From Selaginella moellendorffii (Eukaryota > Plantae > Lycopodiophyta): DNA of 64,000 bases. The translations under genes and the position numbers were made by a program. Of this stretch, positions 1-64,000 are shown one piece after another (the stretch's first letter is position 1; each line of letters opens with the position of its first letter). Under the pieces are notes generated by a model. The model saw only the letters and a list, made by a program, of their open reading frames with translations, made no database searches and was not told the DNA's origin. The DNA lies in assembly GCF_000143415.4 (NCBI RefSeq), contig NW_003314262.1, positions 1,353,960-1,417,959 of the forward strand, written 5' to 3'.

Positions 1-592
1 TGTTGTGCGTGTGGGCAATCCTAAGCTTGCATTGCAGTCATTGTGGGTGGTGCTGAGTCAAACTTTTGACCTCATTTTTGGCATGGATTAATTACAACAC
101 AATCATGCGAAGTGTGACTTTGAGGTTTTTTCCTCTTGTCTCATACTTCTTTATATTTCATTCATTCTTTTCATTTCTGTACCTCTTCGTCCCTTTATTT
201 CTACCTTTGCTTCCATTACTTTTTTCTTCCCATTACTTCTTTTTATGTTTCTGTCTTGTTTTGCTCTTTCATCTTCCGATCCCTCCAATGGTCTTTGTGT
301 TGCAATGGTTGACTGGCTTATGGAGTATGTTGATCTCTTTAAATTTGACTTATCGTCTGGAGCCAAGATTTGCCACATGCAATCCGATTCCAATTGAGGA
401 TGCTCGTCCAATCACCCAAAGAGATCAAAATTCTACAAACAAATGTTAAGGAGATGTTGGAAAAGGGTGTTATTCGAAAGTCGCGGAGTCCTTGGGCATG
501 TGAACCTCATCTTGTAATGAAGCCTAATAAGAGTATTTATTTTTACATTGACTATCGTCCATTAAACGAAGTGACGATCCTAGACATGTACC

Positions 593-2695
593 TGTAAGCG
601 ACTAATTTTTCCATTTTACTTTAGTCACTTAACTGCACCTCCAACCATTTGGAAGAGTCTCATTCACAACCTCCATAAGTCCCAATTAGGACTTGGGGTT
701 TGCTAGCCCTGAGAATGGCATTCATGCCACTCAACCTTTGCACTTGGTCCAAGTGCACCACATGTCCAATCCCATAACTGACACCTCAAGGTACCACCAA
801 TATATCGGCCCATTAGGCTAAGGCGATGCCCATTCACCTTGGCCACACCGGTGGTTTAACGCCACCTGCATCATAGTCCTATCTCTCAAAAACTGGACCA
901 TCCGTCCGTGAGTGATCATCCCAGATCTATTCTTTAGCATCCTTAGATGCCCGCAAACAAAGGGAATACCCCTCATCGACAACTCTTTTCCAGTCCCCAC
1001 CAAGTCCCTTTTTATCCATGGCCGTGTTTGCCAACACTGCCACTAGATCAAGGCCCGCAAGCTCGACCTCTAAGTCCCACAATCCTTTGGGACTTCCTCA
1101 CCATGCGATCATATCCTTGGTCACTACGCTAAAGGACTGCTCTTCTTCCCTTTCACCATTTGGGACTTTGGGATAACATTTTGGAACACCGTGGCCTTAC
1201 GCAAGCCTTATGGGTACTCTCTTTGCCTTTCGCCTTTAGATGCTCTAGCCATGGGCTTAGAGCGAGGTTCCGTTGAGCCACGCTAGGTAATCCAAGTAAG
1301 TAGTGCCACCCACACTTGGACTGAGAGCATCGGCCAGTTGATCTCTCGAGGGAACTAGAGCCGGCTCTTGAATACTTCACTAAGCTAGCCCGCTTGTCGA
1401 TCCGTGTTCACTCTAATCTTGGACTTCCCAGTGGGCAACTCATCACCCAACACTGAGTACAGCCTTCCTGGGCCAAACTAGCCTTCTTGGGCCAAATTAG
1501 CCTTCCTGGGCCAAACTAGCCTTTCCTGGCCAAATTGGCTCCACTACAGTCCTCCCCCTCACTATACTTTTGCAGCTCACCAAACCCCCCAGGGTCTGGG
1601 AGACGAACGTTTTGGGCTTTCACCCTCTCAGACTCGAACTTGGACTTGGACTCAGACTCGGACTCGGACGTGGACTCGGACTTGGACTTGGACTCGGGCT
1701 CGGGCTCGGTCTTTGCCTCGGCCTCGGTCTCGGTTTCAGTCTTGGTCCTGATCTCGGTCTCGGTCTCGGTCTTGGTCTTGACTTCAGACTCCATCTTGGG
1801 TCTATCTCGAACTCCATCTTGGGTCCATCTCGGACTCCATCTCGGACTCCATCTTGGATCCATCTCGGACTCCATCTCAGACTCCATCTCAGACTCCATC
1901 TCGGGTCCATCTCGGACTCCATCTCAGACTCCATCTCGGGTCCATCTCGGACTCCATCTCGGGTCCATCTCAGACTCCATCTCGGGTCCATCTCAGACTC
2001 CATCTCGGACTCCATCTCGGGTCCATCTCAGACTCCATCTCGAACTCCATCTCGGGTCTTTGCCTCGGCCTCGGCCTCAGTTTCAGTCTTGGTCCTGATC
2101 TCGGTCTCAGTCTCGGTCTTGGTCTTGACTTCAGACTCCATCTCGGGTCTATCTCGAACTCCATCTCGGGTCCATCTCGGACTCCATCTCGGACTCCATC
2201 TTGGATCCATCTCGGACTCCATCTCAGACTCCATCTCAGACTCCATCTCAGACTCCATCTCGGGTCCATCTCGGACTCCATCTCAGACTCTATCTCGGGT
2301 CCATCTCGGACTCCATCTCGGGTCCATCTCAGACTCCATCTCAAGTCCATCTCAGACTCCATCTTGGACTCCATCTTGGGTCCATCTCGGACTCCATCTC
2401 GAACTCCATCTCGGATCCATCTTGGACTCCATCTCAGACTCAATCTTGGGTCCATCTCGGACACTTCCACGTGTCATATGTTGGTCCTCTTGTGTCCCTT
2501 TTCTAGAGACTCACTTATCTTTCACTTTGTGCTTGTTCCTCGAGCACTTTGTTGGGAGTTCCACCCCCACTCTCGACTTTTTCAAGTCAAAGATTTTAGT
2601 CCAAATGTGTTACGTTTGTTTGGTTTTTGCTTCGGCCACTACCACGTGATGCCCTTTCGGCTCCACTTTGGGGCCTAGGGATTTTGTGTCTCACA
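593..2695. mobile_element. Solo LTR (~2.1 kb) carrying an internal 6/12-bp tandem array; copy 1
   Basis: Starts TGTAAG and ends CTCACA, with a perfect 5-bp TSD GTACC (588-592 / 2696-2700). Splits the host RT reading frame. No PBS or internal domain seen. Confidence 0.9.
1625..2462. repeat. Tandem array of 12-bp GGACTCCATCTC-like units and 6-bp GGTCTC/GACTCG units, with a ~350-bp higher-order duplication
   Basis: Directly visible. The block starting GGTCTTTGCCTCGGCCTCGG recurs at ~1708 and ~2055. Confidence 0.95.
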
Positions 2696-3704
2696 GTACC
2701 CTCTTCCTCACACTACTGATCTTTTGGATCGTCTAGGGAGAAGTCCTTGGTTCACCAAGCTCAATCTTACTTTTGGGTACTAATAAGTACTGATGGCCGA
2801 AGAAGATATTTTTAATATTGCTTTTTGTACATTATTTGGTTTGTACGAGTTTTTGGTGATGCCATTTGGTTTAAATAATGCTCCAACAACTTTTCAATAG
2901 ATGATGGACGAGGTTCTTTGCGATATACTAGAAGTGATTATTGACTTTATTAATGATGTCTTGATCCACTCGGAGGGGACATAAGAGGAACATGTCCATG
3001 ATGTTTGTAAAGTGTTGGATTGACTATACAAAGTTGGTTCAAGTTGAAGCGGTTGAAGTGCATATTTGGGTCCAAAGACACAACTTATCTTGGGTATTAT
3101 ATTTTTCTTGTGTATTTTTTGTGAGGGTTTGCAAATTGATCAAGACAAACTTGTAGTTATTCTAAAGTTTCATACTCTAAAGTGCGTGAATGATGTGCAA
3201 CACTTCCTAGGCAAGATGTAGTATCTTGGTTGTTTTGTGGACCATCTTTCTGATTGCACTGCACCTTTGCGAGCATTGTTGAAGTCATCAACGTCATCTT
3301 TCATTTGGTTTTCGGATTGTGAGAGGGCGTTTATGGATCTCAAAGAGCTATGGATGACTCCTTCAGTTTTGGCATATCTTGACTATATTTAACATTTTTG
3401 TTTTGCATATGGATGGTTTTTTATATTAGTTTTGGAGGTGTGTTGATGCAAAAGAGCCCAAGTGTGCTTGGTTAGTGTTATCCCATTATATATATAAGTT
3501 GTATATTACAACAAACGGAGGTGAACTATTTCAGGATAAAAAAGAAGTATTTAGTAGCAATTTGGTAGTTTGAGAAATTTCATGTATATCTACATGGTTG
3601 TTGGTCATTACTAAAAGATGATTATGCTACTATTACTTTATTATTGAAACGGAAGAGCCTAGTTGGTTATATTGCTTGGTAGGCTTTTAAGTTTTAGATA
3701 TATG

Positions 3705-4360
3705 TATGAGACACAAAATCCCTAGGCCCCAAAGTGGAGCCAGAAAGGGTGCCACGTGGTAGTGGCCGAAGCGAAAGCCAAACGAGCATAACACGTTTGG
3801 ACTAAAAGCTCCGACTTGGAAGGTCGAGAGCGGGAGTGGAACTCCCAACAAAGTGCTCGAGGAGCAAGCACGAGGCAGCCAATAAGCAAGGCTCCAAAAA
3901 GGGACCCAAAAAGGACCAACACATGACACGTGAAAGTGTTCGAGATGGAGTCCGAGGCGGACCCGAGTTGGGGTCCGAGATGGACCCGAAGTGGAGTCCG
4001 ATATGGAGTCCGATATGGAGTCCAAAGTGGAGTCCGAGATGGAGTCCGAGATGGACCCAAAGTGGAGTCCGATATGGAGTCCGAAGTGGAGTCCGAGATG
4101 GAGTCCGAGATGGACCCGAAGTGGAGTCCGATATGGAGTCCGAAGTGGAGTCCGAGATGGACCCGAAGTGGAGTCCCATATGGAGTCCCATATGGAGTCC
4201 GAAGTGGAGTCCGAAGTGGAGTCCGAGATGGACCCGAAGTGGAGTCCGATATGGAGTCCGATATGGAGTCCAAGATGGAGTCCGAGATGTACTCGAGATG
4301 GAGTCCGAGATGGACCCGAGATGGAGTCCAAGATGGACCCGAGATGGAGCCCGAGACCGG

Positions 4361-4397
<37 letters not shown>

Positions 4398-5475
4398 TCC
4401 GAGTCCGAATCCGGGACCGAGACCGAGTCCGAGTCCGAGTCCGAGTCTGAATACTAATACAGGCAATTGGGTGAAAGCCCAAAGCGATCGTCCCCCAGGG
4501 GGGGGGGGGGCTGCGGGGGGTTCCAAAAGTATAGTAGGGAGAGTGTGGGGGTTGGAGCCCAGTGGAGCCAGTTTGGCTAGGAAAGGCCAGTTTGGCCCAG
4601 GAAGGCCAGACCCAGTGTTGGGCGATGAGCTGACCACTGGGAAGTCTAAGACTAGAGTGAACACGGATTGACAAGCGGGGTAGCTTGGTGAAGTGTTCAA
4701 GAGTCGGCTCTAGTTCCCCCGGGAGATCGACTGGCCGATGCTCCCAGTCCAAGTGTGGGTGGCACTACCTACTTGGATACCAGGCGTGGCTCAACGGAAC
4801 CTCGCTCTAAGCCCATGGCTAGAGCACCCAAGGGCGGAAGGCGGGGAGAGTACCCAGGTGGCTCGCGTAAGGCCACGGTGTTCCGAAATGTTGTCCCAAA
4901 GGCCCAGATTGTGGAAAGGAAGAGGAGCAGTCCTCTGGGGTAGTGACCAAGGACACAGTCATGTGGTGAGGAAGTCCCAGAGGACCGTGGGACTTAGTGG
5001 TCGGGCCTGTGGGCCTCGATCCAGTGGCAGTGTTGGCAAACACGGCCAGGGGCAAAAAGGGACTTAGTGGGGACTGACAGAGGGATATTGGGGAAGGCTA
5101 TTCCTCTTGTCGGTGGGCATCCTAAGGATGCTAAGGAGTGGATCTGAGATGACCACTCATGGATGGTTTGCCTAGTCTTGGAGAGCCAAGACTGTGATAC
5201 AAGTGGTATTGGACTACCAGTGTGGCAAAGGTGATTGGGCATGGCCTTAGCGTAACAGGCTGCCATGTCGGTGGTACTTTTGAGTGTCGGTCTTGGGATC
5301 GGACACGTGGAACACTTGGACCGAGTGCAAATGTTGAGTGGCATGGATACCATTCTCGGGGCTAGCAAGTCCCAAGTCTTGAAATGGACTTATGGAGGTT
5401 GTGATTGAGACTCCTCCAAGTGGTCGGAGGTGTGGTTAAGTGACTAAAGTAAAATGGAAAATTTAGTCGATTACA
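3705..5475. mobile_element. Solo LTR of the same family in opposite orientation; copy 2
   Basis: Reverse complement of copy 1 (TATGAGACACAAAATC...GATTACA), with a perfect TSD ATATG (3700-3704 / 5476-5480). Tandem array at ~3940-4450. Confidence 0.9.
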
Positions 5476-6517
5476 ATATGATTTTGATGTTGTTCATCAC
5501 CCGGGGAGTTTTATAGCTGATGTTGATGCCTTTTCTCAAACTTCTGTTCCATTTTTACTCTCTTCTCCTATTTTTGACGAGCTTGTTGTTTCAACATCTA
5601 TAGATTTTCTAGATGAGGATTTTGTACCATTGACAGTTGCTGTACTTGACGTTTAGTGTTGACAAGATGCAAAACAAGATTTACCTTCTCTTGACGAGGT
5701 TCGTGAGGCTCAAAAGATTGAGTTATGGATTCAAAGGCTTCGTAATAGATTTGAGAATCTTGCATCCTTTGCTAATGACTTGCTAATTTGGCATTTACAT
5801 TCTCAATATCACTTTGAAGATGACTTTTTTTATTTTGTGGGGACGGATCTTGATAATCATTTATAGCTGGTGGTGCCTTCAATATTTATTCCATGGTTTT
5901 TCCATGCTTACCATGATTCTTTTATTCTAGGCCGGTATATAAGACATTGTTGTGTGACTAAGAAGCTATACAGGTATTTCTATTGGCTGGAGATGCAATG
6001 TAATGTTATCCGATATGTGTGTAGTTGTGTTTGGTGCCAAATTCATAATACTCTCCTTTGTGCTACAAAAGGACAGTTGGAGTCAATTGCAATTTCCCGT
6101 TTGTTTTAGTTGGTGATTTTGATTTTTTGGGACCTTTTTCACAATTGACTGTTAACAATGAATATGTTAATATTGCTTTTGACTACTTGACTTGCTAGGT
6201 GGAAGTTGGTGCTCTTGCTCGCGTCTTTGCAACTACTGTTGGATACTTCCTCTTCAATTGAGTGGTGTTCCAGCATTCTTGTCCAGAGCAGATTCTTTCG
6301 GATAATGAGGCATTTTACGTTTTGACGTCTTAGTTGGGAATACACCACACTTTCATGAGTGCTTATCATCCATAATCAGACAGTTTGGTGGAACAGCTTT
6401 CATGGATTTCTACCTGTGAAGGATGGTTTCTTTATTCCAGAGAGCTCAAAATCCTCACCAAGTTTCGCAAGTCTTTGTGAGTTTTCTGCGATTTTCTCCA
6501 TGAAACTAACATTAACT

Positions 6518-6735
6518 TCACTCATGCAGGAACACCTTGGTCTCGACTTTCATGGTCTTGGTGAAAAAATACTGCCAGCTCAAGTACGCGGCCACAAGGT
6601 TGCTGAAAGTAGCAGCCCCGACGAGCATGTTCATCACCACCATCTGGAGACGCACAGTTTCCAGCGGCAACATGCCACCCACAGGACTCAAGGCCAGTAT
6701 CAGAGTTCTCGGCGTCGCTCCAAGAGCTAGAGCAA
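6518..6735 (-). pseudogene. C-terminal fragment of an ALS3/STAR2 (UPF0014) membrane protein with internal deletions
   Basis: Hand translation ALALGATPRTLILALSPVGGMLPLETVRLQMVVMNMLVGAATFSNLVAAYLSWQYFFTKTMKVETKVF* resembles the recalled ALS3/STAR2 C-terminus, with two segments missing. Confidence 0.7.
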
Positions 6736-6799
6736 AAGGTGATTTTGTTTTCTTAGTTCTAAGTGGTTCCGAGCCTTCGAACTTCCCTCATGCCTACAT

Positions 6800-9600
6800 C
6801 CTGGACGGCTTCAATGGAGTGGATGAATCTCTCCAGACCCGAGGTTCCAAACTTCTTCTCGTCCGCGGCGCTCGAGCATGGAAAGGGCTAATATGGTATT
6901 TCTGCGACGGTGATCTGGGACACAGCGGTGGGGCTCTCGCGGGAGTTTGATTTCTCGGGAGCTCCAGTCAGGCGATCTTAGTGCCTGGTTTCTAGTTGAA
7001 TAACGTTCTTCTCCTGTGCACCAACGCAAGGCACCACGGTGTGCATGGCTTTCAACTTGGTGGCCAAGAACTTTGATAGGAATTCCCGGTTTCTGGGAAG
7101 CTTGCTTGGTGACTCTCAGGCATGGCTTCGAGACAGACAACGCTCCAAAGAAGATGGCGAACTTCTTCTCTGCCAGCTGAAAAACGGCAAGGTTGAGTCG
7201 TTCTCGAGATACAGCACCAGCCTCGACGTCGACTTTAGCAGCTTGCATCTCCAAGATGACGGTCATGGAAACTTGGAACAGGATGATCACAAAAGTAGCT
7301 TGATCGGGGTGGACTTCAGAAGTTTGCGTCTGGATTGGATCCTCGGTGATCGTGAAAACAGTGGCTACGAAAATCATGCAGTGGTGGTCGTTTGGCCGAG
7401 CAGCAGTGACGTATACATGGTTTCGTGTGCGGCCTTGGATATACTGGAGGAAAAGAAAGAAGTAGCGTTTCTCCAGCAGGTACTGAGGCGATCAAGGCTC
7501 GTGACGGGAGCAAACGTTATGGCATACGTTGGCCTTAGGGGCAAAAACGACTCCCTTCCTCTTTTCTCGGTGGATGGAAGAATCCATCGCCTCCATCGCC
7601 ACCGCCATAGCCAGGAAGAACAGCAGCAAGCAAGAACACGAGAGATTCGACACGATTTTCCTCTCCTGGCCAGATGATCGATAATTCGCGGTGGTAAACT
7701 GGGGGCTGGAGCTGATTGCCGGCATCGCGCTCGTCGTCGCGTACTTGCTCCTACTCCTCGTCACCAGGATTTGCGAGGCACGGTCAGGGTAACAGCAGCA
7801 GCGGCGCCAACGGCAGATCGTGGAATCGGAGCTGGAATTCGATCAAGATCGCTGGATTCAACTGGAAAGACTACCCGGCGCTCATGTCCGAGGCGCTCGA
7901 GAATGGATGGGCGGCATTTGCCCTCTCCCAGGTCGATCATGGGGTGGATCATCGTCCCCATAATCAGAAGCAGGGATTTCACGCGGAGACAAGGTGGGAG
8001 GTCGGGCCAGGGACCGAGCTGATGCAAATTCTTCGATCCAATCCGGGGATTCCCATCGCGGAGATTTCATCCACCGGGAGCGCGCAGTTCTTCAAATCCG
8101 CGCTGCCGCTCCCTGGCCCCTTCCTGGGAATCTACTCCTACCCGCAAGAATCCTACATCGAGATCACAGTTCTTGGGCAGTGGTTCCAAAGGATAAACTC
8201 TTACTGTCCGGGATTGGAAGCCTCGAGGTGGCGAAACTGCTTGCTCTAGCAGTGGAGTCACACGGATGGAATGCTTATGCCACTGTCATAGTGGACAAGC
8301 TTCTTAGAGAGGAGCGTTTCAAAGACGAGGCTGAGAACTTCGTCCATCTTGCCTTGGAGCTCGAGAAATTGGATTCCTTTGGAAGCTGCGGTTCAAGTCG
8401 CCCAAAAGATTCTCCTGTAAGATGGTGTATCGGGTTCTTGGTTTCCGGAGTTCTTGGAGACTCTAACGGTTGGTGCTACAACCAAGGCGTTGTGTTCTCT
8501 AGTCCTACAGCACGACAAGCTTAGGCCAAGCAAAAGCTGTTTTCGATGGTCACTCAAAGGAACAATCTGGAAGAAGTTGCTCCATCACTTCTCGTCAAAG
8601 TGATGAGAGTTCTTGCGTTCTTTCTCGCCAATCCGAAGCTTCTGGATTCGTTTGTGGCCGCTTTGCTGCAGCAGGTGACAAACGAAAAGCCGAAGGAGAC
8701 GCTACTCGAAACGTTTCTTGCAGAAAGAGCAGGATGGATGGATGCTGCTTTTGACAGTCAAGGGACTTACAGAGATCTTCGCGAACTGCGAGGCAAGGTC
8801 CCTGTGGGATTTGCTCCGTAAGTGCCATGCTGAAGGACGGATGGCCCGTTTGAAGGATGGAATTCCGAGAGCGTCCTGTACCAGGCTTTGCGAAATTATC
8901 ATGGCTTCAAACGACTTTGACATCGATGAAGAGTTACAAGCCTTGTTGCTGGTCGGCGAACCGAAACTTCTAAATTCTTTTATCAAAGTCGAAACAAGAA
9001 GAATGCCGACACCCTCTAATCTCTTCAAGTGTCATGAAGGATTTCTGGCTTTGAAGCAAAACCCGGGAACCTTAGTATCCTTCACGAAGCTTTGCGAGAT
9101 GATAACGTCCAGGGCACTCGGGGCCGGAAGCTTTGGAAAGGTGATGAACGTCCTCATTTGGCTTGGCAACGAGCAGCTGCTGGAAAAGTTGAAGGAGTCA
9201 CTCTTGAAGTCCGAGCATGCATTGATTTTGAGAGAAGCTCTCAAGAAGGAAGAGAACTGGACGATGTGGCCGGAGATGATACTGGATCTCGCAAAGTCGC
9301 GGGTGGGGAGCTTGTCAAGGATGAGATCCCCGGAGCTCACAAGGTACCGGGCTCCTCCTCCAGAGATTTCTGGAAGGTCCAGAGCACTACACTGGCAAGT
9401 TCAAGAACATCCATGGAGCTCGAAAGCTTGCAGACGAGATCAACAGCTTGAAGAAAGGTGGTCACTTGTAAGCGTCCGCGAGTGACCAGAAAGCCTTCGT
9501 TTTCATAACAAAGACCCACGAGTCTTTCGAGGCGAGATTGAAGGAGTATCATGATGCCCAGAACGAGATCCAGAAATTAAACCGGTGGATCGCTTCTCCT
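6800..9600 (+). pseudogene. Frameshifted relic of a large 2OG-Fe(II)-oxygenase-domain-like gene
   Basis: Chain of short overlapping ORFs in changing frames. Remnant motifs SKLLL, HSGG..REFDF, CMAFNLV and HAVVVVWP recall the microbial/fungal-type family. Assignment tentative. Confidence 0.4.
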
Positions 9601-9867
9601 TCTTCATCGAAGAAGCGCAAAGCCAGAGATTGATCCATCAAGATTGCTTGAAGATGTTACAAAGTGATGGACAACCTAATTTGATATAAACTTGATGTTT
9701 GCTAGCTAGAATTGCCACAAAGTTCTTAGTGGCAAGAAGTTGAGTTCTAAGTTCTTAGAATTGTCTAGTTTTATTTGATAGACCTTAACAAATCTTTAAC
9801 AGATGTTTAAATTAAAAGACAATGATATGGTGATAACGTTGATATAATTGCCATCTTCACAAATCTC

Positions 9868-11346
9868 TTATGTCTTAAACAACCATGCGAGGCACATTGC
9901 AGCTGTCCATGAAAAGCAACCGCCACCCGCGCCCATGCCTGTCAAAGGACAATAGTACTCGAATATCCCCCCATTCTTAACCAGCTCGTAGCTATCCCTC
10001 TCCACGCGCTGCGCCAGCTCCCCGTACCCATACCTTTTGAGCCCCTCCGACACCATCCAGTTGACAATGAGCCAAACCGGTCCTCTCCAGTAGCGAAGTG
10101 CCTCAAACTGGGGATCCCGCGGGTCACAACTGGGGATACCGTACGCCACGTCGTCCAGCCACCGGCCCAAAGTCCGGGCCACCGCGCTGGCCTTCTCCCC
10201 GGACGCCACGCCAGCAAACAGCGGCAAAAACCCCGCCGACGTAGCAGCCGGCAAGAACTGCCCCGTCAGCTGATCCTTACACCTGTACAGCCCGGCCTCC
10301 ACGTCAAACAGCGTATCAAACGCCACGTTGGCCCGGGCCGTCCAGCCGCGGATCTCCGACTCATCCGTACACGCCCCGGTTGCGCCCGCCAGCCACAAGA
10401 GGTCCTCGTTCGCCTTGTGGAGGATGCAGTTCGTGCAAAGGTCCGTCACCCTGAATGGCGTCTCGTAGTAGAGCTTGGCCTCGTCATAGTCGAGCGCGCG
10501 GAATCGATAGAGCAGCGTGAGGTAGCGATCATACTCGGCCTTCTGTGGTCTCATCTTCGCGTCTACGTGCCCCAAATCTCTTCTCACGTAGGGAGGTATG
10601 TCGTCGATTGGAACTCGAGCGAGCGCCTCGTCCCAAGCGGGGCTGTTGTCCATCCCCGTCTCCCAAGGATGGATCGTCGCAACCAGTCCTGTTCCTTCCG
10701 GATCCCTGGCCCTGTAGAACCAGCGGTGCCACGCTAGAAGCTTTGGAAAGAGCTTCCTCGCCATCGCTAGAGCTAGAGCCTTGTCTTTGGCCTCCTCCAA
10801 GAGCCTCCGGACCGAGATGGCCGCTACTGGAGGCTGTGTGATGCCTGTGGTGTTCCTGGGCTTGTCGGGCGATCCCCAAATCTCCGGACCCGGGAAGTAA
10901 GTCGAGCTCGGCTTGTGGAAGACGATGTGAGGAACCATGCCGTCTTCCCACTGCGCGGACATGAGCCGGTCCAATTCCTCCCATGCCCGCTCCTCCTCCA
11001 TCTCGGCCAGGCCCAGTGACACGAGAGCCGAGTCCCAGTTCCACTGGTAAGGATAGAGTCCTTTGGCCGGGATCGTGTAGCCACCTTGGTCGTTCTCCGC
11101 TAAGATCTTCCTGCAAGCCTCCAGTGCCTGGGCTTTCATGGTGGTGAACTCTGGGCCGCAGCGGAATTGGGAAGCAAACCTTTGATCTTGGGCAGACGCG
11201 GCGGCCGCAGCCGGGATGGCCACGGACAACATGTTGTTGACGATCTCGGATACCTCCTTGGAGATCACAGGTGGTGCGTGAGGGATACTTGTAGCTTCCA
11301 CTACTGGTGGCAAGCATCGCACTGGTCCCGCCATCCCAAATGCCAT
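9868..11346 (-). CDS. MGH: GH63 mannosylglycerate/glucosylglycerate hydrolase (bacterial type), intronless CDS
   Basis: Motifs YTIPAKGLYPYQWNWDS, GITQPP, HPWETGMDNSPAWD, YWRGPVW, EYYCP..G.G.G...FSWTAA. First ATG at 11346. N-terminal extension of about 65 aa before the core. Confidence 0.93.
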   Translation of the reverse strand: MAFGMAGPVRCLPPVVEATSIPHAPPVISKEVSEIVNNMLSVAIPAAAAASAQDQRFASQFRCGPEFTTMKAQALEACRKILAENDQGGYTIPAKGLYPYQWNWDSALVSLGLAEMEEERAWEELDRLMSAQWEDGMVPHIVFHKPSSTYFPGPEIWGSPDKPRNTTGITQPPVAAISVRRLLEEAKDKALALAMARKLFPKLLAWHRWFYRARDPEGTGLVATIHPWETGMDNSPAWDEALARVPIDDIPPYVRRDLGHVDAKMRPQKAEYDRYLTLLYRFRALDYDEAKLYYETPFRVTDLCTNCILHKANEDLLWLAGATGACTDESEIRGWTARANVAFDTLFDVEAGLYRCKDQLTGQFLPAATSAGFLPLFAGVASGEKASAVARTLGRWLDDVAYGIPSCDPRDPQFEALRYWRGPVWLIVNWMVSEGLKRYGYGELAQRVERDSYELVKNGGIFEYYCPLTGMGAGGGCFSWTAAMCLAWLFKT

Positions 11347-11945
11347 ACGACTGTGATAAAAGAATGAGAACAAGAGTGTTAGAAACCCTGTTTACATATT
11401 AGGCCTGAGGAAAAGGTCGCTAAAAAGGTGTTAAAAACTTTTAAAAGGAAAAGGGTTCTTCGTTTAAAGGAGCCTTTAAATCCTAACCCTCGGTTTAGAT
11501 TAACCCTCCCTTTAAATCTTAACCCTTGCTAGAGAAAAAAAAGCCCGAAGTACCTGCACGAGCGTGGATGGACGACGGGGACGGGGCGAATCGCCTGCGT
11601 GGACGATCCACCGCGGAATTCGATGGGATCACAGGAATCCTTCCACGATAATGACGACAAGAGATGACGATCGATGCCGCCGTCCCTGCTGCTGCGACGA
11701 AAAAGAAAGATTAGACGAATGACAATGCGCCCGATGCGCGGTCTCAACCCCGAGAGGAATCATCGCCGATGGCGCCGACGATCGCGACTGGAAATCGCCG
11801 AAATTCTTGCGTGGCGCCGTGGGATTGGGATCCATCGTCGGATCCAAGCCCTGACCTAATGCGCCAGATCCAGCTTCCTCTTCTTCCCCCATTGAAAATT
11901 TTTTATGGGGAAAGCCACCGCCGTTTCCTCTTCCGTTAACTGCTG

Positions 11946-12026
11946 ACGCGTGTCGTGACGTAGTACTGACGTGGCAATGATCCTACTTTTAGGGCTTAGT
12001 AATGACATGGCCAGTGATGACGTGGC
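11946..12026. promoter_or_regulatory. ABRE/CE3-like cluster in the divergent MGH-PRD1 promoter
   Basis: ACGCGTGTC at 11946-11954; ACGTGGC at 11969-11975 and 12020-12026. Confidence 0.45.
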
Positions 12027-12092
12027 ACAGTAAGATCTTTGAGTTTTCCCGCGCTTGGTTTTAGGGCTTTTGCTAGGGTTTAAGGCAATGTG

Positions 12093-15000
12093 ATGATGGG
12101 TGCTGGGTGTCGCCGCGGGCACGCGCAGGGGTTGTTCCTCTCTACGTCGCCAGGCGGCGGGGGGATCTGCCTGGGGTGTCTCGCGGAGCTTCTTGTGGAT
12201 CCATCGTCGTTCGTCACGCACAAGGCGTACGCGCTGGCGGAGCTCTCCCGGTGCCTCGAGGACGAGGAGTTTTGCGATGGATTCCTGCGCTACCACTCGC
12301 ATTTCCTCGCCGGGCCGCTGTGCCAGTCGGTGTTCTTCTGCCATGACGAGGCGCTGGCGAAGGCCACGGTGGATTTCATCCTCAGCCTCTGCCGATCTAC
12401 CGTGGAGGAGGACAGGGCGCTGCTCGACGATTTCATCACGTTCGTGTCGATGCAGCTTGGCGCCCGGTCCACGATCGTGTGGAGCAAGGGCCAGCGATTC
12501 ACGGTAGGCAATCCATTCTCTTTTCTTTTTCTTGCATCACTCGATTTCTATCTCCATTTTTCTTTGGAAGTTACACACGATGGGGCTTCTTCTCGATCTT
12601 CATAGCAAGATGGATTCTTTCGTCCCCAGCACAATCCAATTCCAGGATTTGATGGAAAACATGGTCTTGGCTCTACAACATGCCTGGTATGGTTGGCTCC
12701 TAACTATCTGAGCATGGTTGTCACTAAAAGTTCTTGTAGTGACGATATCAAAGGAGAAGTTCTTTTTCTTCTATTCAGGATCTCTAGTCTCAAAGGTGGC
12801 ATGGACAAACTTTCGAACTGGTTCCAGAAAATCATCACTCTCACAGTGGCAGTTCTCTTGAAGGCTGAGAGCGATGAAATCAGAACAAATGGTATAGGTA
12901 CGTGTTTCTTATCGGAACTCTCTTTCTTTCGCTCGCTCATGTCAGAAACTTTGTGCTTTTAAAGCTCTTCTATCTGTGCTGGCGAAGAACAGTATCTTTC
13001 AGCTGCGTAACCAAGAAAACGAATCACAGGAGAGCCAGAACAGCGATGCCGTTTCCAGTCGGGGTAATCTCGATTTCGTGACAACTTTCGCCGAAGCCAT
13101 CAAGGGGTCGCTATTGTCATCGGACCCCCAGGTCCAGTTGTCTTCGTTGCAGCTTATTTGCGCTATATGCCCGCAAGACGTTGATATCTCTAAGGAATTG
13201 GCTATTCTCGTCGAAGAAGGCATCGCGGATTACATCTTTGAGGTCCTAAGAGTATCAGGTCAGCTAATTTTATCCTTCACGTACGCGTCATCTTCTTGAC
13301 TGACCTGAGTTTTGGAAACCAGAAAGTTTATCTACTCTTGCCGTGACAGCAATCCGCGCCCTCTCTATACTCTCTGCGGCAAAACGTGTTTTCTCTCAAC
13401 GTTTAATGTTGGGGGTTGAATCTATAGTCCGTGTTCTCGAGCACTCAAGTGGAGCGGGTTTTGCTTCTGTACAGGAAGATGCTTTACAACTGCTAGCAGC
13501 TGGGCTTTCCGAGTGTCCTGGTTCTGTCAACTCCTCCAAGGCAGAACAAATATTTGCAACATTGTCCAGCATATTGCAGCAGCATGGGGATCGCGTGCAA
13601 GATGCAGAGATGGTTGAGGGGGCTATGAGCTTGTCGTCTGGCACTTACGGTGCTGCTTGCATGGCCATGATCGCGCTGCTGAATGTGCCAGGATTTGCAA
13701 GTATTTCTTCGCTTCCTCAACGTGTACTCAGTATGCTAACCAACGTAATGACGAGTATTCTCTACGACCGCTTTCTTCAGCCGAAGGCTCTTATATGCTC
13801 CCTCTTTCTGCTTCAGCATGCTTTTGTCTTCGAAGTCAAGCGTGATAGAAGGACATCAGGCTTTTTCAGTACCTTCGAAAACAAGCTCCTTCCATTTCTA
13901 GCAGAGAGAACACGAGCTTTGGAGGACGAAGTCGCAGCGGAGGCTATATTTGCGTTTTTGACTGCCGTTGTTCAGACCAAAGCTTCAGGAAACAACGCAT
14001 TGGGGATTTCAGAGAGGCTGGCAAGAGACAAGTGGTTAAGTCTCGGGTTTGCAAGCACAGGTCGCTTCAGGTCAGAGATCTTTAAGAAACGCGTACTAAC
14101 TTTCGTGGCAACAATAATCGATGCTCTTGACGAAGATGATAAAACGGACGACAGCATTTTAGCAGCGATACGTGTTTTGCCTACAGATCCTGACGATTTA
14201 CTTGCTCTACTCGAGCAGAGCGGTGCTTTTATTCCAACTGTTCACCCGGCTGTCGTCTCGATTATCTACACGAGCTACATGCATCATGACAGGTCCAGTT
14301 CTCTTTGTTTGCGTTCTCGCGAGCAATATTGATCTTTGATCTTGTGTTGCAGACTAGTTGATCAAGAGCAGCTTCTTGCTTCGCTTGAGCAGTTTGTGTT
14401 GCTCCACGCATTAAGTCTTCAGGTGCACACCAAGTGTCTGCTTCAAGTTGTCAGTCTGTACGCAATACTCAAGCAGGACTCTTCCTTGAAAGCGGTTTTT
14501 AGTGTCGAAGCGGAGTACCTGCTCGTGACGTCGATCCAACACAACGGGACTTCTGTCAGCTTGTCTGCTAAGATCCCCTTGTCCGTTCGGGACTGGATGC
14601 TTTCTCAGGAGGGACTGAAGTCGCTATGCTCGCGCCATATTTACAATCTGTTCCGTGCAGCGTCATCGTCCCAAGTCGATGCAACACCAGATCTTGAAGC
14701 ACTTTGCAGCGTAGTCGAGCATGAAAACGGCGTTGTTCTTGTCAACTCTCTACTCCACAAAGTAGCTCTGGAGAACATTGGGGACGACATGGAGATGCTT
14801 ACGACGGTGTTAAAGCGTATCTTGGAGTTGAAGGGCCAGCTTGCGAATCGGTTCCATCAGAAAGACATCATATCCAACATGCGTAATTGGTACATCCTTT
14901 GCGGCAGTAAAGTACCGGCGTCAACCTTGATTCCGTTCATTGAGCTGCTTGTTCGGCTGCTTCACACACTAACGCCAGAAAGTACGAGGAGGAAGAGTGG

Positions 15001-16263
15001 ACTGTGGCAGGACATAGTTAATCAGGTAATGTGTTTCTCTTTTTCTTTATCTTCATTTTAACATTGGATGGTTTACAGACAATGTATCTTTTTATTCGAA
15101 GACAAGACTGCTCCCAGCACAGCCTCACTATTTCCATTCTGGCTTTTCTTTGTCTGTTATGCTACCAATTTTCCTCGGGGCTGAGCTTTCTCTCCGACGC
15201 TGCTGCAGAAATATTTAACAACAAGGAGTTTTGCGCGGCTCTAACGCAGCGTGTCACTGGTTCATTGGAGGAAGACTCGTGTAATGCGGAGGATGAACAG
15301 AGCTTGTGCCTTGCTCTAGTTTTCCAGCTTTTGTGGCTACAACAGTAAGTAGTGTCTGAAGTTTGTTAATGCAGTTTTGACACCTCCGATTTGCCAGGTG
15401 TAAGAATGGAGATCTAGAGGAAACTGGAGCGCTCTCTTTCGAAAATCTATGCCGCATCATATACTCCAAGCCGGATTTGCCTCGACTTCTCGCTTTCTGT
15501 TGCCTGTCAGAGAAGTTTCGACACCTGACAGTATCGACTGCCCGCCTCGATTCTGTGTTCAATCCATCGTCCCTCAAGTCAATGCTTCTGCTGCTTCAAG
15601 GATTCGTTCTTGACGAGAACGACGTCGTCCAGATAAACGCGTCATCATGCTTGCTATCACTATTGACGAGCAAACATCTCACAGCGAAGCAGAAGCAGAC
15701 GGTTGAAGAGAGTCCCTGGTACTGTTTCTTGGCGAAGGAGATCACCCGTGAACTTTCATTATGCACCAAAGGCAGCTCAGTCGAGCCAAGGATGAAGCTA
15801 CTCATCTCACTGCTCAAGATTTCGAAGAATTACAACTGGTTTCCTTCGGCTTTCGCATCTTCGAGGATCACGTCCGTCATTTCAGCACTGCCTGGTCGTG
15901 AAGTATACTTCTGGGAGGTCTGCTTTTTCCTCGAGCTGCTTCGCATGAAGTGCCTCGAGAGCGAGCAAGTCAAGGCACTGTCCGACCATTATCAGGTAAA
16001 ACAAAACACTACTTTCCTTTTTTTTTCATTTGTATTTTCTTTTCTTTTTGTAGTCGTTTCGAAAAGCTCGCCACCAGCAGAAGAGCTTAATAACGAGTTC
16101 GGAAAAGCAGAAATCTATGGGAGGAACAGGAGCGCAAACTTTTGGTGAAAGTTTTCAAGTGATGATAGAGCTGGTGCTATCACAATGCAGTTTCGAAGTC
16201 TCAGAGACGACTGCTGTTCTTGGCAAAATCGACGAGTTCATGCGAGAGGTAGCTAAACTGTGA
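12093..16263 (+). CDS. PRD1: Meiotic double-strand-break protein PRD1 (MEI1 homologue), multi-exon
   Basis: N-terminus CxxGH...ICLGCLAELLVDP...HKAYALAELS...HSHFLAGPL matches recalled plant PRD1. GT-AG introns link the ORFs; the last exon ends VAKL* at 16263. Confidence 0.85.
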
Positions 16264-16801
16264 ACCAAGTCCTTTCTGTCAATATCTGGTAAGCAATCTC
16301 TTGGTATTTTTTTCTCTTACTTATGCTTTGCCTAGCAGTGCATACGCAACGCCTTGTGGAGAGCAACTTCACTTCTTACGCCCGAAACACGAGGCTCTTG
16401 ACTCCGATCCAGGCAAGGAACTCTTGATGCGTTTGCGTACGCTAATGCTCCCCGTAATGTATCAGATTGGTGTATTCTTCGCTTGGAAACTTCAAAACAC
16501 CGCTCTCCAAGCTTGGCTCTACCGGGTAAGGGCGTTTCGAGATTTGCATCGCAGTGGACAGAAGAAGTTATAGATCGACATCGCGGATCAATCAGGCTTG
16601 TCATGTTTCATTTTCGTTCAAGAATGCTACAGCTTGTGCAGACTACAGGGTGGTTCTCCGTGGGCCTTCATGAAATCTTGAAAGTGGAAGTTACCAATTC
16701 ATCGGTAACTGAGCTTAAACTGCGAATAGTATTGGCTTTTTCTTCTATTTGGTAGTAAACCATAAACCCTTTTTTTTTGTCCTTAGGGCTTTGTCTAACA
16801 A

Positions 16802-18603
16802 ATGGCACACCGGTGGTGGTCGCGTCTTCGCGGTGTGAGCTCCACATTCCTGGTAAGATTATCGTTTGTAAATTTCCTCCCGCTGATCATCCCTTGGGGC
16901 GCTTCTTTTCATCTAGCATAGCAATATCGCTCCAAGCAGTGCTGCCAAAGTCGGGGCGATCGCTGCTGTTACTTGGCTCTACCAAGGTCTCTATTTTTTC
17001 TTCTCTGTGCTCATGTTTTTTCTTTTCTTCCTCTCCCTCCGTAGATCCCCTCGACTGGCTCGACACTGGAATGATGATGAATCAACGCAATATCATGTGG
17101 AGTTTGCTTGGAAAGAACAGCATTGCTTATTCGGAAGACTTGAGCTTACGTCCATCAAGAGCTGAAACAGGAGATTTCCTGACACGATACACCATCGCTG
17201 ACGCCGCTGCAAAGGCTGCCCCTGGAATCGTCAACATAACTGTGGATGTTGGTAAGCACTGGATTTCTCCTAGAAAAGAGACTTCTTCTGCATTTTTCTT
17301 CCTTTCGATTCTTTGTTCTTGGCAAGTTCTAACCAGTTCTAACCAGCTGAAAACTCCAGGAATAAGGAACGTATTCATGGCAAGATCATCCGGCTCTGGC
17401 TCGATCATCCAGTCAGACGGGACCATCCTGACAAATGCGCATGTTGTTGCTGAGGCGGGAAGAGGTTCTCACTCAGGCAAGGTGTGGAAAACAAACTCTT
17501 AACCATGTTTTTCTTTTCTTTCAAGCATACGCTAACGCTTTCTATGCCGTATCGTCAGATTGTTGTCACTTTGCACGATGGACGTACTTTTACTGGCGAG
17601 CTCGTATGCTTCGACATGATAACGGATATTGCCGTGGTCAAGATCAAGTCCAAAGCACCACTACCCACTGTGAAAATTGGTTCGTCGCGAAAGCTGCGAG
17701 CAGGCGAGTGGGTGATCGCTGTAGGGAGTCCTCTACATCTCCAGAACACTGTCACTGCTGGGATAATCAGGTGACAAAGCGTTTCAGCTGCGAGTTGTAG
17801 TCTTTTAAACTTTTCCTGCTCCGGTGTTATATGCAGTGCAGTGGAAAGAAAGAGTAGCGAGATTGGTTTGCATGGTGCGACCACGGATTACATACAAACC
17901 GACGCGGCAATCAATCAGGCTTGTTATACTCGTTGATTTGCTGTGTTCATTTTTACGAATGTTGGTACAAGGTTTACAGGGTAATTCGGGTGGTCCACTG
18001 CTCAACATGGATGGAGAAGTCATTGGGATCAACACGATAAAGGCGATGGCTGCGGATGGTGTGAGCTTTGCAATCCCCATCGATACCGCTGTGAAAGTCA
18101 TGAACCAGCTCAAAAAGCACGGGTAGGCATAATCTTGTTGTGCTTGTACTCTGATTGTGATTTTGTGTTGGCAGGCATGTCGTGCGACCTTGGCTAGGAA
18201 TCAAAATGCTGGAACTCACCGAAGCAATCATCGATCAGCTCAAGGACCGAGATCCGTCGTTTCCAAACGTGTCCAAGGGTGTTTTGGTACCACAGGTAAA
18301 ATCCCATCTCTTTGGCCGTATGCTAAGCTTGACACACAGTTTGTCAGGTGATTCCTGGCTCCCCAGCTGAGAAAGGTGGCCTTCGACCAGGAGACGTGAT
18401 CGTGGAGTTTGATGGGAAGCCCATCGACTCAGTGAGCCAGGTTGGCTTGTTTCTCATACTTTCTTTACAAACTAAGAACCGAGAGTTTTCAGATTGTGGA
18501 CTTGCTGGGAGACAAAGTTGGAGTGAGTTTCAAGGTTGTGGTGAAGCGAGCTTATGGCAAGCAAGCAACTCTGATTGTGGTTCCAGAGGAAGCCACTCCT
18601 TGA
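16802..18603 (+). CDS. DEG14: Deg/HtrA serine protease with PDZ domain (DEG14/HtrA2-like), multi-exon
   Basis: Motifs GSGSII...[22 protein letters not shown]|GNSGGPL and [18 protein letters not shown]. Confidence 0.88.
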
Positions 18604-18662
18604 AGAACCAGAGGTTTTTAAAGTGAATCGAAAATTTTTGCTCTCTAGGTTTTGTGTGAACT

Positions 18663-19973
18663 ATGGCGACAGCTTTGTTCTCTTTTGGAGTGGTAGCGGA
18701 TGTCCAACACGCGGACAAAGATGACGGAAGTAAGTCTATGGTTAACAAGTTTGGAACTAATTCCTTCCTCGTCCCTCTTCTAGACTTTGAGGGCCGGTGT
18801 CAACGCTATCGCGAGGCTCCTGGAAAACTAGCACTGGCGATCTCGGATTTCAATGCGAGACAAGAAGAAATCTCGTAAGCATAGAGGGTTCCTGTCCAAA
18901 TTGTTTGCTTCTTGTTTTAATCTTCGAGTTCCAGTTTCGTTCTGACCCTTGGCGACATCATTGATGGCAACGAGAGCTTGGAGCTCACTAGAAAAGATTT
19001 TGATGTTGTCCTGAATGAGCTGAGCAAGGTAATAGTTGTTTTGGCGTCTGGTTTGATTGTTTTAGCTACGTTTCCAGTTGCAAGTGCCCGCAGATCACGT
19101 CCTGGGAAATCACTGCCTTTCACTACCGCGAGAGGTTCTCATGCAACAATTGAAGATCCCAGCTCGTTTCTACGAACGAAGTCTTGGTCACAAATGGGCA
19201 CTGGTAAAGTGTAGTAGCTTGTTTTCGCTGATATCATTTGTTCTGTAGGTGGTGCTAGATTCTATGGATCTGAGCTCAACTTGGTCATCCGACACACCAA
19301 ATTACAGAGCATGGTTTTTATATCTTCTCTTTGCTTGAAATTAATATTTGTACCTGTAGGAGACTCAAGAATTTCTCAAGTTGTTTCCCCTGGGTGACGA
19401 GAACCCGCAAATGTCCCTTTGGAACGGTGGGATTGGCGAAGAGCAAAAGAACTGGCTACGGAAAGTTTTAACTGACGCAGAGAGGTCTTGGTCGCTCTAA
19501 TATTTGCTTGTGGAAAACCGATCCATAATCTTTCCAGGCACAACGTGAAACTCATTGTTGCACAACACCATCCTTTGATACAAGGCTCAGCTCCAAGCAC
19601 GCATTTTCTCTGGAACCACAATGAAGTAAATCTCAAAAAAGCAGGCTCTCATTCAACTCTCTCTTGACTTTGTTTCGGGTGTAGATCTCGACTATGCTTG
19701 TGGAAAGTCCTGCAGTGGTTCTATTCCTGTGTGGTGAGTAGAAAATACAAGAACTCCTTACTTCGTGTTCTGATCTTTCTATCAACAGGCCATTATCATC
19801 CTGGTGGATATGCTTGTGTTTCTGGCAAGCACTTTGTTACGGTAGAAGCCATTCTGGAAGCACCAACAGGTTCTCATGCCCACGGATTTGTGAGTGTCTA
19901 CGAGGACAAGATCACGATTCATGGGCATGGAACTGTTACAAGCCGGGAGCTCCAGATCTCGGCTGCAAAGTGA
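18663..19973 (+). CDS. ADPRM: Mn-dependent ADP-ribose/CDP-alcohol diphosphatase, copy 1
   Basis: Metallophosphoesterase motifs FSFGVVADVQHAD, LGDIIDG, LGNHC, WNGGIG, HHP and GHYHPGG across short exons. Confidence 0.85.
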
Positions 19974-20073
19974 AGACTTTCATTTCTGGACTTCAAATAA
20001 TCAACTTTGATTATGAGACCTTTAGCCTGAAGCTTTCTTGTCTTGGTTTTGAGCTACAGGGAAACCCAGGGAA

Positions 20074-21426
20074 ATGGAAGATCGGTCAGAGGAGCCTCTA
20101 GCTTCGTTTGGACTGATAGCCGATGTTCAATACGGCGACAAAGCTGACATTGGTAAGACAAATGTGAGTATTTCCTTCCTTCTGATAACATATACAGTGC
20201 TTTCGCCTTCGCAGTGGCGTCCAATGGCAAGACCAGGAGATACAGAGAGGCTGCAGGAAAGCTTGCCAAAGCTATAGATTTTTTCAATCTCAAGAAGGAC
20301 GAGCTCTTGTAAGCTAGAGTTTCCAATGTCGCTGGTTGATCTAAACGATTCAATTACCAGATTCATGCTATCACTGGGCGACATTGTGGATGGGAACACG
20401 ACCAAGGAGAAAACAATGGAAGACTTTGACGTCGTTCTGGCTGAGCTTCAAAAGGTAACAAGCATTTGGGAGTCAAATCCTTTGCTTTTAATTCTTATGT
20501 CTGACACTGTAGCTCGATCTGGAAGCTGTTCATCTGATTGGAAACCATTGCTTGTCACTGCCCAGAGAGCTCCTAAAGCAGAAACTTTCGATCCCGGCCT
20601 TTTACTACCAGCGCGACTTGTGCCCGGGCTGGAGATTGGTACCATTGCATTCTCTTAAAGTTTGATAACTTTAGCGTTTTCTTTTTTATATTCTCAGGTG
20701 GTGCTGGATACGATGGATATGAGTGTCAAATGGCCCGAACACACACCAAACTATAAGGTTATTTCTCAGTTCTTCAAAGTTCGCAGCTAGAACGAACATC
20801 CTTGATCATGGCAGGAAGCTCTAGATTTCCAAAAATCCCATCCTTTTGGTGTTGATCACCCGCAAATGGCCCTCTGGAATGGAGGCATTGGCTCAAAGCA
20901 GAGAGAGTGGCTAGGCAATGCTGTCCGAGATGCACAAAGGTATGACGACGATGACCATTTCCAGTTTGTTGTCTAAAGCTTTTGTGCTTTGTGTGTAGGA
21001 GCAACACAAAGCTCATAGTTTGTGGACATCACCCAATCGTCGCTGGCTCCTCACCACCAAAGCATTTGGCCTGGAACCATCACCAGGTTAGCCAAGAAGC
21101 TTGTAAATCTTCTTTGATCATCTTGTTTGTCTTCAGATACTGTCAACGCTGCTGGGAAGTCCTGAGGTTGTGCTGTATATTTGCGGTAAGAATAACAACT
21201 TTACACACTACCATCTGTGTAATTCTCGATTTTCGCTTTTGCAGGGCATTACCATTCCGGAGGCTATGCATGTATCAATGGAAAGCATTTTGTGACGCTA
21301 GAAGCCATTCTGGAAGCACCAGAGGGATGGTGTGCCCATGGCTTGCTGAGAATTTACAATGGCTGGATCGAAATACAGGGCTATGGCAGCGTCATTAGCA
21401 GGCGTCTTCACTTTAAAAACATTTAA
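20074..21426 (+). CDS. ADPRM: Mn-dependent ADP-ribose/CDP-alcohol diphosphatase, tandem copy 2
   Basis: Motifs SFGLIADVQYGD, LGDIVDG, IGNHC, WNGGIG, HHP and GHYHSGG, with exon layout parallel to copy 1. Confidence 0.85.
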
Positions 21427-22067
21427 TTTCTATACCCGCCCATACCTGGGTTATGGGATATGTGTTTGGGCTTTTATTTACATTCTATGCAAATGAATGA
21501 AATGATTCTTATTCACCAAGGCTATTAATTCTTTTTGAGCGCATAGGTTTGCGGTGTTTTCAGATTCATGAATACAAAAGAAGCAGATTACCCATGGGTT
21601 GCTGAGAATTTACAATGGCTGGATCGAAATAGGGCTATGGCAGCGTCAAAAACATTTAATCTAATTATATATACCCACCCTCGTCACCCAGCCCTAATTC
21701 TGGACTATCGTCCATTTCCTTTTAACCTAATGTTTCAACTTTATAAGGCTCTAAAGTATTCGAATATTCTTATACAACTTTTAATTTCTTTCAATTTCTA
21801 CCAGCATCCAAATCAGCCTTAAGTAGTACTGCTTTTTGGAACTCTTCTTGAGGTTAAGAATACTCAAAATTGCGGGATTCAAGAAAGATTTCCTGAAGAC
21901 TCAAAATTTTTTTCCTAACACTCGGAAATGTTTTCTTGACTTTTATTTACATTCTATGCTAATGAATAAAATGATTCTTAATCACCAAGGCTATTAATTC
22001 TTTTTGATCGCATAGGTTTGCGGTGGATCGTTTTTCAGATTCATGAATACAAAAGAAGCAGATTACC
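21335..22067 (+). repeat. Imperfect local tandem duplication of the ADPRM2 3' end and its downstream DNA
   Basis: 21335-21440 recurs at ~21591-21680, and 21471-21592 recurs at 21940-22067. Confidence 0.85.
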
Positions 22068-22398
22068 AATGTAACTGTGTGAATGCCTGACCAGCCGCAA
22101 CTGACTGCTACAGTGAATGATGTTGCCAACAGACCGCACGTCCGCCATATAAATGCGAAAGTTGCTCAGTCCTTTTCTTGGGCTCAACTTGTCTGGATGC
22201 TGAAATTAATATTTCTGGCCGCAACAGCCAGCAATGTGGAACTTGAACTTATGATATAAAGGTCTCGTCAGGGGATTTCCTGAGCAGTATTCAAGATAAC
22301 AGGGCATTGTTAACAGCAATTCTACACAAGTCTGTTGCCCACAGTCTACAGAAGTTCTTAGCTATTCTTCTTTTAGCTATTCTTCTGGCAATAACTCA

Positions 22399-23932
22399 AT
22401 GGAGTTTCACTACTGGTCTCTGTCTATCTTCTCCCTGCTCGCAATACTAGGAACCGTCTGGTGCTTGGTGAGGATCTTGTACCCGTCAAAAAGATACAAA
22501 GGCCTACCTTGTCCAAGGATGTTTCCGGTAATTGGTCATCTTCACTTGCTCAGACGTGATCCTCATCGTGTTCTTCTCGCACTTGCTCGAGAGTTTGGAC
22601 GCTGCATGTATCTCAAGCTGGGTCAGTATCCATGCCTGGTGCTTTCTTCTGCGGAAGTCACTAAAGAAGCGCTCCAAGGCCATGACATCGCTTTCTCATC
22701 AAGGCCAGCGCTTTCAGCAGCTAGGATTTTCGGTTTCAATGGGTCAGGTGTGCTGTGGGCACCTTACGGGGAACATTTGAAAATGGTGAGGAAATTGTGC
22801 ATCTTGGAGCTGCTGACACCGAGACGGGTGGACTCTTTCGAGTCCATTCGAGCCGAAGAAAGATCGCGTTTCGTGAGTCAACTTCGCGACATTGCAAACA
22901 GGAATGAAGCTGCAGACTTGACAGCCATGCTTCTGAACATGACTCTAAATATCATGATGAGGATCGTGCTTGGGACGAGTAGCGCGACTGTAGACAAAGA
23001 AACAAGCACGGTAAAGGAACTGATCGCTGAAGCTTTTGTTAGCACAGGTGAGTTTCTAGTTGGAGACTATTTGCCTTGGCTAAGCCTGCTCGACACAAAG
23101 AAGAAATCCCGTATGAAAGCTTTGAAAGAACAGATGAGCTCCTATTTGCAGAAGCAGATTGAAGAACACCATAATCAGAATGATAAGTCCGCTGACTTCA
23201 TGACACTTATGTTACAGAGCCCAGAAATTGGAAGCAATGATGTTGCGATCAAAGCTGTGATTGCGGTAAGGACAGACAGTAGCCTTGTTTGAGCTAGCGG
23301 GCTTACAACTTGAAAAACTTCTGCAGGATATGATTGCTGGAGGAACAGACACGAGTGCTATCACTGTGGAATGGGCATTAGCTGAGCTACTGAAGCATCC
23401 AGATTTGATGGCTAAAGCACAGGAAGAACTTGACAACGTTCTAGGAAGAAAGTCTCAGGTTCAGGGGGGTCACCTTCCCAAGCTCGAATATCTTGCTGCA
23501 GTGATCAAAGAAACGCTCCGGCTCCATCCACCGGGTCCGCTGCTTATCCACGAGACAACACAAAACTGTCAGCTCAAGAACGTATTTGTACCACAAAAAA
23601 CTCTAGCCTTTATCAACCTCTATGCATTGGGCAGGGACGAGAGTACCTGGGTCGACCCTCTGAAGTTTGATCCGAACAGGTTCATAGATAAGAAAAACGA
23701 TGGCTGTGGTCACGACTTTGGAGATTACCTTCCATTTGGAGCTGGTCGACGTGGTTGTCCTGGTATGCATCTGGCACTCACAGTGGTTTCGGTTACGTTG
23801 GCGAGCTTGTTGTATGGCTTCAACTGGAAAATGCCAGACGGTATGAGCTTCGAGCATTTGGATATGAGTGAGGGAGCTGGATTCACCATTCCCCGTGCAC
23901 TTCCCTTGAAGCTTGTTCCTTTGCCTCGATAA
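22399..23932 (+). CDS. Cytochrome P450, CYP71 clan (A-type), two exons
   Basis: N-terminal TM and Pro cluster; motifs AGGTDTSA, KETLRLHPP, FDPNRF and PFGAGRRGCPG. Single intron 23266-23326. Confidence 0.95.
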
Positions 23933-24010
23933 ACATAAAAACTGCTTTGTCTCCTGATAATTAAGAGGTTAGATAATACTTAATAATAAATTGAGTTAAA
24001 AAAACGTTAA

Positions 24011-24618
24011 ATGTCAACAGTCGCGACCGGTGAGTGTCCAAAGGTGACGTACCGGTTTTACTGGAAATCATCGCAGTTCCATTCTCATCACGGAGCCTGC
24101 GAGCGAGGTTCCGGTCCAAGTCGAGGCTGCAGCAAGCGATTCACTTCACGCCGATCCTGAAAAGCAGCAGCAAGATCAAGAGCAGCAAAATCATCCGCAG
24201 GAACAGCAGCAGCATCAAGAAAAGCCAAACAAATCCGGTCACAAGAACTGTGTACCTCCAGTTCTAGTCCAAAATTTCAAGCGGCCCATCTGGAACCGCG
24301 ACGCTCACGTCGATTACCGCTCCATCTACGACCGGGACACCACTTGCGGTGTTTTCGTTGGGAAGCTCCAGCCTCCATCGCCGCCCAGGAGACCGCCACC
24401 CAAGCCGAAGAGGCAGCCGTCTCTCGTGCTCACGCAGATCACCCTCGACTACACCAAGTACGTCGATCCTCCTGCGCCGGTTGCCTTGTCTCCAAGGGAC
24501 CTCGCCGACTTTGAGGCCTCCTTCGCAACTACAAGCCCAAGAGACGTAAGTTCTTTCTTTCCCGTGCTAGAAACTTGAAAAGAAGCTTTTTTTACCTCCG
24601 CAGAAGAAAAAGAAGTAA
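24011..24618 (+). CDS. Orphan Q/P-rich protein (three exons) with an apparent 1-nt frameshift near 24079
   Basis: ATG 24011, intron GTGAGT...CGCAG, open frame 24048-24546 (ILITEPASEVPV...TTSPRD), intron 24547-24603, then KKKK*. Absent from the ORF track. Confidence 0.5.
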
Positions 24619-24621
24619 GCG

Positions 24622-25120
24622 ATGGCAAGCACCTCCGTCGACGTGAAAGAACTCCCAGCGTCGTATGTTTTCGTCGCTGATGTTCCTGGAATGAAGAACA
24701 CGGACGTCAAGGTACGCACCTTCTTTCCTTCTTGTTTTCGGGGTTTTTCGTGTTCTACGGCCGCTCGAAGTTCGTTCTTCTCGAGAGTCCTGTCAAGAGA
24801 AGGCAGTGTGTTAATCCAAACGAGAGACGCGTTACCAGGTCCAGATCGAGAACGATAGCATTCTCAAGATCAGTGGAGATCGCAAGCGCGACAATGACAA
24901 CTCTCACTACGACACCAAGTTCGTGCGGGTGGAACGATCCGCAGGGAAGTTCATGCGGAAGTTCAATCTGCCCGCAAACGCAGCTCTCGACTCCGTCTCT
25001 GCCGCATGCCAGGACGGCCTGCTCACTGTAGTAGTGCCAAAGATCCCTCCTCCTGAACCATACAAGCCCAAAACTTACGACATAAACGTCGGAGCGATGC
25101 ACCTGACCAGTCCACCGTGA
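24622..25120 (+). CDS. Small heat-shock protein, class II-like, N-terminally short
   Basis: [37 protein letters not shown] and [16 protein letters not shown]. Intron 24712-24838. Confidence 0.88.
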
Positions 25121-25213
25121 GGCAGAAATTTGTGAAAAAACAAACTTCTTCACCATTTCTTAGTCACAACTGATAACACTCCGTTTTCTCACCATTAAAC
25201 GCAAGCGTTTCAC

Positions 25214-26444
25214 CTATAACTTTGGACAGGAGTTCGCTCTAGCTTTTGCAGTCGGGCCTGAGTAAAAGAGAAAACAACAGTGCTCAATAAGAAATGAAAA
25301 CGAAATAAGAAAAACTCTTACACATTCCGTAATAGCAAGGTTGTCGAGACGCTGAATCTTCTTCTAAAGGCGGCGGAGTCTGGCCGTAGATAAAATCACA
25401 GCTCATGTCTTCGAAGTCTACAAGTTAGAAAAACTTAGCTCCAATCCGTTGGAAGAGAAAAACTTACTGGGAACCATCGTCATGGGCACACCGAGTTCTT
25501 TCGCAAAAAATCTCTGGGATGGGACCTTGCACATGTTGGTACACAAGCCCACGCATGCCGAGCGCTCCAAAACTCTACATGCCAAAAACGAGAAGCAAAA
25601 ATTCTAAATAAAAAACGAAAAAGGAGACAGAACAAACACTATGCCTGCATTTCTGGATGTGAACACCACTTTTTTGCTTCACTCCATCAACCTCCACTTC
25701 GATCACCTGAGTTTAATTTTAGAGACAGACACTAACAACACTACCAACACACCTCGCTTGGTCCAATCAACCAACTCGTGAACAGTGTAGTGCCGTGAGC
25801 ATAAAACTCCGCTGTAGCTCTAGATACCGGCAAGATAGTCCGAACCTATAGTGTCAGGCGCTAAATGTGAACAAGATGTTGACAAACTCGAAAACCTGGA
25901 AGAAACCGCTGCATACCATAGCTCCGATCCACCAAGGCATGAGAGACTCTAATACTCGCAGTACCATTTCGTGCTGTTGCACAGGAGTCCGGCCTTGCAT
26001 CATCTTCCTTGCTACGTCCACAAAGCCATCAAACCCAGGAAGGCTGGTGGTTTTTCCTGCAGCACAGAACAACGACGGAGCTTTAGAAAAAGCTGAGACA
26101 AAACCGATCAAAGTACCAGAGATTTTGGACATGGCTCCAACGAAGACGAGTATCATCCGCTTGTCAAGCCAGGAATCGTTGTAAGAGGAGATCTGTCCCA
26201 TCGGAGCAGGCCTCCATGTTTCTTCAAGCCTTCCAGATGCCGCGGCCCTGCACTTAAGAGTAAAAGCACCACAAGCTCTCGATGTTCTTCCCGACTGTCT
26301 AGAAAGATCCCTCTTGATTTCCAGACTAAACGAACCAACATTCGCGATGGAAGAAGCACCAGCAGCCATGCCGGCTCGCAGGTTCTTCCTCCGCAAAAAT
26401 ATTCCTACGGTGTTTGTCCTTTTCAATCCGGAATCTGATTCCAT
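25214..26444 (-). CDS. D27-like beta-carotene isomerase (DUF4033), multi-exon
   Basis: Motifs YNDSWLD, GFDGFVD, WLIGP, KCRVLERSACVGLCTNMCKVPSQRFF, FEDMSCDFIYGQTPP, ending CPKL*. Start at ATG 26444 or 26369. Confidence 0.88.
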
Positions 26445-26600
26445 GGAGCATACTGGAAGCATGTAAAACAAAACACGAGTGAGAGATAAGTTCGCGAAAA
26501 CAGTGAAAAAACAGAGCCAAAGATTCTACCTTGCAAACTTTGCAAAGAATAAATACTAGATGTAGAAAGCAGTGAAAAAGGAATTTTTTTCATACCTCTA

Positions 26601-26924
26601 TCAAGAATCTATCTCCATGGCTTTGGCAGCCCCCGCTGCCTTCACTAAGCTCTTCTTCTTCTTCTTCTTGCTAACTTTCTTCTTGATCTTCACCGAATCG
26701 ATCTATCGATAGCACAGAGCTGCGTAAATGCGAATAAAATCATGGTATCCATACCTTCATCTTGTTTTGGTTTGGAATTCTCTTGGCCTGCTTGTCAAGC
26801 TGTTCTTTCTCCCCTGCGCCAGCCACAATCAGGTGAGATTTCTATCAGAGAATCACAAATGCCTACTCTTGAGATCAAACTCGTGCTGCCGGGCGCGCGT
26901 GGCGAGGTTGTTCTTCTTCGACAT
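26601..26924 (-). CDS. Small basic Lys-rich protein (72 aa, three exons), resembling a conserved uncharacterised plant family
   Basis: Exons 26924-26867, 26813-26755 and 26702-26601 with GT-AG introns give MSKKNNLATRARQHEFDLKREKEQLDKQAKRIPNQNKMKIDSVKIKKKVSKKKKKKSLVKAAGAAKAMEIDS*. Confidence 0.8.
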
Positions 26925-26989
26925 CGCAAGAACCCTAAGTTTTAGTTTTAGGGTTCTACCTATCTCTCTCTTTTGTCATTGTTTCTGGA
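26925..26989. promoter_or_regulatory. 65-bp divergent intergenic region with telo-box-like motifs
   Basis: AACCCTAA and TTAGGGTT in inverted arrangement between ATG 26924 (-) and ATG 26990 (+). Confidence 0.6.
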
Positions 26990-29900
26990 ATGGAGGAGGG
27001 AGATTTGGCGCTGGAGACCGGCCCCTCTCTGAGGCCAATGTAGGCATCGTTGCGCTCGTCCTGATGGAAAATCCAAGCGTTTTCTTGGTTTTGGCAGATA
27101 CGCGTTTGGATTCGAGGCCATTCCCGGGAAGAACAAGCAAATGGTGTGCATCGACGAGCACACCATCGCCTATGCTCTCGGCTGCAATCTCGTCTTCCAC
27201 AAGTACAATCCTTTCGATTCTTTTGTAGAATTTGTTCTACTTTTTCTTTCTTGATCAGTTTCCTCGACAAGACAATGCATTTCATCGTCATGAACAGTGG
27301 AGTCCAGGTGAGAGAATAGAAAGGATCTCTATTCAGACAAACTCTTTCTTCCTATTCTTTTCTTTTTCAGAGCATCGTTTCTCTGACTTCTACACCGAGT
27401 GGGAGCCTCGTTGCAGTGTGTGAGAAGATGAAAACTGGTCACGGCCAGGTGCATAGATTTTTCCTTATGTGCTTTTATGATCATTGATCTGGGACTGTCA
27501 TGTTCGTCGATTGTAGATTTCGATTGTCGACACAAAGAAGCTCAAAGTTGTGCAAACACTCATCTCCACAAGTCCCGCAGGTGGCTATTAATTTCACTCT
27601 TGGTATGTTGGGACCATTGTGTTGTTGGTTTCTTTGTTATTCTCATCACAGGTGTGATTGTTTTGAAGAGCTTGAAGTGTGCGCTCTATCGAAGAACGAG
27701 CAAAAGGCAGTCGCTGTCACAAAGAACGTGAAAGGTTCTGTAATCTGTTGGGAGCTCGAGCACGGCAAGGTCCGCTTGAAAAAGAATGGAGAATTGATGC
27801 TCACTGCTTACGTTTTTGTTTTTCAATAGGTTTTGACGACTATACCAATTTTTGTGGAGATCACGGGAGTGACTGTGAATCCCCATGATAGCGACGAGTT
27901 TGCCACTTGTGGTTAGTCCTTCTTTCAAGTAAAATAGTTTTCATACGTCTTTTGAGCATGCAGGGCCTACACATTTTAGAATATGGAGCCTCAAAGGTGG
28001 AACTACCAAGAGCTTCGCTGTTCCTGGCCTTCAAGTCACTAATCAGGCGCTTACTCTCACGGACCATGATTGGCTCCAGGATGGCGGGCTTGCTGTTTCG
28101 ACAGTAGAGGATATGATACTGATAGTACGAGACGGACGCATAGAGAGTGTAAGTATTTGATTTCAGATGGACTTGTAGCTTCACAGAGTTTTCGCTGCAG
28201 AAACTGGTAGACACAGGGCACACACTGCGTTTAGTGGCCACTCGGAACGGATTTCTCACGGGAAGGGACGACGGCACTCTGACTGACTTTAAGGTTTAGT
28301 TGTTGTTTCGTTGAAGAATTAATCCGAACTTTCTTTCCTCCACAGGCCCGTGGAAGACCTCCTGTTTATACAGGAACCGTTCTTACTAGGTGCACATCCT
28401 AACATGATTGAGATATTCGTCCTCAGTCTTTAAACTTTACAGAACTCGTGGTCCGATTTCCTGTATTGCGCTACCTCCGAATGTGGATGCCCTGGCTTAT
28501 GTTCAACAGGTAAATGCTTTGGTTTTTCTGGTCATAACTGAAAATTGTGCCACGCTAGATAACAGGAAGGTATTGTGCTCAAGGTTGACTATGCGGACTT
28601 TGAGTCGGAGGGCCCGAAAGATCTCATGGACATGCATGGTAGACTGTAAGAAGAAAGATATTGTTCTACAATCTTTCTTGTTTTGTACAGTGATTGACCT
28701 TGCGGCTGTTTCTGGAATGGATATTTGCGTTCGTCGCAGATTGATTGCAACTTGTAGTAACGATAAAATGGTGCGGGTGTGGAGCTACTGTCGACTTTTG
28801 TGCGACTTAACTTACGCGTAAGCATGTATCCTTGTCTACATGCCATTCACTTCTGTCATTTGCAGTTGTCACGAGCAACCAAGCAGCATAGCCATCAGCC
28901 CCTGGGGCTACGAGCTCGCAGTGGGAATGGCATACTCAAGCATCTTGCTGTTTGGTATCATGGCCTCTCGGTGAGCTTCAGAACGAAAATAACGTGTTAT
29001 CTAATCACCTCTTCCTGCTTTGCTTGTAAAGGCTAGAGCCCCGGAGGGAAGTTGCGCTGCAAGGCTGTGGAGCAATAAAGTACAGTCCAAGTGGTGACAT
29101 GGTTGCGGCTTTATGCGGGCGTGAGATTGTTATCTACTCGAGCTTTACGTGGGAAGTGCTTACAGTATTGAAGGTACTTGCACAGTTCTTGTGCTAATTT
29201 TCTCCCGCGAATTTATTGCAGGGACATATCAATAAGGTGACGTCGATTGCGTGGTCCAGTAACTCTGTTCATCTAGCATCAGCTGGACTGGACGGTGCCA
29301 CCTACAGATGGGCTGTTGACGACTTTAGGCGGCACGAGGAATGCGTCACGAAGGGATCGCAGTATGCCAGTATACTTTACGACCACAGCCGGTATTTCCT
29401 ATACAGCTGCGGTCCGGGCCTTCCGTTGCGAATCATCAGCACCAGTAACAAGCCCCCACCGGAGATTCTCAACACTTTCCCGAACGAAGTTATTATCGGA
29501 GTATGGGATGGCACAGGGGACGGTGACTGGGCAAACAGGGTACAGGGGGCTCCGATTCTTGTGCGAGCTTCAAGACCAACCAAGCTATGGCCAACTTGTC
29601 GGCTATTTCCAGAGGCGAATGGTTTNNNNNNNNNNNNNNNNNNNNNNNNNNNNNNNNNNNNNNNNNNNNNNNNNNNNNNNNNNNNNNNNNNNNNNNNNNN
29701 NNNNNNNNNNNNNNNNNNNNNNNNNATACGCAAGAGCTGCATGGTTACGCTTATCCTTTTGCGAGCAACAAGACTTCTCCTCTTATGAAGTTTCCACAGC
29801 AGTCAGGTATGGTGACTGAATTTTGACGATATAGTTTCCCAGCTCATCTGTGCATTCTTACCAGGTCGGATTGCTGCAATGTGTGTTGACGAAACGCATA

Positions 29901-32349
29901 ACATTGTGTTTATTCGTTCCACAAAAGGCACTATATTTATTTGTACTTTGGATGATGGCAAGATTTCTGCTGAAAGACCGACTAGTTTGCTTGATTTCTT
30001 CACTGACCAAAATGAAGAAGGCGAAATTGAGAACTGGTTGCTTATTAGGCGCAGTGAGCTGGAAGAAGCCGGGGAAGAAGCCCAGGTGAAGATTTTTATT
30101 TATTTATAGTTTTCTTTCACAAACTTTTAACTGTTAACTTTTGTTGTTTGTAGAACCTGAAATCAAGCTTGCAAGCTGAGCAAGATGAGTCCCAGTATAG
30201 GCAGCACAGGATTCGGCAAGATTGGGCTGCTAAGATAAAAGAGAAGGAGAAAGAGCATGCAAAAAGAGAGAGGGAGCTTGTATTGGAAATGCAAACTCTA
30301 AAGGAGAAACTGGAAGCTGCAGAGAAAAACTTGGAACATACAACTCAAACGTTCTTGGAATCCCAAAGCCAGGCAATGGGAACCTTGTACGAGCATTTTG
30401 AAGAAAAGGTAACACTATTGGTCAGATCTTCGGCTACCTCACGCGTCTTGTGTTCCAGTTTACCGGAGAAACAGCTAGAGCGGAACACTGGAGAACAAAA
30501 GCAGAGCAAGTGAAGGAGAGCTGCGTCAAAGAGATAGAACACAAAGAGAAGGTGCACACTACGGAGGTGTTGGGCTTGCAAAGTCAGATAGACAAAATAG
30601 AAAGCCACTCTCGAACAAGGATGCAGAAGTTGCAGGAAGACTGTGAGAGAGAGATCAGGAAATACAAGGTAGGAAATGGCGCATCCCTTTGCGTTTATTG
30701 ATTGGGTCTGTGCAGACGTATATGGACGAAGACCTCTTGATTAACGACGAGGAGCTGGTGGTCGGGTTTTCACAGATGAAGCAAGCAATGCAGGCGCAGC
30801 AAAAACACATTGATGATGCAAGAGCACAGATGTTGTTGGAGAAGAAAGCTGCCACCTCGTATCAGCTGCAAATTACGGAACTGTCAACTCTCTGCACGGC
30901 ACAAGATTCAAACATACGGCACCTCGAGATTGAGAAGGCGAGGCTCGAGAACTTCGCTCTGGAATTTGACTACAAGAAGCGGATCCTGGATAAACTAGTG
31001 GAGGAGGCTGATGAGCACCGAAAGGCGTTGCTGCATGCGACTAAAGAAAGAGAAACATTGGCAGTACTGCAGCACTCCAAAATCCAGCAGGTAAAACTCG
31101 CTGGAGTTTGTGCTAAGTTTGTGCGTTTTTCTATTTCAGCTTGTTGAGCGTGAGAAGCCGCTTGTCGCTGAGCTTTCTCAATACAAATCTAAAATTCAAG
31201 AGATGCAAGCTCGTGAGTCGCTGGATGTGAAACACAGGCTCGCACAAGAAGAGGCTGCCAGATTGCTCACGGAGCGGATACAAGATCTGGAGCAACGTGT
31301 TTTCCGGCTTCTCCATCAACTCGGGCAGAAAGAAGAGTATCTAGACGCATTCAAAGAAGCTTTGTGTGTCATCGTTCACGACCACGATCCAGGGGAATGG
31401 CCTCCACTGACGAGAGGTTTGTTCCTGGCCTACGTTAAAGGATCAGAAAGGGCAGCAGTGGCTGAAGGATTGGAATCCAGATCCCAGATCATGAAGCAAA
31501 GGTGAATAACACTTCTAAGACTGTTGATGGTTTTTGATTCTCACATTTTCGCATTGCAGGCAAATTCTTGAAGACTTTGTTGTGGTCTTGAAGACCACTA
31601 TCGATCGAACCAAAGACCGCTGCAAGGAGGAGATGCAGCACTTCGTCAAGGAGAACCTCAACCTCCTGCGGGATTTCTGCGAGGCCAACCGGAATAGCAG
31701 GCGCATGGCTTTCATGGTCCAGAAGTTGCAAGTATGTATACTCAGTTTTATCTTTTGTTGTCTCGTCTCACGCGTGCTTACCTGTTTTGCTTTGCAGCAA
31801 CAAGTGGCGTACTTCAAAGGTATTGTTTCGATGCAAAAGAGGTCGCTAGCAAGGGCCCGGCAAAGCTCGTCTAGGCCATCCACACCGGAAAAGAGACGCT
31901 CCATCATCACAGCCGAGCCGCGAAGATCATCATCCTTCGTCACGAGTGGGATCCAGCGTAGGATAAGATTGTCCCGCGAGTCGGATGCGCTGCGGTTACC
32001 TGCGAGGCCTCCAACGCCAGTCTCGGAGATACTCAAGCCTTACTCTCGCTTCTCCATCGTCCATGGAGACCAGGATCACACACGGAGGATGACAACGTCT
32101 CAGATCGAGAAGCGGATGAGCAAGCCCTGGGGAACGGCCGAGCCGGAGCGGAAGAGCAATAGGATCCAAGTTGATGATCTTCTGAGGCAGCTGGAGGAGA
32201 CTAGAAGTGAGCTCGGGAAGAAGCAGGGAGAGATCAACGTGCTCCAGGCTGCTCTAGCGGCGAAGCAAAGATCCAGGCCGGGTACGTCACTGGGATTTAA
32301 CGCTATGCAAAAGAAAGGTGGTGTTATTGCTAGAGGGCGTCCAAAGTGA
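26990..32349 (+). CDS. CFAP57: Cilia/flagella-associated WD40 plus coiled-coil protein, CFAP57/WDR65-like
   Basis: WD40 exons (GHINKVTSIAWS...SAGLDGATYRW...RHEECVTKG; IATCSNDKMVRVW) followed by a long coiled coil and KENLNLLRD. Spans an assembly gap. Confidence 0.75.
29626..29725. other. Assembly gap (100 N)
   Basis: Run of N. Confidence 1.
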
Positions 32350-34305
32350 CCCTTGTTCCTACAATAATAATAGTTGTGAATATTTCAGACAAGAAATGAA
32401 TAAATGAATAAAATAAAAAAATAACCTGAAAAAATTATTTTAAAAAAACAATTTAATTGCATAAAAGGATTCAGTTCATTATGTTTTATGCATATAAATG
32501 TATATCACATTTTCTAATTAAGTTTTTTCACACCATTTCAGCAAGGGTAAAATATTTATAAATAAAATTTCACCAATGCTCACCTTAATTCAATATTTAG
32601 AGAATGATAAAAATGCTTGAGGTATATATTTTAAAGTTAATAATTTTTCAACATTTAATGAAAAAAAATATATAAAAAATTTAATGAAAGATATAATATA
32701 AATAATACCCTATAGCAATAATATTGTCTAATCCATGCCCATCATTATTGGATTTAAAAATATTTTTGTATTTAAACTATTTCTTGATAGGTACATTATT
32801 ATATTGAAATTTATTAATTTCTCTATCAAGTTAATTTATGCTATAAATGGGTTTGAGTCCCAACCCTTTAGTGATTGGGTTCAAGTCTCAGGTATAATGA
32901 TAGTTTGGAATATAAGGATATTCATTTTTTTGGTGGTTATAAGGAGATTAGCTTAAACACACTACAAAGCAAGGGATGCCCTAGAGTTATGATGCACAAT
33001 TAATGTGCTTAGTGTGAAAGCATGGCATATTTAAATTAAACACTCTAGTTTAAATAGCATTGAGGATATAGTGAATGAAATAGAGATACCCAATCTTAGT
33101 TGTTATGGACTCTTGGCCAGAAGTGCTAATTTAGGTGCACCATCAAGTGTGAGGATGTCCTCAGGGTTATAGTTAACAATTTAAAAATTTGGTAAACCTA
33201 ATACTTATTAGTAGATATATTAATGTTTCTAGGTGAGATCACTAGGTGATCCTAGGATAAGTTCTTTATTAAGCTAAGGAATAAGTTTCCTAGTTTAAAG
33301 CAATGATTTGAACTATTGGTAATTGTGTTACTTAGTCAAGATGACCAAATGGGAAAGACACCTAAGTGAAATAAATTGCAATAATATAATGGTATTATGA
33401 GTCTAAGAAAGTAATTTTTAAGGACTTATGGAAAGCTTACAAGGTTGGGCTGTGGATAGTGCCTATAGCAGAAAATGCAAGAAAAACTTACTAAAGGTGA
33501 ACACCTTTTGGATTTAGCAAAACAAATATTTTGTTATAGAACCAAAAGAATATCTCAATGATAAAAGTAGTGATTCTATGTTATTTGGTGTAACAATCAA
33601 AGGATAGAAACAAAAGATTAATGGCTGAGAATGGGCTTTGGAAATTGTTAGAAGAAATCTAAATGACAAAAAACTACTATATAAGAGATGTTAATGAATT
33701 ATGGGAAAGGAAATATATTTCTAAGAATGGGATTCTAAAATGCTTTAATTTGGCAAAAATAAAAGCTCCAAGGTAGTCAAATGATAAGGTTATAGATAGC
33801 CTAGTGTGTATGATACCTTGCATTGTATAGGTTGTGCAAGCTTTATTTCCCCATTCTAGAAAGTTCTTTACTTGAGAGCACTATTATCCTCTCCTTTATT
33901 TCGTATTACTCTAGGTATTAAATTCCACTTATCCATAAATTGTTATTAGAAAATTAATTCAAAATGTCAATATTAAAGTTCCAAAGTGCAATGGTTATGT
34001 TGGTAGAGGCCGAGACTACTCTAGAATGAATAGTAAAATTGAGATAGAGAAAGTGTTTCTAATGGGTTTAGTAAAAACTAAATGAACAAAGGGAGAGAAT
34101 TACCATATATAATTTAATGAGACTCTATGTTAAAGAAATTATGCTCCTTAAAGGATGTGCAATGCATAGTAAGCCTTCACTGTTGAACTATTGATGAATA
34201 TTGACTTAGTGCTAAGGATGAAATTGGTAATCCATAATAGGATTACTTTATAAAATGGTTTATCGTTCGATGAGGACATCAAATTTCATCTATAAGTGGT
34301 GAAGT

Positions 34306-35916
34306 TGTGAGACATAAATCTCTAAGTAACAAAATGGAGCTCGAAAGTGTGTTATATAGCAATGGTTAAAGTAGAAGTCCAATGGGCATAACATATTAGG
34401 ACCAAAAGCTTCGACTCGGAAAGTCGTAAGCAGGAGTGGAACTCTGAACGAAGTGCTCGAAGAATGAGTATGAAACAATCAATAAATAAATATCTAGAAA
34501 GGGACATAAAAAGAATTGACATATAGCAAGTCTTGTGATATATAAAAGTGTCGGGACCGAATTTGATATGGAGTCCAAGATGGAGTTTGATAAGGAATCT
34601 GAAATAGAGTTTAAAAAAGAGTCCATGATGGAGTTTGATAAGGAGTCTAAGATGGAATCCAAGAAGAAGTCTAAGATAGAGTCCAAGGCAAAGACATAGA
34701 CTGAGTTCGAGACCAAAACTGAGTTTGAATGCTAATACAGATTGAAAGGTGAAAGCCCAAAATGATCATCCTATAAAGGGGGGGATTCAACAGTTCTAAA
34801 AGTATAGTAGAGAGAGTGTTAAGATTGGACTCTAGTGGAATCAGTTTAATCAAGAAAAGTCAATATAACTTAAAAAAGCTATATCTATGTGGTGGATGAT
34901 GATATAATCATTAAAGAGTTTAAGGCTAGAGTGAATATAAGTGGACAAATAAGGTAGCTTTGTGAAATGTTCAAAAGCCAACTCTAGCTCCTCTAGAAGA
35001 TCGAATGGTCAATGCTCCCAATATAAGTGTGGGTGGCATTACCTATTTAAATACCTGGTATGGCTCATCAAACCTCGTTCTAACCACATGGCTAGGTATA
35101 ATCTCTTGAATTTGAACTTTCTGGGAGGTTATTCAACCCAATACTATTCAAACCCAAGTATCCCAAGACCCTTAACCAATTAGGGGGTGCATCCTTATTT
35201 ATGGGCCCTTTCCCTTTATATTTGAACCTTTATAAATCGTCTTTTAAGTTATTCTTTTTTATTGTTTACACTAGGGCACCCAAAGGCAAAAGGTAAGGGG
35301 AGTATACATGAGGCTTGTATTAAGCTGCAATTTTTTTAAGTGTTGTCCCAAAGTTCTAAACTGTGGAAAGGAAAATAAGTAATTCTTTTGTGTAATAACC
35401 AAAAATACAATCATATAATAAAGAAATCCTAAAGGTTAATAGAATTTAGTGGTTGGGGCTCCAAGCCCTCACCCAATGGTGGCATTAGCAAACACGACCA
35501 TAGATAGAGAGGGACTTGGTAAGAAGGGACATTGAGGGAGGGTGTTCTTTATGTCTTTAAGCATTTTAAAGATGCTAAAGTGTGTTTATAGGATGACCAC
35601 TCATGAATAGATAGTTCAGTTTTTGAGAAACAAGATTATGGTATAAATGGTCTTAAACTATCAATGAGATAAAAGTAAATGGACATAACTTTAGTATAAT
35701 AAATTGATAGATCAGTGGTACTTTGGGTGTCTGTTGTGAAATTAGACATATTGAGCACTTGGACCAAGTGCAAAGATAAAGTGGCATAAAGGCCATTCAC
35801 AAAACTAACAAATCCCTAAGTCAATATAAAACTTATGGATTGTGAATAAAACTCCTTTAAATGGTCTAAAGTGTGGTTAAATGATTAAAGTAAAATGAAA
35901 AATTTAATCACTTATA
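34306..35916. mobile_element. Eroded solo LTR; copy 3 of the satellite-bearing family
   Basis: Colinear with 3705-5475 (TGTGAGACATAAATC...AATTTAATCACTTATA), with a short decayed array at ~34550-34720. TSD not recognisable. Confidence 0.85.
35097..35270 (-). mobile_element. Solo LTR of the Cassandra-type TRIM, nested in LTR copy 3
   Basis: Homologous to 60158-60351, with TSD CTAGG (35092-35096 / 35271-35275). Confidence 0.85.
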
Positions 35917-37010
35917 TATGGTCCTTTAAAAATATGTGGGAAACTTGCATAAATGATTTTAAGAATGATAAATGGTAATCATTGTAAAATGATCGAACTA
36001 ATAATACACATTATCCTTAAAATTCCCACAAAAGAAATTTAGAAAAAATTGCACTATGCACCATAAATGTTGCTATCAATTGAGTTTAATTATTCAATTA
36101 CAACTACATAACATCAAGCAATTGCACTAATTGCTACTCCAAAATCAAAAAAGGAAAAGGTTATTGCAAAGGAAGAATATGCTAAGATGAATAATAATAA
36201 AAAAAAATAGAAGAGAAAAAATGGAAAAGCTACAAAAATGAAAAAGATTTAAAAAATGCAAAAGCTATAACTAGAAATGTTTTTCATCTCCATCAATGTA
36301 AGTGTATAGAATACAAAAATTTGCATATTTAATTGGCCTAAAATCCTATTTAATTGAATTGAAACCAATAAATAACTATAAAAATCCTAGTACACTATAC
36401 TTGAACTATAAATAAATATATCCACTAAAAACTCTCACTTGATTTTAAAGCTCTTTGTTATCCTTTTATCTTAACAATCCTCCCCTCACTCATACTTAAC
36501 CTAGCCTCTGGCACGACTCTTGAATCTACCACTAAGTAAAATAATGTTTTAGACGGTTTAGATTTGCTTGAATAATTTTCGAAATGAGGAGAAGACAATA
36601 TAAAATTCTATCCATCCATCCAGGTTCCGGTTCCAACAACAACCAACACACACACAAATGGGAAGGGTGTGACAGAATATTCCTCCGTCAGTCAGTGATG
36701 GGGGGGCTGGGTACTTTCCTAGTTACTTACCGTCCACAACAGTTCTAGTGTCCCATTCATCAGCTCGATCATGGTCACTGGCAGTCATCGCAGGAGGGAT
36801 CTAGGGTTTCCAGGGCGACGCGAGGTGGAGCATGGCGTGGATGCGGCGCCGCTGACGCGCATTCCCCCAGGTACCGCCAGGCGCGCAATGCGCCGCTCGC
36901 GCCTACCTAGTGGGCCGCGGGATTCCCAGAGCAGGCTAGAAATTTGCTAGATTTCGCCCCGGATTTCATGTCGGTTTGCTGGATTCGAGCGCCTCGTCTC
37001 ACCATCGGGG

Positions 37011-38851
37011 ATGATATCTTCCTCCTCTCGGGCCACTGTAGTAGAGCAGCAGCAGCAGCAGCACAGGAAGAGGAGCTCCGTGTGTAGCGTCAACACTGAA
37101 TTCCAGGATGCTCTCATCCCCGACTTAAACATCGCTCACGTCCCTTCTTCCTCGGACGAGGATGCTGTCCCGGCCACCGGTACTCTCACCACCACTACCA
37201 CTTCTCTTCCTGGAGCTGGAAGTCTAGAAGAACAGGAAGAACAGGATAAAAATCTGGAGCACCAGCGCCCAGCGGTAGCAGTAACAATCACCGAAGCTCC
37301 AGCCCCGAGCTGGTTGCCGGAAGGCTGGATTTCCGAGTGTCGGACGCGAGCCGATGGTCACAGAGATAAGGTAGCATTGTTTTGCGTGCTCTTTAGCTTG
37401 CTTGGAGTGCTAAAGCTTTTTTTCTTTGTTCTTTCTTCCATGGCAGTACTACATTGAGTCGTACTCGGGCAGACGCTTCCGTTCCAAAGTCGAGGTATTC
37501 AAGTACTTGGAGACGGGGCTCCCGCCTGCGAGGTGGAAGAGGAAAGGGAAGGGTGTAAACACTGCTACCACCTCCACTGCCCTGGGTGACCCCAATGCTC
37601 CTCGCTCCTTGGAGCAGCACCGCGAGACACTTGGAGGGCTGTATACGTCGGCCAACAACAACAGCTTCAGCACAGGGGCGGATTTCTTCGTCGCCAAAAC
37701 TTCGTCGAGCGTTTCGGCCAGCGATACTTTCAATGCCTCGCACGCAAGCTTCGATGGCTTGCGGGGCGTGGCAATGAACGGGATTGCGCCGCCACCTCCG
37801 GCTGCTTCATTTTCCCTCCATCGAAGCGGCCTCGACATGGAGCAGCACGCGAAGAAGCCGGTTGTTTTCGACTACTGGACGTCAACTTTAGGTGCTGCTG
37901 GTGGTGCTGCTGGTGGGTCTGGCGTCGTGACGAGCTTAACTTCTTCGGCGGCGCCGCGTACTTCCTCGACGTCGTGGACAGAAAACTACAAAGTCGGGAA
38001 CACCTTTATAAACGGGATGTCGTCGTCGGTTCCTTCCTTCGTCGGATCTAAGGCCACCACTTCCGATACTCCGCACTGGTTGGACCGGATACTAAACAAG
38101 CCTCCTCCGGCAGCAATCTCGCAGCCGGCCTACAGTTTTGGTCTCACCGGAGGCTTCGTCCAGTCCCCGCTCCACTACCTCCAGAACGCGGGTGCCTTTC
38201 ACAACAACTGGCTCAACCTCAAGCCGCCAACAGCGATCACTCAATCCGACTACGACGTCCCTTGGAAGTCCCGCTCCTGGTTCGACAGAAGAGAGCCCGA
38301 CAGGCTTGAAAGGCGAGCCACCATAAATCTAAACCAGCCCCTCGTCGATCCAGGTACGCTCGCGTTTGTTTTCATAGTTCTCGAGTCTCTTAAGCTTTGT
38401 TTTCGTTTCTCCAGACGAGGAAGCCCGCGCGCATTACCCGAGCGAGTACCAAGCAGATCACAGGCACAGGCACGACTACTCGAGCCACGCTACGAGCTCG
38501 CTGGAGAACTTATGGAAGAAAGCGGTGCCCATCACTCTGGAGCACAGGGAATACGTTGCGTACTCGAACGGGAGCAGAGCGAGCAAATCCTCGGGAAGCC
38601 ATCACCAGCAGCAGCAGCAGCAGCATCACCACCACCAGCATCAAACGCAGTCGCAGCAGCAGCAGCAGCCACAGCAGCAGCAGCCGCCGCAGCATCACTC
38701 GCAAAAACACGAGGTGGGAGTGAAGAAGAAGATTGATCGATACCAAGAGAAGAAGAGACTGGAGAGATTAGGAACTAGGCTGTGTGAGCAAGGGCTGGCG
38801 AGGCTCGTCCATGAACTCAAGGACCGGCGGCGTGGGATTGACTTGAATTAA
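37011..38851 (+). CDS. Methyl-CpG-binding domain (MBD) protein with a long low-complexity tail
   Basis: APSWLPEGWISECRTRADGHRDK|YYIESYSGRRFRSKVEVFKYLETG, poly-Q/H last exon. The start may lie further upstream (~36771). Confidence 0.85.
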
Positions 38852-39042
38852 CCTTCCTCTTAAAGAAAAAGAACTTTTTAGAGGAGTAAAATTCTTAATA
38901 GAAAACTACCTTTAAACTTAGGGCTTATAGCTCCTTTAAACTTTATGGTTCTTATTACTTTAACATATAAAATTTAGGGTTCTTGTTCTTTAATCCCTTG
39001 TAGGGTTTTTGAAATTTTGGCTCCAAATGTAGGTAGGGAAGA

Positions 39043-40258
39043 ATGCTGCCGCCTTCGGAGGAGGACATGGAAGTCCTGGCGCGGGATCTGGCGGCGCTGG
39101 AAGAGGTAGAGGATGGATGCGATGCGATCGATCGAGCGATGTTCTTGAGAGATTGTTTGTGCAGGAATTCAGGGACGCCAAATCCGAGGCTGAGTCGCTG
39201 AGGGCTCTTCTTGCTGCCGAGACGCAATGCCGCCAGGCCGCCGAGAATCTGTGCGCGTCGCTGGAAGGGGGTAAGATATCTGGAAATCCCTCTTTCGTTC
39301 TCGTTCTTAGTTTTTTCTCGAAATTTCCATCTCAATGAACTGGATCTCTTGAAATGCTTGTGGCAGACAAGGCTCGACTGATGAAATCGCAGGAGGAATT
39401 TCTGGCACAGACTGTCCAGCAGGTACGATGATTTCTGTTAGTTCTCGATCTTTCTTTTCTCTCTCGACTCTTTTGGTGATGATTTGAACGTTTGTTTGTT
39501 TGTTTTTCTTTTCTTTTGTTTCGAGCAGCTGGATTACAAGTCGAAGTTTGAAGTCTTGTGGCAAGAAGTTAATCTGAGAAGCGAACAAGACAATGCCATG
39601 CAACAGGTTTTTCTCGACTGGATTAAATTCTCGCGACATTCAAACGTTTGTGGGGATACATATGTTAGGAGCACGAACGAGCTGTATCGACTCTTCAGGA
39701 AAAATTCCAGACCATGGAAGCCGAACTAAACGCGCGTATCAGGTACGTTCTCTGGTTTGTATCTCGTGATCAAACTTTGTTTGCCGCAGCTCCCTGGAAA
39801 AGCAGCTTCGCTCAAAAGAGTCGTGTGTGATTCAGCTGGAGCAAGAGATCGCGCAGCTCCACGACAGCATGGACATTCTTAATCAAAACCATGAAGAACG
39901 CCGCAAAAGGGATCAAACCGAGTGTAAGTTTACGTTCTTTCAATCCAGGACTGAGGTTTCCTTTCCACTTTCTCAGTCCAGCGTGAGATCACAGCTTTGA
40001 AGCTGGAACTCCAAACCGCAAAACAAGCGAATCACAGCTTGAGCGAGCAACTGGAGAAGCAGCAGCAAAATTGTAAGCGTGATTCTCTCGATCTTTTCTC
40101 CTGACTTGGATGCGCTTTGATTTGTAGCGCTGCTCGAAAAGACGAGGCTAGAAGCCCAGATCCAAGATCTAAGCTCCAACTGGCAAGTGGGAGCTCTCAA
40201 ACAAAAGCTCATGAAGCTCCGAAAGGAGAACGAAGATCTCAAGCGAAGAAGATTCTAA
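39043..40258 (+). CDS. At-4/1-like coiled-coil protein, multi-exon
   Basis: Spliced translation MLPPSEEDMEVL...QLDYKSKF...EHERAV...SSNWQVGALKQKLMKLRKENEDLKRR matches the recalled 4/1 C-terminus. Confidence 0.85.
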
Positions 40259-40402
40259 GGACACGGGCAAGAATATGCTTAGAGATTAGATTATAAGAGG
40301 AATCGAACCCACGATCTACCCTTATATAGTGAGATCCCCTTTGTCCAAGTTAGGGTTTAAAAGCTTTTTTGGATCCATAGGGTTTTCAGTCCGAGAAGGG
40401 AG

Positions 40403-41848
40403 ATGGAGGCACTGGACATGCCGCTCGATTCTCTGGTGAAGAAGAGCAAGATTTCGTCGCGCGGCGGTGGCAGCAGCAGGCTTCGCCGCGGCAGGGGCAG
40501 AGGCGGCAAGATCGCTCAGGGTAGAGGCGGAGGCAGCAGCACAGCAGGGACATTTCTGGGTCCAAGATCTTCGGGGCTCTTCCGCAAGGGCTCGCGATAC
40601 CGCGCCGGCGCGTTCGGCATCACCAAGGCAAGAAAACCGAAACAAACGCAGTGCTTTCATTCTTCTTTCCTTCTTTTCCCTCTCAAGGGGTTAGAATAGG
40701 TGTAGTTCTTTTGGGACAGGGGGAGCAGTCTTCTTCTTCTTCGGTTCCTTTGTTTTTGCCTTCCCTTCTCGTCGTTCGTGGTGTGTGCTGCCTTTGGAAT
40801 GACCCTTTTGGGGGGGAGCCAGAAAAAAGGATTGGTTTTGGAGTGTTGGCTGAAAACCCAAGTCAAGGATTTGAGACGGATGGATCTAGAAGGGGCAAAC
40901 TCGAGACAAAAAAAAGTTCTGCCTCGACGCTTCTTCCTTTGCTACTTAGAGTCGATCCTTCAGCTCTACTGCACAGTTACATATGCATTTACCTTTGGCC
41001 GGATAGTTGTTTCACTCTGCTGGATGATGGATTTGAGTCAGTCCTCTCTTCGTTTTGCGTGAAAAAGTTTTGCGTTGCTTATATATTGAGGGAAACACTG
41101 TATCTACAGTTAAACCGTGGTGGAGTTCCTCCTCTCTGGCAGCAGTTAGACGAAGGTGCCCGGCTTTACGTTTCTAACTTAGACAGCGGGGTCTCGAACG
41201 ACGACATCAAGGTTCGTGTTCTATTCGACACTCTTGATCCGGGACTGAGGAACTGCGCTCTACTTCTACTGGCAGGAGCTCTTCTCTGAGATTGGCGAGC
41301 TCAAGCAATGCTCCATCCACTACGACAAAGTTGGACGCTCAAAGGTCGGCTTTTGCTTTTCACTTTCCTTTTGGTTTAGACATCCCTGACGTGTTTGCGT
41401 GGTCACAGGGTACAGCCGAGGTCTACTTTGCGAGAAAGGAGCGAGCCCTGGTGGCGATGAAGCAGTATAACAACGTGCAGCTGGACGGGAAGCCGATGGT
41501 GATTGACATGATCGGCGGTGGCGCTCAGCTCACAAATGGCTACGTTGCTCCAGCACCTCGACCGCAGAGGGCGTTCCCAAGGTAGAGCAAACTCGATTCG
41601 TTTTTCAATTCTCGAGACCAAGGGCGCTGAGCTTTAGATTGTCCAGTGCGATGGGAGTGGCGGGTGCCCGAGCTGGTAACGCCGGCGCTGTCCGAAGAGC
41701 GACAGGCCGGGGTGGAAGAGGCCGAGGTCGCGGCCGGGGCCGAGGCCGCGGCGGTGCTAGTGCCTCTGGCCGGGGGCCGCAAAAGTCTGTGGACGAGCTC
41801 AACGCGGAGCTGGAGAAGTATCACTCGCAAGCCATGGATATGTCGTAG
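40403..41848 (+). CDS. ALYREF: mRNA export adaptor ALY/REF (THO complex subunit 4)
   Basis: N-box [19 protein letters not shown]...GTAEVYF...[14 protein letters not shown] tract and C-box [13 protein letters not shown]. Confidence 0.93.
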
Positions 41849-42225
41849 TATCAGCGAAGATCACAGGGAAGCTACGTTAAAAGTCATCCATCTCTGAAGA
41901 GGTGGAAGCGAGGAAAAAGAAGAAAAAAATGAGAGGGGGTGCTGATTATGGGTGATGATGTATAGGTTTGTAGCAGCCTCGTGTACAAGAAAGGTTTTGC
42001 AAAAGCCTCAGATGTCCATCAAAACTTATCTATGATTTAAGTTCAATTTGTTGGTAAAGAATTTCCTGTTGTACCAAATTCTTCAATATAAAAGAACAAG
42101 CTCGGCACAGGGTGTGTATACTCCGACGTAGGCGCGACGCATACGCAAAGAGTTGTGTGGCCTTCTAAAGTTGCCCAGTCGTCATCGAAGGCGCATCCAT
42201 GTACGGCTTGTAAAACCGAGGGAAT

Positions 42226-42636
42226 ATTCCATTTGCCGCCATATGTCAGTATTAGGGTCACGACCATTGGAGAGAGAAGAGGAAGTGAAGTGAAGAAGAA
42301 TAAAGGAGATGAAGAGTTCCTGGACGAAATGCTCTAAATCGTGTGAACGAGCAAAGGGAAGCAAAGGAGTGTTATTGAGTGCACCAGTGAAAACACCCAA
42401 GGAACACTTAGGTATTTGCTCTAAGGTAAAACTGCTGGCCACAGTGAGGACATGGAATATCCATGGTTGCTCAACGATGCTCCCTTGCTTCCCTTCGTAC
42501 TCGAAGCTGCTCGTTCACTAGAGCACTTCGTCAAAGAACTCTTCATCAAGGCATCCTTTATTTTTCTTCCGATGATGGACTGTTTTTCTTTTTCCAATGG
42601 TCGTGACCCTAATACTGACGTGGCAGCAAATGGAAT
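42226..42636. repeat. Imperfect ~410-nt inverted repeat (hairpin RNA candidate)
   Basis: ATTCCATTTGCCGCC..GTCAGTATTAGGGTCACGACCATTGGA pairs with TCCAATGGTCGTGACCCTAATACTGAC..GGCAGCAAATGGAAT, and inner segments also pair. Confidence 0.88.
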
Positions 42637-42670
42637 GGTTATAACGAATTCTTCTTTTTTTCATTTACAG

Positions 42671-42800
42671 TACGATTTCGAGGAGAAACTTGCGCTTGAG
42701 CTAGAAGAGGAGAGAAGATCCCAGCTGCATCCTAAAAGGAGAATAAAAGAGCAAGAACAAAAGATTGGAAATCTCGAGATGGCCATTCGAAGGCTATGAA
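42671..42800 (+). pseudogene. Isolated exon fragment, kinesin-7-like coiled coil
   Basis: YDFEEKLALELEEERRSQ...IKEQEQKIGNL between AG and GT sites. Recalled similarity only. Confidence 0.3.
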
Positions 42801-43553
42801 GGTGGTTTATCCCTGGTATTTATGTTCTTTGGTTCTGAAATATTTGCTTGCACAGGTAATTTTGGACGCATCTGATAAGATCATTAATTTATCTGTACTA
42901 ATGCCTTACCTGGGTGATGATCTCTGGGATGTGTAAAGTAAGCCGTGTAGAACCGAGGGAACACAATGCCATAGGCTTTACCCAAAAATGCCATAGAAAA
43001 TACTTTGTTGCGTAGATTTAGAAGTTGTTTTCGAAATCGTCCAAACGTAGCACCTGAAACAAGTATTCACGACCTAAGAACATTAAGAACGATACATACC
43101 AACAACTTTTCTTGCATTAGAGCTGGATCAGTGGGTATCTACAGAAACAGGAAAAAAATTCAATGAGAAGGCTGGCCAGCTTCAACTGCGCCTCCGGAAT
43201 CAAGCCAAAAGTACATCGCTCTCGAGGCAAGTTGAAGTGTTCCCTTTGTTTCCTTCTTGAAACATTATACTTTGGCTTCCCTTGTTCGAATCCCTTCAAC
43301 ATAGACTCCCCAGGGGGCGACTCTCTGAGATGGAGGATCCCGTGTGTTTCCATCGGCAGGCGGCGGCGGCGCTGGAGCTTCTGGTGCTGTCAATGTCTTC
43401 GTCAATCGGTGCTATCCCGCAGGCAAGCTCAGCGGCCCGATGCTTTCTCTCTCTCGGATTTCCTCTTTGGTTACCATGGCATCATCCTATAGAGTTGAGT
43501 TGACCATGGCTATTGGGCTATAGAGTTGTCACTCCCAGGTATGTATCTTCGCT

Positions 43554-44640
43554 TTGATTGTTTCAGAAGCAGCGTGTTGCTCTGGTTTGCTCGACCCGTA
43601 CTTCTGCAATGCGGTCCAGAATTTCTCCGTGTTTGGACGCAACGTTGTGTGCCAGGACTGGTCTGGCATTGTGGCCTTCATGCCGGGTCTCATTCCCGAT
43701 TCAGCAAGCACTGCCTCAATAGTTCTCGCTCCAGGCTCCAGGCCACAGGATTCCGCAGCTTGTGGAGCTGTTGCAGGCCTTCGTGGACGGCCTGGGACTG
43801 TTTGAAGTTAAGGTGACTTGCCTCAGCGAGCCAGCGACCTTTCACCCGGAATTGTACTCGGGACTCCAGACAGGATGCAGGAAGTATTGTGCGGGGCCAG
43901 CACGACATGGAAGCCACACAGAGCGGTTCTCGTAGAGACGGATGTGCTTGTTTCCACACACAAAGTACATATGGAGGCAATATGCTCCATCCTTTGGAGC
44001 CGTGACGTGACCTTCGGTATCCAGTCGCTAGACGATGTAGAAGATATCGTCACAAGGTTCTGCAAGGGCGAGACGAGCAGGATTGCCAGGCCAGCCTTCA
44101 CCGTAAGGTCAGTCAAGCACTTCTATGCAGCTGTCAAGAGCGCCAGTGACAAGCTCGCCAAGCTCGGGGAAGTGTGGAAGTTGTTTCGGACCAGGAGCGA
44201 CACAGTGACTGTGTACTGCAACTCCGTACGCAGGTGAAACTGGTTGCTTCTGGGGTGGAAAGTGCGGGTTTTGAAGTGGCTGCAGCGCACATTGACATGC
44301 CACAGCACTGCATTGAAGAGACGAATCGGGCTTTTTGCCAGCGTGGTTTGCTTCTATAATCTACAGTGGAAGGCAGCATGTTATCAACTTTGACATGCCC
44401 GAGTCCGTGGATGAGTATTTGGCGAGAGCAGGCGTGCACAGGCTACTTTGGATGAGAAAGGTGGTGAGCATCTGCTCTGAGCTTGAAGTTTGTTTGCTGC
44501 GCGAGTTTGAGAGGAGCCTTGGTTTCGAGGTTGATCTCCTGGTTGCAAGAGACCATCGTCTGAATGGAAAGAAGCCACCTCGACGAAAGAGGCAAGAAAA
44601 AGAGAAAGTTGGTCACTCTGGTAAAGATTGTAAGAAATAA
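43554..44640 (+). pseudogene. Degenerate DEAD-box helicase (eIF4A/UAP56-like)
   Basis: Remnants GRNVVCQDWSG, IVLAP, IVLGTPDR, VKHFY, VYCNSVRR, HIDMPQ and VINFDMPESVDEYL in the correct order. Walker A, DEAD and motif VI destroyed; frameshifts present. Confidence 0.7.
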
Positions 44641-45798
44641 AACTAAACATCTGCTGGCAAAGGGTAATCACCAAGCTGTGCTGAAGCAACGCAAGCTCCT
44701 GGGCCTCGGCAATGCTGGTCAGCGGCCGCCTCCTCTCCCACTTCCTTGGAAACTTGAGGAGCTGCGGTAAAAAGAGAGTTCAAACGAACACTTCCTCCCC
44801 TAGCACGCGCTCACTGCCCGGCCAAATTTCGCAAAAATATTTCGAAAGGACTCACAATAGAAAATTGATATTTACCGAATTACTCAGCATCCAACGGTGT
44901 TAATCCAGATCCGGCAGATCACAAAGTTCCCCTATAATAGTAGATTATATTAATATGGATCTTGACCGGGTTCCCTTAGAATATTCGCACTTCAAACTAT
45001 AATCCTGGCTGTATATAAGCCCATGTTGGTTTAATTAGTTGCAAGCTCATTCTATGCTTGAAATAATTTGGGGCTCTTTCTTGGGACTGATCAATGCATG
45101 CTCGGCATTTGTTTGTGATCATGTGCATGAATGCCGTGAACACTACCGCCACCACTGCCACCATTGCCATCACCAACGTGGAGCCAAAAAGTTGTACTCT
45201 TGGCTGGGAAGAGGATATCTTCCCTGCTACGAAAGGAAAACTATCAGAAAACCAGACAGAGCAGCTCTGTTGGATCCGATAGCAACGGCACCGCTGGGAG
45301 CAACAAAGGTCTGCTCATGAGCAGGATGCTCTGTTTGGCTCCGCTGTTTTTGCTCGCTGCTGGTGGCGAGCAGCCAGTTACCAAAACGGCCAAGACAGCT
45401 TGATGGAGAGCTGCCGCTTGTGAATTTTTAGAACTTGAGATTTCTCTTCTCGGTGATAATTGGAATGAATGAAGCGATTCTTGAATCTTGAATCTTCTGC
45501 AGTGTGTTGGAGCAATGCGCTGCAGAAAAGTTTCAAGAATCAAGAATCGGTTTGTTTTCTCGTCAGCTAAACAAGAATGGGATTTAAACAATTTTCAAGG
45601 TTTAAAAACCAGTTCCTCGTCCCAGTCATGCTGGGCTGAAAACTTTGAGCTTAGAAACCTTGAAAGAATATATATATAGCATTTCTTGGAATTATTTAAG
45701 CTTTCAAGTAATAAGTCTTGTGAATGTAATTTGGTGCAATAACTTCGTTTATACCTCCTGACAGCGGGTTTGCACGTTGCCCAACCAAGCTTCTGAAA

Positions 45799-47598
45799 TC
45801 ACGCGTGGAATCTGTTTAGGTTGACATCGTCAGAGGCATTGCTTGTACTGTGCAAAGAAGACTTCGAATCGTAATCTTCGGGAATCTCAGCACTTGTAAC
45901 GACAATGTCTGTGTTTGCTGCAAGCGGCAAATTTGGCAGCTCTGATTCACCACTCAAGACTTGGCAGCACAGCCTCATCGTCGGCCGCTCCTCCGAATGC
46001 CAAGAGCAGCATCTTAGGGCCAATTGAATTACTCTCTCAACCTGCTTCATATCAATTCCATCTTGGATCCTTGGATCAACAAGTTCTGCGGGTTGACTCA
46101 GTGTTCCGGCCCATTCCAAGAGCACCATCTTAGTGTCACCAGCAAACCTGTGGTCGACAGCGCGTCTTCCAGCAACAATTTCGAGTACAAGAATCCCGAA
46201 ACTGTACACGTCGGATTTTTCAGTGGCTCTTCCACTATAAGCAAGCTCCGGTGAGATATAACCCAATGTTCCCGCCCTGGTCATCGTTTGAGAGCCGATT
46301 GTGTGCTGCATCAACCGGGCTAGGCCGAAGTCCCCCATCTTGGCAGTCATTCTTTCATCCAGCAGGACATTTGCCGCTTTGATATCCCTGTGAACAATCC
46401 GCTTCTCCAACCCTTCATGCAGGTATCTTAGCGCCTCTGCAACACATCTGATGATATTGAATCTTTGGTTCCAGGATAGCGGATTAGTTGAACCCGAAGC
46501 GCTTGTGAAGAGTACCTTGTCTAGGCTTCCTTTGGACATGCATTCGTAGACGAGGAGGAGCTTATCGTGCTCATGGCACCAGCCTTGGAGCGCGACCAGG
46601 TTTTGGTGCCTTACCCTGCTGATCATGTTGAGTTCTTCCCGGAACTGCTGCTCAGCCTCATGATCAGGTGAATTGCTTTGAAGGTCTTTGACTGCGACTT
46701 CTATCCTTGATGTTGGTGTATTTTGCAGGAACCCCTTGTAGACGGTGCTGGTTCCACCTCTGCCTAGAACTTCCTTGAAGTCAGCTGTTGCAGATCGCAG
46801 CTCTTTGAAGGTGTAGTTTATCGGAATGTTGGCAGCTAGCAAAGCCGACCTCTGCAACACCTTCTTCTTCATCAGCTGCCTTCTTCGTGTTCGAAAAATC
46901 AAAAGTGCTGCTCCAGCAATCACAAATGGGCCTGCAATCGCCAAGAAGTATAAATTCAGGCCTTTTGAAGCAGAGGCAGCACCAGCAGTTGAGAATGACC
47001 AAGACGAAACTGTGACTATGTCGTTTGTTTCAAGAGCTTGCAACCCCTGGAAGAAGTAGCCGCCAGTGATAGAACAACTGAAATCGGTGATTGGCATGCT
47101 TGGTCGAGAGTTGGTATTCTCTGCAACATAAACACGGACGGAGTGTGGAGCTCCATGAAGATGATATTCTACCCATGCGTTGACAGTGGCATTCGTGGAG
47201 AAACGGAAGTTGGATTTAGATGAAGATGCATTGCAGCCATGAACAGAAACCCAATGATCTGCAAAACTGAAAGCCACTTGGAGTGGATCGCATGGGTACA
47301 GGGGATCAGCATAACAAACTGGGTAGTTCGGCGATGTCCCCGCCACTAGGAATACAAGCCTGCCTGTATCACTATGAGTCCGGAAGACGAAGCTGGCATC
47401 AAATGACAACGGCATGCGGGAGACAGATAAAGCATAGAAGGCTTGGCTGAAATTTGAGGCCGGAAATGTGATCTGATTAAAATCCAGGATGGCATTACCT
47501 CGAAAATAGTGATCGGAGGTGCCAGGGAAACGGAAGCTCAGGCATTGAGCTTTTGCAAAGGATTGAAGCAGAAGAACCAGAACAAGAAAAAACACCAT
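45799..47598 (-). CDS. L-type lectin-like receptor kinase, intronless
   Basis: Signal peptide MVFFLVLVLLL, legume-lectin-like ectodomain (AWVEY, VSSWSF), TM segment, kinase motifs VAVK, HRDIKAAN, DFG and GTLGYISPE. Confidence 0.9.
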   Translation of the reverse strand: MVFFLVLVLLLQSFAKAQCLSFRFPGTSDHYFRGNAILDFNQITFPASNFSQAFYALSVSRMPLSFDASFVFRTHSDTGRLVFLVAGTSPNYPVCYADPLYPCDPLQVAFSFADHWVSVHGCNASSSKSNFRFSTNATVNAWVEYHLHGAPHSVRVYVAENTNSRPSMPITDFSCSITGGYFFQGLQALETNDIVTVSSWSFSTAGAASASKGLNLYFLAIAGPFVIAGAALLIFRTRRRQLMKKKVLQRSALLAANIPINYTFKELRSATADFKEVLGRGGTSTVYKGFLQNTPTSRIEVAVKDLQSNSPDHEAEQQFREELNMISRVRHQNLVALQGWCHEHDKLLLVYECMSKGSLDKVLFTSASGSTNPLSWNQRFNIIRCVAEALRYLHEGLEKRIVHRDIKAANVLLDERMTAKMGDFGLARLMQHTIGSQTMTRAGTLGYISPELAYSGRATEKSDVYSFGILVLEIVAGRRAVDHRFAGDTKMVLLEWAGTLSQPAELVDPRIQDGIDMKQVERVIQLALRCCSWHSEERPTMRLCCQVLSGESELPNLPLAANTDIVVTSAEIPEDYDSKSSLHSTSNASDDVNLNRFHA

Positions 47599-49621
47599 GG
47601 ATGAATGAATGAGCGGCTTCTCTCTAAAACTCCGTGTCTTAATACTTGAGAGGTGTGTACTTCCGTGTTCTTTAAAAATAATGTTGTTTTTCCTTTGAGT
47701 AGAATGAGTTAGAGTGTGCGCAAAAACGTTGTCCCCACAGACACCATTTTGTATGATTTTGTGCTCGTAACATTTTTTTTGCCACAAGATCTCTTGCTTG
47801 GTCAGCATAGTTGAGTCAAAGCAGGTTGGTCAATATATTGATCTTTCAACTGCTTCAACGTGCATCAGTTTCAAAGTTTGACAAATCTTCGATCCCTTCC
47901 TTCGCGAACATTAAGCAACAGTTGTCATCGGATCCGTCCACGCCAAGGCAGTGACGTTTTCGGAGGAATTTATGACGCTTACGAAAATGAGATGCTATGA
48001 GCCCAGGTCTTCTAACATTGGCAAAGATTCAAACAAGGCATATGCAAAAACACCGCGTTCCACAGAAGGCTATCTTGCTTTGGGATCCTTTCAAAAACCT
48101 TCTTGATATTGTTTTGCCATGTTATACATATGACTTAGTAAATTTTAGAATGCAATGCTGCACCATGAGATCTCCAGAAGCAGTTCCTGGCATCGGTTCA
48201 GATTCCCTCTCTGGGCAAATTTGTGGCATCAGGGCAGACTGATCGCAGTTCTCCAAGAGATCAGCTGCCAGTTCCTCCCTCAGTCTCCAATCAACCCTCC
48301 CTGCAGAGCGAGCAGCGGATCAAGAGACGAGCTGCAATCGCCATTCATACTTTTGCCCAGATACCAGTGCTCAAAGTTTGTTTTCGTAATTCTCACGAGG
48401 TCCAGCCCCAATCTTTCTCACTCTGTTTCCTTTTGCTAGTCCTCGAGCTAGCGCTTCTACTCCTCGGCCTCCTGGTACTTCTTCTCTGCCTATTAGTGCT
48501 CCACTCGCACGCCTTTCCACTCTGGGAAAGCAAGCGATTTCAGGGTGGTATTTCCACGGTGTTTCCCTCCCGAGAACGCTTCGAGAAGATTGCAAGGGCC
48601 TCGTTCTATGGCGTCTCGAATGCCAGGTAAACAAGAAAAAAAAATGGTTAGTAGTGCATACATCCCCGTGCTCATCGCCTGCGCTGAGCCATATCTGCGC
48701 ATGCATCTCCTGTTCGCAATCAAACAACAACTTTGTGACACTGGCGACTCATGATCGTGATCCACCTCAAAGGGAAGCAAAGAGTTTACAAGCAGTCAAG
48801 CTTCAAGGTTGGCTTGTCTGCTTGTAAAATCTTTGCTTCCTTTGAAATAGATCCTTTCTCAGGTACTGATGAAGATATTCTCCCGGCCGTGAGCTCATTT
48901 CTCTTTTCCAATGCATGTAGAAGTGTCAAGAATCAAGAATCGCTTCATTTTCAGATTCTGGGTCCCATGATTCTCTGTCCAATCTGGACGAGCAGCTGAG
49001 CTGGTTGCGAGCATCGCGGCCATCGCCCGCTAATTCTCCCATGGCTTAATTAGCTACAGACGATCCTTGGGTAATCATTCTGTTGGTAATGGAGCTAGTG
49101 TTTAGAAACCATTCCAGATGTGCCAGCTCCAGCTCGGAAGGATGCGGATAAGAACACACAAACTATTCAGAGCTCTTCTCCCCGTCTTACAAGCAAACGA
49201 AAACAATGTCTAATCATCTCCAACTGACAATGCCGGCCCGGTTGCATTGGTTTTGTGCCATTCCATTATGTAAGGAGAAAGCTTAGCCTCGACTCGTCCT
49301 CTCTATCTAGTGGCTCTCAGTCCCTCTTGCGAGTAGTGCTCGCAACCCTTTCAGGTAAGTCACTAACTAGCTATCCTTTTGGGATTGATTGTGTGGCCAT
49401 TGTTTGTCTCGTGCACAGATCGATGGTGAGTGCTTTAAGCACCACTGCCACTCGCGTGGCGAACATGGTGATGGGTCGCCACAAGCTTGTGACCCATCAG
49501 TTTCCTCCTCTTCGCAGTCGTAACCACAACGTTGTGGTTACGGCTGCGAAGAGGACAGACTGAAACTGATCGAACCAGCTCTACTGGGTCAGGTGGCAGC
49601 GCTAGTTGGGGAGTTGGAAGG

Positions 49622-49805
49622 GTGATAAGCAGGATCTTCTACTTTATCCCACCGCTTGTCCTGGTAGCGGTGGGGATAGCTGCTGTTGTAGACTTGGCCG
49701 TCTGGGTTTTTGCTGCCTTTGGGCTGCTCCCAAAGGCCAACCCAGTGGCAGCAAACCCAAACGGCCAAGTCTACAGCGTCATAGATTTCCTGGCTGCTTA
49801 TCTTT
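49622..49805. repeat. Nested palindromes forming a branched fold-back
   Basis: TGTAGACTTGGCCGTCTGGGTTTTTGCTGCC pairs with GGCAGCAAACCCAAACGGCCAAGTCTACA. Also TATCCCACCGCT/AGCGGTGGGGATA, CCTTTGGG/CCCAAAGG and an outer GATAAGCAG/CTGCTTATC stem. Confidence 0.8.
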
Positions 49806-50478
49806 GCTTTCCCTTTGAAATAGATCTTGAGATTCCTCTTCTGCGCACTTCGGGACGCGCTGCAAAGAGAAAAGAGCCCACCAATCGGTTCCTGGCCGGA
49901 AGCGATTACATTATTCTGCTTCATCAGTACCCTGAGAGAGAATCATTTCATTTCTCTGTTTTAGAGACCCATTTCTATCTCATGATTCATTGCATTAAGA
50001 ATCAGCTCAGAAGAAGCACAAAAGAAAGAAAAGATTCATCCAAGCTTTTCTATTCACATCAGTGACTCGTTTGGCTCGCAGATCCGGTGATGGCCTCGAT
50101 CATGGGTTCCTTGGGTGATCATTCTGTTGGTAATGGAGCAGGAACTCTCTGAGCCCTCCAGATCGCTAATCTCTTCCTTGATCATATGGCAGAAACGCCC
50201 CTCTTGCAAAAACCTCACAGGATCCAAAAGGCTAAAAACTTGACAAACACTGGCTCTAGACTTCTCTGGAGATTTCATGACAACCTCGATCCTGATCTCC
50301 ATGCCCTTCCCACAACAATTGCTCACTATTCTCCCATATCGCTGTGCCTTGAGGAAAAATTACATATATGAGGACGATTCACTTAAACCTAAACCCTAGA
50401 CACTAAACCCGGATATTATTTATAAACCCTGTAATTATGTTTCGCGCTCTTTTCCTTTTAAAAACGTTAGTTGATTGA

Positions 50479-53400
50479 TCACCGCGATTGAGTCGGGCAA
50501 CACACAAGCCCGGAAGCATCAGCATCCACCACCGCCAAGTCGCAAACGCTGCAAATCCTCCCCGCCACCTCGGGGACGAACCGAGCAGCGCAGTAGGGGC
50601 ACGTCACCGACCTGCTGCCCGCGTAGATGGGCGTAAACGTTGCTCCACACACCACGAACGGGTTCCTACCGTCGTAGTTCATCCTCTTCTCGTCGCGGGG
50701 GTTCCTCTCGCATGCCTGGAGGAGTTGCCGCGCCTTGGCGATGCTGGCCTGGTTTGGATTCATGTCGAGCAATCGCCTCGCTAGCTGCGCAGCCGTGGCG
50801 AAGTTCCCGCACCGATACGAGGCCGCCATAGCCGACTGTAAGCCGAGCCGGACGTGCGAAGGCTGGATGTCGCAGTGAGTGAAGTACGCCGCGAGCTCGG
50901 CCTGGCGGACGGGCTCGTCCCTGAGATCCTTGCGCTTGAGCTCCATCTTGAGCGCCAGGACGTACTCCTTGCTCTTGCCGATCAGGTCCTTGACGTCGTC
51001 CACCTCTTTGCGGCTGTCCACGACGATCACCGGGACGGTGTGGAGGATGGCGAGAAAGAGGCGGAGAGCTTCAGTGAATTTGCCTTCGGTGGTGAGCTTG
51101 TAGGCCTGCTTGGCTCGGTCCTCCAGCTGGGAGAGCTTGTAGATCGGCGCTGGCCCGTTGCGGACGTTTGGAGGCGGTGAGTCCGACCAGCCTCTCTCGA
51201 GGCCATACGTCAGGGACTCCACCGGCTTGAAGGCCCCGAGCGAGCTCTGGCTCGCGAGGTGGAGGTCGCAAAACACCGGTTGCAGCGGCGCGAAGTTTTT
51301 GATCCCGAGTTGCCGATTGAGGAGGCGCATTGCACTGTCGAAGGCTCCAGCGGCGACGTGATCGGCAGCCAAGGAGGACCTTTGCGTCCAGAGTTGAGTG
51401 ACCGGCGCTCCTGGAGTTACACCAGCGAAGAAGCTGGACGTTGTAGCGTTTTGGCTCTGCACCACCTCCGGCGGAAGTTCCAGGTCTTCCAGCTCCCAGC
51501 CTCCCTCTTCTTCGCCCTCCTCAGCTCCAGCTCCGGCTCTTTGAATCTCCTCGAACTCTTCCATTTCGCCAGTTCTTTGAGACTCTCCGCCTGGTATGAT
51601 GACGAGTTCTTCACCCCATGCGTCCGGAGCGTTTTCTTCCTCTTGGTCCACTACCCCAGGCTCGGCAAAGCCGCCTTCGAAAAAGCCTCTACTGATCAAG
51701 AGCAGCGGCCAGTTGCTGTCCCGGAGAATTGGAGATGGCGGCACTAGCAACTTCGACTTCTCAAGCTTAGGAATCTGTGGCACCTTGTCACCCAGCTCTG
51801 TAGCCAGACGCTCCGCCACCTCAACAAGCCCATGAACAGCCGCAGTTGCGTATGCAAGAGGAACGTGTCCCGTTTTCTCAAGTAACTTGACCCGCTCTTC
51901 GACGTCACCCAGGTATAAGGCGTTGTGAAAGCATCCCATCACGTCGTTTCTCGTGTCTGCAATCTTCAGCATCCTCGACAGCTTGTCCAAATTCCCGGTT
52001 ATCAGGTAGAGGAACGACAGCCTCTCAAAGTTCCTTGTTCGCTGATATGCGTACTCCACAATCTCGTGGTTGCCCTGCCTTAAAGCTTCCACCCCCAGCC
52101 TGTACCAGTAATCCTTCTCGTCAATCTCTTTTGCTGAAGCAACTGCGACTTCGATGTTGCCACACTCGATGGCCAGATTGAACTTGGTCCTCTCGTCCTT
52201 CACGAAATGCAGGGCTACCTCGGGGAATCCCTTCTGCTGCAGATATGAGATGATCGCCTGTCCACAAAGTCGAGAGCTCCTGATCATTTCCAAAACTCGA
52301 TCGTATCGTTCCTGGAGCAGCGCCAGCTTAAACGTGAACTCCGTCGTGTCGATGGTGATGGTCTTAACTTTCCCCTCCCTGTCCAGGAAATAGACTTTGT
52401 CGCCGGCCACCCGAGTTATGTAGATTGGAACGTCCAGAGTTGAGATGGTGCCGTTATCACCATTCGGAAGACAGTACTTGATGTGGTTCAAAGTCGTGTA
52501 GAAGAACACCCCTTTGTCATCCCATGCAGCACTCTTGATACGGATAGTCTCGTGAACGCTGCACTTGAGAGCCAGCGTCTTCGTCGCCATGACGACGCTA
52601 TGCTTGCTCACCAGAGCCATGGCCTCCATGTCCATTGACCAAAGCACGTACTTCACTTGGGAGCTGTGAATCTCTCCCAAAACCGCCTTCTGTTGGAGGT
52701 CAAACAAGATCATCTTGTCGTCTGAGCGACAGAGAAGAGTTCCCGTCCCCGCATAGAAGATGGCATCAACTGTCGCAGATGGAGCCTCGACTCTCTTGGA
52801 GACCTCGTTCCTGAGATTCTTGACTAGAATCAAGCCGTGCGCCTTGTCCAGAACAGCAAAGCGGTTGCGGGCCACGAAAACGGCCGACGACCCGCTACCT
52901 TTCTTCGGTTCCAAAGTGTCGTTTCTGATGCTGTCCCTTGGGATGATGTAAAGCTCGTACGTACCGTTGTCAACGTCCGAGCATAAAAGCACGGCGTTCT
53001 CGGCTGGATTGTAAGACAACGTTCTAGGCGCCTGATTCAGCCCCGCTCTTCGAATGTTTATCAGTGATGTGTCCTCCGAAGTGGCAAAGTCGTAAGTCCT
53101 CAAACTCTTTTCTTTGACGTAATACAGCACCCCTGCACTGATTGTATAAGCCGGCCTCTCCCTTTCGAGCTTGAAGACGATAATTCCGCTGTCATGCCCT
53201 GCCGCAAGAAGGTTCATCTCGGGGTGGCCACAGATAACCCAGAAACGGTCGTGGTCCCTCCTGAAAGTTTGCACGGCCGAACGCTTGGACAAGTCCCAGA
53301 CTCGAATAGTTTTGTCCTCCGAGTTAGAGACGATGATGTCCTGGCGAGCGTGGAACAGGACACAGGAAACGTTGTTGGTGTGACCGCGCAAAGTATCAAC

Positions 53401-54246
53401 CTCCCAAGCCTTTGTGTCTATAGAACCAATGCAAGCGTTTAGAAACTAGACAGCATGACAAGAAAAAAAAGAAGAAGTTCACATACCATTTATCCTCCAC
53501 AGCTTAACTTGTCGATCGTCAGCGCCAGAGACAATGAGCGGCAAGCTCGGATGAAAAGCAGCCCAGTTGACACCCCTGTCATGTCCCTCGAGAACATACT
53601 TGACCACCACATCACCGCCGCCAAAAAGATCGCTGTTCATCTGCGTGAGCATCAGAAGATCCTCGGCTGGAGACACCGTCTTCTTCCTGAGAGAGCTGAT
53701 ATCCCACACACGAACAGTCTGATCCAGCGATGCCGACACCACGAGATCGTCCTTGACGTGAAACGAAGCACACATGACGTAGTGATTGTGTCCCGTGAGC
53801 ACGGAAACGCACGTCCGCGACTGCCAGTTCCAAATCCTGATGGTTTGATCGTCGCTGGCACTCACGATCCAGGGATACTCCTGATGGAACTGAACAGTCC
53901 GGATGTAATCCAAATGCCCCAGCAGCGTGAACAGGCACCTTCTCGCCTTGTAGTTCCAGACCTTGATCTTGTAGTCATCGCCTAGACAAGATCAATCGAA
54001 ATATCGATCAAAGACGCGAATGCTGGTTTGTGGCTTACCTCCCGAGACGAAAAGAGGCTGAGAGCTGTGGAAATGGATGCCGCGAACCGGCCCGTCGTGC
54101 TCGTCGAAGCGATCTATGAGAGATCCCATCCGGTAATCCCACAGATGAATGACGCCGGTGTGGAGACTGGCCAAGATCCATGGCCGCTTGGGATGGAAGC
54201 TCAGGCCCTTGACGCGATTGCTCTTCGTCTCGAACGTCGTCAGCAT
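50479..54246 (-). CDS. COPA: Coatomer subunit alpha (three exons)
   Basis: [31 protein letters not shown]40 repeats, [15 protein letters not shown] and C-terminal [14 protein letters not shown]...CPYC. Confidence 0.97.
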
Positions 54247-54850
54247 CTTGGATCTAGCTCGCGCCGCACTAACCTGAAAGGACGAATCCCCCCGATCGAT
54301 CGGAGCTCTCGGCGGTGCCGCGGGAATGACGCAGTAGGGTTAGCATCCAGCCGCTTGTTTCTAGCGCAATCGGACGGTCAGAGATCCGCGCTATGGCGCG
54401 TTGCGAATATTCGGATTCCCTTCTATCATACGATCAACAAATCAAAACTCCTTGTCTACAAGGTTTCTTGCGTTAATTACCTCCCTAGTCATGGAGCCGA
54501 CTCTACCCCATCGCGCAAACGTATAGTACGCAATTCGATCATCAGACTCTTCAGAAAAAGAAAGGGGCGAGATTAGTCAGTGCATAGAAAAATCAAGAGA
54601 CTACCTGAGCGTAGTACTTGTTGTTGTTGCTGGAAATGTTGGTCTTTGCATCGTAGATGGTATCTCCCTGTTCAAGGATTTACACAAATCATTCATGAAA
54701 TAACTTGGAGAGAGCTTACAATTTCTAGGACATGTTTGAGCAAACCATGGTCTAAAACCACCCTTATGAAAGATAAACCCTAAAAGTTGAAAACTATTCT
54801 AGTATATTCGAGCTTTACCGGGTTTTAGGGCTCTTTGGTGTGGATGAGCG

Positions 54851-56807
54851 ATGGCAGAATGCCGGCTCCGGGATGGGATCCACATTGATGAGGAGGAGCA
54901 GAGAAATGGGGGCAAATTTCCGCTTGTGCCGCCGCGAGAGGAAGAAGCTCCCGCTCTTCGCCAGGTCGGAGCACTACGGTATCGTCGTCTGTGACTGATA
55001 GTAGTGAGGATTCCAGCGATCGATTTGTGATTCGCAACAATCAAGAGGTAAGAAACTGTGATTGATTTCTTCTTTCTAGTCGATGATTGGGACTTGCCGC
55101 GTGTAGATTTATCGAGAGAATGCGTTTCTCGTGGGAGTCGACCATCGCGCATTGTTTGGAGCTCGAGCAGCTCGCCGACACACCGGACTGGCCGACATAT
55201 CAAAAGTACGTGTCAAGTTTTCAAGCTTATAGCTTTTGCGAAGCTTTTGCTTTATTACCTATAGATTATCCAAACCCGAGAACATACATGGCGTCTGGGA
55301 AAGTTGCGGAGGTGAAGACCGCTCTCCAGGCTCTAGACGTTGAGACGGGTGACCTTGGATGACGAAATATCGCCGGGGTAAGAATGGCAAGAACTTTAGG
55401 AACTCTCCACGACAACGTCTTCCAATTGCTCATTGGCTTCCATTTCAGGTTAGAAAAGGCATTTGGTGATCATGTTCGCACAGCTCTGATTCTTGACATC
55501 TTTAGCCAGAGAGCAGCGACGCGTGAAAGCGGCTTTGCAGGTAGCTGTTATTGTAGTTTAACAGGATTTTGTGCTGTTAACTTTTTTTTATCTTTTTCAA
55601 AGATAAAACTAAGGTAGAGTGAGTACCAGCTGCCGCGATTGACAAAACTTTGGACTCACCTTGAAAGACAAGCAGGAGGTATGGTGAATGGTATGGGAGA
55701 GAAGCAGATCGAACTTGATAAACGTATCCTTAGAACAAAGGTAAGCTCGGTGATTTCGCACACTGAAACTGAAGTTTGTGGCTTTTTAGAGGAAGAATCT
55801 CGAGTCGGTACGTGACCACAGGCAACAGTATAGAAACCGGGTTCCTATCCCTGTTATTTCTCTGGTACATATCTAGAGATTCCACAGGTTGGCTATACAA
55901 ATGCTGGCAAGAGCACACTTTTGAACAAGCTTAGTAATGCTGATGTTCTAGCTGAAGATCCACACTAGATCCTATTACGAGACGTGTAAAGGTGAGCCTC
56001 ATGTAGGCATTGTTCTGTTGTTGATGTTGTATCCTTTTCAGCTCCCGAATGGAAATGAAGGTTTGTTTACAGATGCTGTGGGTTTTATTTAAAAGCTTCC
56101 AACACAACTTGTAAGTCATGACGTTTGAGCTTGCGCTCTTAACTTTGTTTGTAGGTTGCCTCATTTCGTGCAATCAGCGATTTGTCTTTGATCCTACATG
56201 TTGTAGGTAGAAGGTTAGCCTTCATCTTTTGTTTGCTGTGTGTTTTGATTTGTGTTTGTTACAGTCATCCGATGGCGCCTGCACAAACAGAAGCTGTTGA
56301 CGAAGTTCTTGCTGAGCTAGATGTTCAACACATTCCTCGACTTTCAGTGTGGAATAAGGTAATCCTGTCCATGTCTGCGAAGTTACTGATCACGTTCACT
56401 TTGGTGTAAGATTGACAAAGCTGAGGACCCAGATGCCTTGAGAGCGGAAGCCAAACAACAAGGTGCAATCTGCGTGTCAGCCTTAACCGGAGAAGGCATT
56501 CAAGAATTTTTTTATGCTGTGGACACAAAACTCAAGGTTTACAAAGTTCATTCATTCATATGAAACACAGAGAACTCAAAAATGTTTTTGCAGGATTTAC
56601 TTGTGCGAGTGGAAGCCATTGTCCCGTATAGCAAGGCGTCATGATCCACAGGCGTGGTGTTGTGGAACATGAGGTAGTCTTCTGTTTCGTTGGGAATTAA
56701 TCAAAACTTTCTGGTTTTACAGGAGTATACAGATTCTGAGAGCTCACGTTCCTCTTGCACTGTCCAAACAGCTGCTCGAGCACCGTGATCGGGTCCCTTT
56801 TGTGTAG
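54851..56807 (+). pseudogene. hflX: HflX-family GTPase gene disrupted by multiple small deletions and frameshifts
   Basis: Motifs [54 protein letters not shown] and SALTGEG are present. Conserved segments are missing and frames are broken, but splice sites are retained. Confidence 0.85.
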
Positions 56808-56922
56808 TTTCGTGTGAAGTAAACTTTACATTTTAAATCCAGGTGAACTTCAATTTGGCAATACATGCAGCAAGAGCTTACCCTTGATTCCTTCTTTCGC
56901 AGAGCTCTTGGCAAACGAAGTG

Positions 56923-58241
56923 ATGGATTTCGAAGTCGCTACTCTTTGCTGCCATTCCGGAAAGCCGCTTGCCAAAGGCAGTGCCAAGCAGGTGCTGTGC
57001 CTGGCTTCTGCAAATAAGTTCGACAAATTTTCCGACTACGCTGGAGCTGCTCACGTCTATAGGAGGTATGGTTCTCCAAACACCAAGGAGCTAGGAGACG
57101 CTATTGCGGCGCTGGAAGGCGGTGAATCAGGTAGATTTTCCATTTCAGTGAATTACATTGTCTAATGCTTGGGTTTTCGAGCAGGCCTTGCTTGCTCGTC
57201 GGGAATGGGAGCTATTCTCGCAGCCTTGCTTGCAGTGTGCAAGAGAGGGGACGTTTTGGTCGCTCCGCGTGATCCATACGGAGGAACTTACGACTTGTTA
57301 GTCAATGACTTTGACAGGTTTGGCATCTCCGTACGTCTGGAAGACGTTCTAGATCTTGTGAGACTCGACGCAACTCTCTCTGAGCTCTACGCTGCTGCTA
57401 CGGCCGGCGCCAGTGGCCGCATTGCAGTGTTTGTGGAGATGTTCTCAAATCCGCTGGTTAAAGTTGCGGACATTCCAGCGATTTCAAAGTTGTGCAAGAA
57501 ATATGGATGCGTTCTTATCGTGGACAATACTTTTGGTACTCCCGTCCAGCTCAAGCCGCTAAAGCAGGTTGTCACTTGATTACTGTCAAAGTTCTGAGTT
57601 CTTCTGTTTTTGTAGGGAGCGGATATGGTTGTACACTCTGCGACTAAGTTTCTTGGAGGTCACAATGATGCTATGGCTGGAGCACTCGTTGGGTCATCCG
57701 AGTACGTGACAAGTGCCGCAGGAATGGTAGCTCGCTGGGGTCTAGCCGCCTCACCATTCGATTCATGGCTCGTACTGCGAGGAATTCAAACTCTGGAAGT
57801 AAGTGAGAGACTCCAGTTTTATCCAACTAGCCTCGTGTTTTCTCACTCTGGACTTCACAGGTCCGAATCCAGCGACAGTGGCAGTCAGCTAGCATTCTTT
57901 CTCAGCAGCTTTCAGCTCATCCGCTCCCTCTTCGAGTTCACGCGGCACAAGGCTGCTCGATCGTCGCGCTCGAAGTTCCAAACGGACTTGATGGAGCCGC
58001 AGCAGCAATAGACGCGTTCCAGCTGATAACGCTGTGTCCCAGCCTCGGAGGCGTCGCCACCACCGTCTCCCACTCGGCAAGCTCCTCGCATTCCTTCCTC
58101 CCTCGCGACCGGCGGATTGCTCTGGGAATCACAGACGGACTCCTCAGAATCTCTGTCGGCCTGGAGCACGTCGACGATATCTGGGTCGACTTGGAACGCG
58201 GCATCTTCGCCGCCGCCGCCGCCTCTCATCCTGGGAGCTGA
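56923..58241 (+). CDS. Cys/Met-metabolism PLP-dependent enzyme (cystathionine gamma-synthase/lyase family), four exons
   Basis: Motifs YRRYGSPN, SSGMGAI, YGGT, DNTF, HSATKFLGGHND, SLGG and LLRISVGLEHVDD. No transit peptide. Confidence 0.9.
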
Positions 58242-58618
58242 AAAGACCTCGAGCTTGTTATCTTCAACAGCCGTCACAAGCATGCTCTTATAGGAGTCAA
58301 GATCAGCGGCTGGACATTCATTACAACGGAGAAGTTCTCAAGTCATTAGGCTGTGCGTTAGTTGACTAAGTTTTCGGCCACTTCACAAAGGCCATACAAG
58401 AGCTTTGCAAATTCCAAAGTTATGTCTCACAAGAAATTTGCAAATTCCAAAGTTATGTCTCAACCTGCTGAAACACAGTCACCTTCATTACTCAAGTTGT
58501 TGCTTGCTTGTGAAAACTGGTGCTGATATCAAGCGTCTTTGGACTTCAATTTTGTTTGCACTCCAGAGGAAATGCTAACGAGGCTCGTCACAAGAATTAA
58601 ATACACGTAATCAATAAC

Positions 58619-58701
58619 GTGGACGTGCCGGAGTGGTTATCGGGCATGACTAGAAATCATGTGGGCTTCACCCGCGCAGGTTCGAATTCTGCATAGTTCA
58701 G
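58619..58701 (+). tRNA. tRNA-Ser(AGA), probably a pseudogene (3' acceptor strand disrupted)
   Basis: GTGGACGTGCCGGAGTGGTTATCGGGCATGACT-AGA-AATCATGTGGGC...GCAGGTTCGAAT. The 3' end CTGCATAGTTCAG does not pair cleanly with the 5' end. Confidence 0.8.
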
Positions 58702-58848
58702 TGCTCGAACCATCCACAGCCTTATACCATTTGTTCATAGCTACTTCGAGAGCCAGGACTGGTGCACTTTCTATACATGTTGATGAGAGCATTTCCACTT
58801 GTAAACCAAAAGTTACCTCGTAGGCTCAAGAACACCTCGAAAGGTCAC

Positions 58849-59058
58849 CTTGCTCAAAGCAAAGATCTTGCTGAAAATTAAGTTAAGAGTGTTAGACGTT
58901 AGTCAAGTTAGGGGTTAAACTGACCTCAGTTGGCGAGACATATGATCTTTGTATGAGAGAGTCTTGCTCAAAGCAAAGATCTTGCTGAAAATTAAGTTAA
59001 GAGTGTTAGACGTTGGGTTAAACTGACCTCAGTTGGTGAGACATGTGATCTTTGTATG
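58849..59058. repeat. Two-copy ~110-bp tandem duplication (a 26-bp duplication also lies at 58404-58462)
   Basis: CTTGCTCAAAGCAAAGATCTTGCTG...TGATCTTTGTATG occurs twice; the second copy has an internal deletion. Confidence 0.9.
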
Positions 59059-59499
59059 GTCACTCTCTCATAATCTCTTGTGGACGCATCTCAAATCACC
59101 AAGCCTCTCTAGCAAAACTTTAGACTCACTTGACAATAACAATATTATAAACAAAACATATAAATATATAATTAAATTATAAATTGATACAAAATAAATC
59201 AGAAATGCTATACAACTGTGATTTGAGCCATTTTCAACTAACCTTTATCTTAAATTTATTATTTTACATTCACACACACATTAATTTGCTGCATATTACA
59301 TGCAGCAATGAGTGTCATTTGAAATTTTATAATTATAAACATTATTATAATTATAATTATGAAGAGGGAATATGAAAAGGGAATATAGAAAATGTGCATA
59401 TCAATTAACCCAAAAAAACCTAGCTTATATACAAGAGTGAGTGGTCTAGATTGAAATCAATATGATAGCTACCAAAATTCTACTACGCTAATATTAATA

Positions 59500-62400
59500 T
59501 ATGGCATTATAGCCATATATTTGAACTTCATATCATCCTTGTTATAATAAAAGGCCATTAGGGTTCTCTTATAGATGGGCTAGGATCTAAAGGAACATCA
59601 GGAGGAGGTATTGGTGGATTTATAGGTGGTATTAATTGTTTTTAATCCCTTTGAACGAAACCTTTCAACTACTACATATACACAATTTCTAGAGGATCAG
59701 CCTATTAAACGTTATGCCGAACTTCATAAACTTGCAATTCAACTTCCTAATATAGTACTTTCCACTGAGCAAGGAGCCCTTTGGATAAACTACGTATTGT
59801 AAGATGGGGAAAATGGACTAACACCAAGTTATCCACTTTGTACTCCGCATGTGGACAATGATAGGAGTTGTAGCGCTGTTGTTGTCCCACTTGTATGCGG
59901 CTTAGGTGTTCAACAAACTCTACTTGGACAAGTGGAAGAATACTCATCAAATACTAATTTAGCATCAGCAACTTGTGGCAATCAAAAAGTAAACCCAACT
60001 TCGTTAGTAAAATTGGATTATGACTATATATAAGTTTATATGGTGAAGAACAATATAACCATCATAACCAAAATAACCATCATAATCTAAATGCTGAAAA
60101 TTCACGTACTTTGCGATCATCCCATTAAATGTCCAAATAAGTCATTCCACTAAATTATGTAAGCTCTTGAGTTTGGACTTCCCGGGAAATCACCCAGCCC
60201 AGTACTATTCCAACCCAAGGATGCTTAACTCCAACTATCCCAAGACCATTAACCGATTGGAAAAAGGGGTGCACTCTTGTTTATAGGCCCTTTCCCTCTA
60301 TATTTGAACCCCATGGATTGTCTCTCGAATCGTTCCCTTTAGTTGCTTACAATCCACCACGCTTCCCTGCAAGTTCATGCCCTCGTGAACGGAAGCTGAG
60401 AGCCACAACTCTCCCGAGACCCCCACTCTCTTGACACCCTACCCTTCGGGTCGAGCCCAGCGGGAACAAACTGGACCAGCCAAATGTCAATCAACATGTG
60501 GTGTGATTCCCCTAGCCAATCAATAGAGTCGGACCCGAGACCCCTTTGATACCAAATGTAAACTTCTAAGTTTGGACTTCCTGGGAAGTCATCCAGCCCA
60601 ATACTAATCAAACCCAAGAACACTTAACTCTAACTATCCCAAGACCCTTAACCGATTGGAAAAGGGGGTGCACTTTTGTTTATGGGCCCTTTCCCTTTAT
60701 ATTTGAACCCTATGGACCGTCTCTTGAGTTGTTCCCTTTGGTTGCTTACAAACTATTTAACTGTGGATGATAAGCATTCGTGAAAGTGTGGCATATTCCC
60801 AATTGAGACGTCAAACCATGAAATGCCTCAACTAACAATGCGGGACCATTATTTGAAAGAATTCATTCTGGATAAGCATTCTAGAACACCACTTGATTGA
60901 AGAGGAAGTATCCAATAATAGTGTAAAGGCATTAGCAAGAACACCAACTTTCACCCATGAGTCAAGTAGTCAGAAGCAATAATAACATACTTATTGCTAG
61001 CAGTTGATCATAAAAAATATCCTATAAAATCAAATGCCACCAACTCAAATGAAAGAGAAATTGTAATTGACTCTAACCATCCTTTCGTAGCATGAGAGGG
61101 AGTATTACAAGCTTGGCATTAAACATAGTTATGCACATATCAGATAACATCACGTTGCATCTTTTGCCAATAGAAAAACCTGCACAAATTCTTGATCATA
61201 TGACAATGTCCCATATGCTTGCCTAAAACAAAAGAATCATGGTAGGCATGGAGAAACCGTGGAATAAAGATTAAAGGCACTACTAGCTATAAATGATTAT
61301 CAAGATCTATCCCCATAAAATAAAAAAAGTTATCTTCAAAGAAATATTAAAAATGTAAATACCAAAATGGTAAGCCATCAGCAAGTGATGCAAGATTCTC
61401 AAATCTATCTCAAAGCCTTCAAATCCATGGCTCAATCTTTTAAGCTTTGTGAATCTTATCAAAAGAAGGTAAATTTTGCTTTATACCTTATGGATATTGA
61501 ATATTAAGTATAGCAACTGCCAACGGTATAGAATCCTCATCTATAGATATTAGAACAACAAGCTTGTCAAAAATATGAGAAAAGAGTGAAAAAGGAAAAG
61601 GAGTTCAAGAAAGGGCATCAACATCAACTATAAAACTCCCTAGGCGATGAACAACATCAAAATTATAGAAAACCATATAAATATATATAAAGTTTCTAGA
61701 AACCCTAAATTGTTGCTAAACACTCTTTTGTCGTGAAGTAGTTTGCATCTACTAGTTGTAATATACGGCTTATATATACAATAGGATAGCACTAATTAAG
61801 CACACTCAGGCTCTCTTGCATCAACACACCTCTAAAATTAATATCAAAAACATCCATGTGCAAAATGAAAAGTTGAGTGTAGTCAAGATACACCAAAACT
61901 AGAGGAATCGTCAATAATTCTTTGAAATCTATAAATGCTCATTCACAGTCCGCAAACTAGATGAAAAATGACATTGATAACTTCAGCAATGCTCGCAATG
62001 GTGTAATGTGATCAGAAAGATGATCCACAAAACAACCGAAATACTGCATGTTGCTTAAGAAGCATTGCATATCATTCACACACTTCGGAGTAAGAAACTT
62101 TAAAATAGCCACAAATTTATTAGGATCAACTTACAAACCTTCACGAAAAATATGGTATCCAAGATAAGTTATGTCCTTGGACCTTGGACTAAACATGCAC
62201 TTTGACTACTTCAACTTTAAACCAACTTCTCATACCCAATCCAACACTTTATAAACATTATGGATGTATTCCTCTTACGTCCCCTCCGAGTAAATCAAGA
62301 TATCATCAATGAAGTTAGTAATTATCTCCGGCATATTGCAAAACATCTCATCCATCATCCACTGAAAAGTCATTAAAGTACCAAATGGTGTACAAACCAA

Positions 62401-63532
62401 ACGGTGTATGAAAAATAATTTTAGAAATATCTTCTTCTGCTATTAGTACTTGCCAATACCTAGAAGCAAGATTGAGCTTGGTGAACTAATAACTTCTCCC
62501 TAGACGATCCAAGAGATCAATAGTGTGAGGAAGGGGGTACACATCTGGGATCATCACTTCTTTTAATAAATGATCGTCGATGTAGAAATAAATACTAACA
62601 TCTCCTTGATGTTTGCACATAAAATCTTGATCTTTTTTAGTGACCGATAATGAATAGAAACCTTGATTAAACGAGCATCCCTAGTTGAAATCAGATGACA
62701 TGTGGCAATCTTGACCTCAGATGATAGGTTAAAGTCAAAGAGATCGGCATACTCCATGAGGCGGTCAACTGCTGCAACATAAAGACTATCAAAGGGATCA
62801 GAAAAGGGAAGAGCAAAACAAAATAGAAATATAAGAGGAAGTAATAGAGAGATAAAAGTAATAGAAGCAAAGGTAGAAGCAAAGGGACAAAGAAGTCCAA
62901 AAGTGAAAGGACTTGATGAAATATAAGGAAGTATGAGATAAAGAGGAGAAGCCTCAAAGTCACATTTGGCATGATTGCATTGCAACTAATCCATACCAAA
63001 TATGAGGTCAAAAGCTTGACTCGACACTATCCATAATGACTGCAACCCAAGCTTGAGATCGCCCATATGCACAACAAGGTCCACTTCATCCCATGCACAT
63101 GCATGTGTACGGGTGTCGCCATAAAGAATGAAAACTAGCTCTATTGTACAATGCAAATGTAGATAGCAATGTATGGCTATAGGTCGAGCAATAAAAGATA
63201 AACTTAAACATGTATTAACCAACACAGAGAGAATAATAAGAGGCCTCTTGTTATAAAAACAAGCTTGGAAAGTAAATACTAGATGAATTGGTGCCGAGTG
63301 AACCCTTTGATGATACTCCTAAAAGAAAGATAGAAGGGTCATAAACTTATTTGCAAGATCCTTCCATTACTCATATGACTCCTTATTTCCTAGATGCATC
63401 TTGGTGTCTAAACCTTCCACTACAGCAACATCAATAAAATGTTATTGACACCAAGGTCTTTACACAGGATATGGAGGCTACCAATCTGGAAAATGCTGAC
63501 AACGGCAATAAATGTGACTAGCTTCATCACAT
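59500..63532 (-). mobile_element. Degenerate Ty3/gypsy gag-pol, same family as 1-6410
   Basis: Reverse-complement colinear with the left-end element (RT YPLPHTIDLLDRLG at ~62540, integrase at ~61250). Gag zinc-knuckle remnant CDEASHIYCRC at ~63500. Confidence 0.88.
60158..60750 (-). mobile_element. Cassandra-type TRIM with 5S rRNA-derived LTR core
   Basis: 194-bp TG..CA LTRs at 60158-60351 and 60557-60750. tRNA-Met-type PBS TGGTATCAAAG and PPT AGGGAAGCGTGGTGGAT on the minus strand; TSD AATTA/AACTA. 5S-like core AGTTAAGCATCCTTGGGTTGGAATAGTACTGGGCTGGGTGATTTCCCGGGAAGTCC. Confidence 0.93.
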
Positions 63533-64000
63533 TGTAAATGACTAATTTTTCCATTCTACTTTAGCCATTTAACCACACCTTTAACAACTTAAAGGAGTCT
63601 CACTCATAAACTTCATAAGTCTTATTCTTGACTTGGGGACATGTTAGCCCTATAAATGGCATATATGCCACTCAACTTTTGCATTTGATCCCAGTGATCC
63701 ACATGTCCAATCCCATGACTAACACCCAAACGTACTATTAACATATAAGCCCGTTACGCTAAGGCCATACCCGTTCACTCTTGTTACATTAATAGTCCAA
63801 AACCACCTCCATCACAGTCTTATTTTTCACAGACTAGGCCATCCATCCATGAGTGGTCATCACCTAACCACACCTTAGCACCCTTAGGATGCTTGGAAAC
63901 ATGGAGAATGCCATTCCCCAATGTCTCTTTTCCCATTCCCATCAAGTCCTTCTCCATCTATGGTCATGCTCACCAACTCTGCCACTGGATCAAGGCTCAA
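63533..64000. mobile_element. Copy 4 of the satellite-bearing LTR family (runs off the window)
   Basis: TGTAAATGACTAATTTTTCCATT... colinear with 593 onward, inserted in the host gag zinc knuckle. Confidence 0.88.

What the first reader, a model, noticed from the sequence alone, without database searches (positions are those of the whole stretch)
25214..26924. Candidate spliced dicistronic mRNA: hidden 72-aa basic protein upstream of D27-like carotene isomerase
Seen: a three-exon 72-aa gene absent from the ORF track ends TGA-TAG at 26601. Five nt after the stop codon is a donor AG|GTATG (26595), and a pyrimidine-rich CAG acceptor at 26453 lies 8 nt before an in-frame D27-like ATG (26444). The 156-nt gap is almost entirely intron-like, with no evident TATA or telo-box. 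Inference: both ORFs share one mRNA from the telo-box promoter at ~26930, about 13 nt apart after splicing. This would couple a putative nucleolar-type basic protein to a plastid carotenoid isomerase. Dicistronic nuclear mRNAs are known in green algae but only rarely in land plants.
Basis: partly seen in the sequence, partly recalled or inferred. Interest (0 to 1): 0.8.

Follow-up and report, generated by a model that had tools for sequence, protein, structure and literature searches.

The report
Spikemoss D27 mRNA carries hidden ORF
In the spikemoss Selaginella moellendorffii, assembled RNA from three studies shows that an unannotated 72-residue, very basic reading frame and the carotenoid isomerase gene D27 are spliced into one messenger RNA only 13 bases apart, a rare arrangement in land plants; translation of both frames is not yet shown.

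Summary
On the minus strand, a three-exon 72-codon ORF (26924-26867, 26813-26755, 26702-26601) ends TGA-TAG. Five bases later a GT donor (26595) opens a 143-nt intron, whose AG acceptor (26453) lies 8 nt before the D27 ATG (26444).

Spliced contigs from three studies carry this junction and both small-gene introns. One contig runs from 19 nt upstream of the small ATG into D27 exon 6. None covers the 143-nt stretch.

The organism is Selaginella moellendorffii. The downstream ORF equals RefSeq XP_024537782.1 and sits at the base of the D27-proper clade. NCBI calls no gene for the small ORF on either haplotype.

Best reading: a spliced bicistronic (or long-uORF) mRNA from a telo-box bidirectional promoter. 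D27 is probably translated by reinitiation, perhaps at the second in-frame AUG (26369).

Not shown: single-molecule continuity, translation of either ORF, and any family for the small protein. Its exons hit nothing; the joined 72-aa search was left out by rule. Ten D27/D27-like1 homologue loci from other plants lack the small ORF.

This is a new member of a known kind (CDC26_TTM3; Arabidopsis intergenic-splicing readthrough). Unchecked scan notes report similar pairs elsewhere in this genome.

The parts
26931..26955 (.). Inverted pair of telo-boxes in a 66-nt head-to-head promoter. AACCCTAA lies at 26955-26948 on the minus strand and at 26931-26938 on the plus strand. The pair sits between the small-ORF ATG (26924, minus) and the ATG of a 1303-aa WD40 gene (26990, plus).
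   Evidence: Pattern search, sequence and WD40 gene call. The longest RNA contig starts at 26943.
26867..26943 (-). Exon 1: at least 19 nt of 5' leader plus small-ORF codons 1-19 and one further base. ATG at 26924, with G at -3 and T at +4.
   Evidence: X2 contig 7 reaches 26943. Joint 26866..26814 is seen in X1 and X2. AUG context.
26755..26813 (-). Exon 2 of the small ORF (59 nt).
   Evidence: Joints 26866..26814 and 26754..26703 in X1 and X2 contigs; GT..AG ends.
26596..26702 (-). Exon 3: the last 33 codons of the small ORF, stops TGA (26603-26601) and TAG (26600-26598), then AG before the donor.
   Evidence: Contig pieces 26596-26702 in X1 and X2; translation.
26453..26595 (-). The 143-nt 'intergenic' GT-AG intron, removed in all three RNA-type runs. 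It holds no TATA, telo-box or poly(A) signal.
   Evidence: Joint 26452|26596 in X1, X2 and X4, and zero contig depth inside. Composition and motif scan. The other haplotype differs at 1 base only.
26117..26452 (-). D27 exon 1. It carries 8 nt of inter-ORF spacer; an out-of-frame AUG at 26451 (41-codon ORF); the annotated D27 AUG at 26444 (T at -3); and a second in-frame AUG at 26369 in a strong context (G at -3, G at +4; peptide starts MAAGASS).
   Evidence: RefSeq CDS start.
25214..26056 (-). D27 exons 2-7: 26056-25917, 25845-25753, 25706-25645, 25574-25468, 25417-25322 and 25257-25214 (stop). Intron 25644..25575 is GC-AG.
   Evidence: Joints. The joined model equals P0175 / XP_024537782.1 exactly. 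PF13225 hits on exons 5 and 6.

Best explanation
One transcription unit of Selaginella moellendorffii starts at a telo-box bidirectional promoter (TSS at or above 26943, minus strand). It yields a ten-exon mRNA carrying two non-overlapping ORFs.

- ORF1 is 72 codons, lysine-rich, with pI 10.5.
- ORF2 is the plastid beta-carotene isomerase D27.

The whole space between them is a 143-nt spliceosomal intron. In the mature mRNA, the ORF1 stop and the annotated D27 AUG are therefore 13 nt apart. The small gene has no 3' UTR or poly(A) signal of its own, and D27 has no upstream promoter space. These points are shown at contig level.

The following steps are inferred.
- Ribosomes load at the cap and mostly translate ORF1, which has the first AUG and a purine at -3.
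- D27 is then made by the fraction of ribosomes that reinitiate after the ORF1 stop. The most likely site is the second in-frame AUG at 26369, which lies 88 nt past the stop in a strong context and opens an 'MAAGASS...' transit-peptide-like start.
- Leaky scanning is a minor route, because four AUGs with a purine at -3 precede the D27 start.
- ORF1 thus throttles D27 output. With six exon junctions downstream of its stop, it would also make the mRNA NMD-sensitive, as reported for CDC26_TTM3.

Whether the 72-aa product works as a protein or ORF1 acts only as a long regulatory uORF remains open. I put it at roughly even odds.
For: -: the joint 26452|26596 (GT..AG on the minus strand) is present in spliced contigs from three studies (X1, X2, X4).
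- X2 contig 7 (1095 nt) runs from 26943 through all three small-ORF exons into D27 exon 6. X1 contig 1 runs from 26912 to beyond the D27 stop.
- depth inside 26453-26593 is zero in all three RNA-type runs. Only the DNA-type run X17 shows the unspliced form.
- splice sites and reading frames fit.
- the D27 model is identical to RefSeq XP_024537782.1.
- the PF13225 domain is present.
- the gap has no TATA, telo-box or poly(A) signal, and has intron-like composition.
- the second haplotype keeps the ORF, the stops, the donor and the acceptor.
- AUG inventory and contexts.
- homologues align 15-25 residues further in than the annotated N-terminus, which fits a start at Met26.
- PMC11892635: CDC26_TTM3 is a conserved plant bicistron subject to NMD.
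Against: - Contigs are assemblies, not molecules. They cannot show caps, poly(A) ends, strand or isoform ratios, and the runs are only guessed to be RNA, though nine spliced junctions argue for cDNA.
- A D27-only transcript starting inside exon 1 (below 26452) would be invisible in contigs.
- A 72-codon ORF1 and a 13-nt spacer are both unfavourable for reinitiation.
- ORF1 is not AUG-depleted and has no weak Kozak context, so the algal leaky-scanning signature is missing.
- In Arabidopsis intergenic-splicing readthrough RNAs, the second ORF is rarely translated (PMC9768141).
- The small protein's exon pieces match no Pfam or PDB entry.
- The pairing is absent from all ten homologue loci examined.
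Confidence: 0.72

Rival explanations
1. Mixed population. The spliced two-ORF RNA is a readthrough by-product stimulated by intergenic splicing, as in the 158 Arabidopsis loci of Kurihara et al. 2022, and is largely degraded by NMD. Functional D27 would come from a monocistronic mRNA whose TSS lies inside 'exon 1', between 26452 and about 26380, with AUG 26369 as its first start.
For: - PMC9768141 reports intergenic splicing that removes the first gene's terminator. Those RNAs are NMD targets and their second ORFs are rarely translated.
- AUG 26369 has the best context in the region and opens a typical MA... transit-peptide start.
- Contigs cannot reveal a TSS nested inside a longer transcript.
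Against: - In Arabidopsis the readthrough RNAs coexist with monocistronic mRNAs of gene 1. Here no contig retains any base of 26453-26593 in three studies, so no separately terminated small-gene mRNA is seen.
- The stop-to-donor distance of 5 nt leaves no 3' UTR.
- The joined form is the assembled, hence dominant, path through the acceptor in all three runs, with unbranched contigs in X1 and X2.
Confidence: 0.2
2. ORF1 is not a gene product of its own but a long, lineage-specific regulatory uORF in a three-intron 5' leader of D27. Only its translation matters (repression, NMD coupling), not the peptide.
For: - Its exon pieces match no family.
- A third of the sequence is a (AAG)n-type lysine run.
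- The two haplotypes differ by 1 synonymous and 2 nonsynonymous changes, which shows no sign of constraint, although the test has no power.
- No counterpart lies upstream of D27/D27-like1 in ten homologue loci from other plants.
Against: - Three phase-compatible coding exons with canonical introns inside a 5' leader are unusual for a de novo uORF.
- All internal AUGs are in frame.
- Lys codons are 17 AAG to 3 AAA, against 8 to 7 in D27.
- The telo-box promoter suits a translation or nucleolus-type gene (established knowledge of telo-boxes).
- Atlas feature search gives weak leads to an 81-aa streptophyte cluster and to small nucleolar basic families (scores 0.80-0.82, lead only).
- The joined protein was never searched, so the absence of relatives is not established.
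Confidence: 0.4
3. Assembly artefact. The de Bruijn contigs chimerically join two separate transcripts, or derive from a processed retrocopy in DNA.
For: - The tool warns that a contig across two genes shows no single transcript, and that the runs are only guessed to be RNA.
- X1 contig 1 does merge with the convergent HSP20 region.
Against: - The join falls exactly on GT..AG boundaries, 143 nt apart.
- It recurs in three studies with different SNP haplotypes.
- It is flanked by eight other canonical junctions in the same contigs.
- The DNA-type run X17 shows only the unspliced form.
- A retrocopy would itself require the joint mRNA to have existed.
Confidence: 0.03

Closest known systems
CDC26_TTM3 bicistronic transcript of plants (Lorenzo-Orts et al. 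2019, Nat Plants 5:184; as summarised in PMC11892635 and PMC11062462)
   Same: A small upstream ORF of about 65-72 codons and a downstream metabolic enzyme ORF sit on one nuclear mRNA. The upstream stop followed by a long downstream region predicts NMD sensitivity. The upstream ORF was long missed or listed only as a uORF.
   Different: The gene pair is different. CDC26_TTM3 is conserved from green algae to angiosperms and its peptide belongs to a known family (APC/C subunit). Here the pairing is not found in other D27-clade genes examined, and the peptide has no assigned family. Translation of both ORFs was shown experimentally for CDC26_TTM3 and has not been shown here.
Intergenic-splicing readthrough transcripts of Arabidopsis (Kurihara et al. 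2022, PMC9768141)
   Same: An intron whose donor lies just after gene 1 and whose acceptor lies just before gene 2 removes the intergenic region, producing a spliced bicistronic RNA.
   Different: In Arabidopsis these RNAs coexist with monocistronic mRNAs, are minor, NMD-degraded species, and their ORF2 is rarely translated. Here gene 1 has no 3' UTR at all (5 nt from stop to donor). No separately terminated form is assembled in three studies, and the joined form is the only assembled path into D27 exon 1.
Exclusively polycistronic loci of green algae (Gallaher et al. 2021, PMC7896298; leaky-scanning study PMC11892635)
   Same: A short 5' leader, a small ORF1, a very short inter-ORF distance (13 nt here; 14 nt in the REX1 example), and no monocistronic forms detected.
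   Different: Algal ORF1s have weak Kozak-like contexts and are depleted of AUGs, which supports leaky scanning. Here ORF1 has a purine at -3 and three further AUGs precede D27. Here the short spacer is created by splicing out a 143-nt intron. The organism is a vascular land plant.
Conserved-peptide uORFs (CPuORFs) of plant mRNAs
   Same: A translated ORF in the leader of a main ORF that is expected to lower main-ORF translation.
   Different: CPuORFs are defined by peptide conservation across orthologous mRNAs, and none was found here in the loci examined. A length of 72 codons spread over three exons is atypical.

Membership tests
Bicistronic nuclear mRNA (CDC26_TTM3 / green-algal type) | Two complete, non-overlapping ORFs on one mature spliced transcript | tested here: met
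   X2 contig 7 covers 26943 to about 25305 and X1 contig 1 covers 26912 to below 25214, both across the 26596|26452 junction. This is contig-level evidence; single-molecule proof is lacking.
Bicistronic nuclear mRNA (CDC26_TTM3 / green-algal type) | No separate monocistronic mRNAs (exclusive polycistron) | tested here: inconclusive
   Contig depth within 26453-26593 is zero in three RNA-type runs. Contigs drop rare forms, however, and cannot show a TSS nested inside exon 1.
Bicistronic nuclear mRNA (CDC26_TTM3 / green-algal type) | Both ORFs translated into proteins | not testable with these tools
   No Ribo-seq or proteomics data are at hand.
Bicistronic nuclear mRNA (CDC26_TTM3 / green-algal type) | Each ORF encodes a protein with relatives of its own | tested here: inconclusive
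ORF2 meets this: PF13225 and identity to XP_024537782.1. The ORF1 exon pieces give no Pfam or PDB hit and only weak Atlas leads.
Green-algal leaky-scanning bicistrons | Weak Kozak-like context at ORF1 and depletion of AUGs upstream of ORF2 | tested here: not met
   The ORF1 AUG has G at -3. AUGs at 26760, 26618 and 26451 all have a purine at -3 and precede the D27 AUG. Criteria are from PMC11892635.
Intergenic-splicing readthrough transcript (Kurihara 2022) | Intron spanning the space between gene 1 and gene 2 | tested here: met
   Intron 26595..26453, running from 5 nt after the ORF1 stops to 8 nt before the D27 AUG.
Intergenic-splicing readthrough transcript (Kurihara 2022) | Coexists with normally terminated mRNA of gene 1; the readthrough form accumulates in NMD mutants | tested here: inconclusive
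   No terminated gene-1 form is assembled. NMD dependence is not testable here.
D27 family beta-carotene isomerase | D27-like C-terminal domain (PF13225) | tested here: met
   Exon 5 scores E = 4e-14 and exon 6 scores E = 1e-3. The domain is also precomputed for the homologues.
D27 family beta-carotene isomerase | Placement in the D27-proper clade rather than D27-like1 or D27-like2 | tested here: met
   In the careful ML tree of 102 proteins, P0175 joins the clade holding Crocus 'D27 isomerase' and the Tarenaya and Raphanus D27 proteins, with support 98/95. The D27-like1-type clade is separate, with support 99/94. The clade labels rest on source names and on motifs recalled from memory.
Conserved-peptide uORF | Peptide conserved upstream of orthologous main ORFs in other species | tested here: not met
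   tblastn of the small protein finds nothing upstream of D27-clade loci L003-5, L013 and L014, or of D27-like1 loci L002 and L007-L012. No other Selaginella species could be examined.

The most novel reading that the evidence does not exclude
Selaginella moellendorffii may use obligate, splice-compacted bicistronic mRNAs as a regular mode of gene expression. In these, a small 'hidden' ORF1 with no 3' UTR sits upstream of a larger ORF2. This would be a vascular-plant counterpart of green-algal polycistrons, but with a different translation mechanism (reinitiation rather than leaky scanning). The 72-aa ORF-D27 unit would be one verified instance. Unchecked scan notes list 23 'dicistronic' candidates in this genome, and two follow-ups also report spliced RNA through both ORFs.
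Probability: 0.3. Interest if true: 0.8.

Novelty: new member of a known kind. Interest (0 to 1): 0.55.

Why it matters
Bicistronic nuclear mRNAs are textbook exceptions in land plants. One conserved case (CDC26_TTM3) is well studied, and Arabidopsis readthrough RNAs are mostly NMD fodder.

Here a vascular plant appears to express D27, the first committed enzyme towards strigolactones, only downstream of a 72-codon ORF on the same spliced mRNA. If confirmed, three things follow:
- D27 output in this lycophyte is set translationally.
- A protein-coding gene is missing from the annotation.
- With the other candidates noted in this genome, polycistrony may be far more common in Selaginella than in seed plants, offering a system to study reinitiation after long ORFs and escape from NMD.

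It also gives a practical warning for annotators of compact plant genomes: an 'intergenic' stretch can be an intron.

Tried and rejected
1. Family assignment of the small protein, exon by exon, found nothing usable.
- Pfam at E <= 10 gave no hit.
- PDB phmmer on all three pieces gave no hit.
- The Atlas feature search on exon 3 gave only sub-threshold leads.
- It was used only inside scripts, for local tblastn against fetched loci.

2. Word-index protein searches with the D27 exon-1 ORF and with P0001 residues 100-206 returned only the Selaginella protein itself. The full-length search found no other Selaginella species, so conservation within the genus could not be tested. The Diphasiastrum protein P0002 has no gene position on record.

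3. The 'called gene' directly upstream of the Sphagnum-type D27-like1 cDNA (L002:3-197) looked at first like a second bicistron. It is an ATG-less open frame at the contig end, unrelated to the small protein, so I rejected it.

4. An snoRNA or other RNA family in the 143-nt intron or elsewhere in the locus: Rfam at E <= 1 gave only chance-level hits elsewhere.

5. A fusion protein by alternative splicing or readthrough is excluded. ORF1 and D27 are in different frames after splicing, and two stops end ORF1.

6. Literature searches for the SELMODRAFT and XP accessions, and for D27 together with dicistronic, found nothing.

Full report
**1. What is in the sequence**

Read on the minus strand, the region holds a small ORF that no six-frame ORF list can show, because it is split over three exons.
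- Exons are 26924-26867, 26813-26755 and 26702-26601, separated by GT-AG introns of 53 and 52 nt.
- Joined in a script, they give 72 residues: pI 10.5, 20 lysines, including a run of six.
- The ORF ends with TGA (26603-26601) and then TAG.
- Five bases later comes AG|GTATGA, with the G at 26595. A T-rich stretch (45% T, 34% GC) ends in TTCCAG at 26453.
- Eight bases further on is the ATG at 26444.
- The 156-nt stop-to-ATG gap contains no TATA[AT]A, no telo-box and no AATAAA-like signal.

**2. The downstream gene**

Seven exons from ATG 26444 to the stop at 25214 translate to 289 aa.
- The product is identical to RefSeq XP_024537782.1, 'beta-carotene isomerase D27, chloroplastic [Selaginella moellendorffii]' (P0175).
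- Exons 5 and 6 hit Pfam PF13225, D27-like_C.
- The window corresponds to scaffold GL377566.1.
- The second haplotype (GL377671.1, L001) is about 99% identical here and keeps the ORF, stops, donor and acceptor.
- In a careful ML tree of 102 family members, the protein sits at the base of the clade that contains the Crocus 'D27 isomerase' and the Tarenaya and Raphanus D27 proteins (support 98/95). The D27-like1-type clade is separate (99/94).
- It is therefore probably the D27 orthologue rather than a 'D27-like' paralogue. The clade labels rest on source names and on motifs I recalled from memory.

On both haplotypes the NCBI gene calls list nothing between the divergent WD40 gene and the D27 CDS. 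The small ORF is indeed unannotated there.

**3. RNA evidence**

The run search returned 20 holders with word shares of 0.14-0.59. Shares of roughly 0.3-0.6 are what exon-only sequence would give. I laid four runs on 24900-27200.
- X17 is genomic: its contigs are unspliced and at depth 2.
- X1, X2 and X4 come from three different studies and are cDNA-like. Their contigs skip nine or ten intervals, all with GT..AG ends on the minus strand (one is GC..AG).
- The skipped intervals include both small-gene introns (26866..26814, 26754..26703) and the claimed 143-nt intron (joint 26452|26596, seen in all three runs).
- X2 contig 7 (1095 nt) starts at 26943, 19 nt upstream of the small ATG. It runs through all three small-ORF exons, across the junction, and on to D27 exon 6.
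- X1 contig 1 (1991 nt) runs from 26912 to beyond the D27 stop.
- In the bin 26440-26516, the depth of each RNA-type run equals exactly 13 covered bases (26440-26452). The bin 26517-26593 is empty.
- So no assembled RNA retains any part of the 143 nt: neither a small-gene 3' UTR nor a D27 leader starting upstream of the acceptor.

Caveats:
- These are de Bruijn contigs, not molecules, and the library type is only guessed.
- Contigs drop rare forms.
- A TSS nested inside exon 1 would be invisible.
- X1's contig also merges with the convergent HSP20 region, which shows that contigs can bridge neighbouring genes.

The junction itself falls on canonical splice sites 143 nt apart, in three studies with different SNP haplotypes. 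It can only come from spliced RNA that contains both the end of ORF1 and the start of D27.

**4. Anatomy of the mature leader**

- AUG 26924 (G at -3, T at +4) opens ORF1.
- Two further AUGs (26760, 26618) lie in frame inside ORF1.
- Six nt after the stops, an out-of-frame AUG (26451) opens a 41-codon ORF that overlaps the D27 starts.
- The annotated D27 AUG (26444) has a pyrimidine at -3.
- A second in-frame AUG (26369) has G at -3 and G at +4 and begins 'MAAGASS...'.
- Homologues align 15-25 residues further in than the annotated N-terminus, which weakly favours Met26 as the real start.

The promoter is a 66-nt head-to-head interval between ATG 26924 (minus) and ATG 26990 (plus; a WD40 protein of 1303 aa). 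It contains an inverted pair of telo-boxes.

**5. Mechanism**

Shown at contig level:
- There is one spliced transcript with two ORFs, 13 nt apart.
- Gene 1 has no terminator region.
- Gene 2 has no promoter space upstream.

Inferred:
- ORF1 is translated first.
- D27 is reached mainly by reinitiation, most plausibly at AUG 26369, 88 nt past the stop. The 6- and 13-nt distances to AUGs 26451 and 26444 are too short for a post-termination 40S subunit to reacquire initiator tRNA. This last point is established knowledge of reinitiation and was not tested here.
- The leaky-scanning signature defined for green-algal bicistrons is absent. That signature is a weak ORF1 context plus AUG depletion (PMC11892635).
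- Six exon junctions lie more than 50 nt downstream of the ORF1 stop. The mRNA should therefore be NMD-sensitive unless D27 translation clears them, the interplay described for CDC26_TTM3.

**6. Is ORF1 a protein gene?**

This is unresolved.

For:
- It has three phase-compatible coding exons.
- It starts at the first AUG of the mRNA.
- Its internal AUGs are all in frame.
- Its Lys codons are 17 AAG to 3 AAA, against 8 to 7 in D27.
- It sits behind a telo-box promoter.
- The Atlas feature search gives weak leads to an 81-aa streptophyte cluster and to small nucleolar basic families: RBIS/DUF4665, LLPH and DUF5564. Scores are 0.77-0.82, which are leads only.

Against:
- Its exon pieces match no Pfam or PDB entry.
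- One third of the sequence is low-complexity.
- The haplotype differences (1 synonymous, 2 nonsynonymous) carry no information.

The spliced 72-aa sequence has no reference. The absence of relatives is therefore not established.

**7. Conservation of the pairing**

I fetched cDNA or genomic loci for D27-clade relatives:
- Logan cDNAs L003-L005;
- JGI cDNA L014;
- the Riccia sorocarpa genomic locus L013.

I also fetched loci for D27-like1 relatives:
- the Sphagnum-type cDNA L002;
- Logan cDNAs L007-L012.

Their leaders are 24-747 nt long. They hold no ORF resembling the small protein, and tblastn gives only chance-level matches. An apparent upstream 'gene' in L002 is an ATG-less open frame at the contig end. 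No other Selaginella species was present in the protein collections. The arrangement is therefore not a general feature of D27 genes; whether it is genus-wide is unknown.

**8. Comparison with known systems**

- It works like the CDC26_TTM3 bicistron: a small ORF plus an enzyme on one mRNA, with an NMD link. It is not that locus, and it lacks that locus's deep conservation.
- It shares the defining intron geometry of the Arabidopsis intergenic-splicing readthrough transcripts (PMC9768141). It differs in leaving gene 1 with no 3' UTR, and in showing no monocistronic gene-1 form in three studies.
- It resembles green-algal exclusive polycistrons (PMC7896298) in its compactness. It fails their leaky-scanning criteria.

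I file it as a new member of a known kind.

**9. Wider context**

The scan's own notes, which are unchecked AI notes, list 23 'dicistronic' candidates in this same genome.
- Two follow-ups report spliced RNA assemblies through both ORFs: AtuA-OPR (s1-430251) and COX23-like/WD40 (s1-419792).
- I could not test these.
- They raise the possibility that splice-compacted bicistrons are a habit of this compact genome.
- No paper in the held library links Selaginella nuclear genes to polycistronic expression.

**10. Verdict**

- The core of the interpretation, one spliced mRNA carrying both ORFs, is supported at contig level, with confidence about 0.7.
- Translation of both ORFs, the 'nucleolar' nature of the small protein and any functional coupling remain untested.
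- Interest is moderate to high (0.55): a clean, RNA-backed land-plant bicistron upstream of a strigolactone-pathway enzyme, of a kind already known.

Noticed in passing
window 24619-25257: The HSP20 gene (plus strand, CDS 24619-25120) converges on D27 (stop 25214, minus strand), with only 93 nt between the stop codons, so their 3' ends must overlap. The X1 RNA contig runs through both. X2 contig 4 shows an extra minus-strand GT..AG joint, 25150..25100 (51 nt), inside this overlap.
   Followed up: no
window 25575-25644; L001: D27 intron 4 has a GC-AG donor, confirmed by spliced contigs. The RefSeq model on the other haplotype (XP_024519838.1, 220 aa) reads into this intron and truncates. The model for the window's haplotype (289 aa) is correct.
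   Followed up: partly
window 26924-26990: This is a very tight bidirectional promoter. The ATGs of the small ORF (minus strand) and of a 1303-aa WD40 protein (plus strand) are 66 nt apart, with an inverted telo-box pair (AACCCTAA ... TTAGGGTT) between them.
   Followed up: partly
window 26326-26451 (-): An out-of-frame AUG lies 6 nt after the ORF1 stops and opens a 41-codon ORF that overlaps both candidate D27 start codons. It is a further barrier to scanning ribosomes.
   Followed up: no
other windows of the same genome (scan notes s1-430251, s1-419792, s1-408341 and others): The scan holds 23 notes with 'dicistronic' for S. moellendorffii. Several describe small hidden ORFs (PIG-Y, COX23-like) abutting larger genes, and two follow-ups report spliced RNA through both ORFs. 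This may be a genome-wide habit.
   Followed up: no
L008:1-294 and 748-1467: A Logan cDNA-type contig (SRR31479251) of a D27-like1 homologue carries the tail of another same-strand ORF (97 aa, unrelated to the small protein) 454 nt upstream. It could be readthrough or an unspliced or genomic contig.
   Followed up: no
P0173 (Brassica cretica KAF2570747.1): This D27-like1 model contains an internal tandem repeat of the 'YLENSGCVGMCVNMCKIPTQDFFTNEFGLPLTMNP' segment. It is probably an annotation or assembly artefact.
   Followed up: no
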